From assembly GCF_006345805.1 (NCBI RefSeq), contig NC_042997.1, forward strand, positions 134,044,001-134,108,000: 64,000 bases of DNA, given 5' to 3'. Positions 1 through 64,000 of this stretch are shown one piece after another. The notes beneath the pieces were generated by a model. The model was not told where the DNA came from, made no database searches, and was given only the letters and a program-made list of their open reading frames with translations. Origin of the DNA: Octopus sinensis. Taxonomy: Eukaryota. The position numbers were made by a program, and so were the translations under genes. Positions within the stretch are counted from its first letter, which is position 1, and each line of letters begins with the position of its first letter.

Positions 1-10
1 TTATTAAAGA

Positions 11-180
11 AGGTGGCGAGCTGGGAAAATCGTTAGTGCGCCGAGCTACGTTCTGAGTTCAAATTCCGCCGACATCGACTTTATTTTTTATTCTTTCGGG
101 GTCAATAACTTAAGTACCAGTCGAGTACTGGTGTCGATGTAATCGACTCTCCCCCTCCCCCAAATTTCAGGCTTTTTACT
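11..180 (+). mobile_element. tRNA-derived SINE, family A (degenerate copy)
   Basis: Head ggtggcgagctgg...gagttcaaattcc (A/B-box-like) followed by the family body. Further copies at ~1277-1490(+), 2660-2842(-), 6866-7095(+), 25350-25600(+), 46495-46682(-), 54570-54680(-). Confidence 0.8.
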
Positions 181-189
181 CTTAATACG

Positions 190-607
190 CTTTTCACTTA
201 TTTCAGTCATTTGACTGTGGCCATGCTGAAGCACCGTCTTTTTTTCGAGCTCATCGACCCCAGGACTTATTGTTTGTAAGCCTAGTACTTATTCTGTCGG
301 TCTCTTTTGCCGAACCTCTTAGTTACGGGGACGTAAACACACCAGCATCGGTTATCAAGCGATGCTAGGGGACAAATACAGACACACAAACACACACATA
401 CAGAGACACACACATACATACACACACACACACGCACATATATATATACATACATACATACATACATACATACGACAGGCTTCTTTCAGTTTCTGTCTGC
501 CAAATCCACTCACAAGCCTTTGGTTGGCCCGAGGCTATAGTAGAAGACACTTGCCCTAGTGCCACGCAGTGGGACTGAACCCAGAACCATGTAGTTCGCA
601 AGCAAGC

Positions 608-610
<3 letters not shown>
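190..610 (-). mobile_element. tRNA-derived SINE, family B, with internal CA/TA microsatellite
   Basis: Reverse complement of the full copy at 9801-10225. Many more copies, e.g. 10945-11258, 18934-19348, 19698-20090, 42178-42563(-), 50007-50416(-), 51310-51475(-), 53125-53535(-), 62075-62280. Confidence 0.85.
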
Positions 611-649
<39 letters not shown>

Positions 650-650
<1 letters not shown>

Positions 651-1110
651 GAGTGAGAGAGCAGTTCATGCCATCAAAGTGACACTGGGGTAAAATATAC
701 GAAGCCCAATGTACCCATCATGACTACCCGTCTGATAAGGGTACACCAGGCACATGCATCACAACCATATGTGCGCGACATGGTTATCTCATATCAAGAT
801 AAACAGCACATGACCTTGCAGGTGGGGCCCAGTTAGAATTTTCTTCAGGTTGGGTAGCCCATCCCGCTCAAAAGGTCCCTGAATAAGGGTTGTTTAAGGA
901 TGTTGAAAGAACCACCCATGTTTCCAGCGGTGAATTATTCAAACCCCAAAGAATCCCTCTCAACACATGGCTATGATGCTCCCCCACTACTTCTGCTCGT
1001 GATTAGAGATGCACATATCGTCAGCCACTAAGGGACATGCTCAACTGGTTAAGGTCAAACAACTGACAAACAAATCTGTGGTATTGAGCAGAATATTTGC
1101 TGTAGCCCAT
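650..1110 (-). mobile_element. Non-coding (TAA)n-embedded retroelement (family D), 5'-truncated copy
   Basis: Reverse complement of the 3' part of 3058-3610 and 5104-5680; flanked by (TAT)n/(TAC)n tracts. Confidence 0.75.
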
Positions 1111-1113
1111 CAT

Positions 1114-1175
<62 letters not shown>

Positions 1176-1199
1176 CTACTATTATTATCATTATTATTA

Positions 1200-1259
<60 letters not shown>

Positions 1260-1260
1260 G
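1110..1260. repeat. (TAC)n/(TAT)n microsatellite
   Basis: Directly visible. Similar (AAT)n, (TA)n, (CA)n, (ATCT)n and (ATAC)n tracts occur throughout the window. Confidence 0.95.
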
Positions 1261-1686
1261 TGCTATTACTAATAAAGATGGCTAACTGACAGAATGGTTA
1301 GCATGCCCGGCAAAATGTTTTGCGGCATTTCGTCTATCTTTACATTCTGAGTTCAAATTCCGCCGTGGTCGACTTTGCTTTTCATCCTTTCGGGATCGAT
1401 AAATTAAGAACCAGTGAAACACTGGGATCGATGTAATCGACAAGCCCCCTCCCACCAAAATTTCAGGTCTTGCGCCTTTAGTAAGAAAGGGTAATCATAA
1501 TTTTGAATCTTTACTCTTTCGCTGTTAGCACTTGTTTATCGCTGTTGGCTTTTGAAATTTGTGTAAATTTTACCGCTTTTCAGATGTTATGTCGAACGAG
1601 TACTCAGTTGAACCCCAACACCAACGAAGAAAACAAAAACAAAATAAATGCAACAAAAACCAAAGACAAAAGCAACCTCACTCCCG

Positions 1687-1728
<42 letters not shown>

Positions 1729-2061
1729 AATACAAACTGAAAAAAGCGAACGAATTTATCTGACACTCCCATAGTTCGGCTGTTTATTGTGTTGTTGATT
1801 GAAGGGAGAGGAACAATGATCAAAGCTTTCTGAAAACTCTTTTTTGCAGACATTAAAAAAAAAAAACAAACCAAAAAAACTTGAACACCAGCCGGGCTGA
1901 CCTCCACAGTTCACGTGTACGAAGATGTGGGGGAGGGGAGGTTTAAGGAAATCCTTAAATCTAAAAATATCCCAGGTGAAAGAAGTCTATTTGCGATAAC
2001 TAAATACTTTGAACAGGTTTTACTACAATGCACAACTTTTTAAATAAGGCTGAAAATTATG

Positions 2062-2208
2062 CCACGACTACGACAACCACCACCACCACCACCTCCACCA
2101 TCACCAACACCACCTACACCACCACCTACACCACCACCAACACCACCTACACCACCACCTACACCACCACCACCACCACCACCACCTCCACCACCACCGC
2201 AATCTCCC

Positions 2209-2258
<50 letters not shown>

Positions 2259-2260
2259 GC
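2062..2260. repeat. (ACC)n/(TAC)n compound microsatellite
   Basis: Directly visible; source of the poly-Thr/Pro/Gly ORFs. Confidence 0.9.
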
Positions 2261-2307
2261 TGTTGCTGTTTCCCCCACTGTTGATAATGATGATAATAGT
2301 AATGGTG

Positions 2308-2640
2308 AAGGTGCATGGCTCAGTGGTTAGAGCGTCGAGCTTACAATCGTGAGGTTGTGAGTTCGAATCTCGGATCAAGCTGCGTATTGTGATCTTGAGC
2401 AAGACACTTTATTCCACGTTGCTCCAGTTCACTCAGCTGTAGAAATGAGTTGCGGCGTCAGAGGTGCCAAGCTGTATCGGCCCCTTTGCCTTTCCCTTGG
2501 ATAACACTGGTGGCGTGTAGAGGGGAGGCCGGTATGCATGGGCGATTGTTGGTCTTCCATAAACAACCTTGCCCGGACTTGTGCCTGGGAGGGTAACTTT
2601 CTAGCTGCAATCCCACGGTCAGACATGACCGAAGGGGGTC
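2308..2640 (+). mobile_element. tRNA-derived SINE, family C
   Basis: tggctcagtggttagagc (A box), gagttcgaatc (B box), then cttgagcaagacacttt...ctccagttcactcagctg. Related heads at 9417-9660, 10683-10938, 16520-16808(-), 16942-17239, 38186-38512, 41178-41309(-), 50797-50960. Confidence 0.85.
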
Positions 2641-2883
2641 TCAGCAATAGAAATGATTTCAAATTTTTGGCACAAAGCAAGCAGTTGCGAGGGATGGGGA
2701 GTTAAGTCGGTTACATAGATCTCAATGGTTAACTGTAGCTTATTTGATCGATTCCGAAAGGATGAAAGGCAAAGATGACCTCGGCAGAATTTGAACTCAG
2801 AACATAAAGACGGTGCTAACGATTCCTCCAGTACGCCACCTTAATAATCCTTTCTTATATAGGCACAAGGCCTAATAATAATA

Positions 2884-2945
<62 letters not shown>

Positions 2946-3007
2946 GATGATGATGATAATAATAATAATAGATGGCATGCACTGCTCTCGCACTCAATAA
3001 TAGTATC

Positions 3008-3039
<32 letters not shown>

Positions 3040-3057
3040 CGACAATAATAATAATAC

Positions 3058-3610
3058 TGCCCTGATGCAGTACCAGGCAGTGGCTCTCGTGGCTTCTGAT
3101 CTTAACTGATTGGAAGTGTTATCATGTATATTGTTTTGTCTTTGTATAAAAGATGGGCTACAGCAAATATTCTGCTCAGTACCACAGATTTGCTAGTCAG
3201 TTGTTTGACCATAACCAGTTGAGCATGTCCCTTAGTGGCAGACAATATGGGCATCTCTGATCACGAGCAGAAGTAGTGGGGGAGCATTATAGCCATGTAT
3301 TGAGAGGGATTCTTTGGGGTTTGAATAATTCACCTCTGGAAACATGGGTGTTTCGTTCAACAACCTTAAACAATCCTTATTCAGGGACCTTTTGATCAGG
3401 ATGGGCTACTCGACCAGAAGAAAATTCTAACTGGGTCCCACTTGCAAGGTCATGTGCTGTTTATCTTGATATGAGATCACCATGTCGCGCACATATGGTT
3501 GTGATGCATGTGCCTGGTGTACCCGTATCAGACAGGTAGTCATGATGGGTATACTGGGCTTCCTATATTTTACCCCAGTATCACTTTGATGGCATGCACT
3601 GCTCACTCAA
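3058..3610 (+). mobile_element. Family D non-coding element, full-length (~555 bp), in (TAA)n
   Basis: Starts tgccctgatgcagtaccaggcagtggctc and ends ctcactcaa followed by (taa)n; highly similar to 5104-5680. Confidence 0.8.
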
Positions 3611-3612
3611 TG

Positions 3613-3691
<79 letters not shown>

Positions 3692-3716
3692 TATAATAAT
3701 AATGATAATAATAATA

Positions 3717-4084
3717 ATTGATGTATCAATACCGGCAGATGACAACGTGTCTCTATAAGAAATGGAGAAACTTTCAAAATACAAAGACCTGGAAATAGAG
3801 GTAACCAGAATGTGGAATCTAAAAACAGAAACAATTCCTATCATAGTAGGTGCATTAGGCATGATAAAAAATATTCAGACAAATACATAACAAAAACACC
3901 AGGACTTACAAACACATATAACATACAGAAAATTGCACTACTAGGCACTGCACACATCCTACGCAGAACACTTTCCATACAAAAACCATCAGAGCATCAC
4001 AACAAATCACAGCACATACCTAAGGCACACAGAGTTGCGCTCGGTAGTGAAGTGAAAGCACGCTATAAAAATAAAACTACTGAA
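3717..4084 (+). mobile_element. R4/Dong-like non-LTR retrotransposon 3' end (restriction-like endonuclease C-terminus plus 3' UTR), 5'-truncated
   Basis: IDVSIPADDNVSL*EMEKLSKYKDLEIEVTRMWNLKTETIPIIVGALG, frameshift, then NIQKIALLGTAHILRRTL: RLE motif of R2/R4-type elements. Both flanks are (TAA)n. Confidence 0.85.
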
Positions 4085-4249
4085 TAATAATAATAATAAT
4101 AATTTATTCTTTTATTAGCCACAAGGTCTCACATACAAAAGCATTAATTGACATACAACAACATAAAAGACAAAAACGGGACGATACAATGGGTTTTCCA
4201 CGTCTACACAATATAATAACAATGAAAATTGAACAAATTAAAACTCCCA

Positions 4250-4722
4250 ATATCATCATCATCATCATCATTGTTCGACCGTGGTCGAGACAATGGAATT
4301 TACCATGCTACGCCTGACTTCACGGTCCATCATAGCATTACGGAGGTCCTGTTGCTGGATGCCTGTATCCCTGGAGATTACATCAGGGTAGGAGAATGTG
4401 CACCCTCTAGTATTGCGAGTAGATGGCTTCCAGAGGAGAAGAGTTGAAATTGCCCCGTTTTCAGCTCTACAACAATGTCCAGCAAACTGGACTCTCCTAC
4501 CTTTCACAAGAGATAACACAGGTGGTAGTTTCCCATATATTTGCATTTCGGTTGGATGACGCTTCCACGAGAGATTTTGAGCTCTCATAAGGAGGTGAGT
4601 GTAGGTTCCATCCAACCGCCTCTCAAGCTTCTTTGATAACGTCCAGGTTTCTGAGCCATATAGTAGAATTGGTTCGACTGTGGCTTTGAAGATTTCAAGT
4701 TTGAAGTCTCTACTTAGATTTG
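4250..4722 (-). mobile_element. RTE-clade LINE 3' fragment
   Basis: IFKATVEPILLYGSETWTLSKKLERRLDGTYTHLLMRAQNLSWK...RRVQFAGHC; (TGA)n tail at the 3' end. Confidence 0.85.
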
Positions 4723-4729
4723 GAGGCGC

Positions 4730-5040
4730 TTTAAGGTCCTCGTGGAGAAACCAAGAAAAGCCATGGGTGCCTGAACAACAGGGTAAGAGCCCATCTCTTT
4801 TGATTCCCTTTTTACAGGTACATACTCAGAATTGGTCCTTCCACACTGGCCATTCTTCCAACATTCATTCACCTTTCAACAAATTCGTTACAAGGCAATA
4901 CTTCCCTCTCCACCCTCAACTTCCTTTTCAAGTGAAACATGAAAAAGTTGATGAGGGCTTGGCCAAAGAAGGAAGTGTCTATCTTTAGCCCTTGCAAAAT
5001 GTCCACCATCTTACCGCTTTCGCTACAGCCATTAGACAAA
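4730..5040 (-). mobile_element. L1/Tx1-like LINE ORF2 C-terminal remnant
   Basis: Frameshifted GLKIDTSFFGQALINFFMFHLKRKLRVEREVL, resembling Tx1-type ORF2 ends (recognition from memory). Confidence 0.5.
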
Positions 5041-5055
5041 TAATAATAATCATAC

Positions 5056-5103
<48 letters not shown>

Positions 5104-5105
<2 letters not shown>

Positions 5106-5679
5106 CAGTACCAGGCAGTGGCTATGCCCTGATGCAGTACCAGGCAGTGGCTCTCGTGGCTTCTGTTCTTAACTGATTGGAAGTGTTATCATGTACATTG
5201 TTTTGTCTTGGTATAAAAGATGGGCTACAGCAAATATTCTGCTCAATACCACAGATTTGCTTGTCAGTTGTTTGACCTTAACCAGTTGAGCATGTCCCTT
5301 AGTGGCTGACGATATGTGCATCTCTGATCACGAGCAGAAGTAGTGGGGGAGCATCATAGCCATGTGTTGAGAGGGATTCTTTGGGGTTTGAATAATTCAC
5401 CTCTGGAAACATGGGTGGTTCTTTCAACATCCTTAAACAACCCTTATTCAGGGACCGTTTGAGCGGGATGGGCTACTCAACCTGATGAAAATTCTAACTG
5501 GGCCCCACCTGTAAGGTCATGTGCTGTTTATCTTGATATGAGATCACCATGTCGCGCACATATGGTTGTGATGCATGTGTCTGGTGTACCTTTATCAGAC
5601 GGGTAGTCATGATGGGTATATTGGGCTTCGTATATTTTACCCCAGTGTCACTTTGATGGCATGAACTGCTCTCTCACTC

Positions 5680-5680
<1 letters not shown>
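5104..5680 (+). mobile_element. Family D non-coding element, full-length, with duplicated 5' tip
   Basis: Same sequence as 3058-3610; atgcagtaccaggcagtggct is present twice at the 5' end; (TAA)n on both sides. Confidence 0.8.
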
Positions 5681-5711
<31 letters not shown>

Positions 5712-6271
5712 GCTTTTCTTTATTGGCCACAAGGGCCGAACACAAACGAAAAGGGACAATACACCGCAAGGGAAAAGTGCGGCTTAACTTCAAGTATAAA
5801 ATAAAACAAGAACAATTAAAAATCAACGATAAAATTTCCCGACTTGGATCTATGGTGTCCCCTGGCTGGCCCTAATTGAAAGCTATCCTGTATCAGAAGG
5901 ACTGTATACAAAACATGTGTTCACATATTTTTGTATATCATGTATACCTTTTCTCTCATCTCCGCCTCCTTCTTCTCCTTTTCTTCCTTATTTTATGTAA
6001 CTCCACACACACACACACACACACAGACACTCAGAAACTGTTCTTGTAATGCTTTCCTCATCAGATGCCCCTGTGACAAATTAAAGAAATCGTTGGTAGT
6101 AGTAGTGGTGGCGGTGGTGGTTATAGTAGTAGTAGTAGTAGTAGTGATCACTAGTCTATACTATAATGGAGAAAGGTGTTTATTACTTAGGTATGTAACA
6201 ATTACTAAAAGTACTAAAAGAAAGCAATTATTAAAAGGTTGATCGGCTGGAAATATTTTTATAAATTCATG

Positions 6272-6413
6272 GGATCTTTACCTTTTGACCGACAGATTTA
6301 AAAAGTTTTTTGTAACTAAACACTTTCAAACTTCGGACACTGGTAGAATGTGTCATATAAAACATCTTTTACTCTTAGCGTTTTTAAATCTGTCGGTCAA
6401 AAGGTAAAGATCC
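6272..6413. mobile_element. 142-bp MITE with perfect 33-bp terminal inverted repeats
   Basis: ggatctttaccttttgaccgacagatttaaaaa ... tttttaaatctgtcggtcaaaaggtaaagatcc. Confidence 0.8.
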
Positions 6414-7309
6414 AATTTATGTTCTAAGAAATTTCCTATAATTTCGATTTCTCAAGTTTCTTGAATTTTTAAACTCCGATTTTTCGCAAATTTAAATATT
6501 CATTGCCATCCATTGCGTCCAATTCACAAATTTAAACATCCATTGCATTCACTGTGGAGTATTCCACTCTCATTTGCAAAGTCTCTCACTGTTTCTTTTA
6601 AGTTTTCATTCTCTGTTTGGAAAACCGACAGTTTATTCTATTAATGTATACGTAATTTATTATTTACTGAATGAAAATTTTTAAAATACCCGTATAATTT
6701 CTGAAGGCGGGATAGCTGTGAGAAGAACCTAGAAAGTTGGGTAATTACTGTTAGAAGACGAGGAGAAAAAAAGAAGTTACCGACAAGTACTCGAAAATTG
6801 CATCTTATGCACAGTTTCCAGACACTCTATACCACTAAGCCAATATATACACAAACAAGTTATAAAGGCGGCGAGCTGGCAGAAACGTTAGCACGCCGGG
6901 CGAAATGCTTAGCAGTATTTCGTCTACCGCTACGTTCTGAGTTCAAATTCCGCCGAGGTCGGCTTTGCTTTTCATCCTTTCGGGGTCGATAATAAAGTAC
7001 CAGTTTCGCATTGGGGTCGATGTAATCGACTTAATCCCTTTGTTTGTCCTTGTTTGTCCCCTCTATGTTTAGCCCATTGTGGGCAGTAAAGAAATATATA
7101 CAAACAAGTTGCACGAGCGAGTTCAAGTGACATACTCGCGCACACACATAGACACACATACTTACAAATGAAAAGCAATGAATGTGTGTGTGTGTTTGCT
7201 GCTCACTGACGAAACTTTATGCTGCATTACTTTTGCGAGTGAACGGGTCGCCGTTTCAAAGCAAGAAAATATTTTGACAAAAATGCAATTTAGATGCTGA
7301 AGTGAAACT

Positions 7310-7481
7310 GGTACTGCTTAAAAACAGGTGTTACGTACAAAACATTTTAAATGTACGCTGTGTGGACGTGTAACGACACCCTAACCCTAACCCTAACTAA
7401 CCCTAAAACTAACCCTAAAACTAACCCGCCTCTTCATATTGTTACGTAGATTCATCTGGACCTCTGTATTTAAGTAGTGCC
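7310..7481. mobile_element. Merlin-like MITE containing telomere-type (CCCTAA)n repeats
   Basis: 8-bp TSD GTGAAACT (7302-7309 and 7482-7489); TIR ggtactgcttaaaaacag / ctgtatttaagtagtgcc (15/18); ccctaa units at 7378-7427. Confidence 0.7.
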
Positions 7482-7722
7482 GTGAAACTAACGATTTCTG
7501 TGTGTTCTTGAATGGCTTACAAACACCCACGCTGCAATTGTTTTGGTTTCAGCACACGATCTCGGATCAAGTCACTTGCTATGCAAGTACATCTCAGTAA
7601 TTTTTTAAAAAATCACTGGATAAATGCCAGCAATGACCTCAGGCACTCCAATATTTTAATTTCTAAACAGAAACCATCGGGGACAGGGAGTAGGTTTGCA
7701 AAAAATTCAATTCATAATTTCT

Positions 7723-8879
7723 CAAATAATGGAAACACCTATCATGATAATTTTGAAATATCTATAAAACTGTCAAAAGCTTGTTTGATTTTATGTTTTT
7801 TTTTATTTATTTTTAGTGTTGCTTAATATGTTTTGCTAAAATTGCTGTTTCTTTTCAGATATCAGAAAAAGGTAATTAAAATTCATTAAAATGACAGATC
7901 TATCAGACTTTCAAAGAGGTCAAATTGTTGGTGTTCGTATGGCAGGCGCTAGCGTAACTAAAACAGCCGAAATGTTTGGTGTATCAAGAAGTACTGTCTC
8001 GAAAGTAATGACAGCTTTTGACAAAGAGGGAAAAACCTCGTCGAAACAAAACTCTGGAAGAAAACCAAAACTTTCAGATAGGGACCGTCGGAATCTTACG
8101 CGAAAAAAAAAACTGTTTGCCGGGAGCTGCACAAAGCCAGATTTCACGGGAGGGCTGCAATCAGAAAACCACTACTTTCAAAAATAAACGTTGCAAAGCG
8201 TTTAGAGTGGAGTAAAAACCTACGGAATTGGTCCCTAGAGCAGTGGAAGAATGTTATTTTCTCAGACGAGTCATCCTTTACCTTATTTCCCACCTTCGGC
8301 TGAGTATACGTGTGTAAACAGCCAAAAGAAGCATTTTACTCAGACTGCCTTCTTCGAACTGTTAATTATGGAGGAGGATCTGTGATGATCTGTGGGGCTA
8401 TATCTTGGAAATCCGCCGGCCTATGGCAGAATTAATAGTCAAAACTAAGCATTTTATTTGATCAAATTCATCCTATGGTTGCGGCACTATCTCCAGAGGG
8501 AAACGCAATATTTCAGGATGATAATGCACCAATTCACACAGCTAAATTTGTTACTGAATGGCATGGGGAACATTCTAGTGAGGTTGAACATCTTATCTAT
8601 CCACCACATTCTGCAGATCTCAATATTATTGAACATTTATGGCGCATTTTAGAAGAACAAGTAAGGAATCGATGTCCTCCACCACCATCACTACAAAAAC
8701 TGGAGACTGTTTCAGCTGAAGAATGGACAAAAATTCCTTTGGAAACAATTGAAACTTTGTAAGAGTCCAAACCTCGCAGAATTCAAACTGTAATTACAGC
8801 CAAAGTCGGTCCTACCCCATATTAAAATTAATTTGTTTGAAATTTTAAGGTGCTTCCATTATTTTGTCCAACCCATGTA
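7723..8879 (+). pseudogene. Tc1-family transposase pseudogene (D..D36E spacing), right TIR intact and left TIR partial
   Basis: MTDLSDFQRGQIVG (HTH), WKNVIFSDES, FQDDNAPIH, DLNIIEHLW; frameshifts and stops. Right end ...tccattattttgtccaacccatgta; left remnant aaataatggaaacacct. Confidence 0.9.
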
Positions 8880-9800
8880 AATCGGGGAAAATATTGAAAA
8901 ACATCAATACATGCGAAAGTGACAAAAAACGTGCAGGCTTGTCTTTGGATATGCTAGAAACAACACCCAAAAGGCTCTTAAAACACTCACTTTTGCCTCT
9001 GAAAATATTAAAAAAAAAGTTTTTACCGAAAATGCTCTCTCCAAGGTTTTGAAGTGCAAAACAAAATTGGCCAAAATAAGTCCGTAGTAATATGATGAGG
9101 GAGGGGTGTTAAAAAAAAAGAGTTTACAAAACTTTTTCATATAAAGATGCCCACCCACCCATCGTTTCAAAAATGATGAAAATCCCTGAAAAAATTTTCC
9201 TCAAGACCGGGCGGTACTTCTGCTTGTCGTAATAGTAGCACAAATTTAATGTCACTCTAACATTTTTCGGAATTCATTCAAAAAAGTTATTCTTATGAAT
9301 CATACATCCACGCATGACCTTGGTGATAAAATGTGTCAATATATTAACGCTTTCACATTCTGCTTTATTTTTTTTTATATTGTATCCTGTTTTTTATCTA
9401 TCTATATTTTACATGTAGAGGCGCGTGGCTTAGTGGTTAGGGTATTGAACTCATGATCGTAAGGTTGTGGTTTCGATTCCTGGACCGGGCGATGCGTTGT
9501 GTTCTTGAGCAAAACACTTCATTTCACGTAGTTGCAGTCCACTCAGCTGGCAAAAATGAATAATCCTTCGACGGACCGGCGTACCTTCCAGGTGGGGAAT
9601 TTCTACGCCACTGAAACCGGGAAACCGGCCCTTATGAGCCTGGCATGGCTCGAGAAGGAGCATTTATTTTTTTTTATATCTTATATAGTATAATGATTGA
9701 AGATGTGCGAGACTGTACTGTTTATTCTCCCCCCCCCCACCACCACGTTTAAAAAAAAGTCATTTTACTTTGAAGAAATAAATATGAAAAAACTATAACG

Positions 9801-10225
9801 TAGGCGTAGGAGTGGCTGTGTGGTAAGTAGCTTGCTTACAAACCACATGGTTCGAGGTTCAGTTCCACTGCGTGACACTTTGGGCAAGTGTCTTCTACTA
9901 TAGCCTCGAGCCGACTAAAGCCTTGTGAGTGGATTTGGTTGACGAAAACTGAAAGAAGCCCGTCGTATATATGTGTGTGTGTGCGTGTGTGTGCGTGTGT
10001 GTATGTGTGTGTCTGTGTTTGTCTGTGTTTGCCCCCCCCCCCGCAACATCGTTTGACAATCGATGCTGGTGTGTTTACGTCCCCGTAAGTTAGCGGTTCG
10101 GCAAAAAGAGAACGATAGAATAAGCTCTAGGCTTACAAAGAATAAGTCCTGGGGGTCGATTTCCTCGACTAAAGGCGGTGCTCCAGCATGGCCGCAGTCA
10201 AATGACTGAAACAAGTAAAAGAGAG
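9801..10225 (+). mobile_element. SINE family B, full-length reference copy
   Basis: taggcgtaggagtggctgtgtggtaag head; tail aaatgactgaaacaagtaaaagag; short TSD ataacgt. Confidence 0.85.
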
Positions 10226-12079
10226 CATAACGTTTACTTGTATATCAAACATAAATTATACTGTTTAATATTACAAGATTCGCTTCCGTTTGAATCCCAT
10301 ATATAAACAAATAGCGTTTTCTTCGCGTTCGTAAAAAATGTCATAAAGTGATAAAAAAAGTGAGTAAATTATTTTTAACAGTTCTTATCTATAGAACTAA
10401 ATTTTCAAATTGTGTTAGACTGCGATCAAGCTTGGATACCACCTTGAAATAATTTAGTCAATAATATCATCTCCATTACTTATTCTTCAAGCCTGTTACT
10501 TAATTTATCGTTCTAAGTTGTTTATAAAAATTTTAACCCAGATAAATGAAAAGGCTCATGGATTATTTTACTGATTACAGGATAAACTATAACACAGTCT
10601 TTGTTCAGTACATATGTATGTTGTCAATCTAATTTATAATTTATGTATCATATTTTATAATTTATATATCGTATCTATATGTAGAAGCGCAATGGCCCAG
10701 TGGTTAGGGCAGCGGACTCGCGGTTGTAGGATCGCGGTTTCGTTACCCAGACCGGGCGTTGTGAGTGTTTATTGAGCAAAAACACTTAAAGTTCCACGAG
10801 GTTCCGGCAGGGGGTGGTGGCGATCCCTGCTGTACTTAGCCAGCGGGGTGGCGTCATTTGAAGGCTAAAACAATGCGAAGTGCATTGTAACCAGCGATGT
10901 GTAGCAACATCGGATAGCCTGGTCGGTCACGGTGATCAATATGTATGAGTAGCTTGCTTACCAACCACATGGTCCCGGGTTCAGTCCCACTGCGTGACAC
11001 CTTAAGCAAGTGTCTTCTACTATAGACCAAAGCCTTCTGAATGGATTTAGTAGACGGAAACTGGAAGAAGCCCGTCGTATATGAATATATGTATATGTAT
11101 GTGTGTGTATATATTTGTGTGTCTGTGTTTGTCCCCCCCAAACTGGTTCGGCAAAAAAGTAACCGATAGAATAAGTACTAGGCTTACAAAGAATAAATCC
11201 TGTGGTCGATTTGCTCGACTAAAGGCGGTGCTCCAGCATGGCCGCAGTCAAATGACTTGGGTTGAGTTTGAACTCAGAACGTAGCGACGGGCTAACTATT
11301 CTGCCAGCTCACCCTTCTCCTAATGTCATTAGCTTGATCAACTAATCTTTGCTCAGTCCCTTTAAATATACCCCTCTCTACCCCACATGTTAACATCCGT
11401 TTTCTATAGTCCGTTCTTTTAGCTTCTCTTTCTAAGTAGTGCTGTATCACTATCCTGTTTTCTTCCTTCTCCTTGCTCTATTATCTGTTGATGCTGCATT
11501 AGGATAGCAATTGTGGTCAATCTGCTTCTTTAATAAACACACACACACCAAAAAATATAGAAAACACAATCACACCTATAGCAAGATACACCTATAGCAA
11601 TACCAACCCCTGCAGCACCACAATAGTCATTACATTCCCTGCTTTCACAAACAATTCCACCATTACTACCACTAAAAGAAAATACCCTCAGCATTTACTA
11701 GCAGTAACCCACTAAAATAAAATGCCCTCAACATTAACCAGCCACAAAACTTCGTGCTAGTGAGGAGGGGGCCAAAAATATTATTGGCCCTTATAGCACG
11801 AAGGAAGGACATCGAGAGAAAGAGAGTGAGATCTTCGGCACCATCACTAGAAACAATGATGATGGAGCGGATGTCTCTGAAAACATAAAAATATTAGTGG
11901 CAGGCTTTCCTCGCGACGTGGGAACCCCTAATGTAAAATCCACGCGTAGATTTCTAAGGAGGTTCCCAAAGAAACCCCAACAAGTTATGGAGGTTAAACT
12001 ACCTGATCTCCAGCGGAATCCAGATGGTAAGTAGACCCCTTTATTTCTTTTCCAAACCCTTTCTGACTACCAAGGCGTG

Positions 12080-12700
12080 TTTAAGAGTGGGTTGTATAAA
12101 TGTTCGTGACCTGGTATCGTCTTAGAAGCGATATCACATAATTGGTTATGGATGTGATAGCCATCAGCAAAACCAGCATTTCCAAAACATATGATCTCCC
12201 TATTTTCGACGATTTTCAGATCTACGCATACTTTAGTCGGCCTAGAATGGGAAGCGAGGTGGCAGTGTTGTTTAGAAAAGGCCTAGATCTCGAGGTACGG
12301 GCGATCTTCCTGGATCTAGACAGTAAGTTGGTAGTCTTGGATGTCAGGAATACGAAGCTAGTACTTTTAAACTAGTCGTTTTGTACGATCTGTCTAGGGC
12401 AGAGCAGCCACATTTCGCCAGACATTCGGGGCATCTCGCTCTTTAGTGCTAGTGGGCGACTGGAACGCCATCTTCGATGCACACCTGGATAGATGGGAGA
12501 TGGGTGTGTAAAAACCTCAAAGATCTGTTCAGCTGCTTCCGACAGGAAGTTAGAATAATTTGTATGCCTAGAGATAGAAGTAGCATAAGTCATCCAAAGT
12601 TCAAAGTCATCAAATGTGTGTTCTGTACGGTCGACCTAGATAAGATATATAGGCTAGGTCCCGGTTACTAGAAGCTGAAGGCGTCTTTCCTGGCGTAACA
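12080..12700 (+). pseudogene. L1/Tx1-like LINE apurinic endonuclease remnant
   Basis: VGCINVR, DVIAISKT, VAVLFRKGL, VLVGDWNAI and GPGY*KLKASFL motifs across frameshifts. Confidence 0.7.
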
Positions 12701-13439
12701 AGCTTTCAGAAACCCTGTTGTAGTAGGGAGCATGGAATCACTCCTTAATTATCATTACTCTCAAGCCCGTTCTGACCCAGAAAGGTAGTACTTCTCAGGG
12801 TCCCATCTATAAGTAAATTAGATTTTTGTAGGGGTAGATTGAACTCCTTACCTGCGATGAAAGCTATCTCTCTAGGAGAATGAAAACTGAAAAATTAATA
12901 CCTGCTTTCAGCATGCCCGGGATCAGCACGGAAGAATATGGCTGAGGAAATTAAAATGTATAACGCCCAATAAAATAGAGTCATACAATGGAGGCAACTA
13001 TCTTATTTCAGAACTCATTCTACCGCTTGCGGAGATTGCGGGCAATAATGATGATGATATGAGAACTATAATGGATTCAAATTACACTGTCTCTAAGTAG
13101 GCCACATTCACGATAGTATTTTTCTCCAGTTCACTCTGTTGACGACTCCATCATCGCCGCCACACTCACCAAACAACAGTACAATAACTTCATCTCTTAT
13201 ACACTAGTTTCACTTTTTCCATTATCAATTTACTTCTACTGTATCTGACATCGTCAATTTCCTAGATATGGGTGCAGACATGACTGTGGTAAAAAGTTTG
13301 TATCCTAACACATGGTTCCGGGTTCAGTCCAACAACATCTCACCTTAGGCAAGTGCTTTTATTGTAGCCCCAGGTCGACCAAAGACTTGTGAGTGAATTT
13401 GGTTGACAGCAATTGAAAGAAGCCCGTCGTATATATATT

Positions 13440-14395
13440 TGGACATATGTTTACAAGAGAAACTCTTTCATTTCTCGAATTTAAGATAGACAGACTTTTC
13501 AAGGCATAAAAAGCACGTTCTATTTCTAATCCTATGGGGGAGGGGGCGCAGAAGAAACAATATTCCAAGAAACTGAGAAATTTATGTTGTCTCTTTTATG
13601 TTACCATACCTTTTTGTATAAACTAGTACTCCTTTCTTTCCGAAGATCGTTAAAAGATGATTTATGATTATTCAAACGTAATTTAAGAGGGGTCTGCGTG
13701 CAACCAATATAATGAAACCTAGAGAGATCATATGTAGTGATAGTAGCTTTATATACAACATTTTTCATTTTACAATTACCTTTAATCTCACAGGTGTTAG
13801 GGTTTATACAGTTACAATTGTTACTAATATTAGGCGTATTATTGATATGTATATGTGTGTTGATAGAGGAGGAGTTTGTGTGAATATGGCATCGTTGGTA
13901 GAAGATACAGAGCTATTTGAATAATTGGCGTTAGTATAAGTATTAGAGGGGGTTAAAATTCGTGTAGTAAAGATTTAGTTTTCAATTGTTACAGGAAGAA
14001 ATAATCCTAAATAAGTTAGGAGAAACAGAAAAGCCACACTTAATCATTAAGTTATTGAATATCCCAGCATATCTAGATTTTACTAAAATTTGATTTAATA
14101 GTAGAACGAATAGACTTTATAAAATTAGACTTCAAATGTTTAGCAAAAGGAAATATAATCCAAATTATGTTATTGTTGTGTTTCTTATGGTGGTTTTTAT
14201 TAGATGGGTCACCCGTTCGGAAGAAAGGTATAGGTTTCTTTTTACCTCTCGTAATAACACCATCACTAACAATGCTATTCTTCTTCTTATTGTTATTATT
14301 AATATTATTAATATTGTTATTATTATTCTTATTTTATCACCCTTCTTCTTCTTCTTCTTCTTCTTCTTCTTCTTCTTCTTCTTCTTCTTCTTCTT

Positions 14396-14458
<63 letters not shown>

Positions 14459-14530
14459 TAGTTTTATTTTTATAGCGTGCTTTCACTTCACTACCGAGCG
14501 CAGCTCTGTGTACCTCGGGTATGTGCTGTG

Positions 14531-14587
<57 letters not shown>

Positions 14588-15165
14588 GTTGTTGTTGTTG
14601 CTGTTGTTAAGAAAATATTGGACATCATTAGAGTTGGTTATGTGGTTGTGTGGGTGGTTTAGAGTATGTAAAGAAATGAAATTTTTTTGTGAAAAGACAT
14701 TCTTTCGTGTTATTATTTCCGGCTATGTTAATGTTTTTCTCGTAATGACTGCCTGTGACATAACAATTGTTTGTCTTATTAGAAATATAGGTATTGGTAG
14801 AAATCTGGTTAGTAAACGTCTTGTTATTTGCTCCATAGTTATTAAAATTTTTTTTCTTTTTTATGGTGGACTTATCTTTACAAATGTTGTGCGCCAAGGC
14901 GTTCTAATTCATGATGGTGTTCAGAAATTGTGGTGTGTTTATTGGAATTCATATCCATATAGCTGTTGTTATGATTGGAAAAATCATTGTTAAATTTTTT
15001 GTACTTAATTTGATATTTATAAGCAGCATTTCTAAGAGCCAAATTGTAATAGTCTTCATGCTTATTAAAAATTTCTTCATTCGAGATAATGAGTTAATTC
15101 TGTAATCTTTATTAGAAATCATTCTTTCTCTCTTTTTCGACCTCCCAAAAAGTTTGAAATGTTAT
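13440..15165 (-). mobile_element. Penelope-like element remnant (RT thumb region plus GIY-YIG endonuclease), interrupted by microsatellites
   Basis: CNCINPNTCEIKGNCKMKNVVYKATITTYDLSRFHYIGCTQTPLKLRLNNHKSSF...SWNIV...CFLCLEK (13480-13820) and NNIIWIIFPF (~14150-14180). Confidence 0.85.
14453..14531 (-). mobile_element. Short 5'-truncated copy of the Dong-like 3' UTR
   Basis: Reverse complement of ~4008-4085, embedded in (TAT)n. Confidence 0.8.
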
Positions 15166-15214
15166 TTTTTGAACTTACTTTTTCCGTATATATATATATA
15201 ATATATATATATAT

Positions 15215-15311
<97 letters not shown>

Positions 15312-15622
15312 TAATTCCAAGAAAGTTAGAGGTTGTGAATCCAACCAACTGAGGGATAATAACTATCCAATATACTGCTGGTAGAATACCCAATTATTAA
15401 TACATAAAAGTGTCTTTTATTGCATTGCAATTACATTACCGAGTGTACTAAATGGGTGAAGGTAAAGAGATATTTTACCATTAATTTATAGAGCAATAAG
15501 GAAATGGAGGGGACCAATAGGTGGTTCATAAACTTTTAGACATTATATCAACTTACCTATTAATTTACTAAACTGACAATTAGAAGAATATACATACATG
15601 TATAAAACCTTATGTACTTTAT

Positions 15623-15754
15623 AAAATCTCTGACGAAGTCTAGAGAAACACCCAAGTACCTCAAATTCATCTACTTATTACTTCAGTTTACTGGAGTAAT
15701 AAAGGTAGAATGAGGTATATTTGCCTCTTGGCTGAAACAGCAGTAAGTTATTTT
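15623..15754 (+). ncRNA. Type I hammerhead ribozyme motif with very long stem II
   Basis: aaaatct-CTGACGA-agtctagag...ctcttggct-GAAA-cagcag-TA-agttatttt; lies between diverged inverted arms 15490-15626 and 15822-15960. Confidence 0.7.
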
Positions 15755-15988
15755 CCCAATTTCTATTCCTGTATGTTATATTGTAATAATTACTGGTATC
15801 TTTATATATTAACATATTTTATATTTTATATGTAAAGCATATGTTATACATGTATATTCTTGTAATTGTCATTTTAGTAAATAAATAAATAAGTTGACTT
15901 AATATAATGTCTAAAAGTAGATGAACCACCTATTGACCCCCTCCATTTTCTTATTGCTCTCTCTCTCTATATATATGTATGTAAGTAT

Positions 15989-16072
<84 letters not shown>

Positions 16073-16172
16073 AAAATGTATAAATTTGTATTTTCTCCGT
16101 TGTTTTTTGTGCTAAGCCACTCGGTGTTAAATTAATGGTATTATTAAATTAATATCAATTTTTCACCCTCAT

Positions 16173-16212
<40 letters not shown>

Positions 16213-16808
16213 GTGAGAGCTCTATGTCTGTATGTTTGTGTATCTATGTGTGTATGTTTGTGTCTGTCCCACACTACCACTTGACAACCGGTGTTCGTTT
16301 GCTTACGTCTTCATCACTCAGTGGTTAGGCAAAAAAGACCAATATAATAAATACCAGGCTGAAAGAATAAGCACTGGGGTCGATTCGATCAACTAAAACA
16401 CCTCTAAGTTGTGCCCCAGCATGGTCATTGCACAATGATTGAAAGAAGTAAAGGACAAAAGAAAAACGATATGTTACGAGTTACAATATCCAACTATCCT
16501 TCAGCCACAAACACGCATACTCTATCTCTAGACAGGCACCCCATCGGTTACGACGACAAGGGTTCCACTTGATCCGATCAACGGAACAGCCTGCTCGTGA
16601 AATTAACGTTCAAGTGGTTGAACAGACATGGGAACCCCTAACATAGTTCTCAGAGAGATTTAGCCGGACATCACGTGACAAGGCTGGTCATTCGAAATAC
16701 TGGTATTACTCATTTATGCCAGCTGAGTAAACTGAAGCAAAGTGAAATAAAGTGTTTTGCTCAAGGACACAACGCGTCACCGGGAATCGAACTTACAACC
16801 TTACGATC

Positions 16809-17770
16809 TCTGAAAACCACTTCTGATTCCGGAAGTATGCAAAGAGCCGAATCCTGCTACCACATATAAGTCCTTCCAGCAGCGACCTTCACCAGCCAGA
16901 GATTGGTCAGTGTTTCCAGCAGCTTCACTTAGCCGCCTGAAGTGGAGGCACATGGCCTAGTGGTTAGAGCAGCGGACTTGCGGTCGAGGGATCGCGGGTT
17001 CGAATCTCAGACCGGGCGATGTGTGTTTATGAGCGAAACACCTAAGCTCCACGCGGCTCCGGCAGAAGGTAATGGCAAACTTCTGCTGACTCTTTCACCA
17101 CAACTTCCTCTCACTCTTTCCTCCTGCATCTTGCTGCTCACCTGCGACGGACCGGCGTCCCGTCCAGGTGGGGAAACTATACGCCAAGGAAACCGGGAAA
17201 CCGGCCCTTATGAGCCAGGCGTGGCTTGACAAGAAACAACTTAGCCGTCTGAATTAAGCCTAAGAACCTCTTCAAAGATTTGGGGTGACAAAGCCTCTGT
17301 AGACATACTCAGAGACCATTACAGTTTAGAGGAATTGATTTTCATGTTACGTCAGACATAAGATGGATTGTAGGCAAGCTACCTCTTGTTCTGGGTGTTG
17401 TGCAACTAGTCCCTGACTGAAGTTCTTTTGGCGTCGGCTCACCAAGATACCTCAGCTTGTTCGCTAGCTTTTTCATCTTCGTCTAGCGATTTACCTTGAC
17501 CTTGACTGTCATGGTGGTGACTTCAACAAACATTTCTCTGGCTAAACCCGTACTCCCTTACTCGGACTTTCCGTCACTTTGTCCTGCAGTTGTTGGATGA
17601 ATTCTGGCTTGCAGACGCGGTCAGATCGCCTTCTATAGCCTTTCCTGCTGGCCACGGTTTCGTAGTCTCTGTTGTAGCAGTCCATCTCTCATCTTACAGC
17701 CTTCCTATTATTCATACAGCACTGAGCAGCAATCATGGTGTCGGCATTTTGATATCCAGTGAAAACCATC
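16809..17770 (-). pseudogene. Degenerate maT/mariner-like transposase, interrupted by a SINE C
   Basis: KNFSQ..LHNTQNKR*LA, IFEEVLRLNS, VKLLET, VAAGRTYMW*QDSALC. The SINE at 16942-17239 has TSD cttagccg(c/t)ctgaa. Confidence 0.6.
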
Positions 17771-18064
17771 ATCACAATGATTGAAATAAGTAAAGGACAA
17801 AAGAAAAACGATATGTTACGAGTTACAATATCCAACTATCCTTCAGCCACAAACACAGCCACAAACACAGCCTTTTCAATATTCAGATGATTTCCATTCC
17901 TCCATGTCAACTAACTTTCTCTCAACTACAACTTTAATATTTACGCTCTCCAGTACCGTAGACTGTTTACTAGTTCACTAGTACATCGAGCTGTTTCTGA
18001 AAAGAAATATAAAAAAATCGCCAAATTTGCGCCGAATATCCGAATGCTGGTAGTTAAGCGATTA

Positions 18065-18925
18065 GAAGATAGCAAATCTATTGCTTACGTTGTCTTACGC
18101 GTCCTGTCTTTCTTGGGAACCATAGCCGACACCCACCTTTTAACCTTAGGATGTGTTGTGTAAGCATTATTGAAATGCTTTACTTTGCACATTGTCTCAT
18201 TGTCTATATGCACATTTATGCAATTTCTGGTCTTGATTTCTGAGAAACGTGAGAAGTGATAAGATTAGTTCGTGGGTGTAGTTGTTTCTTGGTACGTAGC
18301 CCGTATTCATACATACGTACTTACATAAAGGTAGTCTGGTTCTATTCAAATTTTGAATATTTCTCGTTAATTTTGCTTTTCCGTACATGAACACAGATGT
18401 AGCTTCTGAGTCTCGAGAGCTGTTTGAAATTTTCATTACAAACACTGTAAATATGTCTCACCTCAAGTGGCACAGTCTGGTATATTTTGTCTGATGTGCT
18501 AACGTTTAAATGTCTTTTTAGACCAGCGAGGGACTTACATGTCTTACGGCACACTAGCGCGTCGGCTGGAATGATTTTTGTGTTAGATGGGCCAACTGCA
18601 TGAAGATGAGTTCTAAGATGTGAAGTTAGGTCTGCCTTAGAAACGTCTTACCACATGTTGACGAAGAAAGGGCCTACTCCCGTGTTTAACAAAGTACTAT
18701 TTTTCGGTAGTTCTTTTTTTCATTTTTGAATACTTTTTTTTCCCCAAAAAAATCTTTTAGCCCAGTTAAGACATGTTTCCGTCAATTCTCATAGCAAAGT
18801 GCGATAAATCTGTGTATGGTATATTCAATGCTTGAAGGTGTGTTCCTAGCAATATTTATACCGTTTTTGTTTCAGTTATTCCACATCCATTTTGGATGGC
18901 CAGCCCACCTTACCTGATAGGAAAT
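18065..18925 (-). mobile_element. RTE-like LINE 3' end with degenerate C2H2 zinc fingers
   Basis: TCGKTF..SKADLTSHLRTH, VCRKTCKSLAGLKRHL, SVCNENFKQLSRLRSYICVH; frameshifted. Confidence 0.55.
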
Positions 18926-19663
18926 CAACAAAGTAGGAGTGGCTGTGTGGTAGTAAGTAGCTTGCTTACAAACCACATGGTTCCGGGTTCAGTTCCACTG
19001 CGTGGCACTTTGGGCAAGTGTCTTCTACTGTAGCCTCGGACCAACCAAAGCCTTGTGAGTGGATTTGGTAGACAGAAACTGAAAGAAGCCCGTCGTATAT
19101 ATGTATATATATGTGTGTATGTGTGTGTGTATATGTTTGTGTGTCTGTGTTTGTCTCTCCCAACATCGCTTGACAATCGATGCTGGTGTGTTTACGTCCC
19201 CGTAACTTAGCGGTTTGACAAAAAGAGACCGATAGAATAAGTACTAGGTTAACAAAGAATAAATCCTGGGGACAATTTGCTCGACTAAAGGCGGTGCTCC
19301 AGCATGGCCACAGTCACATGACTGAAACAAGTAAAAGAATAAAAGAGTAGACTGTACTTATTGTTTGAAGAAAGGGAATATCGTCAAACAATCAAACTGT
19401 TTGTCAAGAGACTTCCTCATTCTTTTTTCTGTCACAAGTCGCACAGAAACAATGTTGTGTGAAGCCTTGTAATATCTAAATAATAATATTCAAATATATT
19501 TCAGTTCTCCACATACATAATGACACCTACAAACATAAGGGCATAACCTATTCGCTTAAATATACGTACGGTATGTTGATTAGCTTGTATGTTATGTTAT
19601 TTAATACATCGTATTTGCTTTTCTCGTTCAAATATATGCTAAAGTCCACTGCTTTCATTTCAT

Positions 19664-19698
<35 letters not shown>

Positions 19699-20100
19699 GG
19701 AGTGGCTGTGTGGTAAGTAGCTTGCTTACCAACCACATGGTTCTTGGTTCAGTCTCACTGCGTGGCACCTTGGGCAAGTGTCTTCTACTATAGCCTCGGG
19801 CCGACCAAACCCTTGTCAGTGGATTTGGTAGATGGAAACTGAAAGAATCCCGTCGCATGTATGTATATATATGTATGTGTGTGTATATGTTTGTGTGTCT
19901 TTGTACCCCAAACATCACTTGACAACCGATGCTGGTGTCTTTACGTCCCCATAACTTAGCGGTTCGGCAAAAGAAACCGATAGGCTTACAAAGAATATGT
20001 CCTGAGGGCGATTTGCTCGACTAAAAGCGGTGCTCCAGAATGGCCGCAGTCAAATGACTGAAACAAGTAAAAGAGTAAAAAGAGTAAAAGATATATGCAT

Positions 20101-20153
<53 letters not shown>

Positions 20154-20279
20154 CATGTATATACGTTTGTATGTCTATTGTTTACGTCATAAAAATGTAG
20201 AAACTTCGAGTGACATGAAGTAAATCGATACGAGACAATGCTAGAATAATACAATAATAGTGTGGTTTCAATTACAGAT

Positions 20280-22750
20280 CTTTGAGGAACTCCACTGTGG
20301 ACTGACGTCTCCCCAGAGAGAGCCTTATTGGTTGCGACTGTCTGACTTCTGTCTTTTAAAATGTCATGCTACCACTCTTTGAGTTTTCCAGTGATACCAA
20401 GTTCACGTAGTTTGTGACATATTATCCTATGATAAACTTTGGCTAAGTCGAGATATATCACATTCCCATTTGAGTGGTTGAGCTACTGTTTCAGTAGCCA
20501 ATTATAATGTTGTGGTAGCTATGTGAGGTAGCTCTTCTCTGGGCAGATCATGTTGTGTATTTGTGAGCAAGTTATTCTCTTGTAGAAATGTGATCCTTCT
20601 CCTTCTGATAATATGTTCCATGACCTTGCTAACATGTAAAGCCAGAGAGACAGGCCTGTAATTTTTAGCATATGCTTTACCCCTTCCATTAGAGATAGGA
20701 TATATGATACCCTCTTTTAACAGTTAGGTAAGTTTTCCACATGCAAGGAAACTCTGAAACAGTATCTGCACTGGTTTTGCCAGAACTTCCTTGCATGTTT
20801 TTCGGAGAACAGCCGGAAATCCATCCGGGCCGTTGCTGGGTTTAAGCTCACCTCATTAATGGCCGATATTACAGAATCCTCTTTTATGTCGACAAAATCG
20901 ATAGCTGCCTTTCCCCATGCAGGTCTATGGTGTTGAAGAACACTTTAGGCTCGCTTATTTGCATTTTTCCCAGCGGAGAGGTGGAGACACTCTGGAATTG
21001 TTTATTAAGCACTTCACTTATCCTCTTGAAGTCCGCAGTTAGCAAGCAGTCTTCTTTAAACTGTCTCTCTATAGTGTAGTGCACCGAGACAAAGCGCTTT
21101 CGTGAACTTGTAGAAAGGTTTGGGATTTATTTTATATTTTCCACTACCCAGGTTTCTCTTTGTACCCTTTCCTTTTCATGGTAGAATTTGAATTCCTTTT
21201 CGATCTCTAGAAGCGCCTCTTTGAGGTGGGATTTTTCGCTTTTAAGTTGTCTATTAAAGTGACTGGTGATCTGTATTCTCCGTCTCATAAGGACTCTTCT
21301 ATCTCGGGGAATGATGTTTTTGTAGTTGCTCTCTTCTCTGTGACAAAGTTAATTCACATGGCTCGCATTATTGACATGAATTCTTCAAATTTCACATCAA
21401 TGTCTTACACAGAGACTTTTAAGTAAATTCTGCTGGATAATCCATTTTTCAATAGACTGCCGATAAATCTTGTAATTCAGACTGAAGAGAGTTTGGCTGT
21501 CGTCTGTATTGAATACATCATTAATTGGTTTTGGACCATACATCGTTAATTATATCATGTTTAGGTCTGTAAAGATTGTCGGTGTTATCTTTACGTTGCG
21601 AATAAGATCTACATTGTTGAAACAGAGTTTTAATATGTTATTATTCATAGTTGGGGAGAGTATTTTTGTGAGATCAAGTGGAGGTTCTGCTTGATTGCGC
21701 TCTTTGCATGTCATTCCTGAGATTATATGGCCTTTAGGCCAGTTGATGTTGAGTAGGTTGAAGTCACCAATCAGAAGTACATTAACGCTTTGTTATTATT
21801 TCATTAGCACTTTTATCATTGTAAAGTTTACCATCAAATTTACCATCATGATTTGAGGTATTAGGTGGGCGATATAATGTGAATACTACCACATCAAGTT
21901 GCTTTAAATGAACTATGTATCACAGACCGAGTTTGAGTGTGACAACAATAGTGTGACATCTTCATGCAATTCCACCGTGACTTCGTTCCCTTCTGTCCGC
22001 ACGGAACACAGTATACATTGGTTTGTGTATCTCAATATCATTTGTATTTGCAGACTGATAGGTCTCCCTAAGCGCAATGCGCAATACATATCGCATGATT
22101 GCATGCAGAAAAGTGCCTTAGATAAGCAATTTTGCACTAGCTGTTGTTTTGTAGGCGGCCACTATTATTTATTAGAAGAATTGGTGTGATTGCCAGCTTT
22201 GCGGCAATGATGGTCTTCCTGTTTCTGTTATTTTTGGTGATCTTTTATGTGGGTGTGCATGACTTTTGTACCACCCTTAAAAAAACTTTGTTGTTCTATG
22301 GTTGTAGCTCGCACTGTATGTGCGTACAACTTTTTGGTCTTTATTGCAGGCCTGTAATGTGAAAAGAGTTCCGCCAGGCATGGTTTTGTCCTATCTTGTT
22401 GGCGGTGCGTTTTGCCATGTGTGCCATCTGCCTGAGATTTAGATGCGTAAAACAGCAGTTCGTCCCCATCTCTCACTGCTAAAAGATACCTTTGAGGTGA
22501 AATTTACAAGTGCTCCGTGTTTCACGTATCATCTTCTTTCGATTTCTACTTCTCTTTTTGTTTCCTTTTTTTACGTCTGGCCTCCTTTCCAACAGGCTTC
22601 ACAGTTCCTTTACCTTTCCTATTGTTTTGGGCGATGGTATTAGGCTGCTGTTTTAGAGGTTTTTTTTTCGATTTCTCCATCTCCATGAACTTTTATACCT
22701 TAGTTCATGGTAACCTTTTTAGTGCCTTCCTTATTGGGTCTTCCACATGA
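20280..22750 (-). mobile_element. CR1/L2-group LINE remnant (ORF1 part, APE, RT up to SGVPQ)
   Basis: YRPPN, VLLIGDFNLLNINW, GPDGFPAV, NYRPVSL..HVSKVMEHII, VIYLDLAK, SGVPQ; many stops and frameshifts. Confidence 0.85.
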
Positions 22751-23606
22751 GGGTTCTTTACATCAGGTATTGTACCTGAAGACTCATATTTCTAAAAATG
22801 GCATTCAGCTTCTCCAAATGAGGTCTGACCAGTGCATAAGAGCGAATGAATTAACTTTTCTTCTGCTCTATTTGCGCCACGAACCTACTGAATCCTACAC
22901 TTTTCAGAGCCGCAGTGATAACATTATTGGGAAGATCATTCACAGCTATCTCCCAGGTTCTGAAGAAAAGTTCTATTCCTAGACGTTCCAGTTTCTCGAC
23001 GACATATAAAAGTAATAATTTAAATGAGGAATGGTGAAGTCAAATTGACACTACAATTGTTTCCGTAAACGGAAAATATTTTAATTTCACATCTCATACA
23101 ATGTTATGTAATACATGCCATAATCTATGGATATATGTAATAATTTATGGCCCAATCTCTTCCTCAGATGTCATGATTTGAAGGCACCATATACCTTTTA
23201 TTAAAATATTTTGTTTTAAGCCTACAGGAGACATCAAGAAAAAGTCATGCGATTGGTCCATTGTGACATCCTAAATGAACTCATCACAAAACCTTCATTT
23301 GGTCGAGGATGCGTTCAGATCATGAAATCCGAGGATGGCATGTATCATGTAACAGTGTACGACATGTAGAATAAAGATATGAACTGTTGTAACATCAATT
23401 TGAATTCTTTCCGCATTTGAAATATTATTTTTATTATCACTCTGCGGGGCTTATTTTAGGCCTTTTGGATCTACTTTGGAATTATGCAGTGATCCCATTT
23501 ATATTAATCGAAGTCTTACGGATCTCAGATTAATTTCGGAATACTATACTAGCCAAGATCCAGCGTGATATACAAATGAAGTGATAGCCAAAATTGTAAT
23601 ATGCCC

Positions 23607-23690
<84 letters not shown>

Positions 23691-23705
23691 ACAATCAATC
23701 AATCA

Positions 23706-23789
<84 letters not shown>

Positions 23790-24086
23790 CTATCTATCTA
23801 TCTATCTACCTACCTACCTACCTACCTACAAACATACATACATGCACACATACATACTCACATACATGCATACATACATACATACATACATACATACATA
23901 CATACATACATACATACATACATACATGCATACATACATACATACATACATGTATACATACATACATAAACCGTTAACTCAAGAAATATAAGATGTAAAT
24001 ATATATTTAACCAATTGAATTGAATAACGTTACAGCCGTTTCGCATGCTTTTTCATGGTTCGGAGTTATCTTATATACTCATTAGG

Positions 24087-24399
24087 TTATTTTTGTATTA
24101 TCTGAAATAGAATACCCGCATATCAGTTGAGTATATATATATATCGTCCGTCTCAGTTCAAATTCCGCCAAGGTCGAGTTTGCTTTCATTCTTTAGTGGT
24201 CGAAGTTGAGTTCAATTTCCACCGAGGCGGAAAAATTGACTAGTCAAACAAATAGACCTTACGACTTATTCTTTGTAAGCCTAGTACGTATTCTATCGGG
24301 TCGCTTTTGTCGAACTGCTAAGTTACGAGGACGTAAGCACACCAGCATCGGTTGTAAAGTGATGGCAGGTTGACAAACACAGACAAGTACATACATACA

Positions 24400-24460
<61 letters not shown>

Positions 24461-24800
24461 GACTGGCTTCTTTCAATTTCCGTCTACCAAATCCACTCAC
24501 AACGCTATAGTAGAAGACACTTGTCCCAGGTGCCACGTCATGGGACTGAGCTGTTTTTTTTATTCCAAATGTTGTATTTTTCCTTTATCACGTGTTTTGT
24601 TCTAAGCGAATACCCGCGACAAACGACGTAATTGTATTTAAATACACCTGACTGATCTATCAATAGCATGTTTTCTATGTCAATGCGCACTAAGAATATA
24701 GAAATAAGTTCTACTTCATTGCACTCCAATAACTGAAGAGAGTTTTTAAAAAATATTATTTTTGTACTTTCTCTCTCTGTCACTTTCTCTCATACCCCTT
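24087..24800. repeat. Old local segmental duplication, copy A (copy B = 27606-30780 with insertions)
   Basis: Colinear shared blocks: 24087 vs 27606, 24146 vs 29118, 24555-24795 vs 30505-30765; 23960-24080 also recurs at 24910-25030. Confidence 0.8.
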
Positions 24801-25696
24801 CCTTCCTCTCTCTCTTTCTGTCTTTTCTTACATACATGCATACATACATAAATAAATACATACATACATACATACATACATACATACATACATACATACA
24901 TACATACATTATTAACTCAAGAAATATAAGAGGTAGATACATATTTATTTAACTACTGGAATCAAATAGGGTTACAGCCGTTTCGCAACCTTTTTCATGG
25001 TTCTGAGTTATCTAATATTTTTATCTTCAACTTGTTTCAGTCCTTAGACTGTGGCCATGCTGGGGCGTCGACTTGAAAATTTTAGTCGAACGAATCGACC
25101 CCCGCACTTTTTAAGGTTGGTAAAGCTTGGTAACTTTTCTGGCCGATCAGCTATGTTACAGGAATGTAAGCATACCAACATCGGTTGTCAAGTAGTGATG
25201 GGTGCAAACACAGACATAAAGTCAAAGAGGCACACACGCTAACGCACACACACACACACACAGACACACACACACACACACACACACACACGTATACGTT
25301 TCAGTACTATATACACCACAGTCATCATCCAGGCAATATGTAGACCTTTCTAAAGGTGGCGGCCTGGGAGAGTCGTCACCGTAGTGGACTGACAGAGGCG
25401 TTACTGCGTCAGGCAAAATGTTTAGCGGTCGTCACGTTTCGCCCGTCGTCACGTTCTGAGTTCAATTTCCACCGAGGTCGACTTTACCTTTCATCCCTTT
25501 TCGCGATCGATAAAGTAAGTATCAGTTGAACATTGGGATCGATCAAAAAGACTGATCCTCTCTTACGAAATTACTGGTTTTGTGCCAAAATTTGATACCA
25601 ATACGTTGATTGTTTTAGCTTTTAAAGTAAATGGAAATATAAAGAGCAAAAATATTCATGCAAGATATATAGATATATAGATAGATAGATACAGAA

Positions 25697-25729
<33 letters not shown>

Positions 25730-26261
25730 ATGGGGTGGGGAGAGAAAAAGGGTGTGTGTAGCGAGAGTTCTCTCCAAAGCGAACTTCAATAACAATATCC
25801 TTTTTACAACTCAAACGTATTTGAAACTGATATTAAAAGAGGTTTCATTCACAACACTGCATTCGGCTAACAGACAGACAGACAGACATACACACACACA
25901 CACGCGCGCGCGCAAACATAGGGGCATTCTTTTCTAATCTCGATTCCACCTATACAGTGTTATACATTCCAGTCATAGATTTGTTATTGCTTTCTATTTA
26001 TACTTAGCCTCCATTTTTTTTACACGCTCAGCCAACCTTCCTTCTCCTTCTTTGTTTAGTTCTATTTAATTCTATTTTTGGTGTCCCGCTTTTCATATTT
26101 AAAAGACCAAATGAGTACTAACTGGCGTTGAGCAATGGGTTGTGAATGAAATTATAGAGACGGGTAAGCTGTACGAAAGCTTCCTGTATACATACGCGCA
26201 CATTCACACACACACATACACTCAGGTATACACGCACACGTAACTAGACGCACCCATATAT

Positions 26262-26952
26262 TTCTATTCATATATAACAATGGTTGTATTCGTATTTTCC
26301 GTATATGTCCACGATTGTCTGTCAGGCAACTTTTGGCTACAACTGAACAGAGACGTAATGTTTCAGAAACTGTGGACACTGTTCTTGGTCCAATTTCTAT
26401 GCGTTATGACGACGGAAGGGGAAGCTAAAGACAGAGTGATGTTGTAGGGATGCGTGTTTACGTATGTGCGTATAGAAGCTTTCGTATAGTTTACTCATCT
26501 AGTGGTTCCTGGAAGAACTCAGTGCCGTATGCAGTCCTTGTTTACACTCCTTGTACGCATGTGCAAGATTTTCGCAATCAGCTATGTAACACGTGGTGCT
26601 TCTTTGCTTACTGGACTAACAGAACGTCACAGTGATGTGTAAAATACTCGATTCTGCTTGGCTAAAATGTCAAAATTTTGCTAATTTTAAAGGCTAATAA
26701 CTTTTTAATTAAGAATTTTGTAGGAAAAATGATATTCATTTTCATAAATAGAATACAAAACTTTTCTATTCCTATATAACAATGGTTGTATTCATATTTT
26801 CCGTATATGGCCAAGATTGGTTGTCGGGCAACAGTTGACTACAACTCATCAGAGACGTAATGCTTCAGAAAAGGTGAACACTATTCTTGTTCCAATTTCT
26901 ATTGGTTATGGCAGAAGGGATAGCTACAAACATGGTAAGCTATTAGGGATGA
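26262..26952 (+). repeat. Diverged direct duplication, period ~502 bp
   Basis: 26262-26455 aligns with 26764-26952 (tttctattc.tatataacaatggttgtattc...tagggatg). Confidence 0.8.
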
Positions 26953-27712
26953 GACGCTGAAACGAAACTGAGAAGTAGTAAGTGATCATCTAAATATGGA
27001 AAAAGGGAACTATGTAGAGAACGAGAAGAAAATTCGAAGTGCAAATGTGCGTGTAAATGAAGGTTAAGTATAAAGACAAAAGAAAAAAAAAACAAACAAA
27101 ACTATGAATAAAATATACGAAATTATATAGGTGGAATCGAGATTAGAAATGAGTAACAGAGAAATGATATCAACAGGAATATTTATTGGTAGAGAAACGA
27201 GAGAGAATTGAGGTAGATAACAATATTGGTTGAGAAACGAAGACATCTTCAGGTTCTATTTCAAAATATATATCTAATTTTACATCCCTTTGAAAATAAG
27301 CAATACAATTAAGCATTAAAGATAAAAATTTACGAATTAAAAATTAAGAATAAAAATTATACTTTGTAATATTAAGAATTAAAATTTATAAATTATACAT
27401 TATAATATATATCAATCATGTAAAATCAAGTATATGTCAAATACAGAATGTGAGATCTAAGGTTAAACGTCAGAATAAAAATGACTGTGTTTAAATGTGA
27501 TATATAACAAGAAAAACTCAAATACATATCTTTTTTGTTTTTCGCTGGTACAAAAATGATTTTAGTACCGTTTTAGTACCAGCGAAAAAAAAAAAGGAAG
27601 ATATGTTTATTTTTGTATTATCTGAAATAGAATACCCGCATATCGATTAACCCCCGAAAATTGAATATTGAGTGTGTGTGTGTATATATATAATATATAT
27701 ATATATATATAG

Positions 27713-27889
27713 GGAGATGTACTCGCATAGCAAGTGATTTGATCTGATATCGTGTGCTGGAACGAAAACAATTGCAGCGTGGAAGGTGTTTGTAAGCCTG
27801 ACAAATTAAACTTAAATGTTGAAGTGAATCTAACGGCTTTTGTGTGTTTCTTAAATGGCTTACAAACACCTTCCACGCTGCAATTGTTT
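27713..27889. repeat. Interspersed repeat with internal inversion (33-bp perfect inverted repeat)
   Basis: 27766-27798 is the reverse complement of 27857-27889; same family as ~7240-7597. Confidence 0.75.
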
Positions 27890-28045
27890 ATATATATATA
27901 TATATATAAATAACCAACTTACTTAGAAATGGATGCGTGCGTTCCGTTATATAATAACAAATTAATAAATAAAACATATGCATATATACATACATATATG
28001 TACGTACCTACATCTACATGCATATATATATATATTATATATATA

Positions 28046-28099
<54 letters not shown>

Positions 28100-28269
28100 A
28101 CAATTGAGGGTAAAATTAATTAATCAATTTCACCAAGTGTTCAGTATGTAAAAGGACCATTTAAGGCGAATTCAAAATATTACATTATATAATTAGGGCT
28201 TAGTAAAATAAATTACTTTGCCACATACTGAACTTAGTAGAAATAGCAGCCAAAAAAAAATAAAGAAAT

Positions 28270-28332
28270 TTTGAGCTGACGAAAGAAATGCTGATTTTAC
28301 TTGGCTAATCTTGAAACGTTGACGTACTCAAA
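28270..28332 (+). ncRNA. Type I hammerhead ribozyme
   Basis: tttgag-CTGACGA-aaga...tctt-GAAA-cgttgacg-TA-ctcaaa; all core nucleotides present; GUA cleavage triplet at 28324-28326. Confidence 0.85.
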
Positions 28333-28829
28333 CGATCTATGTACTTGTGATATTTTTCTGTATTTACCTCCAAACCTTCGTGAGCTGTCTGGAGTAAACA
28401 TTATCTGAGAGAAATTTTTGTTTAAGTAGTAGAAACGGCTAAAAATTTTTTTGGCTGCTATTTCTACTAAGTTCAGTATGTGGCAAAGTAATTTATTTTA
28501 CTAAGCCCTAATTATATAATGTAATATTTTGAATTCGCCTTAAATGGTCCTTTTACATACTGAACACTTGGTGAAATTGATTAATTAATTTTACCCTCAA
28601 TTGTTGATATTATAATTCATTTCTCTCTGTCATACTGCCTCGGTTCTCGCGGTTAGAATATAATGTTTGCTAGATAGACCACGTGGGTGGAAAAGGAGTG
28701 CAGAAATTTACGCCTGCGCATTTTTAATTTGTTGGCACTGTCAGTTGGAGCTGGTTCATTTGAAGCGACAAGTTCGCAGATAGGTAAGGTTCCTTCTTTT
28801 TAGTGTTTCCAAATTCCAAATTAAGAAAT

Positions 28830-28892
28830 TTTGAGCTGACGAAAGAAATGCTGATTTTACTTGGCTAATCTTGAAATGTTGACGTACTCAAA
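28830..28892 (+). ncRNA. Type I hammerhead ribozyme (second copy, +560 bp)
   Basis: Identical to 28270-28332 except C>T at the first stem III position (U-G wobble). Confidence 0.8.
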
Positions 28893-29082
28893 CGATCTAT
28901 GTACTTGTGATATTTTTCTGTATTTACCTCCAAACCTTCGTGAGCTGTCTGGAGTAAACATTATCTGAGAGAAATTTTCTTTAAGTAGTAGAGACGGCTA
29001 AAACAATTTTTTTGGCTGCTATTTCTACTAAGTTCAGTATGTGGCAAAGTAATTTATTTTTCTAAGCCCTAATTATATAATG

Positions 29083-29119
<37 letters not shown>

Positions 29120-29450
29120 CCGTCTCAGTTCGAATTCCGCCAAGGCTGAGTTTGCTTTCATTCTTTAGTAGTTGAAGCTGAGTTCAATTTCCTCCGAGGC
29201 GGAAAAATTGCACTAGTCAAACAAATCGACCCCATGACTAATTCTTTGTAAGCCTAATACTTATTCTATCGGGTTTCTTTTGCCGAACTGATAAGTTACG
29301 GGGACATATACGCACCAACATAGGTTGGAAAGTGATGGTGGGTTGACAAACACAGTCATAGGAATACATACATACATACATACATACATACATACATACA
29401 TACATACATGCATACATACATGCATATATATATATATATATATATATACA

Positions 29451-30296
29451 TCTTTATATATATAAAACTGAGAATGTGTGTGTGTCTGTCTGTCTGTCTG
29501 TGTGTTTCCCTAAAACTTGAGAACTACACAACCAATTTCATTCAAATTTTACACATGCCTTACTTAGGGTCCATGTAGTTTCATGGGCAAAAAAATGTTC
29601 AACTTCTTGCCTAGAGCGAGCCCATAGCAATATCATATCTTCTCCACTATTTCAGTATTACGTGTTAAAAGTGAAACAAAAACATTTCTCTATTTTATGT
29701 CAGATACTTTCACTTTAACAATAAAAAATAATAACAATTGAATTATATGTAGTAAGTAATAATTAAAATCAAACTATAATATAAGAAGATTTGAACACAT
29801 GGAGGAAAGCACATTCGAAAAGTGTCTTGGTGCGACTATGAAAGATATCTAATCAGAGGCGGTAAATTCGCCACAATAGAAGCAAGGTTCGAGTCAACGG
29901 AGCGTGTAAGGGAGTCCTCGACTCGAACTTGCAAAGTGGAAATATTTTATTTTTACCTTTATATCTGGGACGTAGGACGTCCCGGAAAAAAATAAAAAAT
30001 GCTCCCCCCCCACACAGAAGTAGAGGTAGGCTGGATTGTAGACACACTACTATACAAGAGGGAGGACAAGATACAATTGATCGAAATTACAAGAGACGGG
30101 CTAACAATTCCAGTCTGTTATATATTTTGAGTATTGTTATCACTAGCGATATCAAGATATAACTTTGTATTATGTATTTTATGTGTAGATGTAGATATAT
30201 ATATATAGATGTACATGTAATATGTACACATATATATATACACATATATACATACACTAGCACTATGACCCGGCAACGACGGGTCTTTAATGCTAG
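29451..30296 (+). mobile_element. Non-autonomous Helitron inserted into the microsatellite of a SINE B
   Basis: A|TC start (tctttatatatataaaa); 3' hairpin gacccggcaacgacgggtc then CTAG|T. Confidence 0.75.
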
Positions 30297-31429
30297 TATG
30301 TATACATATATACGACAGGCTTCTTTCAGTTTCCGTCTACCAAATCTACTCACAAAACGTTGGTCGGCCCGAGGCTTTTGTAGAAGACACTTGGCGATGG
30401 TGCCACGCAGTGGGACCGAACGCGGAACCGTGTGGTTGGGAAGCAAGCTTCTTACCACACAGCCACTATATAAGGACTGCACTTATATAAGAAGAAAACC
30501 CTATTTTCATTCCAAACGTTTTATTTTTCTTTTATCACGTCTTTTGTTTTAAGCGAATACCCATGTTCTAAGCGAATACCCATGTCAAGCAACGGTAAAT
30601 GTATTTAAATACACCTGACTGATCTATTAAAATCATAATGTTTTCTATGTCATCGCACAATACGAACATAGAAAGAAGTTCTATTTCATTGCACTCCAGT
30701 AACTGAAGAGGCTTTTCTTAAAAATATTTTTGCACTTTCTCTTTCTGTCACTTTCTCTCATATCACTCCCTTCCTTTCTCTTTCTTCATAATACATACAT
30801 ACATACATACATACATACATACATACATACATACATACATACATAAAAACGCACGCCCACACACACGTACATATATATATGCACAATATGTGTGTGAGCG
30901 CTCGAACGTGTATGTGCGTGTGAGTATGTGCGTGTGTGTATATATATCGTTGTGTTTGTCCACATGATCGCTCGATAAACGGTATTGATTTGTTTTCAGA
31001 CTCCTGTAACGTAGCGGTTCGACAGAAGTGACCAACAAAATAATTACCAGACTTGTTTGACCAAAGCTATTCAAATTGGTGCCCCAGCATGGTCGCAGTT
31101 CAATGAGTGAAAAAAATAAAAGAACAAATGACAGAAGAATCATGCAGTAACAATTTTGCATAATATTATACAATAAAACCGGACGCGCGAGCGCGCACAC
31201 ACACATGCACACACAGATACACACACACATACACATAAAATAAGGATGATAATGACGCTAATTATGATTATCAGATAGTCAGCAGTGAATTTATCCCTTA
31301 AAATAATTATATATATATAATTATTAATTCAATATATAAATTGGTTATTTCCAGGCTGACTATCCGATACTTATCATTAACGTGATTTTTATCCTTATTT
31401 TATGAATATAAATAAATAAATAAAATATT

Positions 31430-32620
31430 ACCAGCCCTGGAGCAACCAACATAAAGCTGACCATGAGAAAAGCAGGCCAGTAGATTTCAAAGTCTGACTT
31501 TGAGCTTTGTTAATAGACATTGCAAAGCATAGTCGCACTGGGAATTGTGTTCATTTGAACTCAAATGACGTGTCTGTTGTTATTATTGGAAATTCTTGGA
31601 ATGAAAACCTCTTTCCAAGAGGTACATCCAATGATGATGGAAGCTTATATCACCTTAGCTGATAATATCTTCACAATCAACCTTGTCCCATTGCATAATT
31701 GAGTAGGATTTAAATTTCTTAGAAGCATTATTAGGATTCTTACCTTCAGAAAAAGTTTATGTGGAGGAGTTCCAGGTGGCTCAAGACAATTAAGGAACCC
31801 TGTTGGGTAATGGACAGCTTGATTTTCATCAAGGACTGAATCAACTGATTTGTACTCCTTAATGGCTGTTGGAATCTTGTTTGTAAATCTTCGCTATTGT
31901 CTCACTTTTTTGAGCAAAAATTGCCCTTTCACGCAACCATTTATGTGAATTATAATTATTACTCAAGTCTGAAAATACCCTGTTCTTCAATTTAGCTGTG
32001 GAAGTCACCATGATAGCACTATGAGTCAAACTGATATCACCATTCCCATCAAATGGTGCTTTCTCATTTCCTGATTGGAGGAGCCAGGCTTTGCACAGTG
32101 GTCCTGATGTAATAAAGTTCGCACGTTAGTATTGAAGGAGAAATTCTGTTTAATTTCATAGGTGTGAAGACTTAATGCATTTTATTTCATCAGGTCTTGT
32201 TCGTCTCGGAATGACTGGTAATGTCTGTCTGAAGTCTCCCGATAAAAATAATGTAACTCATCCCATGTATTTATTGTTGCCTCTAATGCCCTGTAAGGTC
32301 TTATCAAGAGCTTCCATTGCATCTCTATGTGACATGGTGCATTCATCCAAAATGATAAGGTGGCATTGGTACAATCCTTCTGCTGAACCTGAATCTTTGA
32401 TTATGTTACAAATTGGACTGTCATTTGTGTCCAAGTTTAGTAGTAATTTAAAAGCAGAATGAGCTGTTCGTCCTCCAGGGAGAATGGTGGCAGCAAAGCC
32501 AGGCAATGCTACAGCAATTGAAATTCTTTTTTGTTGCCTCAACTTGGAGAGAAGCAATGTTGTCATAAATGTTTTACCTGCGCCACAAAGAGAATCAAGA
32601 AAGACAATTGCTCTGCTTTT
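31430..32620 (-). pseudogene. Helitron Pif1-like helicase fragment
   Basis: GAGKTF, GGRTAHSAFKL, LIILDECTM, GDFRQTLPVI, MLLRNLNPTQLCNGTRL, QFPVRLCFAMSINKAQ; stops and frameshifts. Confidence 0.9.
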
Positions 32621-33236
32621 TTCGGGCGATTGTGGAACGCCGCACGCACGCGCGCGCACAGACGCACAAATGCATATACATTCAGTATCAAAACATCAGA
32701 TAAAATGGATGTGCGTGTGTGAGAGAGAGAGAGAGAGCGAGTGAAAGGGTGTGTTGTTATGTATATGTTCAAACATAAATAAATAAGCATACATCTTTTT
32801 TGTTTGTGTACGTGTGTATGTGTGTGTATGTATGTGTGTATATGTATTGTGTGTGTGAGAGAGAGAGAGAGAAACTCCCGTTTAAACATAACTCTCTCAC
32901 ACACACATACATACAAAAAGATGTATGTGTATGTATTTATGTATGTACGTATACATGACAACACACTCTCATACACACAATAAGTGTATACAAAAAACAC
33001 TACATACGAAAACACGTGTGTATGTAGGACTGACAACAAATACACAGAGTTGAACACGGCGAGCAAAAAGTAAATAAATAAAAAAAAATTACGGAAATTA
33101 ACGAAGTGTGCGAGTTCAAGCGAAAGAATGCCCATATTTTTTGGACGCCCAATGTTGAATTGCAAAATTTCAATGTGATATTTGTATAATAACGAAATCA
33201 AACCTGGAGTGTGTATGTGTGTGTGAGTGTGTGTGA

Positions 33237-33287
<51 letters not shown>

Positions 33288-34160
33288 AAGAGAATATTGT
33301 AAACAATGAATGAGATAAACACTAAATGAATAAGTCTTATAAATAAAAAGCACGTTAAAAACTATTTTGTACAGAATATTTAATTTTGTGAACTTAATAA
33401 ATATTTCTTTCAGTAATTTATCGTAGTTGTTTACAAAAAAAACAAACAAAATAAAGCTTGAAATGAAAGCATTAAAATAGAAAGCGAGAGACTTCGCCGT
33501 TTTTACGTCGATACCGGAAGTTGACATTGAGAAAACCTTTTTAAAGCAGTGAATCATAAATATAAAGCAATATTATTTATTTTTAGCAACAAAATAAACT
33601 GATGACCCTATTAGGTATCCAAGGTCAAATTATTCATACTCCCCATGTATGGAACCACTTCGTACAGCTGTTTCCGCACGGAAAGTGAATAACACACAAG
33701 CAGGTCTATTTCATATAGAAAGGGATATATATATATATATATATATAAATTATATATATAGTTTTTATGTATTTGTGCAGCTGTAAACTTTTAATATTCT
33801 TCAATATTTTAGTGAGTGATACATTAAATATATTTTAATAATTTACATACACAGATTTTATGGCTGAGTATATGTTGTATTATTATGTGACATATTAATA
33901 AATATCTGTAAATATAAAACCATTCAGGTATTTCTGAGAACCTTATTTCTTCTAATATATAATGCCTGTACATCATCTCCAAACCTTCTAATTGGTATAT
34001 ATATATATATATATATATAACATGTATGTATAACACACATCCACAAGCACACACACATGTACATACATTCACATATGTACATAGTTATGTGTATAGTTAT
34101 GTGTATATGTTATGTGTATTATTATTCTAAATTGTTGAACCTACCTGAATTATCCTTTTA

Positions 34161-34195
<35 letters not shown>

Positions 34196-34203
<8 letters not shown>

Positions 34204-34601
34204 TAAATTAGAGACAAAACCACTATTAGGCAAATCAAACAATGAAAGACTTAAGCCAATACATATGATTGATTTATATTATTTAAATATGTAACAATTA
34301 TTAAAAAATATAATTAATATCCACTACGATCGTTTCCTGTCTGCTGTCTTTAAATTTTTGAGTCGCAGTCATTCATCAGGTGGTTTCAAAATTTGGCCAA
34401 GAAAAATTTTGAAACCACCTGATTAATGACTGCGACTCAAAAATTTAAAGACATCAGGCAGGAAACGATCGTAGTGGATATTAATTATATTTTTTAATAA
34501 TTGTTACTTATTTGAATAATATAAATTAATCATATGTATTGGCTTAAGTCTTTCATTGTTTGATTGCCTAATAGTGGTTTTGTCTCTAATTTAATATAAT
34601 A
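34196..34601. repeat. ~400-bp near-perfect palindrome carrying a hammerhead on each arm
   Basis: Arms of about 195 bp around a ~10-bp spacer near 34395-34404; begins at a (TA)n tract. Confidence 0.9.
34321..34383 (-). ncRNA. Type I hammerhead motif (minus arm); the plus-arm copy 34415-34477 has a mutated core CTGATTA
   Basis: ccac-CTGATGA-atgactgc...gcagacag-GAAA-cgatcg-TA-gtgg; palindromic stem III; closing pair of stem II is mismatched. Confidence 0.65.
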
Positions 34602-34697
34602 TAATATTTTACTATAAAATTGGATTCAATCCTAATCTGATTTTTCCCTGTAAGTTTGGATTTATTCCCTAATATTTATTATTATTATTATTATTAT

Positions 34698-34744
<47 letters not shown>

Positions 34745-35195
34745 GATAATATAAATAACATATAAATATATGCATATATATATACATATATGTACATAGC
34801 TATATATATATGTATATATACATGCATATATGGGTATAGGGCATAAAAAAACGTAGACAAATTGAGGAACAAGAACATAAAATACAAAAACATAGAAAAC
34901 GAATCCCTTTTCGAACAACGAAAAAATATAAACAGAGAAATGAGACATGCAACACAAAGAACATTCCCATCACCAGTTGTCCCCTGTTTTATCTACTCAA
35001 TGTTTCGAAGGTAAGGACAAGACGCGACTTCGTTAAAACAGTCCTTTCCGCAAAGCAAATTAAATAAAATTTGGGATTCTTTGCGGAGGGTGAAAGTGGT
35101 AACAAAACAGGACAGTGAGAACAAAACAGTAAAAACAAACGGTGAGCGCTGTTAAGCCAATACGATGTGAAGTGGTGAATGCTGGAAAAAGTTCC

Positions 35196-35474
35196 TCGGC
35201 GGAATTTGAACTCAGAACGTAACGGTAGGCGAAATACCTATTTCTATTTCTTTATTACCCACAAGGGGCTAAACACAGAGAGGACAAACAAGGACATACA
35301 TAGGTATTAAGTCGATTACATCGACCCCAGTGCCTAACTAGTACTTAATTTATCGACCCCGAAAGGATGAAAGGCAAAGTCGACCTCGGCGGAATTTGAA
35401 CTCACAACGTAACGCAGACGAAATACCGCTAAGCATTTCGCCCGGCGTGCTAACGATTCTGCCAGCTCGCCGCC
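35196..35474 (-). mobile_element. SINE A joined to a second, headless SINE A piece
   Basis: Tail aataaagaaatagaaatag runs into gtatttcgcctaccgttacgttctgagttc; same junction in 43265-43656. Confidence 0.75.
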
Positions 35475-35475
35475 C

Positions 35476-35759
35476 GACTCTTGATTTGGCCTCTCCCGAC
35501 TATCATCTCTTCCCACAACTGAAGAAACATCGCAAGGAAACGAAATTTCTCTCCGATTCCGAAGCGCTCACTGCTACAGAGGTTTGGTTGGAGGCCTAAC
35601 CTTCCGAGTTCTTTTTACAAGGCTTAGAAAGACTGAAGGACTGTTGCAATAAGTGTGTGAATCTGAGAGGAGGGGAATATGTTGAATAGAATCATAATTA
35701 ACAGACCCTCCTGTATTTTCTTTTACCCACAGCCAAGAACTTTTTAGCACTCTCTTGTA
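35476..35759 (+). mobile_element. mariner transposase C-terminus plus right TIR
   Basis: DLASPDYHLFPQLKKH...WLEA*PSEFFLQGLERL...KCVNLRG; the same right end occurs inverted at 55548-55636. Confidence 0.8.
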
Positions 35760-35799
35760 TTTATACCTTACATCCACACAGATGCATACACACACAGGC

Positions 35800-35842
<43 letters not shown>

Positions 35843-36226
35843 TACACATGCACAAACACGCATTCGCATACAACCTCTCTGTTGACAATGAAAGTAGGTC
35901 GATTCCCCAGATGCACTTCTCTCGCTTCCTTGCACCGCATGAATGCACACAGAGCTCCTTGTTGTGCTGTTTTTGTGACCATAGCCCTCTGCTCCTTCTC
36001 TCTAATCGCTCCCGCCATGTATACTGAATCCCTAATTAGTAGGTAGAAAACCTTAATCTTGTTTTACTAGTTTGTATCGGATTCTAAATCACTTTCCACT
36101 TCGCATGTGTAACGGCTTCGTCTATGGCACCTTCTTCCCTCCCCTGCGTTCAGCACAGTTTCAACGGCAGCCACAATTTCTTTGAACGCCCAAATAGAGT
36201 TACAAACATCAATATGCACCCAGGTA

Positions 36227-36458
36227 GGGCGGCGAACTTGCAGAATCGTTAGCACGACGGGTGAAATGCCTAGCGGTGTTTTGCCTGCCGTTACGTTCTG
36301 AGTTCAAATTCCGCCGAGGTCAGATTTGCCTTTCATCCTCTCGGGGTCGATTAAATATGAACCAGATATGCATTAGGGTCGATGTAATCGTCTTAATCTC
36401 TTTCTCTGTCCTTGTTTGTCCTCTCTATGTTTAGCCCCCTGTGGGCAATAAAGAAATA
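36227..36458 (+). mobile_element. SINE A with 16-bp TSD
   Basis: aatatgcacccaggta at 36211-36226 and 36459-36474. Confidence 0.9.
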
Positions 36459-37130
36459 AATATGCACCCAGGTAAACACACATGCGTATAATTTTTAAAA
36501 ATGTATATTACACACACATACACACGGATACAAAGACATAGATACAGATGCATTACACACACGCACACACACACACAAGCACACATGTATGCATTTTTTT
36601 CTTGATGCTCATTCTTTAAATTTACATCTCCGACAAAATTTTGCGCTACTTAAGTTTTCTCGTTACCTAATTTCTCTAGTAGAGTCCCATCTATACAATA
36701 CCTAGTAAACGACTATTATCCAAATCTCCAATTTTTCTTCATGTTCTTAACCGATTTTATAATCTTATATATTTTAATTTTAAATAATAAAATATTATTT
36801 TTGTTGTTAGCTCTTTCACAATGGTTTTTTTACGTCCTTGTTTTGCTGTTTCTTGTTTACTAAGATTATATCCTTTCTTTCAACCAACCATGCTGAAGTG
36901 CCATATGCGTAAAATTTCACTCAAAATTACCAGAAGTATTCAGTAATTTCTAAGTACTTACTTACTCTTCTAACTTGATGTTGACTTTATAAATCGGTCA
37001 ACTTGTTTACCATTACAAGTAAACAAACAGCAAAGGAGTTTTCCAAGCATCACCGTTTATTCCATCTACTTGAAGTGCAAATATTTTCCCTCCTTGAAGC
37101 GGACATAGTTTTCCCTCTATCTGGCTATCC

Positions 37131-37199
<69 letters not shown>

Positions 37200-39494
37200 G
37201 CACACACACACCAAAATACACTTGTACTTATACATATAACTGGGAAGTGGATCACTTAACATAGACTTAACTAAGTGAAATGCTAATCGGATAATAAAGC
37301 ATAATTTCCACTAACCTGCTGACACACGCATGCAAATTTTTGAAAAAAACGGTAATTTATTTATTTTTGACACTGCACCACGCCACAGGGAAATGTTAAG
37401 GGTCAATTTGCCCTATGTAAAAGTGACAAAAATGAAACTAAACTCTGAAACAGGCTTTGATGGTTTTGCTATAACTCTTATAAAAGCACTTTACAAAGTC
37501 CGACTTGGTTATTTTTCATTAGAAAGCCCTCTAAAAAGAATTAAATGAAGTCTTAATATTTTACAGTTTTTTTATGTAAGCATATGGATATGAAAATAAA
37601 CAGATCAACAGACAGCCGGATAGGTACATAGGTTATAAGAACAGACAAGCACACATGCGCAAATGGAGACTGACACACATGATGATGTATACACACACAC
37701 TTTACTCCACACAAGGACACATATGGAGACACGGATCCACACATATAGAGATGCACATCCATCCATACATACAAACATGGTACATAGTTGCATAACACAC
37801 ACACACACATGCACACACAAGGAGACAGAGGTGCATACATTTACAAACACACGCTCACACACACACACATACATAGAAAATACACAAACACGGACATGCA
37901 AGCACATGAATATACAGGATACATACATACAGATGCAAACACACATATATATGCATATATACACATGCATGCATACATACATACATACATACATACATAC
38001 ACACATACATACGTACAGCTGACCCACACACATGCGCACAAACAAACAAAAAGGAACACAGTGTAAATAACGAACAGAGTCAAGACTATTGAAAAGGTTG
38101 CAAGACGCAACGAAAATTTTATGAAAATGAAAATAAGAAATAAGTGGAAATTTTACCGGTGAGTGTGTTATATTATAAGGCACAAGTGAGGGCGCGTGGC
38201 TTAGTGGTTAGGGCATTCGGCTCATGATCGTAAGGTTGTGAGTTCGATTCCCGGCGACGCGTTGTGTCCTTGAGCAAGACACTTTATTTCACGTTGCTCC
38301 AGTCCACTCAGCTGGCAAAAATGAGTTGTACTTGTATTTCAAAGGGTCAGCCTTGTCACTCTCTGTGTCACGCTGATTATCCCCGAGAACTACGTTAAGG
38401 GTACACGTGTCTGTGGAATGCTCAGCCATTTGCACGTTAATTTCACGAGCAAGCTGTTCCGTTGATCGTATCAGCTGGGACCCTCGTCGTCGTAACCGGC
38501 GGAGTCTTTAAAATAAGGCACAAAAAGAAAATGACTCTCCCCAGACACAACAGAATAATTGGAACGCAGTATAACCGTGAAAACAGCAGAACGATTAAGT
38601 ATTTTATCTCCTTATAAGACAGAAAAACAAAAGCTCTCAGCAGACAGCCACGGGACTCGAAACTCCGCACCTCTCAAATGCTCGCTGGCAGCAATCTACC
38701 TCAAATTAATATTTTGATTACAAAATGTTGTTGAAGTCAATATGTTTTATTTATAAAAGAGAATGTTAGAGAGAGGCTATAACGTACTGGCCGGTCTCAC
38801 CGATTTTCCAGTATTTGCAAAATATGGGAATGTGTTGTCAGAGAGAAAACTACTACTTTTATTTTGGGGAGAATTATTTGCAAAATAGTGTTAAAAAATT
38901 GCCATGGCAGCCGTTGCACACAGTTACTGCTGTATAATGACAGAGGATAACAAGTCGCATTGGGTTAGGTTAGGCTGTTCGGTTCAAGTGTATTTAATTC
39001 CTGGAGTGGGCGGCGCGTTGTATTCTTGAACGAAGCACTTTATTCGTGTTGCTCCAGTGTTTTCGACTGGAAATATGTAGCTGTCATGCACCTGTTGTAG
39101 CCCTCTCTCCCTCTGGGATATGCCGGTACTTCAAAGAGGGAGAGGGAGAGAGAGGATATCCCTGTCTGCTCATGACGACACTGGCACATCTTGCGAAGTC
39201 ACACTTGTTCGTAGGCGGCGGATACTGGATCTTGTTAAATTTCTTGAAGTATTTCAAATTTTTACCATATTTTAAAGGCAGATGTAGTTTTGCATACTGA
39301 GGACTAAGATCACATCCATTTTTTTTAGAAAAGATATTAGCGTGGCTGTGTGATAGGAAGCTTGCTTCTCAACCACATGGTTTCGGTTTCAGCTCCACTG
39401 CGCAGCACCTTGAGCAAGTGTCTTCAACTATAGCCGCGGGCCGACCAAAAGCTTTGTGAGTGGATTTGTTGATAGAAAGTGAAAAAAAACCGTC

Positions 39495-39551
<57 letters not shown>

Positions 39552-39692
39552 TAAAAACGGTAAGATAACAAAAGAAAGAAAGAGACCTCGATATTATGTA
39601 AATAGAGGAATTTATCTGTAAATGTAATATGTGACGATTATTCGGTAGGCATGATAAAACTCTGAGTTTCGGATTTTTTTTTCCGATGGCCG

Positions 39693-39753
39693 GATAACTG
39701 AAGAGATGGCGGTGTGGATTTCCACCTCGGCATCCGAAACTCGGTGTTTTATC
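39693..39753 (+). ncRNA. Type I hammerhead motif within a fold-back (39624-39673 / 39733-39782)
   Basis: gataa-CTGAAGA-gatg...catcc-GAAA-ctcggtg-TT-ttatc; one extra base at the base of stem II. Confidence 0.6.
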
Positions 39754-39782
39754 ATGGCTACCGAATAATTGTCACATATTAC

Positions 39783-39825
<43 letters not shown>

Positions 39826-40972
39826 GTTGCATTGTTGTATAGTTTACAGAAAAAACAAAAGATGAAGAAGGTGTATAAACAACGAGCAGATGTATTAGTT
39901 TGATAATCAGGAAAGCGAGAAAGTCTTTAATGTTTCGAGCCTATGCTCTTCAACAGAAAGGAAGACGACGAAATAAACAGAGAGAGAATAAAAATAAAAA
40001 TAAAAACTTGTGGATTTAGCGATCAATCATGGCAACTGGTTGGAAAAAGGTAGTTGGACACGAGAGCTATGAAGAAGGAGAGATAATAAAGTAATGGTGA
40101 TCCCAAAACGAAGGTGTGCGCGCGTGTGTGTAGGTGAGTGTGTACGTGTGTGCGTCTGTAATGTATGGGTGTGTGGATGATGGTGTGTGAGCATACAGAT
40201 GATGGTGTGTGGTATGTGTGCTGGGATATATATATATATATATATAGGTAAACAGTAAAATTAATTACAGACATGGACAAGAACGTGAAACACCACAGAG
40301 ACGACACAAGAACCACAGGACGGGACATTCGAAGCCCTCAGTCATCAGTCAAGAACCAGATCATCTTAGCAATTTCGGCTGATTAATCTTTATATATAAG
40401 TTGTGTGTGTGTGCGCGCGCGAGCATACTTTGTGTTTGTCACCCACCATCGCTTGACAACCGGTGTTGTTTTATTTATGTCCACATAACTTAATGCTTCG
40501 GCAGAAAGAGACCGATAACATAAGTACCAGGCTTAAAAATAAGTGCTGGGGTTGATTTGTTCAACTAAATCCTTCAAGGTAGTGTCAAATTGTGGCCACA
40601 GTCAAATGACTGAAACAAGTAATGAAAATTTTAAGGAGTAACATTTTAGGACTATAACCAGTCTGGTTGACCCCACTTATTTGACCACCAAGGTATGATA
40701 TATAAAGGGAAGGTTTTTACAGCTGTCTTTCACACAACATTAACTTAACTCTATATCCCATTTTGCCTTGAAAAAGTCAGTCAATGCACCATTAATAAAC
40801 ATATAAACATATGCACAATGGTTAATTTGGAGGGAGTGCTGCTTTCATTGTTACAATTTCTATAGCAAATAAACAAGTTTCATTGAACAATTGTCGATAA
40901 AATATAAGGATAAATATATTCCCTCAACATAACTTCCGTAGTATAGTTTGTTCTGATAAAACATCCAGACGA

Positions 40973-41178
40973 ATATTGGGTTGTCCGGAAAATTCGTGCC
41001 GATTTTTAAGGGAAAGAAAAAGGTCAATAAATACTTGCCATTACATTTTAAATCAACCAAATATGAACCATTTTGTTGCACAATGCATCTCCATCTTTCC
41101 TTTAACTTACAAATACCCTCTTCCCAGAATTGAGGTGGTTTCATGGCAAAGAATTCATCACGGTATCTTTTTACGTCA
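40973..41178 (-). mobile_element. mariner (Mos1-like) 3' end
   Basis: KPPQFWEEGICKLKERWRCIVQQNGSYLVD, followed by TIR-like ...tttccggacaacccaata. Confidence 0.8.
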
Positions 41179-41412
41179 TCTGCCGGAGCCTCGTGGAGCT
41201 TTTAGGTGTTTTCGCTCAATAAACACACACAACGCCCGGTCTGGGAATCGAAACCGCGATCCTGCGTCCGCGAGTCCGCTGCCCTAACCACTAGGCCATT
41301 GCGCCTCCATATATATATATACAGTGAGAGACAGTTTTGTGCTTTCATGGGCTCCTAAGGAGCGCTTTGTTCTACCTTGCTGCGCATTTGTTTTGGATTT
41401 TTAAATTCCTGG

Positions 41413-41497
41413 ATTTTCCTGAAGAGAATGCTGCAAATGGTCTCCTTATTCAATCCGAATTTGGAAATTTGCGGCCTTTGAAACATGTGTAGAAGAT
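41413..41497 (+). ncRNA. Type I hammerhead ribozyme motif
   Basis: attttc-CTGAAGA-gaatgctgcaaat...atttgcggccttt-GAAA-catgtg-TA-gaagat; sits in a unit bounded by (TA)n at ~41320 and ~41705. Confidence 0.7.
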
Positions 41498-41705
41498 AAT
41501 AAAAGGAATTATGTAGAATCTTCGTTCAGCTCCATTTCTTCCCTTCACTAAATATATTGAACTTCAATTATCCGCGCTAAGGCACGGTTGCGACACCCCA
41601 AGCTCGTAACTTCAACCGTGTCTTTTTGTTGTGATTTTTGCTACCCGGGATCGGTTAAATTTTGAATAATCCTTAACAAGATAATTCATTTATCCATTTC
41701 AATTA

Positions 41706-41770
<65 letters not shown>

Positions 41771-42002
41771 GTTTATATGTATATGTATATATATATTGTA
41801 TATATATTTGGAGAATGAATGAGAACAGAAGGGAGACGAAAAAGATATTATTATCGAAGACGCGCCCATAAAAAACAGGAAACGAGCCCAAACTCATTAA
41901 ACCAATATACACAACAGTGACGTTAGTGCGTATAATTCTTTGCTATTAATAGCACAAAAGTTCACGGTATTCTTACTTGTAGTTACAACCGACGGTATAG
42001 AG

Positions 42003-42758
42003 CAGGCTTGGCCAACTCGAATTACATTGCGGGCCACTTTAATCACAGAAAGCTTTTTTGAGGACCGCTTGTATACTTTATGCACTAATAGTCAAATAAT
42101 CAAATTACAGAATCAAGGATTTTCCATAATTTTCGTTTGCTTAAAATTATAAAATTGTAGGCTATTGCTTTATTGCACTCTTTACTCTTGTACTTGTTTC
42201 AGTCATTTGACTGTGGCCATGCTGGAGCACCGGCTTTAGTCTAGCAAATCGACTCCAGGACTTATTCTTTGTAAGTCTAGTACTTATTCTATCGTTCTCT
42301 TTTTGCCGAACCGCTATGTTACAGGAACGTATACACTCCAGCATCAGTTGTTAAGCGATTTTGGGGGACAAACAGACACACACACACACACACACATATG
42401 TGCATATATACGCCGGGCTTCTTTCAGTTTCCGTCTACCAAATCCACACACAAGGCTTTGGTCGGCCTGAGGCTATAGTAGAAGGTGCCACGCAGTGAGA
42501 CTGTACCCGGAACCACGGTGGTTCGTAAGCAAGCTACTTACTACACAGCCACTCCTGCGCCTATTTTAGATTTTAAATTTATAAATTTATAAATTTTAAA
42601 TTTATTTTGAAACTAATGTTTTACACAAATAGTTTTATTTTGAAATGAAACACAATACTTCATGAAAGTATCAAGCGGGCCGCAAGATAAGTGTGTGCGT
42701 GCCGCAAGATAAAAGCGTGCGTGCTGCAAGATAAAAGTGTGCGTGCTTCCCAGCCCTG
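42003..42758. mobile_element. hAT (Charlie-like) MITE with nested SINE B
   Basis: 8-bp TSD GTATAGAG (41995-42002, 42759-42766); CAGG...CCTG ends; three subterminal gc(c/t)gcaagataa..gtgcgt repeats. Confidence 0.8.
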
Positions 42759-43133
42759 GTATAGAGGCTTCGTCGCTGTATGATCTCGTGTTACAGCGAG
42801 GAGAATTGTGTGTATCACAGTATAAAACTAACCAGTGTCAAAAGACAAAAACAGAACGTCATTTGAGTGGGAAATATGTTGGGGAGAGAGGAAGGGTGGT
42901 GAGAGAAAAGTAAAAAAAAAGGCGCCATCAAACAATGGAGTGCTGTCTTGGTATTATTAACTCGAGTGCTAACTTAAAGGAGGATGTATGGGACTTAAAA
43001 GGAAGGCTCTGATTGGTTGTTATGAAATGGCCCAGTTAAAAATTCATTAAGTACTTACACACACACAAACAAACAAGCGCACACAAACACATGCATACGT
43101 GTATATGTATATATATATATATATATGCATACA

Positions 43134-43201
<68 letters not shown>

Positions 43202-43657
43202 CACACACACACATACACAGCTCTAATATATCAATACCTGTGTGTGTGTGTGTGTTTATATACTTTTCTACTCTAGGCACAAGGCCCGAAATTTTTGGGG
43301 AGGGGGCCAGTCGATTAGATCGACCCCAGTACGCAACTGGTGCATAATTTATCGACTCCGAAAGGATGGAAAGCAAAGTCGATCTCGGAGGAATTTGAAC
43401 TCAAAAGGTAAAGACAGACGAAATACCTATTTCTTTACTGCCCACGAGGAGCTACACACAGAGGGGACAAACAAGGACAGACAAACGGATTAAGTCGATT
43501 ATATCGACCCCAGTGCATAACTGGTACTTATATAATCGACCCCGAAAGGATGAAAGGCAAAGTTGGCCTCGGCGGAATTTGAATTCAGAACGTAGCGGCG
43601 GACGAAATACCGCTATGTATTTCGCCCGGCGTGCTAACGTTTCTGCCAGCTCGCCTT

Positions 43658-43730
<73 letters not shown>

Positions 43731-44112
43731 ATATCAGTCATTGTACTGCGGTCAGTCTGGGGCACCACCTTGAAGAATTTTTAGTCTATTTGAATCAACC
43801 TCAGTACTTTCTTTGAAACCTGGAATTTATTCTATTGATTTCTTTTGCCGAACAGCTAAGTTAGAGGGACATAAACACACCGACGCCGGTGGAGAACAAA
43901 CACAGGCACTAAAACAGACACACACACACACAATAGGCTTCTTTCAGTTTCCGTCTACAGATCCACTCAAAAGACCTTCGTGGGCCTGAGGCTATAGTAG
44001 GAGACAATTATTCAAGTTGTTACGTAGCAGGACTGAAAAGACGGGGTTTGGGTAGCAGGGTTCTTACCACACAGCCACACCTATATTATATACTTATATT
44101 ATATATATAATA

Positions 44113-44167
<55 letters not shown>

Positions 44168-44798
44168 AGAGAACGACTGAAACAAGTAAAAGATAAAAGA
44201 ATATATATATGTATGTATGTATATATATATATATATATATATACATACATACATATATATATTCTTTTATCTTTTACTTGTTTCAGTCGTTCTCTTACGG
44301 GGTCGTAAACACACCAGCTTCGGTTGTCAACGGATGGTGAGAGTAGAACAAACACAGACATACAAACATATATATATATATATAAAGAATAAAACTTTAT
44401 ATATAAAGAACGTGAAATGACGAACACGGAAAAACGGACAGTCATTCAGAGCCTTCATTCTTCAGTCAGAAACCGATTCATCATGGCAAATTTCGGCTGT
44501 TTAATTCTGAGATTTGCTCCAAAACGGCCAGCCCCAAGGAAAAGCTAAGCTATGGGCATTAGATTTGCTTGGTAGAAGGAAAGAATGTGACAACAGAGAC
44601 GAATAGGAAAACAAGAGACGAAGATAAAATTGGAAACAGTAACGAATAAAAACAGGAATTTTACGCCTTTGAGACAAAATGAGACAAAACAATTGATCAG
44701 CAAGCGTGGGAAGCGGTTATATATATATATATATATATACAGTAATCTCACGACTATCGCGGGCGTTACGTTCCGAAACTCACCGCGATCGTGATATG

Positions 44799-44833
<35 letters not shown>

Positions 44834-44949
44834 CACACACACACACACACAACACACACACACAGTGTTGGCCAAAAGTCACATACATATGCACATAACA
44901 TTACACATACATGTACGCATTTATGTGCACGCATTCATCTATATCTATA

Positions 44950-46450
44950 TCTGAGTTTAGTCGGACATATGGACCCATTCCAATGGAGTATTCCGTTGGA
45001 CATGTCTGGACAAATTGAACAGTTTAATGAAACAATGAAGCAATGACATAATAGCAATGATTTCATACATGTATTGTATACGGTATTCAACTGGTCTGTT
45101 CCTGCAAATTTATTCGAAGTGCAGTCGATCATTATATGTTCCTCTGCAGGAAGTCTTTAATTGTATTAACGATATTGCGAGTCTATAGGTATTGGTAAGA
45201 TAAGCAATTTTACATGCAACATATGGTCCATGGAAAGGCTCGTAGCCAGTATAGAGGTATCCCGCGTAGGTGATGGTGTGTATATCGCTTTGAAGGCAGT
45301 ATGTAAGGACAGACGCAAGTGTATGCAAGACAGTGAACAAATAGTTACCTTACAGCTTAGTAGACTCGTGAAGTATGTCAGTGCAGTTGTATCGCAAACG
45401 TGTGTTCCGGGGAAAAGTTTAATTTCACTAGATGGAAGTCTCCGTAATCCGTAGATGTTAATCAAGTCAGTGACTATCCTAATTTGTGCTTAATATAATG
45501 GGCAAATGTACATTTCCTAGTGTGCAAGCACCTTACTATTCTTTCTGAGAATTTATTAATGATCCATTCCCTTGTCAACAAAATGTACAATAATTCCTCT
45601 GAGCATAATCTACATCTCCTGTAAAGGTCATTGTATGGTTGTATGTGCTTCATTATGAACCAAATCAAGTCATATTTAATCATATCAGAATTCAGTTGCC
45701 ACAGAAAAGCCGCCAATGATGCTAAGTGATTCTTGCTGACCTTGCTGAAGCTAGAGATATGGTTTCAATATCGAATTTTGAACGAGTCAACCGTTGCACC
45801 AACATACACAAACGGACCTCCTCTTGTGTGCAGTGTATTTGTACATAACGTTGTGAGTCATGCAGAGGTTATTCAAGGGGTATCATGTTTTATCTCTAGA
45901 TCGTTGTTATTATCTGGCTACTGCCCTCACTTCTTACCACTGTTACAGTTGTATTTACATCACTTTTCGTCATACTATTATTATTTTGTGGTCGCACCGG
46001 TTGCCAGTATTTTTCTTGTTGTAACTACCATGTCCTGTACATCTTCCTTCATTACAGGTGGTCGAGCAAGCATCGGATGTTCCTTCTTTGGTTAAGGGCC
46101 TGGTGGATGGGTTAAGCAACCCTTGGTTCAATTTTCTTGATGAAACGTGCTAGCCACGGATCAGATTATCTCGTTTATATTTCTTGTCTGGTTTATTAGA
46201 TCTAGTGTATTGCTCGGGGTTGCGGTTATCTATTGTGTTATGTGCTGCAGTGAAATTATGGTGTGTATTCCTAGAAACCCCTATTTTCACTTTTGTATTA
46301 TGATTGATTGTTTTTGGTCTGTATGGAAGTTCCATGCCAGTGCAATTTATGTAAGCGCGTGTTCCTGCGTGGCGTGTGTCATTACTAGTGGGGTGGCTGT
46401 GAAAGTTTCGTATACCGATGTCGTATATGTTTAATTTTCTCATTATAATC
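44950..46450 (-). mobile_element. Second Penelope-like element, GIY-YIG region and 3' part
   Basis: PLNNLCMTHNVMYK / YVGATVDSFKIRY*NHISSF / LAAFLWQL...IWFIMKHIQPYNDLYRRCRLCSEE...INKFSE...CLH. Confidence 0.8.
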
Positions 46451-46867
46451 AGTTCTAGCTAAAACAGCGTTGTAACAGGGCTGGTTACAGTGAGAAATTT
46501 GGCGAGAGGGGACTAGTCGATTACATCGACCCTTTTGTCTCATTGGTACTTTATCTATCAACCCCGAAAGGATGAATAGGCAAAGTCGACCTTGGTGGAA
46601 TTTGAACTCAGAATGTAAAGACGGAGGAAATACCGCTGAGCATTTTGTCCGGAGCGTTAATGATTCTTTTAGCTCACCGACTTATTAATAATTATATTAA
46701 TATGCAAGAAATTCAAGTCGATGAAATAAGTGAATCCCCATAATCGCAACCGACAAAGATCCATCAGTTCGCATATATATTTCCTAGTAGGCTATTCAAT
46801 GATTTTAGGATAATTTTAAAAGTATGTTTTGTCCTATCACGCCACGCCCACTAAATAAATTAAATAT

Positions 46868-47400
46868 AACAAGAACACTCAGAGAGCGCAAACCTCCACC
46901 AAGGCAACACCAACGTCCTCTCAATGATTAGATGGAAATGATTTTTACGATGAGAATATCTGAAATAAACTCGACTGCTCTCACGAACGAGAATACTAAA
47001 AATGATGCCTGACCGCTCTCAAAAATAAAATTTTAAAAATCGTGAAAAAATAATCCAGAATCTTTCCCAATGGTAGTCATGGAATATGAAGGTGGCGGTA
47101 GAAAATTTAGTAACAGTAATAAATTGTTTATCCTAGCCAAAATAGTTTCAGTCCAAAGGGAGATAACTAAGAAAGACTTGAAAGTTAACGTAAGAGCGTA
47201 ATCATGTAAAGTAAATACAACAAATAATCCAGAATCCTTGTCCGGTACCAGATCGATCCCAAAATGGAATCAGTTCGTGCCAGTCACGAGGCCAAACATC
47301 CTTGAAAGTTTCATCCAAATCCATCTTGAGATATCTTGTCCTTGAACAAACAAACACAACTGAAAAACAATAACTCCGCCTTAGCGAAGGCGAATGTAAT
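46868..47400 (-). mobile_element. Helentron-associated (DINE/HINE-like) non-autonomous element
   Basis: End hairpin tccgccttagcgaaggcg, (CAAA)n core, subterminal cctccaccaagg at the other end. Confidence 0.55.
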
Positions 47401-48116
47401 AAACGCTGCGTGTGTGTATTCTCTAGATTAATTGTTCAAGATATTCAATGTATGCTCTTTTACGCAAAGTAAACGGTCTAGGTTAGCTGAGTTGTGATTC
47501 GTATATGATGAAAATAAATACAAGCTACTGATCTCTAATATGAACACAAGATCACTAGAAACTAATATAATGGATCACACGCAAAGTTAAAATATGCGGT
47601 GACTTTTCACAGTGTATAGCTATGAATTTATTAAAGAAACATATTATATTCACACATACATAAACACACACATGTCCACAAATACATGCACACACATGCA
47701 CACATACCCAATATAAAACATAAAACCAGGAGGTGTGAGAGGTGAAAATAAATTTATTTATCTACATGACTTCCATATGATTACAGCCGTTCCGTAACCC
47801 ACGTTTTGTATTAACTTTAGCATGCAAAATATTAAACGTACATGTTTGCATGAATATGTATACGTAAAGCGGCGAATTGGCAGAATCTATCTTTTTCATT
47901 TGTTTCAGTCATTAGACTAGGGTCATGCTGGAATATCACCTCGAAGAGGGTGTCTCTCTGTGAGACTTGGACATAGAACTATGTGGATGTGAAACAAACT
48001 TATTACTACACAGACACACCTGCACCTCTCTCTCCCGCTCTCTCGCTCTCTCGCTCTCTTTCCCTCTATCGATTTCTCTCTCTCTCTCTCTCTCTTTATA
48101 TATATATATATATATC

Positions 48117-48847
48117 TCTTCCCGTCTGTCTTGATAGACAATGGGTCGCGCCAAGGGTGGGGCCTACTTTGATGATGAGCAGCGTCTGCTGTGACTGAAC
48201 AGTCCAATCTAGAGTGGCAGTCCCTGGTACAGTTGCTGCACACGAACCCGATGGGTACGTGTGGGGTGTTGCTGCAGTAGTCCTCCTCCTGTCCCGCCTG
48301 TCCGACCACAGCTGTGCTCTCCTTTCCTCAGCCATGGAAACGCCTTTCCTCACTGTCCGACGCCAGGCAGAGCGGTCAGCAGCTGTTACCTCCCACGTGT
48401 CCACACAGATGTTAGCAGTCCTCAGGTCGCGCTTGCACACATCCCTGTATCGTAGCTGTGGACGTCCCTTGGGTCGGGATCCCGTGGTGAGTTCGCTGTA
48501 CAGGATGTCTTTAGGCATGCGACCGTCCTGCATGCGGCAGACGTGTCCGAGCCAGCGCAGTCGTCTCCGCACGAGGAAGGCATGCATGCTTGGCATATTA
48601 GTCTGTTCTAGGATGACTCCGTTTGGTACTCGGTCCTTCCAGGAGATGCCAAGGATCCGTCGAAGACACCGCATGTGGAAGCCGCTGAGGCGGCATTCTT
48701 GCCGGGTGTATGTTGTCCAGCACTCGCTGCCGTATAGTAGGGTGCTCAGCACGCAGGCTCGGTACACTGCGATCTTGGTGGTTATTGTGAGTATGTTGTT
48801 TTCCCACTCTCCTGGAGAGCTTAGCCATGGCAGCAGCAGCCTTCCCA
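48117..48847 (-). mobile_element. Relatively young RTE (BovB-like) LINE 3' fragment
   Basis: VYRACVLSTLLYGSECWT...RRRLRWLGHVCRM...GRPQLRYRD, C-terminal CSNCTRDCHSR finger; GC-rich with few lesions. Confidence 0.92.
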
Positions 48848-49137
48848 GGCTATCCGATGTTGCTACACATCGCTGGTCACAATGCGCTTCGCATTGTTTT
48901 AGCCTTCAAATGACGCCACCCTGCTGGCTAAGCGAGCAGGCCAGACCGCGTGTGTACCGTTGGCGATTTTTTTCCCTCTGTCTTCCCTTCTCTGGATCTT
49001 TCCTTCTCCTATGTTTCCAACGAAGAGCTCCGCTAGAAACGTTAAACCCTCCTTCTTTCCTGAGCATCCAATAATACTATATTTGTTCCACGTCCTCGCG
49101 TTGTTTTGTGTTTTTTTGTGCTTTCATGTTTGAATTA

Positions 49138-49196
<59 letters not shown>

Positions 49197-49515
49197 GCAT
49201 TGTAAATAAACAACGACAGATAAAATACGTATACGTATAAGACGCAGAGAGTCCCTAATTCTTCATCAGTTATCAACTAGAATGGTAATACTCAGTTTCG
49301 CACCTTTACTGATAAGACTGGGGGCTTTCCATGCTGGCGGTGCTTGCGAAAGATGCAGAGAATTGGGTCTCAAGTAAACAAAACGACACAGAGTGGACAT
49401 ATGAAGGTAAAAAAAAAAAAAAAAGAAATGAGAAAAATACGGCCCTCTGGCCAAAAAGACAATAGTGGTTGGTAACGCTTAAAAAAAATCCTTAAGGATA
49501 TAGATAACAGTAAAT

Positions 49516-49562
<47 letters not shown>

Positions 49563-49564
49563 GT

Positions 49565-49800
49565 TTGCTGGGGGGGCTTTTCTAGATTTAAAATTGCTTC
49601 TAATTTTGATAAGTTTCTTCATTGGTACTTTCGTACAAATTCCCTTCAGTATTCTGTTCTTTATTGTGGAAGAGAGCCTTCCATCTCATTCTTCTTAATT
49701 CATGGAATTTAACGATGATGTCTTTAATGTACTCCTTACGAGTAGGTATTAGTAGTCTTTTAGCGAAGTATCCATTTCAATGTGGTCCGTTTTTGTTAAC
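49565..49800 (-). mobile_element. Penelope-like ORF N-terminal fragment
   Basis: LLIPTRKEYIKDIIVK...RRMRWKALFH...FKSRKAPP; same strand as, and upstream of, 44950-46450. Confidence 0.65.
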
Positions 49801-50548
49801 CTATATTAATATTACTATTATTAATAATAAAAATTAACAAAGAATCGGATTTCTAACAAAAAAAAAAAAAATTAAAATAGTTGAATGCGAATTCGTCCTT
49901 TAATTGGAGGAATTTTCAAAAGATTTCTAAAGTTATTTCTTTATTTCTTCCTATTTCACTTATGAATTTACTAGTGTAAATTAGTGTGGGTATGAAAAGT
50001 TATATACTCTTTTACTCTTTTACTTGTTTCAGTCATTTGACTGTGGCCATGCTGGAGCACCGCCTTAAATCGAGCAACTCGACCCCGAGACTTATTCTTT
50101 TGTAAGCCCAGTACTTATTCTATCGGTCTCTTTTGCCGAACCGCTAAGAAACGGGGACATAAACACACCAGCATCGGTTGTCAAGCAATGCTAGGGAGAC
50201 AATCACAGACACACAAACACACACACACGCATATATATATATACATATATACGACGGGCTTCTTTCAGTTTCCGTCTACCAAATCCAATCACAAGGCATT
50301 GGTCAGCCCGGGGCTATAGCAGAAGACACTTGCCCAAGATGCCACGCAGTGGGACTGAACCCGGAACCATGTGGTCGGTTAGCAAGCTACTTACCACACA
50401 GCCACTCCTGCGCCTATAGATATATAGATATATTAAATATATGATTTAACTAATTAAACAGAGTTCAACAAATCCATTTATATTTACGTAAATGGAGGAG
50501 ATTAGATGTTAATATGGATAATATTCTTTATTCATGTAGCTATACAAT

Positions 50549-50649
<101 letters not shown>

Positions 50650-50650
50650 T

Positions 50651-50701
<51 letters not shown>

Positions 50702-50719
50702 TATATCTATATATATATA

Positions 50720-50791
<72 letters not shown>

Positions 50792-51158
50792 TAATAGGAG
50801 CGCAATGGCCCAGTGGTTAGGGCAGCGGACTTGCGGTCGGAGGATCGCGGTTTCGATTCCCAGACCGGGGTTGTTTGTGTTTATATTGAGCGAAAACACC
50901 TAAAAGCTCCACGAGGCTCCGGCAGGGGATGGTGGTGATCCCTGCTGTACTCTTTCACCACTCTAAAAGGCGGTGCTCCAGCATGGCCGCAGTCAAATGA
51001 CTGAAACAAGTACAAAAAAAAAATATATATATACATATATATGTATATATACATATATATATATATAACATATATATATATATACATACATATATATATA
51101 TACATATATATACATACATATATGGATAATATTCTTTATTCATGTAGCTATACAATTG

Positions 51159-51189
<31 letters not shown>

Positions 51190-51190
51190 T

Positions 51191-51252
<62 letters not shown>

Positions 51253-51483
51253 ATATACATATTATATATACATATATATACATATATATACATATATATA
51301 CATACATATACGACGGGCTTCTTACAGCTTCCGTCTATCAAATCCATTCCTCTCACAAGGCTTTGTTCGGCCCGAGGCTATAGTAGAAGACACTCGCCCA
51401 AGGTGCCACACGCAGTGGGACTGAACCGGGAAACGTGTGGTTGGGAAGCAAGCATCTTACCACACAGCCACACCTTTATGTAT

Positions 51484-51564
<81 letters not shown>

Positions 51565-51847
51565 TATACATATATATATTTGTGTGTGTGTCCGAGCTTG
51601 TCCCCCACTATCTCTTGATAACCGATGTTGGTGGCTTTACGTCCTCGTACCTTAGAGACTCGGCAAAAGAGACCGATATAATAAGTACTAGGCTTACAAA
51701 GAATAAGTCCTGGGATCGATTTGTATAAATGAAAATTAAATATATATATACATATGTACGTATGCATATATATATGTATATATTTATATGTATATGTATG
51801 TATGCATATATGTATGTGTATATAAATATATATATCCATATATTTAT

Positions 51848-51892
<45 letters not shown>

Positions 51893-52096
51893 CTATATAT
51901 ATATATATATAATATATATATATATTATATTATCTATATATATATATATATATTGATAACAGTATGACTCAGTTCCATACTTTTCGTGGGCGCGTAGGAC
52001 CTACCCATTGCATTAGATATCGGAAGAAAAGTCTTAATAATACACGTAGCACCTAACAAATATGTTAAGTGCCTGCTGCTTTCGTTTATCATTCAC

Positions 52097-52176
<80 letters not shown>

Positions 52177-52387
52177 GTGCATAGTTGTTTTTGTCCCCTA
52201 CCACCGTTTGACAACCGGTTTTGGTTTACATTATTTACATTATTTACATTCGACGGATATTTGTCCCCGATGTTGATGTGTTTACGTCCCCGTAACTTAG
52301 AGGTTCGACAAAAGAGACCGATATAATAAGTACTAGGCTTACAAAGAATAAGTCCTGGGTTCGATTTGTATAAATGAATACACCCAC

Positions 52388-52662
52388 GCGCATTTGGCGT
52401 AGTGGTTAAGAGCGAGGGCTACTAACCTCAAGATTCCGAGTCCAATTCTAAGCAGTGAACAATAACAATAATAATAATAATAACATCGAAAAATACCTTA
52501 GGAATGAGAACCAAGGTTCGAAATTTCCCCAAGACACCTGAAGAAGGCTGGGGGGTATATCAGCCGAAGCGTTGTGTTAACAACAAACAAGATGAGGACA
52601 AATATCCGTCGAATGTAAATAATGTAAATAATGTACACAATTCCCCATCTCTTAAATATAGA
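52388..52662 (+). mobile_element. tRNA-headed SINE carrying a minimal hammerhead-like motif (52534-52577)
   Basis: tggcgtagtggttaagagc head; acac-CTGAAGA-aggctg...cagcc-GAAG-cg-TT-gtgt (GAAA mutated in this copy). Confidence 0.6.
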
Positions 52663-53844
52663 ACGGCTTAGGTTTGTTTTCGTTCTCTCCATACTTTTAT
52701 TATATGCCTTTCCACGGGCGGTACAATTACCATCTACCAAAATAACTTTCTAGTTATATGTCAACACTGGTAGTAAAAGACACTTGCCGAAGATGCTGTC
52801 CACTGGGATCAAACACCCGTTGCAAATCTAATTCTTTAACCATTGTCTACTATTTCTGATATTTTACTAATCAGGTAAATTTACAAAAGTCATACATATA
52901 AAGCGATTGCTCTTGCTTAGCTCTAGTCCAGCCTTTATCGAACAAAACTGCAACGAAATGTATTCCATCTATCACTATTCTTTGCAGGGGCATTAAGGAA
53001 TACGTTAACGAATGTGGCCTTTCCTTATTAATGACATTAGGGTTTGGTTTGACAGAGATTTGGCTGATATTTCTAGCAGGTCGAAAGAGAACGTGTCTCG
53101 TTTCTGGCTCGTTTTATCTCTTATCTTTACTTGTTTTAGTCATTGGACTGTGACAATGTTGGGGCACCGCCTTATTTTCTTTCTAAATCTCGTACTTTGT
53201 TCTATCAGTCTCTTTTACGGAAGTATTAAATAAACAAACCCATCACAAGCTATCAAGCAGTGGATGAGGAGTCAAACATAATCACACACACACAAACAGA
53301 CACAGATACAGACACACACACAGACAGACACACACACTCATACACATAAATGAAAATATATATAAATGTATATCTATCTATCTATCTGTCTGTCTATCTA
53401 TATAAATGACCGGCTTCCACACAGTTTCCATCGATATAAATTCACTCACAAGGCATTCGTCAGTTGGGATATTGCCCAAGATGTCACACAGTGGGACTGA
53501 ACTTGAAACCACTTGGCTGCAAGCGAGCTCCTTAACCACACAGCCATGCCTGCACAGTTAGTCTCTGTTTTTGGTATTTTTCTTCTTGTTTATTTTGTTT
53601 TTCAATCAAAACAATTTTTTCCTTTGCAAATCGAAGAATGAGTCAAAATTTTATTAATAATCACAAAGGAAAACTAAATCAATTAGAAGTGTCTGTTGAC
53701 TAATAAATGAAAGGATAATCCCATTACAAAGAAAGAACCAAAATGAAACCCCCAAAAATAAATAAACCAATCTCATTGTTTTATATATGTATGCGTGTGT
53801 GTATATATATATGTATATATATATGTATATATGTGTGTGTGTGT

Positions 53845-53958
<114 letters not shown>

Positions 53959-54142
53959 GTATATACGCGTATGTATATGTGTGTATTGTGACGTTGTTCC
54001 TTACGTTCTTCCTGTCTGTTAGTGACGTTGAATTTCCCGTGTTTCCGGATCTTTAATATTGTGCTTGACGAGTATCACACTTGCCTTATCTGCTCTTGGC
54101 GGTGTCGGCGGTATTTTTTTATTGTCATTGCCGTTGTTGCGG

Positions 54143-54174
<32 letters not shown>

Positions 54175-54693
54175 TACCATTGTTGTTGTTGTTATCGTTG
54201 ACGATGATGATGAATATCCCAAGACTAGCCCTTTGTGAGCAGTACCTACGATCGAAAGATTACCCGTCAATCCCTATTATTTGTTTTTCTTTTTTCCTTT
54301 ATATTATCAAATGAGTCATGCTGTTTTCAGGCGCTAGGAAGTGCAGGGCTTGAGAGATATTTTAGTGTTATTTTAAGCAAATGGAGTGAACGCTTGATGT
54401 CTAACAACACTGAGGGATAGGGGGCAAGAGGGAGAAAGAGAGTGTGTTTATGCATGAGAGAGAGAGAGTGAGAGAGGGATAGAGATAGAGAGGGTGATAG
54501 AAAGAGAGTGAGAGAGAGAATGTGTGTGCTTGAGAGAGAAAACGAGTAAGAGAGAAGAGAAGGACTAGCTACAAAACCGCACCGGTACTTTATCGAAAAA
54601 GATGAAAGGTAAAGAAGACTTCAACGAAATTCGAATTCATTGCGCAGAGACTCAGAAAGGATAGCACCAACCACCTTACACGATGCTCTTAAG

Positions 54694-55031
54694 CAGTGGT
54701 TCTCAATTGGGGTCCATATAAAATTTTGGATGGGGGTCCTCGCAACAAAATTATAAATTGGGGATCCACAATAGTATTTTAAGGGTCCCTGAAAAATTTT
54801 TTTTGCTTTAGATTTATACATTGGTATGTACAACAAAAAGCATCTAGGGTTATTTCTCTAACATTTTATATAGTTCAACCTACACAAGTTAATGGCTGAA
54901 AAGCAAAACGAGAATTTTAAAAGAAGTACCTATAAAACTAGGTTTTAAGCACCAAATGGCGATGGTGTCCTCCAGAAAAGAATTTTAATCAAAGGGGCCC
55001 ATAGTTAAAAAAAAACTCCTGAGAGCCCCTG
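54694..55031. mobile_element. hAT (Charlie-like) MITE
   Basis: cagtggttctca ... tgagagcccctg; TSD ctcttaag / ctctaaag. Confidence 0.75.
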
Positions 55032-55843
55032 CTCTAAAGCAAGTGTATCAAATATACGGTACGTGGCTGAGTCCCGAACCTTGTGGTTGCGAAACAAGCT
55101 TCTTTATTTCATAAAATTTGCCACAAGGGCAGTACAGAGAAGCAATGCGGGCTGGACAAACACATTAATGAGATAAGGAATGATATGCATGAATATAAAA
55201 AATGGGAGGAGTATTCGGCGCCCGCCAACCGAACACCCCTCGAAATCACAGTTTCTTAACAATATACAATAATTTACAATATATCAATATACATCAATGC
55301 TATTCAATTACAAAAATTAATTACAAAAATGAATCCTCGTCCGAAATACCACACAAATACCCCGCCGACATCAGACAAGCCTGCATCGTAACTATCTAGT
55401 GAGAAGGTCCCCCACGCCTTTAGTTTGTATATTATGATATTACAGCCACGGCTGTACATAATGTGTATATAATGATATATAGCAACCTTTTATGCAATTT
55501 CTTAATCGTAGCAAGACTATAAAACAAAAACAATCATTTATCGTTAATACGAAGGGTGCTGAAAAGCTCCTGGTTTTGGGTAAAAGAAAATACAGGAGGA
55601 TCAATTAATTACGATTTTATTCAACATATTCCCCTCTTTTACTCTTTTACTTGTTTCAGTCATTTGACTGTGGCCATGCTGGAGCACCGCCTTTAGTCGA
55701 GCAAATTGACCCCAGGACTTATTCTTTATAAGCCTAGTACTTATTCTATCGGTCTCTTTTTTGCTGAATCGCTAAGTTACGGGGACTTAAACACACCAGC
55801 ATCAGTTGTCAAGCGATATTATATATATATATATATATATATA

Positions 55844-56213
55844 CTAGCAGTATCGCCCGGCGTTGCTCAGGTTTGTAAGGGAAATAACTATAAAGCATTT
55901 TTAGAGAGTTATAGCCAAAAAATAGCAAAAAAATGGAAAAAAAATGATGGTAAATTTTTTTTGAGAGTTAAAAAAGGTGGAGTTGCATCCCCTAGACGGT
56001 CTGTGGTTTGGGTTTCTGATTCTCGACCCCATGTCGAATTTATCGATTTTTTTCAGAACTGGGGGAACTTTTCAAAATTTTCGCTGCGTTAGTTTTGAAT
56101 TATGACATTGGGCTATGTGTGTGTCAAGTTTCATCAGAATCGGTTGAAAGCCGTGGTCAGAGTGAGGGTACGAGAAAACAGACACACAGAAAACGCACAG
56201 ACAAACTGCCGTT

Positions 56214-56220
<7 letters not shown>
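55844..56220 (-). mobile_element. Non-autonomous Helitron inside a SINE B microsatellite
   Basis: Minus-strand 3' end cctgagcaacgccggg...CTAG|T; the 5' end merges with (TA)n. Confidence 0.7.
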
Positions 56221-56275
<55 letters not shown>

Positions 56276-57088
56276 TATATATATATAGTTATATTTCGGA
56301 ATGGCCATTTTGCCAGTTTAGCCAATAAAAACACACGCACTATATATTTGATGTTACTTTGCTTCAGTGTTATTTATTTGCACAACAAATATATAAAAAT
56401 ATATACATATATACGACTGGCTTCTTTCAGTTTCCATCTACAAATCCACTCACAAGGCTTTGGTCGGCCTGAGGCTATAGTAGAAGACACTTGCGCAAGG
56501 TGCCACGCAGTGGGACTGAACCCGGAGCATGTGGTTAATAAGCAAGCTACTTGCCACACAGCCACTCCTACGCCCCTCTCAAATTCACACACTTACTGGA
56601 GCGGTCCTCCAATTTTTTCTAAGTCCTGTAAAAGCACTCAGAAGGCTGGGCCTCCAACCAAGCCTTTCGTGGTACCCTTAAAGCTAGGAACTTTTCATCA
56701 CTCCTCGTACATAACATGTACCGTTTGAAAGCATGTTTGCATTGTTTTGTGGCATTGCATGTATAATCAGTATTTTTAATGTTGATGACGAAGGCGTATA
56801 TTCTAACTGACGTCACAAAAACAAATTTGTTTTCTTTTCTCCCACCGAACAACCTTTAATTTATGACCTCTAAAACTATTTCCTGTGGTATTTTTGCTGT
56901 GATTTTTTTCGGGTTATTTCAAAGTAACCCCCCCCCCCACAAAAAAAAACGAATTCTTTTGATAATGATCATTAAGGTAATACATTAAGGTACTGAATGT
57001 GAAAGGAGAATTCGGAAGAATTTGAGTTCCGGTAGGTAGAGGGATCTGCTCAGTGTCAATGAATAGACCAGTCCCCAACACAATTTCA

Positions 57089-57134
<46 letters not shown>

Positions 57135-57154
57135 CCAATCTATGTATCTATCTA

Positions 57155-57195
<41 letters not shown>

Positions 57196-57250
57196 CTACC
57201 TACCTATCTATCTATCTATCTATCTATCTAACTATTTTTTAAACTATCTA

Positions 57251-57283
<33 letters not shown>

Positions 57284-57305
57284 CTATCTACCTACCTACC
57301 TATCA

Positions 57306-57401
<96 letters not shown>

Positions 57402-57418
57402 GTCTGTCTATCTGTCTG

Positions 57419-57504
<86 letters not shown>

Positions 57505-57903
57505 AGTAAGGTTCAGTTGAATGAGGTACTTAAATTAAGGCATCTCATTCAATCGGAATAATATACGCACACAATTATATTTAAATATCAAACTTGGCAC
57601 TTAATTACCGGCCGAATGATATTCTTGCAGTGTATGTTGACAATTAGACTCAGCTGAGCGACGAAATCCGCCCTTGAGCTATTCAAACATGTACATTATA
57701 TTAAATATGCAGTCCATAATATTTACGAAGAGCAGATTCCGAGACAGGTGAATAAATATAAATAAGTAACAGTAGAGGTAATGGATTGATACCTGTACCT
57801 CTACTGTTACTCATACATACATACATACATACATACATACATACATACATACATACGTACGTACATACATACGTACATACATACATACATACATACATGC
57901 ATA

Positions 57904-57948
<45 letters not shown>

Positions 57949-58091
57949 AGATAAACCTCCTGTGCATTAAAATGCAATTTTTGCAGTGTGCATTAATTGC
58001 TGTAGAAATATATGTAGGTGCAGAAATGAAAAATAAGTAATTTGTTGAAAAAAACTGGATATAAATTTCTATTCTCCTTTATTATAAATTC

Positions 58092-58165
<74 letters not shown>

Positions 58166-58173
58166 ATATATAT

Positions 58174-58265
<92 letters not shown>

Positions 58266-58689
58266 CAAAATAAGAAAATGGAGAAATACACCTTAATCAA
58301 TAATCAACTACCAGATAATACCCAATCACATAATTTATTAACCCACTACATATGAACATCAAGGTCAAACATAATAGTATAGAACAAAACAATGCACATC
58401 AATGAGTGATATGATACAATAAATACAATATGTATAAGTGAATATAAATAAATATAAATATAAATATAAACTATATCTTACAGCTGTTTCAGCCATGCAG
58501 ATATGGGTATCTCATTATGCTCATATTAGCCAGGTGTGATAAGTTAATATGTGGTTTGACACAATCGTTTCATTCACAAATTGAATTCGGTGATACCAGT
58601 TGCGGATTCTAGCTCGCTCTGATACTGAGTTGAGTTGGTGCCTTCTGGTATCTCAAAATTCAATATATAATCATTTATGATTATAGTAT

Positions 58690-58796
58690 TCTACGCTGAA
58701 GAGAAAAGAAGTTTCGGTAAGATAGAATTATTTAATATTTAATATTTAATTCTTATGCTTTCCTAAAAACTTGATTTCGAAACGTACGTCCGTGGA
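58690..58796 (+). ncRNA. Type I hammerhead ribozyme, array copy 1
   Basis: tctacg-CTGAAGA-gaaa...tttc-GAAA-cgtacg-TC-cgtgga; GUC triplet at 58788-58790. Confidence 0.88.
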
Positions 58797-59288
58797 TAAC
58801 TAAAAAAATGTATGATAGATTGCAGTCAATTCATTCTCTCTTACTGTTTGTGTCTGCCTTCCAAATGCTGTTTTTACTGAGATCTCCTTTTTTTAGTAGA
58901 AGAATAGCTATAACCCTTTGACTGCTATTTCTAAATTCGGTATGTGGTAAGGCAACTCGTTGCTAAACCCTTATTGCTTAGTATTACTTAAATTTTCCTC
59001 GAATGAGGCTTTTACATGCCGAAGACTACTTGGTGTAATTGATAATTTTTCCAAATTAATTAATTTCACCCTTCATTATTACGGATAACCATATTTTATC
59101 TCAGTAGATGACCACAGCATCTTGTTTTGGCTACACGCGGGTGGGAAGGGGCTGTTGACACAATCGTTTCATTCACAAATTGAATTCGGTGATACCAGTT
59201 GCGGATTCTAGCTCGCTCTGATACTGAGTTGAGTTGGTGCCTTCTGGTATCTCAAAATTCAATATATAATCATTTATGATTATAGTAT

Positions 59289-59393
59289 TCTACGCTGAAG
59301 AGAAAAGAAGTTTCGGTAAGATAGAATTATTAATATTTAATATTTAATTCTTATGCTTCCTAAAAACTTGATTTCGAAACGTACGTCCGTGGA
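59289..59393 (+). ncRNA. Type I hammerhead ribozyme, array copy 2
   Basis: Same core and stems as copy 1. Confidence 0.88.
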
Positions 59394-59885
59394 TAACTAA
59401 AAAAATGTATGATAGATTGCAGTCAATTCATTCTCTCTACCTGTTTGTGTCTGCCTTCCAAATGCTGTTTTTACTGAGATCTCCCTTTTTAGTAGAAGAA
59501 ATAGCTATAACCCTTTGACTGCTATTTCTAAATTCGGTATGTGGTAAGGCAACTCGTTGCTAAACCCTTATTGCTTAGTATTACTTAAATTTTCCTCGAA
59601 TGAGGCTTTTACATGCCGAAGACTACTTGGTGTAATTGATAATTTTTCCAAATTAATTAATTTCACCCTTCATTATTACGGATAACCATATTTTATCTCA
59701 GTAGATGACCACAGCATCTTGTTTTGGCTACACGCGGGTGGGAAGGGGCTGTTGACACAATCGTTTCATTCACAAATTGAATTCGGTGATACCAGTTGCG
59801 GATTCTAGCTCGCTCTGATACTGAGTTGAGTTGGTGCCTTCTGGTATCTCAAAATTCAATATATAATCATTTATGATTATAGTAT

Positions 59886-59991
59886 TCTACGCTGAAGAGA
59901 AAAGAAGTTTCGGTAAGATAGAATTATTTAATATTTAATATTTAATTCTTATGCTTTCCTAAAAACTTGATTCGAAACGTACGTCCGTGGA
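59886..59991 (+). ncRNA. Type I hammerhead ribozyme, array copy 3
   Basis: Same core and stems as copy 1. Confidence 0.88.
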
Positions 59992-60484
59992 TAACTAAAA
60001 AAATGTATGATAGATTGCAGTCAATTCATTCTCTCTTACCTGTTTGTGTCTGCCTTCCAAATGCTGTTTTTACTGAGATCTCCCTTTTTAGTAGAAGAAA
60101 TAGCTATAACCCTTTGACTGCTATTTCTAAATTCGGTATGTGGTAAGGCAACTCGTTGCTAAACCCTTATTGCTTAGTATTACTTAAATTTTCCTCGAAT
60201 GAGGCTTTTACATGCCGAAGACTACTTGGTGTAATTGATAATTTTTCCAAATTAATTAATTTCACCCTTCATTATTACGGATAACCATATTTTATCTCAG
60301 TAGATGACCACAGCATCTTGTTTTGGCTACACGCGGGTGGGAAGGGGCTGTTGACACAATCGTTTCATTCACAAATTGAATTCGGTGATACCAGTTGCGG
60401 ATTCTAGCTCGCTCTGATACTGAGTTGAGTTGGTGCCTTCTGGTATCTCAAAATTCAATATATAATCATTTATGATTATAGTAT

Positions 60485-60591
60485 TCTACGCTGAAGAGAA
60501 AAGAAGTTTCGGTAAGATAGAATTATTTAATATTTAATATTTAATTCTTATGCTTTCCTAAAAACTTGATTTCGAAACGTACGTCCGTGGA
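60485..60591 (+). ncRNA. Type I hammerhead ribozyme, array copy 4
   Basis: Same core and stems as copy 1. Confidence 0.88.
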
Positions 60592-60913
60592 TAACTAAAA
60601 AAATGTATGATAGATTGCAGTCAATTCATTCTCTCTTACCTGTTTGTGTCTGCCTTCCAAATGCTGTTTTTACTGAGATCTCCCTTTTTAGTAGAAGAAA
60701 TAGCTATAACCCTTTGACTGCTATTTCTAAATTCGGTATGTGGTAAGGCAACTCGTTGCTAAACCCTTATTGCTTAGTATATATATATATATATATACAA
60801 AGGGTTACAGTTTTTGTTTCTTAGCTAAATGAAAACATCATTGTCACTCGCATAAGTTCATTAGCAACAAATAAGTGAAAGTTTAAAATGTGGAAGGTAT
60901 TTCTGCCGCACCT

Positions 60914-60957
<44 letters not shown>

Positions 60958-60958
<1 letters not shown>

Positions 60959-61164
60959 CAAGGTGCGGCAGAAATACCTCCCACATTTTAGACTTTCACT
61001 TATTTGTTGCTAATGAACTTATGCAAGTGACAATGATGTTTTCATTTAGCTAAGAAACAAAAACTGTAACCCTTTGTTTAAACAACAGTAAAATTAATTT
61101 TTCATAAATGTTATTTCTTTTTCCTTTTGTCAACCTTTCAAATGTGGGAGGTATTTCTGTCGCA
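60958..61164. mobile_element. Tc1/mariner-type MITE whose left 120 bp is also present inverted at 60797-60916
   Basis: ta-caaggtgcggcagaaatacctcccacattt ... aaatgtgggaggtatttctgtcgca. Confidence 0.7.
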
Positions 61165-61529
61165 AATCGAAAAATAACAAAACGAAAGTTAAAAGGGCGT
61201 ACCCATGGAATGTATTATGTTGACGCTCGGTATAAGATAGAAAAAGGAATGGGTGTCTAACGTTTCGAGAATTTCGTATACTGACAGTCAGTTTCGGCAA
61301 TTTCCGTTGCCTTATTAGCAAGGAATGGCTCGGCTTCGGCAGGTTCCGGAGTGAATTCTCTATTAGTACATATGTTTTCATCATAGAAATCTATGGATGA
61401 TTTAGGGAATCGCTAATGTGTAGAGAGAAAATTAATGTAGACAGCAACTTGTAATGTTTTACCAAAAGGAAAAACTATAATCTAACACCCTAGTCACATC
61501 TAGTGACGATTATAGTATCTCTTTCTCTC

Positions 61530-61934
61530 CCTCTCTGGAAGGCTTGCCGAATTTGTTCAACTGTATCATCTGAAGGTGAGGGGCATCATGTTCTTTTTAC
61601 TGGGCACAAAACTCCCACTTCAAATTTTGCATGCCAATTCAAAATAGAACGTCTGTCAGGTGCCTCCTTGGTAAATGTTGTACGAAATTTGTGTTGAACA
61701 GTTTTAGCGTATTCTAGGACACGAAATGAATTCTCTTGTTTTGTGCATGGCATTACTGGATCTGAAAAGAAACAATAAACAAAATCAAATTAAATTTAAT
61801 TAAAATAAAATTAAATTAACAGAAGAAAACTTGACACTTTTAACTTTTAAATGGTACTAGTTCAATCATGTTACCATTTGTAATTCAAGGTATAAGAGTT
61901 TTTAGAGTGTGACAGACTTTTGAAACACCCTGTA
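61530..61934 (-). mobile_element. Tc1/mariner left end with DUF4817-like HTH start
   Basis: TIR tacagggtgtttcaaaagtc; FRVLEYAKTVQHKFRTTFTKEAPDRRSILNWHAKF...VEQIRQAF. Confidence 0.7.
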
Positions 61935-62458
61935 TAATACTGTTCACTTCGATTAATATATTCGCTCTACTGACAGAAATACGAGTGCAGTTGTTTCCTG
62001 ACTTATAGACTCTTAGACGGCTTTCAGACAAACACACACACACACATTCTATGCGCGCGCGTATCTTTGTGCTTATGTTTGTCCCTCACCACCGCTTGAC
62101 AACCGATGGTTGCGTGTTTGCGTCTCCGTATACTAGCGGTTCAGCAAAAGTGTCCGATAGAATAAGAAATAGGCTTAGAAAGAAAATCCTAGGGTCGATT
62201 TGTTCGACTAAAAGACCCTTCAAAGCAGTGCCTCAGCATGGCCACAGTCAAATGAGTAAAACAAATAAAAGATAAAAGATTTTTTAATTTATTTTTTTTT
62301 AATTTGATTTTTTTTTTGTTCTTTTCTTCCCTTTTACGATCCCTCTTGATCGAAAACCTACGCCCCCTCTTTTTTTTTCATCCCCCAAAAGAAAAGCTCT
62401 ACCTTGTAACTTGTCCCATCTGTGTGCAGCCCTGTGTGGCCAATAAAGAAACTTATCC

Positions 62459-62527
<69 letters not shown>

Positions 62528-62540
62528 CCTACCTACCTAC

Positions 62541-62625
<85 letters not shown>

Positions 62626-63399
62626 ACCATCACTTTCTTTCATGATTTTTTATTATTTTTGTCTTCTTTGCTTTCCTGTTTTTTCTTTCCTGTCTCTTCC
62701 TTATGGAGACAACGTGCTCAACAAATCATTTCGCCTATAAATAGCGCACCTTGGATTAAATTAGATCAGTAATAATAAAGACCATCCCATAACATGTGGA
62801 CAGTACTTCAGAGTGGGCACACTGCTTATGAAAAGAGCCATGTGCGCGTATATATTTGCTCAATGTCTGTCTGCCTACAGCATCATATTACTCGAGTAAG
62901 CTACATACACATTTATAGGCGGAATTTCAGATCAGGACGCCTACACAAGTTGGATTTTCTGTTTTTCTTTTTTTTTTTTTGTAGGGGATTTTTCCACTAG
63001 TTTTTCAAAACGTCCTTGGAAACGATGGTCAGAGGTCATTTATGGAAATAAATTTTGAAAAAAAAACCTTTTTTTTACCCTTTTCTCATCTTTCGAATTT
63101 ATCCCCCTCCGGACCAATTCTGGCCAAATATTTTTGGCATTACGGACTTAAAAACGATGGGAGAAACCTTTTCTGTTAAAAAAAAAAAGAACAAAACTTT
63201 TGAAAATATTTTCAGATGAAAAAATATGTGATTTAAGAGAGAATTAGGTGTTGTTTCTAGCTTGTCGGAGAGGCTTCTTCCTTTGTTTTTAAGTGCATAG
63301 TGCAAAAAGACTTAAGGAAATCAATCCGGAGGTTGGGTGCCATTATATGGGACACCCTACCCCCGAACGCTAAAATCTGTTTATGGGGAGAAAAATATT

Positions 63400-63630
63400 T
63401 ATTTCTTCATTGCCCATCGGGAGCTAAACATAAAGGGGACAAAGACAGACAAAGGGCTTAAGTCGATTACATCGACTCCAGTACACAACTGATACTTATT
63501 TAATCGACCCCGAAAGGAGGAAAGGCAAAGTCGACATCGGCGGAATTTGAACTCAGAACGTAATGGCAGACGAAATACCGCTTAGCATTTCGCCCGGCGT
63601 ACTAACGATTCTGCCAGCTCGCCGCTTTTG
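63400..63630 (-). mobile_element. SINE A with 16-bp TSD
   Basis: tggggagaaaaatatt at 63384-63399 and 63631-63646. Confidence 0.9.
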
Positions 63631-64000
63631 TGGGGAGAAAAATATTGAAACATCTATCAGACAGACAAAGAAATGAGGAAGGCAACTGGTGGTCGTCGGA
63701 AGTGCTAGAAGCAGCGGTTAAATCTCCCTTAATTTGCACACATTTTCGTCTGAAAATATTAAAATAAAATTTACTTTAATTTTTTATTTATTACAGAAAT
63801 GGCTTCTCCCATCTCTTTAAAGCGTGTAATGCCAAAATAATGGCTAAAATCGGTCCGGAGTTGAAGGACGGTGAGGGGGATGAAAGGAAGAGGGAGAGGC
63901 AATCATAAATTTCTAAAATTAATTTTTATAAAAAAGCTTCTCTCCATCTTTTTCTTAGGCCGTAGTGAAAAAAATAAATTGAAAAGTCCCCGCCCACATG

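What the first reader, a model, noticed from the sequence alone, without database searches (positions are those of the whole stretch)
28097..29087. Second hammerhead family: 560-bp direct dimer with an inverted 5' arm
Seen: two canonical type I HHRs exactly 560 bp apart, preceded by a ~160-bp perfect inverted copy of downstream unit sequence, with (TA)n on both sides and no ORF. Established: partial tandem plus inverted terminal repeats are characteristic of Penelope-like insertions. Inference: a 560-nt HHR-to-HHR monomer RNA mobilised in trans.
Basis: partly seen in the sequence, partly recalled or inferred. Interest (0 to 1): 0.72.

Follow-up and report, generated by a model that had tools for sequence, protein, structure and literature searches.

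The report
Hammerhead-bearing repeat inserted Penelope-style
This is one copy of a young, protein-free 557-letter repeat that carries a hammerhead-like motif predicted to cut its own RNA and was likely pasted into a TA microsatellite by the enzyme of a Penelope-type retrotransposon; it belongs to a known class that this scan has already met several times in the same genome.

Summary
The layout is real. An inverted arm (28094-28258) is 100% complementary over 165 nt to 28446-28610. It is followed by one full unit (28258-28817) and a 270-nt partial second unit (28818-29088). (TA)n lies on both sides, and the longest open frame is 66 codons. Each unit holds a type I hammerhead-shaped motif, with predicted cuts after 28326 and 28886. 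"Canonical" overstates it: the closing pair of helix II is A-U rather than G-C, no Rfam hammerhead model matches even at E 10, and the copies are too alike to test covariation.

The unit is a dispersed family in this 2.7-Gb animal genome. A 26-mer of the ribozyme's 3' half has 440 matches; a 26-mer near the 3' end has 3,828. Copies end at unit position 270 or 357, and 54 of 57 such ends abut (TA)n. In 36 of 36 head-to-head insertions, one arm ends at 270 and the other at 357. This is the Penelope-like footprint: partial tandem, inverted 5'-truncated copy, "tail" at one end, (TA)n target.

Verdict: a non-LTR retrozyme-type element, a new member of a known kind, likely mobilised in trans. Self-cleavage, circular RNA and the partner element are not shown. 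Earlier notes of this scan describe the same pattern on other DNA of this genome.

The parts
28026..28096 (.). Left (TA)n microsatellite, the target side that abuts the 3' end (unit position 357) of the inverted arm
28094..28258 (-). Inverted, 5'-truncated arm: unit positions 357 down to 189 on the minus strand. It is 100% complementary to 28446-28610, and its 3' end points outward into (TA)n.
28258..28817 (+). Full repeat unit 1 (560 nt here, about 557 in the family), non-coding, 34.5% G+C
28270..28332 (+). Hammerhead-type motif 1 (type I topology); predicted cut after 28326
   Evidence: no Rfam match
28446..28610 (+). Part of unit 1 (unit positions 189-353) that is duplicated in inverted form as the left arm. 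It holds the two alternative 3' end sites of the family: position 270 = 28527 and position 357 = 28614.
28818..29088 (+). Partial unit 2 (unit positions 1-270), ending at the family's 270 site in (TA)n. It shows 5 mismatches in 269 aligned positions against unit 1.
28830..28892 (+). Hammerhead-type motif 2; predicted cut after 28886. C to U at 28877 turns a C-G pair of helix III into U-G.
29087..29118 (.). Right (TA)n microsatellite

Best explanation
The region is one insertion of a young, dispersed, non-coding repeat family of about 557 nt that carries a hammerhead-type motif predicted to self-cleave and that was likely copied into a (TA)n microsatellite by the reverse transcriptase and endonuclease of a Penelope-like element acting in trans; that makes it an animal non-LTR retrozyme-type element.

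Shown:
- The layout of the insertion and the motif in both units.
- The family: copy numbers, fixed 3' ends at unit positions 270 and 357, (TA)n at those ends, variable 5' truncation, arrays of up to four and a half units.
- Head-to-head insertions with 3' ends pointing outward, always one 270 end paired with one 357 end.
- Units of one array share lineage variants and differ mostly by private changes.
- The 560-nt RNA between the two predicted cut sites folds far better than shuffles.
- Intact PLE genes whose copies also end in (TA)n exist in the genome.

Inferred:
- The repeat is transcribed and the motif cuts it, probably as a pair of motifs, because helix III is a near-palindrome that can form a 10-bp duplex between two motifs.
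- The RNA is ligated into a circle.
- Both DNA ends of a cut (TA)n site anneal to AU-rich sites (...UAAUAU at 270, ...UUGAUAU at 357) of one template and prime cDNA synthesis towards its 5' side, for more than one lap in many cases.
- The two cDNAs are then joined head to head.
For: Layout and motif.

Family size:
- 160 matches, 1636 first-look candidates of which 40 were scored.
- 440 matches to a 26-mer of the motif's 3' half, reversed control 0.
- 359 copies keep CUGANGA, spacing, GAAA and helix III exactly.
- 3,828 matches to a 26-mer at unit positions 290-315.

Insertion ends:
- 54 of 57 outer 3' ends abut a TA run of at least 8 nt.
- 23 of 34 loci and 13 of 19 loci are two-armed. All 36 are minus-then-plus, so 3' ends point outward, and all 36 pair a 270-type end with a 357-type end.
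- Whole-lap arrays exist: L002 runs from 272 to 270 over three laps, and the plus arm of L009 runs from 275 to 271.

One template per array:
- Mismatch is 1.18% between tandem units (62 pairs) and 1.36% between opposite arms (60 pairs), against 2.65% between arrays (4808 pairs).
- 111 of 132 array-wide minority states recur in other arrays, whereas 143 of 232 within-array differences are private. 45 of the other 89 lie at five recurrent sites.

RNA:
- The 560-nt monomer folds at -152.1 kcal/mol against -118.6 +/- 5.9 for shuffles; z -5.65; 0 of 100 shuffles as good.
- The hammerhead fold costs -8.3 against an MFE of -8.7. Two motifs co-fold at -28.4 through a 10-bp helix III.
- The motif lies on the strand whose 3' ends abut the target.

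Possible partner:
- 147 GIY-YIG matches over the cut-off among 150 scored of 5029 candidates.
- The 3' end of that element abuts (TA)n in 6 of 6 distinct copies.

Literature:
- PLE insertions form partial tandems with an inverted 5'-truncated copy and a tail at one end; several clades prefer (TA)n (PMC8557442, passages).
- Animal retrozymes are tandem type I hammerhead repeats expressed as circular RNA, and weak helix III motifs cut as dimers (PMC7229834, passages).
- Retrozymes derive from PLE ends (bioRxiv 10.64898/2026.07.22.740005, abstract and Results).
Against: - No Rfam hammerhead model matches.
- The 10.1-11.1 pair is A-U; G-C is the usual pair (recalled, not from a call).
- The 63-nt motif is not unusually stable (z -0.74).
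- The copies are 92-97% alike and the motif barely varies (17 distinct sequences among 60 copies, 37 identical), so there is no covariation test.
- No run on record as RNA holds the repeat, and only contigs could be laid, so there is no evidence of transcription, cutting or circles.
- Insertions starting exactly at the predicted cleavage product number 0, against 4 starting seven bases further on. Cleaved linear monomers have left no footprint.
- One four-unit array carries two changes in the 5' strand of helix II in all four units (C3:105576317-105578070). A template with an impaired motif may therefore still have been copied for several laps.
- No sequence similarity links the unit to the 8 PLE loci examined.
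Confidence: 0.7

Rival explanations
1. It is a Penelope-dependent non-autonomous repeat whose hammerhead-like motif is vestigial or inactive. The RNA template would be a linear read-through or multimeric transcript, and the tandem units would come from template jumps or from copying a multimer, not from a ribozyme-made circle.
For: No Rfam match. A-U at 10.1-11.1. Weak helices. A four-unit array in which every unit carries a damaged helix II. No insertion starts at the cleavage site. PLE clades without canonical hammerheads still multiply well and make tandem and inverted insertions (PMC8557442, passages).
Against: All core bases, the A15.1-U16.1 pair, a permitted cleavage triplet and three helices are in place; chance gives 0.05 such sites per window. 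359 genomic copies keep the boxes exactly. Helix III is a near-palindrome that gives a stable two-motif fold, as described for weak animal hammerheads (PMC7229834, passages). The 36 of 36 pairing of 270 with 357 ends is hard to explain with a long multimer, which offers many sites of each kind.
Confidence: 0.24
2. It is a local DNA-level rearrangement: a satellite born by slippage or unequal crossing-over in a microsatellite, with a fold-back duplication and no RNA intermediate.
For: It sits inside (TA)n, which is prone to slippage. The inverted arm is identical to its partner (0 mismatches in 169) while the tandem units differ (5 in 269). One preprint explains retrozyme arrays by local amplification after insertion (bioRxiv 10.64898/2026.07.22.740005, Discussion passage).
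Against: Hundreds to thousands of dispersed copies on many contigs have the same two 3' ends, variable 5' truncation and (TA)n at the ends. Arms always point outward.
Confidence: 0.03
3. It is a DNA transposon or MITE whose inverted arms are terminal inverted repeats.
For: A 165-nt perfect inverted repeat and AT-rich flanks.
Against: The two outer ends are not inverted copies of each other: one arm extends 87 nt further (357 against 270). The inner break points differ from copy to copy. Many copies have one orientation only and carry tandem units.
Confidence: 0.02

Closest known systems
Metazoan non-LTR retrozymes (Cervera and de la Pena 2020, PMC7229834; Li, Clavereau and Pollet 2026, bioRxiv 10.64898/2026.07.22.740005)
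   Same: Non-coding, AT-rich (34.5% G+C) tandem units of a few hundred bases, each with a type I hammerhead-shaped motif. The family is dispersed and multi-copy, and PLEs are present in the same genome.
   Different: The unit of about 557 nt exceeds the 170-400 nt of the 2020 paper, though it lies inside the 51-972 bp range of the 2026 survey. Helix II is long (30 nt) and closes with A-U, and Rfam does not see the motif. Expression, cutting and circles are not shown here. In the passages I read, neither paper describes fixed 3' ends, (TA)n targets or head-to-head arms for retrozymes. Neither the 2020 paper (a term search of it: 0 occurrences of octopus or cephalopod) nor any other paper found by two library searches (retrozyme + octopus, hammerhead ribozyme + cephalopod) describes retrozymes in cephalopods.
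Insertion architecture of endonuclease-bearing Penelope-like elements (Craig et al. 2021, PMC8557442)
   Same: Partial tandem (pseudo-LTR-like), adjacent inverted 5'-truncated copy, an extension present at one end only, strong 5' truncation, and insertion into (TA)n.
   Different: There is no RT or endonuclease gene in the unit. The one-sided extension is 87 nt rather than 30-40 bp. Arrays reach several full laps of a short unit.
Neptune-type PLE copies of this genome (for example L055:2932-5274)
   Same: Same genome, 3' ends in (TA)n (6 of 6 copies), open 781-aa frame with the CX4CxxC linker that the literature associates with (TA)n targeting.
   Different: No nucleotide similarity to the unit and no Rfam hammerhead at gathering score in 5 such loci. 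The role of partner is only a candidate.

Membership tests
Hammerhead ribozyme, type I | Core boxes CUGANGA and GAAA in order, with helix I open | tested here: met
   CUGACGA at 28276 and 28836; GAAA at 28313 and 28873. 359 genomic copies keep the boxes exactly.
Hammerhead ribozyme, type I | A15.1-U16.1 pair and a cleavage triplet NUH | tested here: met
   A28316-U28325 and GUA, with the cut after 28326.
Hammerhead ribozyme, type I | Three helices around the core | tested here: met
   Helix I 6 bp, helix II 4 bp plus 5 bp, helix III 3 bp. The fold costs -8.3 kcal/mol against an MFE of -8.7. All three helices are weak.
Hammerhead ribozyme, type I | G10.1-C11.1 closing pair of helix II (usual but not universal; recalled) | tested here: not met
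   A28283-U28312.
Hammerhead ribozyme, type I | Match to a curated covariance model (Rfam RF00163 and its relatives) | tested here: not met
   No hammerhead family at gathering score or at E<=10. RF00163 does find 7 other motifs in this genome.
Hammerhead ribozyme, type I | Compensatory changes that keep the helices | tested here: inconclusive
   17 distinct sequences among 60 copies, 44 of 63 columns invariant. There is too little variation to judge.
Hammerhead ribozyme, type I | Site-specific self-cleavage | not testable with these tools
   Only contigs of runs guessed to be RNA were available.
Metazoan non-LTR retrozyme | Non-coding tandem units, each with a type I hammerhead, and low G+C | tested here: met
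   with the caveats on the motif given above.
Metazoan non-LTR retrozyme | Expressed as linear and circular RNA of unit length | not testable with these tools
   No listed holder is on record as RNA. Contigs cannot show RNA ends or circles.
PLE-type insertion (non-autonomous) | Partial tandem plus adjacent inverted 5'-truncated copy | tested here: met
   Seen in the window. 36 of 53 family loci are two-armed.
PLE-type insertion (non-autonomous) | Extension ('tail') at one end only | tested here: met
   In 36 of 36 two-armed insertions one arm ends at 270 and the other at 357, an 87-nt difference.
PLE-type insertion (non-autonomous) | Microsatellite, (TA)n, target preference | tested here: met
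   54 of 57 outer 3' ends abut a TA run.
PLE-type insertion (non-autonomous) | Sequence shared with an autonomous PLE, usually at the 3' end | tested here: not met
   Best match to 8 PLE loci is 17 nt at E 0.007. Only 8 of at least 147 PLE copies were examined.

The most novel reading that the evidence does not exclude
Each two-armed copy records twin-primed reverse transcription of one unit-length RNA. The two DNA ends of a cut (TA)n site anneal to the only two AU-rich landing sites of the same template (positions 270 and 357), which is why the ends are mixed in 36 of 36 cases. Arms of more than one lap mean that this template is a circle. The family would then be a natural read-out of how Penelope-type enzymes create their inverted repeats and one-sided tail, and would show that retrozyme arrays are born at insertion rather than by later unequal crossing-over.
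Probability: 0.3. Interest if true: 0.6.

Novelty: new member of a known kind. Interest (0 to 1): 0.36.

Why it matters
The class (animal non-LTR retrozymes that depend on Penelope-like elements) is known. This locus adds another family in a lineage for which my two library searches found no description.

Its value lies in the insertion junctions. Fixed 3' ends, (TA)n targets, whole-lap arrays and the strict pairing of a 270 end with a 357 end give direct genomic support for mobilisation by PLE machinery. They also make the unsolved PLE integration mechanism testable with a short, abundant, young substrate.

The gain is limited because earlier notes of this scan report the same pattern in other families of this genome, and because ribozyme activity and circular RNA are not shown.

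Tried and rejected
- RNA evidence: no RNA holder is listed. 20 runs of 11 studies and 4 organism labels hold part of the unit, none on record as RNA. Four runs guessed to be RNA were laid, but they are contigs and cannot show ends, strand or circles. Their depth peak at 28448-28618 matches the roughly nine-fold genomic excess of the 3' part (3,828 against 440), which further loci show to be short truncated stubs of the same family.\n- Covariance-model search of the genome for diverged relatives: model R1 was built, but this genome does not accept RNA models. Pattern searches found the same family only.\n- Conservation of the motif against the rest of the unit: 0.991 against 0.973 majority fraction in 27 full units. 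This is too small a difference and comes from a biased sample.\n- Footprint of cleaved linear templates: 0 junctions at unit position 70, 4 at position 77. This gives no support either way for ribozyme activity.\n- Paralogy of the two 3' end modules: local alignment score 33 against 25 +/- 4.6 for shuffles; 36 of 500 shuffles as good. Not significant.\n- tRNA-like parts: none in 27500-29600.\n- Partner by sequence: no similarity to 8 PLE loci, and no Rfam family at gathering score in 5 of them.\n- Locus L083 was fetched with a mistyped coordinate and holds no copy.

Full report
**Observation.**
- A minus-strand arm at 28094-28258 is 100% complementary over 165 nt to 28446-28610.
- A full unit runs from 28258 to 28817.
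- A partial second unit at 28818-29088 repeats unit positions 1-270, in blocks of 99%, 85% and 98% identity at a spacing of 559-561.
- (TA)n lies on both sides.
- The longest stop-free frame in 28094-29088 is 66 codons.
- ARAGORN finds no tRNA-like part in 27500-29600.

**The hammerhead motif.** Both units hold, on the plus strand: TTTGAG / CUGACGA / a 30-nt helix II (4 bp, an internal loop, 5 bp) / GAAA / helix III ACG-UUGA-CGU / GUA, then CUCAAA pairing back to the start. This is a type I layout, with predicted cuts after 28326 and 28886.
- In favour: my descriptor gives 0.05 such sites per shuffled window. The hammerhead fold costs -8.3 kcal/mol against an MFE of -8.7.
- Against 'canonical': the closing pair of helix II is A-U, not G-C. 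The motif folds no better than shuffles (z -0.74). No Rfam hammerhead family matches at gathering score, at E<=10 on 3.5 kb, or on the 96-nt piece alone. RF00163 does find 7 other hammerheads in this genome.
- Helix III reads ACGUUGACGU, a near-palindrome. Two motifs co-fold at -28.4 kcal/mol through a 10-bp intermolecular helix III, against -17.4 for two separate monomers. Weak animal type I hammerheads are reported to cut as dimers (PMC7229834, passages).
- In unit 2, C to U at 28877 changes one pair of helix III to U-G.

**The family.** The window lies at C1:134044001-134108000 of a 2.7-Gb assembly.
- The unit has 160 reported matches from 40 scored of 1636 candidates, at 88-100% identity (92-97% over full-length copies), often in tandem.
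- A 26-mer of the motif's 3' half occurs 440 times with up to 2 mismatches; the reversed control gives 0.
- 359 copies keep both core boxes, the spacing and helix III exactly.
- A 26-mer at unit positions 290-315 occurs 3,828 times. Loci sampled from that list are short 5'-truncated stubs of the same family. This also explains the depth peak over 28448-28618 in the laid contigs.
- The motif hardly varies: 17 distinct sequences among 60 copies, 37 of them identical. Covariation therefore cannot be tested.

**Insertion anatomy.** I examined 34 distinct loci (six overlapping loci were dropped) and 19 more with matches; a twentieth was fetched with a mistyped coordinate.
- Copies end at unit position 270 (...AAUGUAAUAU) or 357 (...GUUGAUAU).
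- 54 of 57 outer 3' ends abut a TA run of at least 8 nt. The three misses are an interrupted copy, a 7-nt run and a copy with an internal gap.
- 5' ends vary.
- 36 of the 53 loci are two-armed. All 36 have their 3' ends pointing outward, and all 36 pair one 270-type end with one 357-type end. L020 shows this only, because an internal gap splits its arm.
- In 11 of these 36, the two inner ends lie within 13 nt of each other.
- Some single-orientation arrays span whole laps, for example L002 from 272 to 270 over three laps.
- The window copy fits the pattern: minus arm 357 to 189, plus arm from about 1 through 560 and on to 270.

**Comparison with Penelope-like elements.** This is the footprint published for these elements: partial tandems, an adjacent inverted 5'-truncated copy, an extension present at one end only, and a (TA)n preference in several clades (PMC8557442, abstract and passages). 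Here the one-sided extension is 87 nt instead of 30-40 bp.

**One template per array.**
- Units of one array differ by 1.18% (62 tandem pairs) and 1.36% (60 opposite-arm pairs), against 2.65% between arrays (4808 pairs).
- Minority states carried by all units of an array are mostly lineage markers: 111 of 132 recur in other arrays.
- Differences within arrays are mostly private: 143 of 232. Of the other 89, 45 lie at five recurrent sites. These include the junction-affected position 264 and position 162, which sits at a CpG.
- In the window, the 5 differences between unit 1 and unit 2 are singletons or lie in an indel-prone run, and the inverted arm shows 0 mismatches in 169.
- Arms and units of one insertion were therefore most likely copied from one template sequence. 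A homogeneous multimer is not excluded.

**RNA.** The 560-nt RNA between the two predicted cuts folds at -152.1 kcal/mol against -118.6 +/- 5.9 for shuffles (z -5.65, 0 of 100 as good). This suits a structured RNA such as the circles reported for retrozymes. Transcription, cutting and circles could not be tested. No listed holder is on record as RNA, and the runs guessed to be RNA are contigs.

I looked for cDNA copies that begin at the ribozyme-made 5' end. There are 0 junctions at unit position 70, against 4 at position 77; this second search also recovered two junctions I had already seen. Cleaved linear monomers have therefore left no footprint, which neither supports nor contradicts a re-ligated circle as template.

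One four-unit array carries two changes in helix II in all four units. This hints that an intact motif may not be required for multi-lap copying.

**Partner.** The genome holds many PLEs: 147 GIY-YIG matches over the cut-off among 150 scored of 5029 candidates.
- Eight fetched loci have open frames of 601-883 aa with the RT motif.
- The 3' end of that family abuts (TA)n in 6 of 6 distinct copies.
- There is no nucleotide similarity to the unit, so this is a candidate partner only.

**What is known.** Animal non-LTR retrozymes are described in PMC7229834 (passages read) and are linked to PLEs in bioRxiv 10.64898/2026.07.22.740005 (abstract, Results part 1 and passages read; its supplements are closed). 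That preprint explains arrays by local amplification after insertion. The junction data here point to arrays made at insertion. Two library searches (retrozyme + octopus; hammerhead ribozyme + cephalopod) found no paper that describes such elements in cephalopods.

Earlier notes of this scan on other DNA of the same genome report other retrozyme families with the same Penelope-type footprint, including 'one arm ending at each of two fixed sites'. They call the genome an octopus, which I did not test.

**Verdict.** The element is a new member of a known kind. The ribozyme is predicted, not shown. The strict 270/357 pairing and the whole-lap arrays are the most useful part of the finding.

Noticed in passing
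window 27764-27891: A 128-nt hairpin, with arms containing CAATTGCAGCGTGGAAGGTGTTTGTAAGCC and its reverse complement, sits between TA runs just left of the finding. The 30-mer has 10,490 matches in the genome (reversed control 0), often as nearby plus/minus pairs, and it also lies next to another copy of the 557-nt family (L016). It is probably a head-to-head stub of another very abundant (TA)n-targeting element.
   Followed up: partly
window 41419-41491 (+): A second hammerhead-shaped site: CUGAAGAG, then a long helix II, then GAAACAUGUGU. Its core and helix III resemble the motifs that Rfam RF00163 finds elsewhere in this genome (L061, L064-L067). Rfam does not report it in the window.
   Followed up: no
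L055:2932-5274 and 3' end near L055:6345 (G000:C1:207472600-207482599): [quoted passage not shown] Its 3' untranslated part holds several repeats of a TGATGACGTC-containing block, and the element ends in (TA)n in 6 of 6 copies. No Rfam hammerhead is found at gathering score.
   Followed up: partly
G000:C3:105576021-105578462: A four-unit array of the family in which every unit has two changes in the 5' strand of helix II (AAGA to ATAC). Either a template with an impaired motif was copied for several laps, or the array was homogenised later.
   Followed up: no
window 28500-28527 and 28585-28614: The two alternative 3' end regions share a short motif: TAATTNATTTTA, then CCCT(C)AATT, then ATAT. 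The overall similarity is not significant (36 of 500 shuffles as good). It could be a landing or recognition signal.
   Followed up: partly
window 28094-28258 vs 28446-28610: The inverted arm is identical to its partner (0 mismatches in 169), while the tandem partial unit differs from unit 1 at 5 of 269 positions. This may be chance (about 3 differences expected) or gene conversion between close inverted repeats.
   Followed up: no

Follow-up and report, generated by a model that had tools for sequence, protein, structure and literature searches.

Two hammerhead arrays carry a shared downstream block

The 64-kb window (the whole stretch of DNA that was analysed) comes from an animal genome of 2.7 Gb that is rich in microsatellites. 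It contains two tandem arrays of hammerhead units, here called F59 and F28, together with arms and fragments of related elements. Coordinates given without a locus name are window positions, and sites A and B and helices P0 to P4 are defined below.

58558..60777, + strand: F59 array, about 3.7 units of 598 nt that are 99% alike, 5'-truncated, stopping at site A against (TA)n
58690..58796, + strand: type I hammerhead of the first F59 unit, with core CTGAAGA...GAAA, a long stem II and a palindromic loop 3
after 58790, + strand: predicted hammerhead cut in the first F59 unit
58265..58557, - strand: 5'-truncated copy of another hammerhead family, forming the left arm at the F59 insertion site and joined to the F59 array without (TA)n
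28260..29088, + strand: F28 array, 560-nt unit, stopping at site A
28098..28258, - strand: inverted arm of the F28 insertion, stopping at site B against (TA)n
16085..16176, + strand: 3' fragment of a third family, F16 (3' strand of P2 plus P4), stopping at site B with a (TA)n tract on each side

Hammerhead cores recur at 58696, 59295, 59892 and 60491 in F59, and the F28 hammerheads lie at 28276 and 28836. As the first-pass annotation had described, the two families have different hammerhead stems (I-III); the type I core is common to both. The sequence blocks that it named are present, in the same order, at 58921-59151 and 28454-28696, and the likeness between the two regions exceeds chance (blastn 67% over 172 nt, E 5e-8; nhmmer E 1e-9 to 8e-12). 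A more distant fragment reported near 16 kb is weak when taken alone (missed by nhmmer, E 2.1 with our covariance model); it is the 3' end of F16.

Pattern matching placed single block motifs at 6,331, 8,869 and 1,463 positions across the genome, with no match for any of the reversed controls. These counts are pattern matches, the block words being too common for a word-based DNA search. The loci that we fetched sort into many families. F16 (902 first-look candidates) has a 484-498-nt unit and its own hammerhead. A covariance model built from 15 rows, with F16 and F93 left out, recovered whole F16 blocks (E 2e-5 to 6e-4) and revealed F93 as a fourth diverged family (E 9e-8 to 5e-5).

Every tandem unit has a type I hammerhead, as judged from motif and stems by inspection or pattern, and the units are short, low in GC (~0.3), non-coding and present in many copies. 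By DNA-level tests (PMC7229834, PMC4209133, accessible text), these elements classify as non-LTR retrozymes. They resemble the animal non-LTR retrozymes described in the accessible parts of PMC7229834 and bioRxiv 10.64898/2026.07.22.740005 in carrying a single type I hammerhead per non-coding tandem unit, with low GC and thousands of copies. The block is part of a hammerhead tandem-element (retrozyme) superfamily with units of 480-600 nt, compared with ~300-390 nt in those published retrozymes.

The block folds into an RNA domain with covarying helices

The F59 copy of the block, and its F28 counterpart, contain the following elements.

58838..58860, + strand: 5' strand of outer helix P0, which pairs with the cacg block in whole-unit folds
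58898..58932, + strand: hairpin P1, whose 3' strand is the invariant gctatttct block
58936..58945, + strand: 5' strand of P2, the helix named in the first-pass annotation
58946..58969, + strand: hairpin P3 (GGY, 2x2 internal loop, RGYAA/TTRCY, RCC), then CT
58997..59008, + strand: small hairpin P3c, ACC-6 nt-GGT in most families and in a shifted register in F59
59014..59023, + strand: 3' strand of P2
59032..59070, + strand: hairpin P4, GGT...ACC (GAT...ATC in F93), then CT
59128..59151, + strand: cacg.gggtgg.aa.gg block, 3' strand of P0
28472-28481/28555-28564, 28482-28507, 28570-28595 and 28680-28696, + strand: P2, P3, P4 and the cacg block of F28

Single-sequence folds (z -3.0 and -6.6) agree on P1, followed by a long-range P2 that closes a multiloop holding P3, an AT-rich stretch and P3c, followed by P4. 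P3 and P4 are alike, each having a GGY/RCC-type foot followed by CT. Hairpins P1, P3, P3c and P4, the outer helix of the cacg block and the ending of arrays inside the block are additions to the first-pass annotation, which had described P2 and two covarying changes within it. Both changes recur among the 15 rows, with G-C (11 rows) or A-U (3 rows) at column pair 88-220 and U-G (8 rows) or U-A (7 rows) at column pair 90-218.

In a MAFFT alignment of the 15 rows, 88.5% of 471 cells were paired, a value reached by 0 of 500 shuffles and compared with 31-44% in slid controls, while two of five measures were not significant (two-sided-change pairs, 65/500; pair types, 426/500). RNAalifold, run on a first alignment in which F16 was misaligned, predicted only P2. 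For a kinship-aware test, 23 full-length rows were available among 58 model matches (the other 35 being partial, terminal or duplicate), and removal of six rearranged or redundant rows left a 17-row alignment. The null consisted of independent columns of matched variability simulated on a tree in 500 runs. In this alignment, which was fitted to the model with three P2 registers hand-set by sequence similarity and leans towards structure, the 32 pairs were 92% paired and 20 had changed on both sides, against 7.2 +/- 2.3 in the null (0/500). P2 was 96% paired with two-sided change in 6 of 9 pairs (null 2.1; 2/500), and P3 was 97% paired with two-sided change in 7 of 8 (0/500). P4 was borderline (93% paired, 3 of 7 pairs, 27-28/500), and P3c covariation was not significant against the same tree-based null in the 17 rows.

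The remaining elements behave differently. P1 shows no compensatory change and its partner position is variable; at least 7 of the 8 gctatttct positions scored were paired in 12 of 17 local folds. Because the sequence of this block never varies, it may be read as sequence. P0, in which the cacg block pairs upstream and closes the domain, was significant in 5 of 9 families tested, where an inverted arm produced a spurious F16 value and two families were not extractable. A promoter reading of the cacg block is weakened, since the block pairs upstream in these five families, though it may still act at the level of DNA. Across the 17 rows, G-U cells outnumber A-C cells by 37 to 8 on the ribozyme strand, which favours a fold that acts as RNA on that strand.

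Consistent with the first-pass proposal of a structured cis-element apart from the ribozyme, covariation survives a tree-based null. We weighed the contrary reading in which no structure has been selected and the blocks are relics, either of a common ancestor or of the decayed beginning of an ORF. Relatedness of the families is clear, the invariant gctatttct block is uninformative on pairing, and the start sites of a Poseidon element lie in coding sequence (PMC11167929, accessible text). Against such relics, stop codons interrupt all six frames in 15 of 15 rows, the helices span all three frames, and the block has no similarity to the Penelope-like element (PLE) proteins tested. With two-sided changes above the tree-based null, this reading is largely refuted and we regard it as extremely improbable. 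A comparison with Rfam, which the first-pass annotation had suggested, gave no match at gathering score: the best hit over 58560-59760 had E 1.5 and none lay over the block.

Two readings of short motifs were rejected. The words gtatgt and ctaa were considered as splice signals; both lie in covarying helices and are absent from F16 and F93. ACCCT, considered as a telomere template, is ACTCT in F16 and ATCCT in F93, with pairing kept.

Copies end at two sites behind the two hairpins

Both arrays in the window stop inside the block against (TA)n, at one of two sites.

58978..58990, + strand: site A, 9-21 nt (mostly 12) beyond the P3 foot, where copies end; used in the window at 60777/60778
59081..59090, + strand: site B, 11-19 nt (mostly 14) beyond the P4 foot, where copies end

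We mapped 119 ends in three families; 108 abut (TA)n and 11 do not. All except three of the 108 fall in two 26-nt windows (105/108 at <=25 nt past the P3 or P4 foot), divided between site A (48) and site B (57). Family-free motifs gave 67 ends at A and 95 at B, most often 11 nt past the hairpin foot, and a further 236 motif matches without a TA run within 45 nt are internal copies or have other flanks. As the loci for these end counts were picked via the block, a genome-wide check of F59 junctions was added, and it found exact junctions at site A in 552 cases and at site B in 272. The control, which was the F59 unit's own longest TA run, gave 0 exact junctions genome-wide.

The distance from A to B, which equals the length of the tail, is 88-104 nt. 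The spacing from hairpin to end is constant across four diverged families. In some families copies stop 25-43 nt past P3, on the far side of an additional AT hairpin. Public-run contigs labelled as other organisms also show loose (TA)n ends at both sites (59581 in X1; 59678-59679 in X8); none of the listed carriers is recorded as RNA, and metagenome contigs gave 0 matches. The first-pass annotation had suggested an RT recognition or priming signal, and the mapping of insertion ends to two fixed sites behind two hairpins agrees with that suggestion; RT binding itself we infer.

The same ends could arise if the fold served RNA stability, circle formation or hammerhead dimerisation, with A and B merely open AT-rich stretches that pair with a (TA)n primer. 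Junctions do overlap 2-6 alternating T/A bases of the unit, site A lies inside the P2 multiloop, and the whole unit folds compactly, with the outer helix found in five of the nine families. Yet each unit has 16-27 TA runs of at least 3 nt and only 2-6 of them fall within the two end windows, so microhomology alone does not pick the sites; the longest F59 run, with no junctions against 552 and 272, points the same way. Together with the pairing of ends described below, these counts make the open-stretch reading very unlikely.

Some (TA)n tracts have been entered repeatedly. At L151:1437-2847, L083, L258 and L305, different block families lie tail to tail in one tract, and tracts hit repeatedly by block families include those that end autonomous elements. 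Inverted-repeat elements with a (TA)n core, either MITE-like or two-armed short insertions, adjoin both arrays of the window (60798-61078 and 27764-27891).

The family that supplies the left arm at 58265-58557 (-) occurs also at 15312-15960 and at L291-L313 (1,330 first-look candidates) and is unmatched by the block profile. It likewise has two ends, ~150 nt apart, the distal one, apparently by the same rule in other sequence, 10-18 nt past a GGGTTG/CAACCC hairpin and its CT.

Inverted insertions join one A end to one B end

Among 38 two-armed inverted insertions, 34 paired an A end with a B end, none were AA or BB, and 4 had one end elsewhere. Recounting in a set that overlaps the first found 34 A+B and 1 BB. 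Full junction lists for two contigs, C1 and C2, contain 92 A and 52 B ends, and in this unbiased set all 17 divergent pairs within 6 kb were A+B (P 2e-6 under independent ends). Openness of the AT-rich stretches alone explains neither this 17/17 pairing nor the constant spacing in four diverged families.

In these insertions an inverted, 5'-truncated arm adjoins a partial tandem. The arms of one insertion differ at 0.4-3.7 positions per 62 nt, compared with 2.0-11.7 between insertions, and arms of the same insertion were each other's joint closest match in 32 of 44 cases. This likeness fits one source RNA, and also fold-back copying or later conversion. Three mixed insertions (58557/58558 in the window, L226 and L271) have arms from different families with no (TA)n between them; for these, one RNA is insufficient and two templates or a later deletion are needed. 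Overall, one RNA for both ends is favoured over two.

The L226 locus holds a further observation. An F93 arm at L226:440-3250 stops at site B and passes without a gap into a Neptune-like RT-EN element, which is 5'-truncated and has a (TA)n junction of its own at its end. This fusion may hint at the protein that moves F93.

Sites A and B might instead mark where an endonuclease cuts or resolves a DNA intermediate, produced by one priming event followed by fold-back or a template switch, with a GIY-YIG cut beside a DNA hairpin. Craig et al. ascribe the tail of such elements to endonuclease-mediated resolution and give no RNA structure in the accessible text (PMC8557442), and the Drosophila virilis endonuclease required the tail for recognition (cited in PMC11167929, accessible text). 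Fold-back copying would also yield like arms and possibly A+B pairs. Several observations nevertheless lead us to consider a DNA intermediate unlikely: the excess of G-U over A-C cells, 37 to 8, means that the fold would be worse on first-strand cDNA; ends lie at an equal distance behind similar feet at both sites, as for one type of event; and the sole element tested in vitro has both ends at RT start sites (PMC11167929, accessible text).

Search for an autonomous partner

For animal retrozymes, mobilisation by Penelope-like elements has been suggested (Cervera and de la Pena 2020, PMC7229834; Li et al., bioRxiv 10.64898/2026.07.22.740005; accessible text), and several families in this genome have intact RT/GIY-YIG ORFs of 775-789 aa. 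The first-pass annotation had proposed a comparison with autonomous Penelope-like elements. In this comparison, model R1 found no block in the 3' region of GIY-YIG/RT elements at the 37, 29, 30 and 13 loci scanned, and its matches in those element-encoding loci are separate insertions. None of 30 internal block copies ran into an ORF. The protein searches each scored 150 of 5,029-12,300 candidates, so the negative applies to the loci scanned.

Neptune-like families, an older family with a P4-like stretch and a Hydra-like family were each rejected as partner, having other 3' regions; these clade labels are motifs read against PMC8557442 (accessible text), without a tree. Apparent links between block and element at L202, L206, L229, L325 and L342 proved to be distinct insertions, separated by (TA)n or other sequence.

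We observed several features of the autonomous elements themselves. The young Neptune-like families at L093:674-5450, L350, L351 and L354 have a separate upstream ORF, RT-EN ORFs of 775-784 aa and variant hammerhead cores (TTGATAA, TTGAAAA). In L350 and L354, the tail is ~35 nt long and its last bases, TTCACCCTTAT, resemble the site B foot. In the 3' UTR of the L093 family (L093:4520-5010), repeated motifs that we take to be CCAAT-like, together with TGACGTC motifs, precede what is presumably a TATA-like box, and this arrangement suggests a putative pLTR promoter. An abundant older Hydra-like family (L261, L262 and L286; 8,019 first-look candidates) has a long CA-rich 3' UTR.

A candidate docking domain for a Penelope-type enzyme

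The domain bears on two open questions: how Penelope-like elements recognise RNA, and why their insertions have an inverted arm and a one-sided tail. Penelope-like elements are the closest relatives of telomerase RT. RT-bound stems that set the template start at a fixed distance are known from R2 3' UTRs, SINE 3' stem-loops and the telomerase template boundary, where primer-template pairing is short and there is one start site, at or near the RNA 3' end or in a template loop. The present elements differ in using a pair of internal sites jointly, with each site serving one DNA end, and neither sequence comparison nor Rfam showed similarity to those RNA structures.

The insertions share the hallmarks of several Penelope-like groups. 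Neptune, Nematis, Hydra and Naiad elements have a pseudo-LTR, an inverted copy and a tail, and (TA)n insertion is typical of Neptune, Hydra and Naiad (Craig et al. 2021, PMC8557442, accessible text). As in those elements, we observed partial tandems, an inverted 5'-truncated arm and a tail at one end only. The tail of 88-104 nt is three times the published Penelope length of 30-40 nt.

The closest functional parallel is PAc, a Poseidon element from an anole, for which both target strands are cut and extended, a dimer is predicted, and the ends of genomic copies match two positions inside the element at which RT starts (Frangieh et al. 2024, PMC11167929, accessible text). In PAc and in the present elements alike, the tail is delimited by two internal sites that lie downstream of a hammerhead, and the target is AT-rich. 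The PAc sites lie 111-118 nt into an ORF, with an AC-rich stem-loop and a 30-40-nt tail (PMC11167929, accessible text), whereas ours lie in non-coding RNA, 88-104 nt apart, each with its own covarying hairpin. We therefore treat the resemblance as an analogy and leave homology aside, the PAc sites being in an ORF with an AC-rich stem-loop.

Because the insertions bear Penelope hallmarks and PAc starts at two sites, we read the block as a docking and initiation domain. Observed directly are covarying helices, ends at two sites, inverted insertions that join A to B, and a (TA)n target. By analogy with PAc, the ends would be reverse-transcription start sites, and we think it likely that this folded RNA domain of non-coding retroelements docks a Penelope-type RT-endonuclease, with one start site per cut (TA)n end.

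In the mechanism that we propose, the unit would be transcribed and then cut by its own hammerhead to give monomers or circles. An autonomous Penelope-like protein, probably a dimer, would bind P3 and P4 (each with a GGY/RCC-type foot plus CU), and one RT would sit on each hairpin, ~11 nt from where it starts. The endonuclease would cut both (TA)n strands; each 3' end would pair through 2-6 T/A bases, ~11 nt past one hairpin, and be extended. The two cDNAs would meet at their truncated ends, leaving an inverted repeat in which one end has an 88-104-nt tail; long arrays could come from reading round a circle or along a concatemer. Transcription, cleavage, protein binding and priming are the steps that we infer.

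A broader version is one that we put forward tentatively, as somewhat less probable than not. Two hairpins on one RNA might seat the subunits of an RT-endonuclease dimer, so that both ends of the (TA)n break are primed on the same molecule. This might be the general cause of the inverted repeat and one-sided tail of Penelope-like insertions, and the 160-300-nt domain would then be a portable signal for hijacking the enzyme.

The first-pass annotation had called the element possibly undescribed, and this holds in part. The literature searched (excluding subscription journals and Repbase) yielded no covarying twin-hairpin module, no retrozyme end structure, no counted A+B rule and no cis-signal for enzyme borrowing by retrozymes. 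The accessible parts of PMC7229834 and bioRxiv 10.64898/2026.07.22.740005 apparently describe no RT recognition element or element ends, and no covariation analysis or count of end pairing was found in those of PMC11167929. Retrozymes and two-site internal initiation, the latter in PAc (PMC11167929), are already known; within the literature searched, the twin-hairpin module and the A+B rule appear to be new.

The domain supplies a structure backed by covariation, a strict A+B rule and two candidate start sites known to within a few bases, all of which translate directly into mutants for the existing in vitro TPRT assay of one such element, and the covariance model can find diverged retrozyme families that a sequence search misses.

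Other features of the window

Several ORF fragments lie elsewhere in the window: one at 32258-32695 (-), which we take to be PIF1/Helitron-type helicase-like, and two at 4268-4825 (-) and 48096-48905 (-), presumably LINE-type RT C-terminal-like. A pattern scan found two more hammerhead-like matches, at 39692-39755 and 41413-41497, and a short degenerate (CCCTAA)n-like interstitial repeat occupies 7378-7427.
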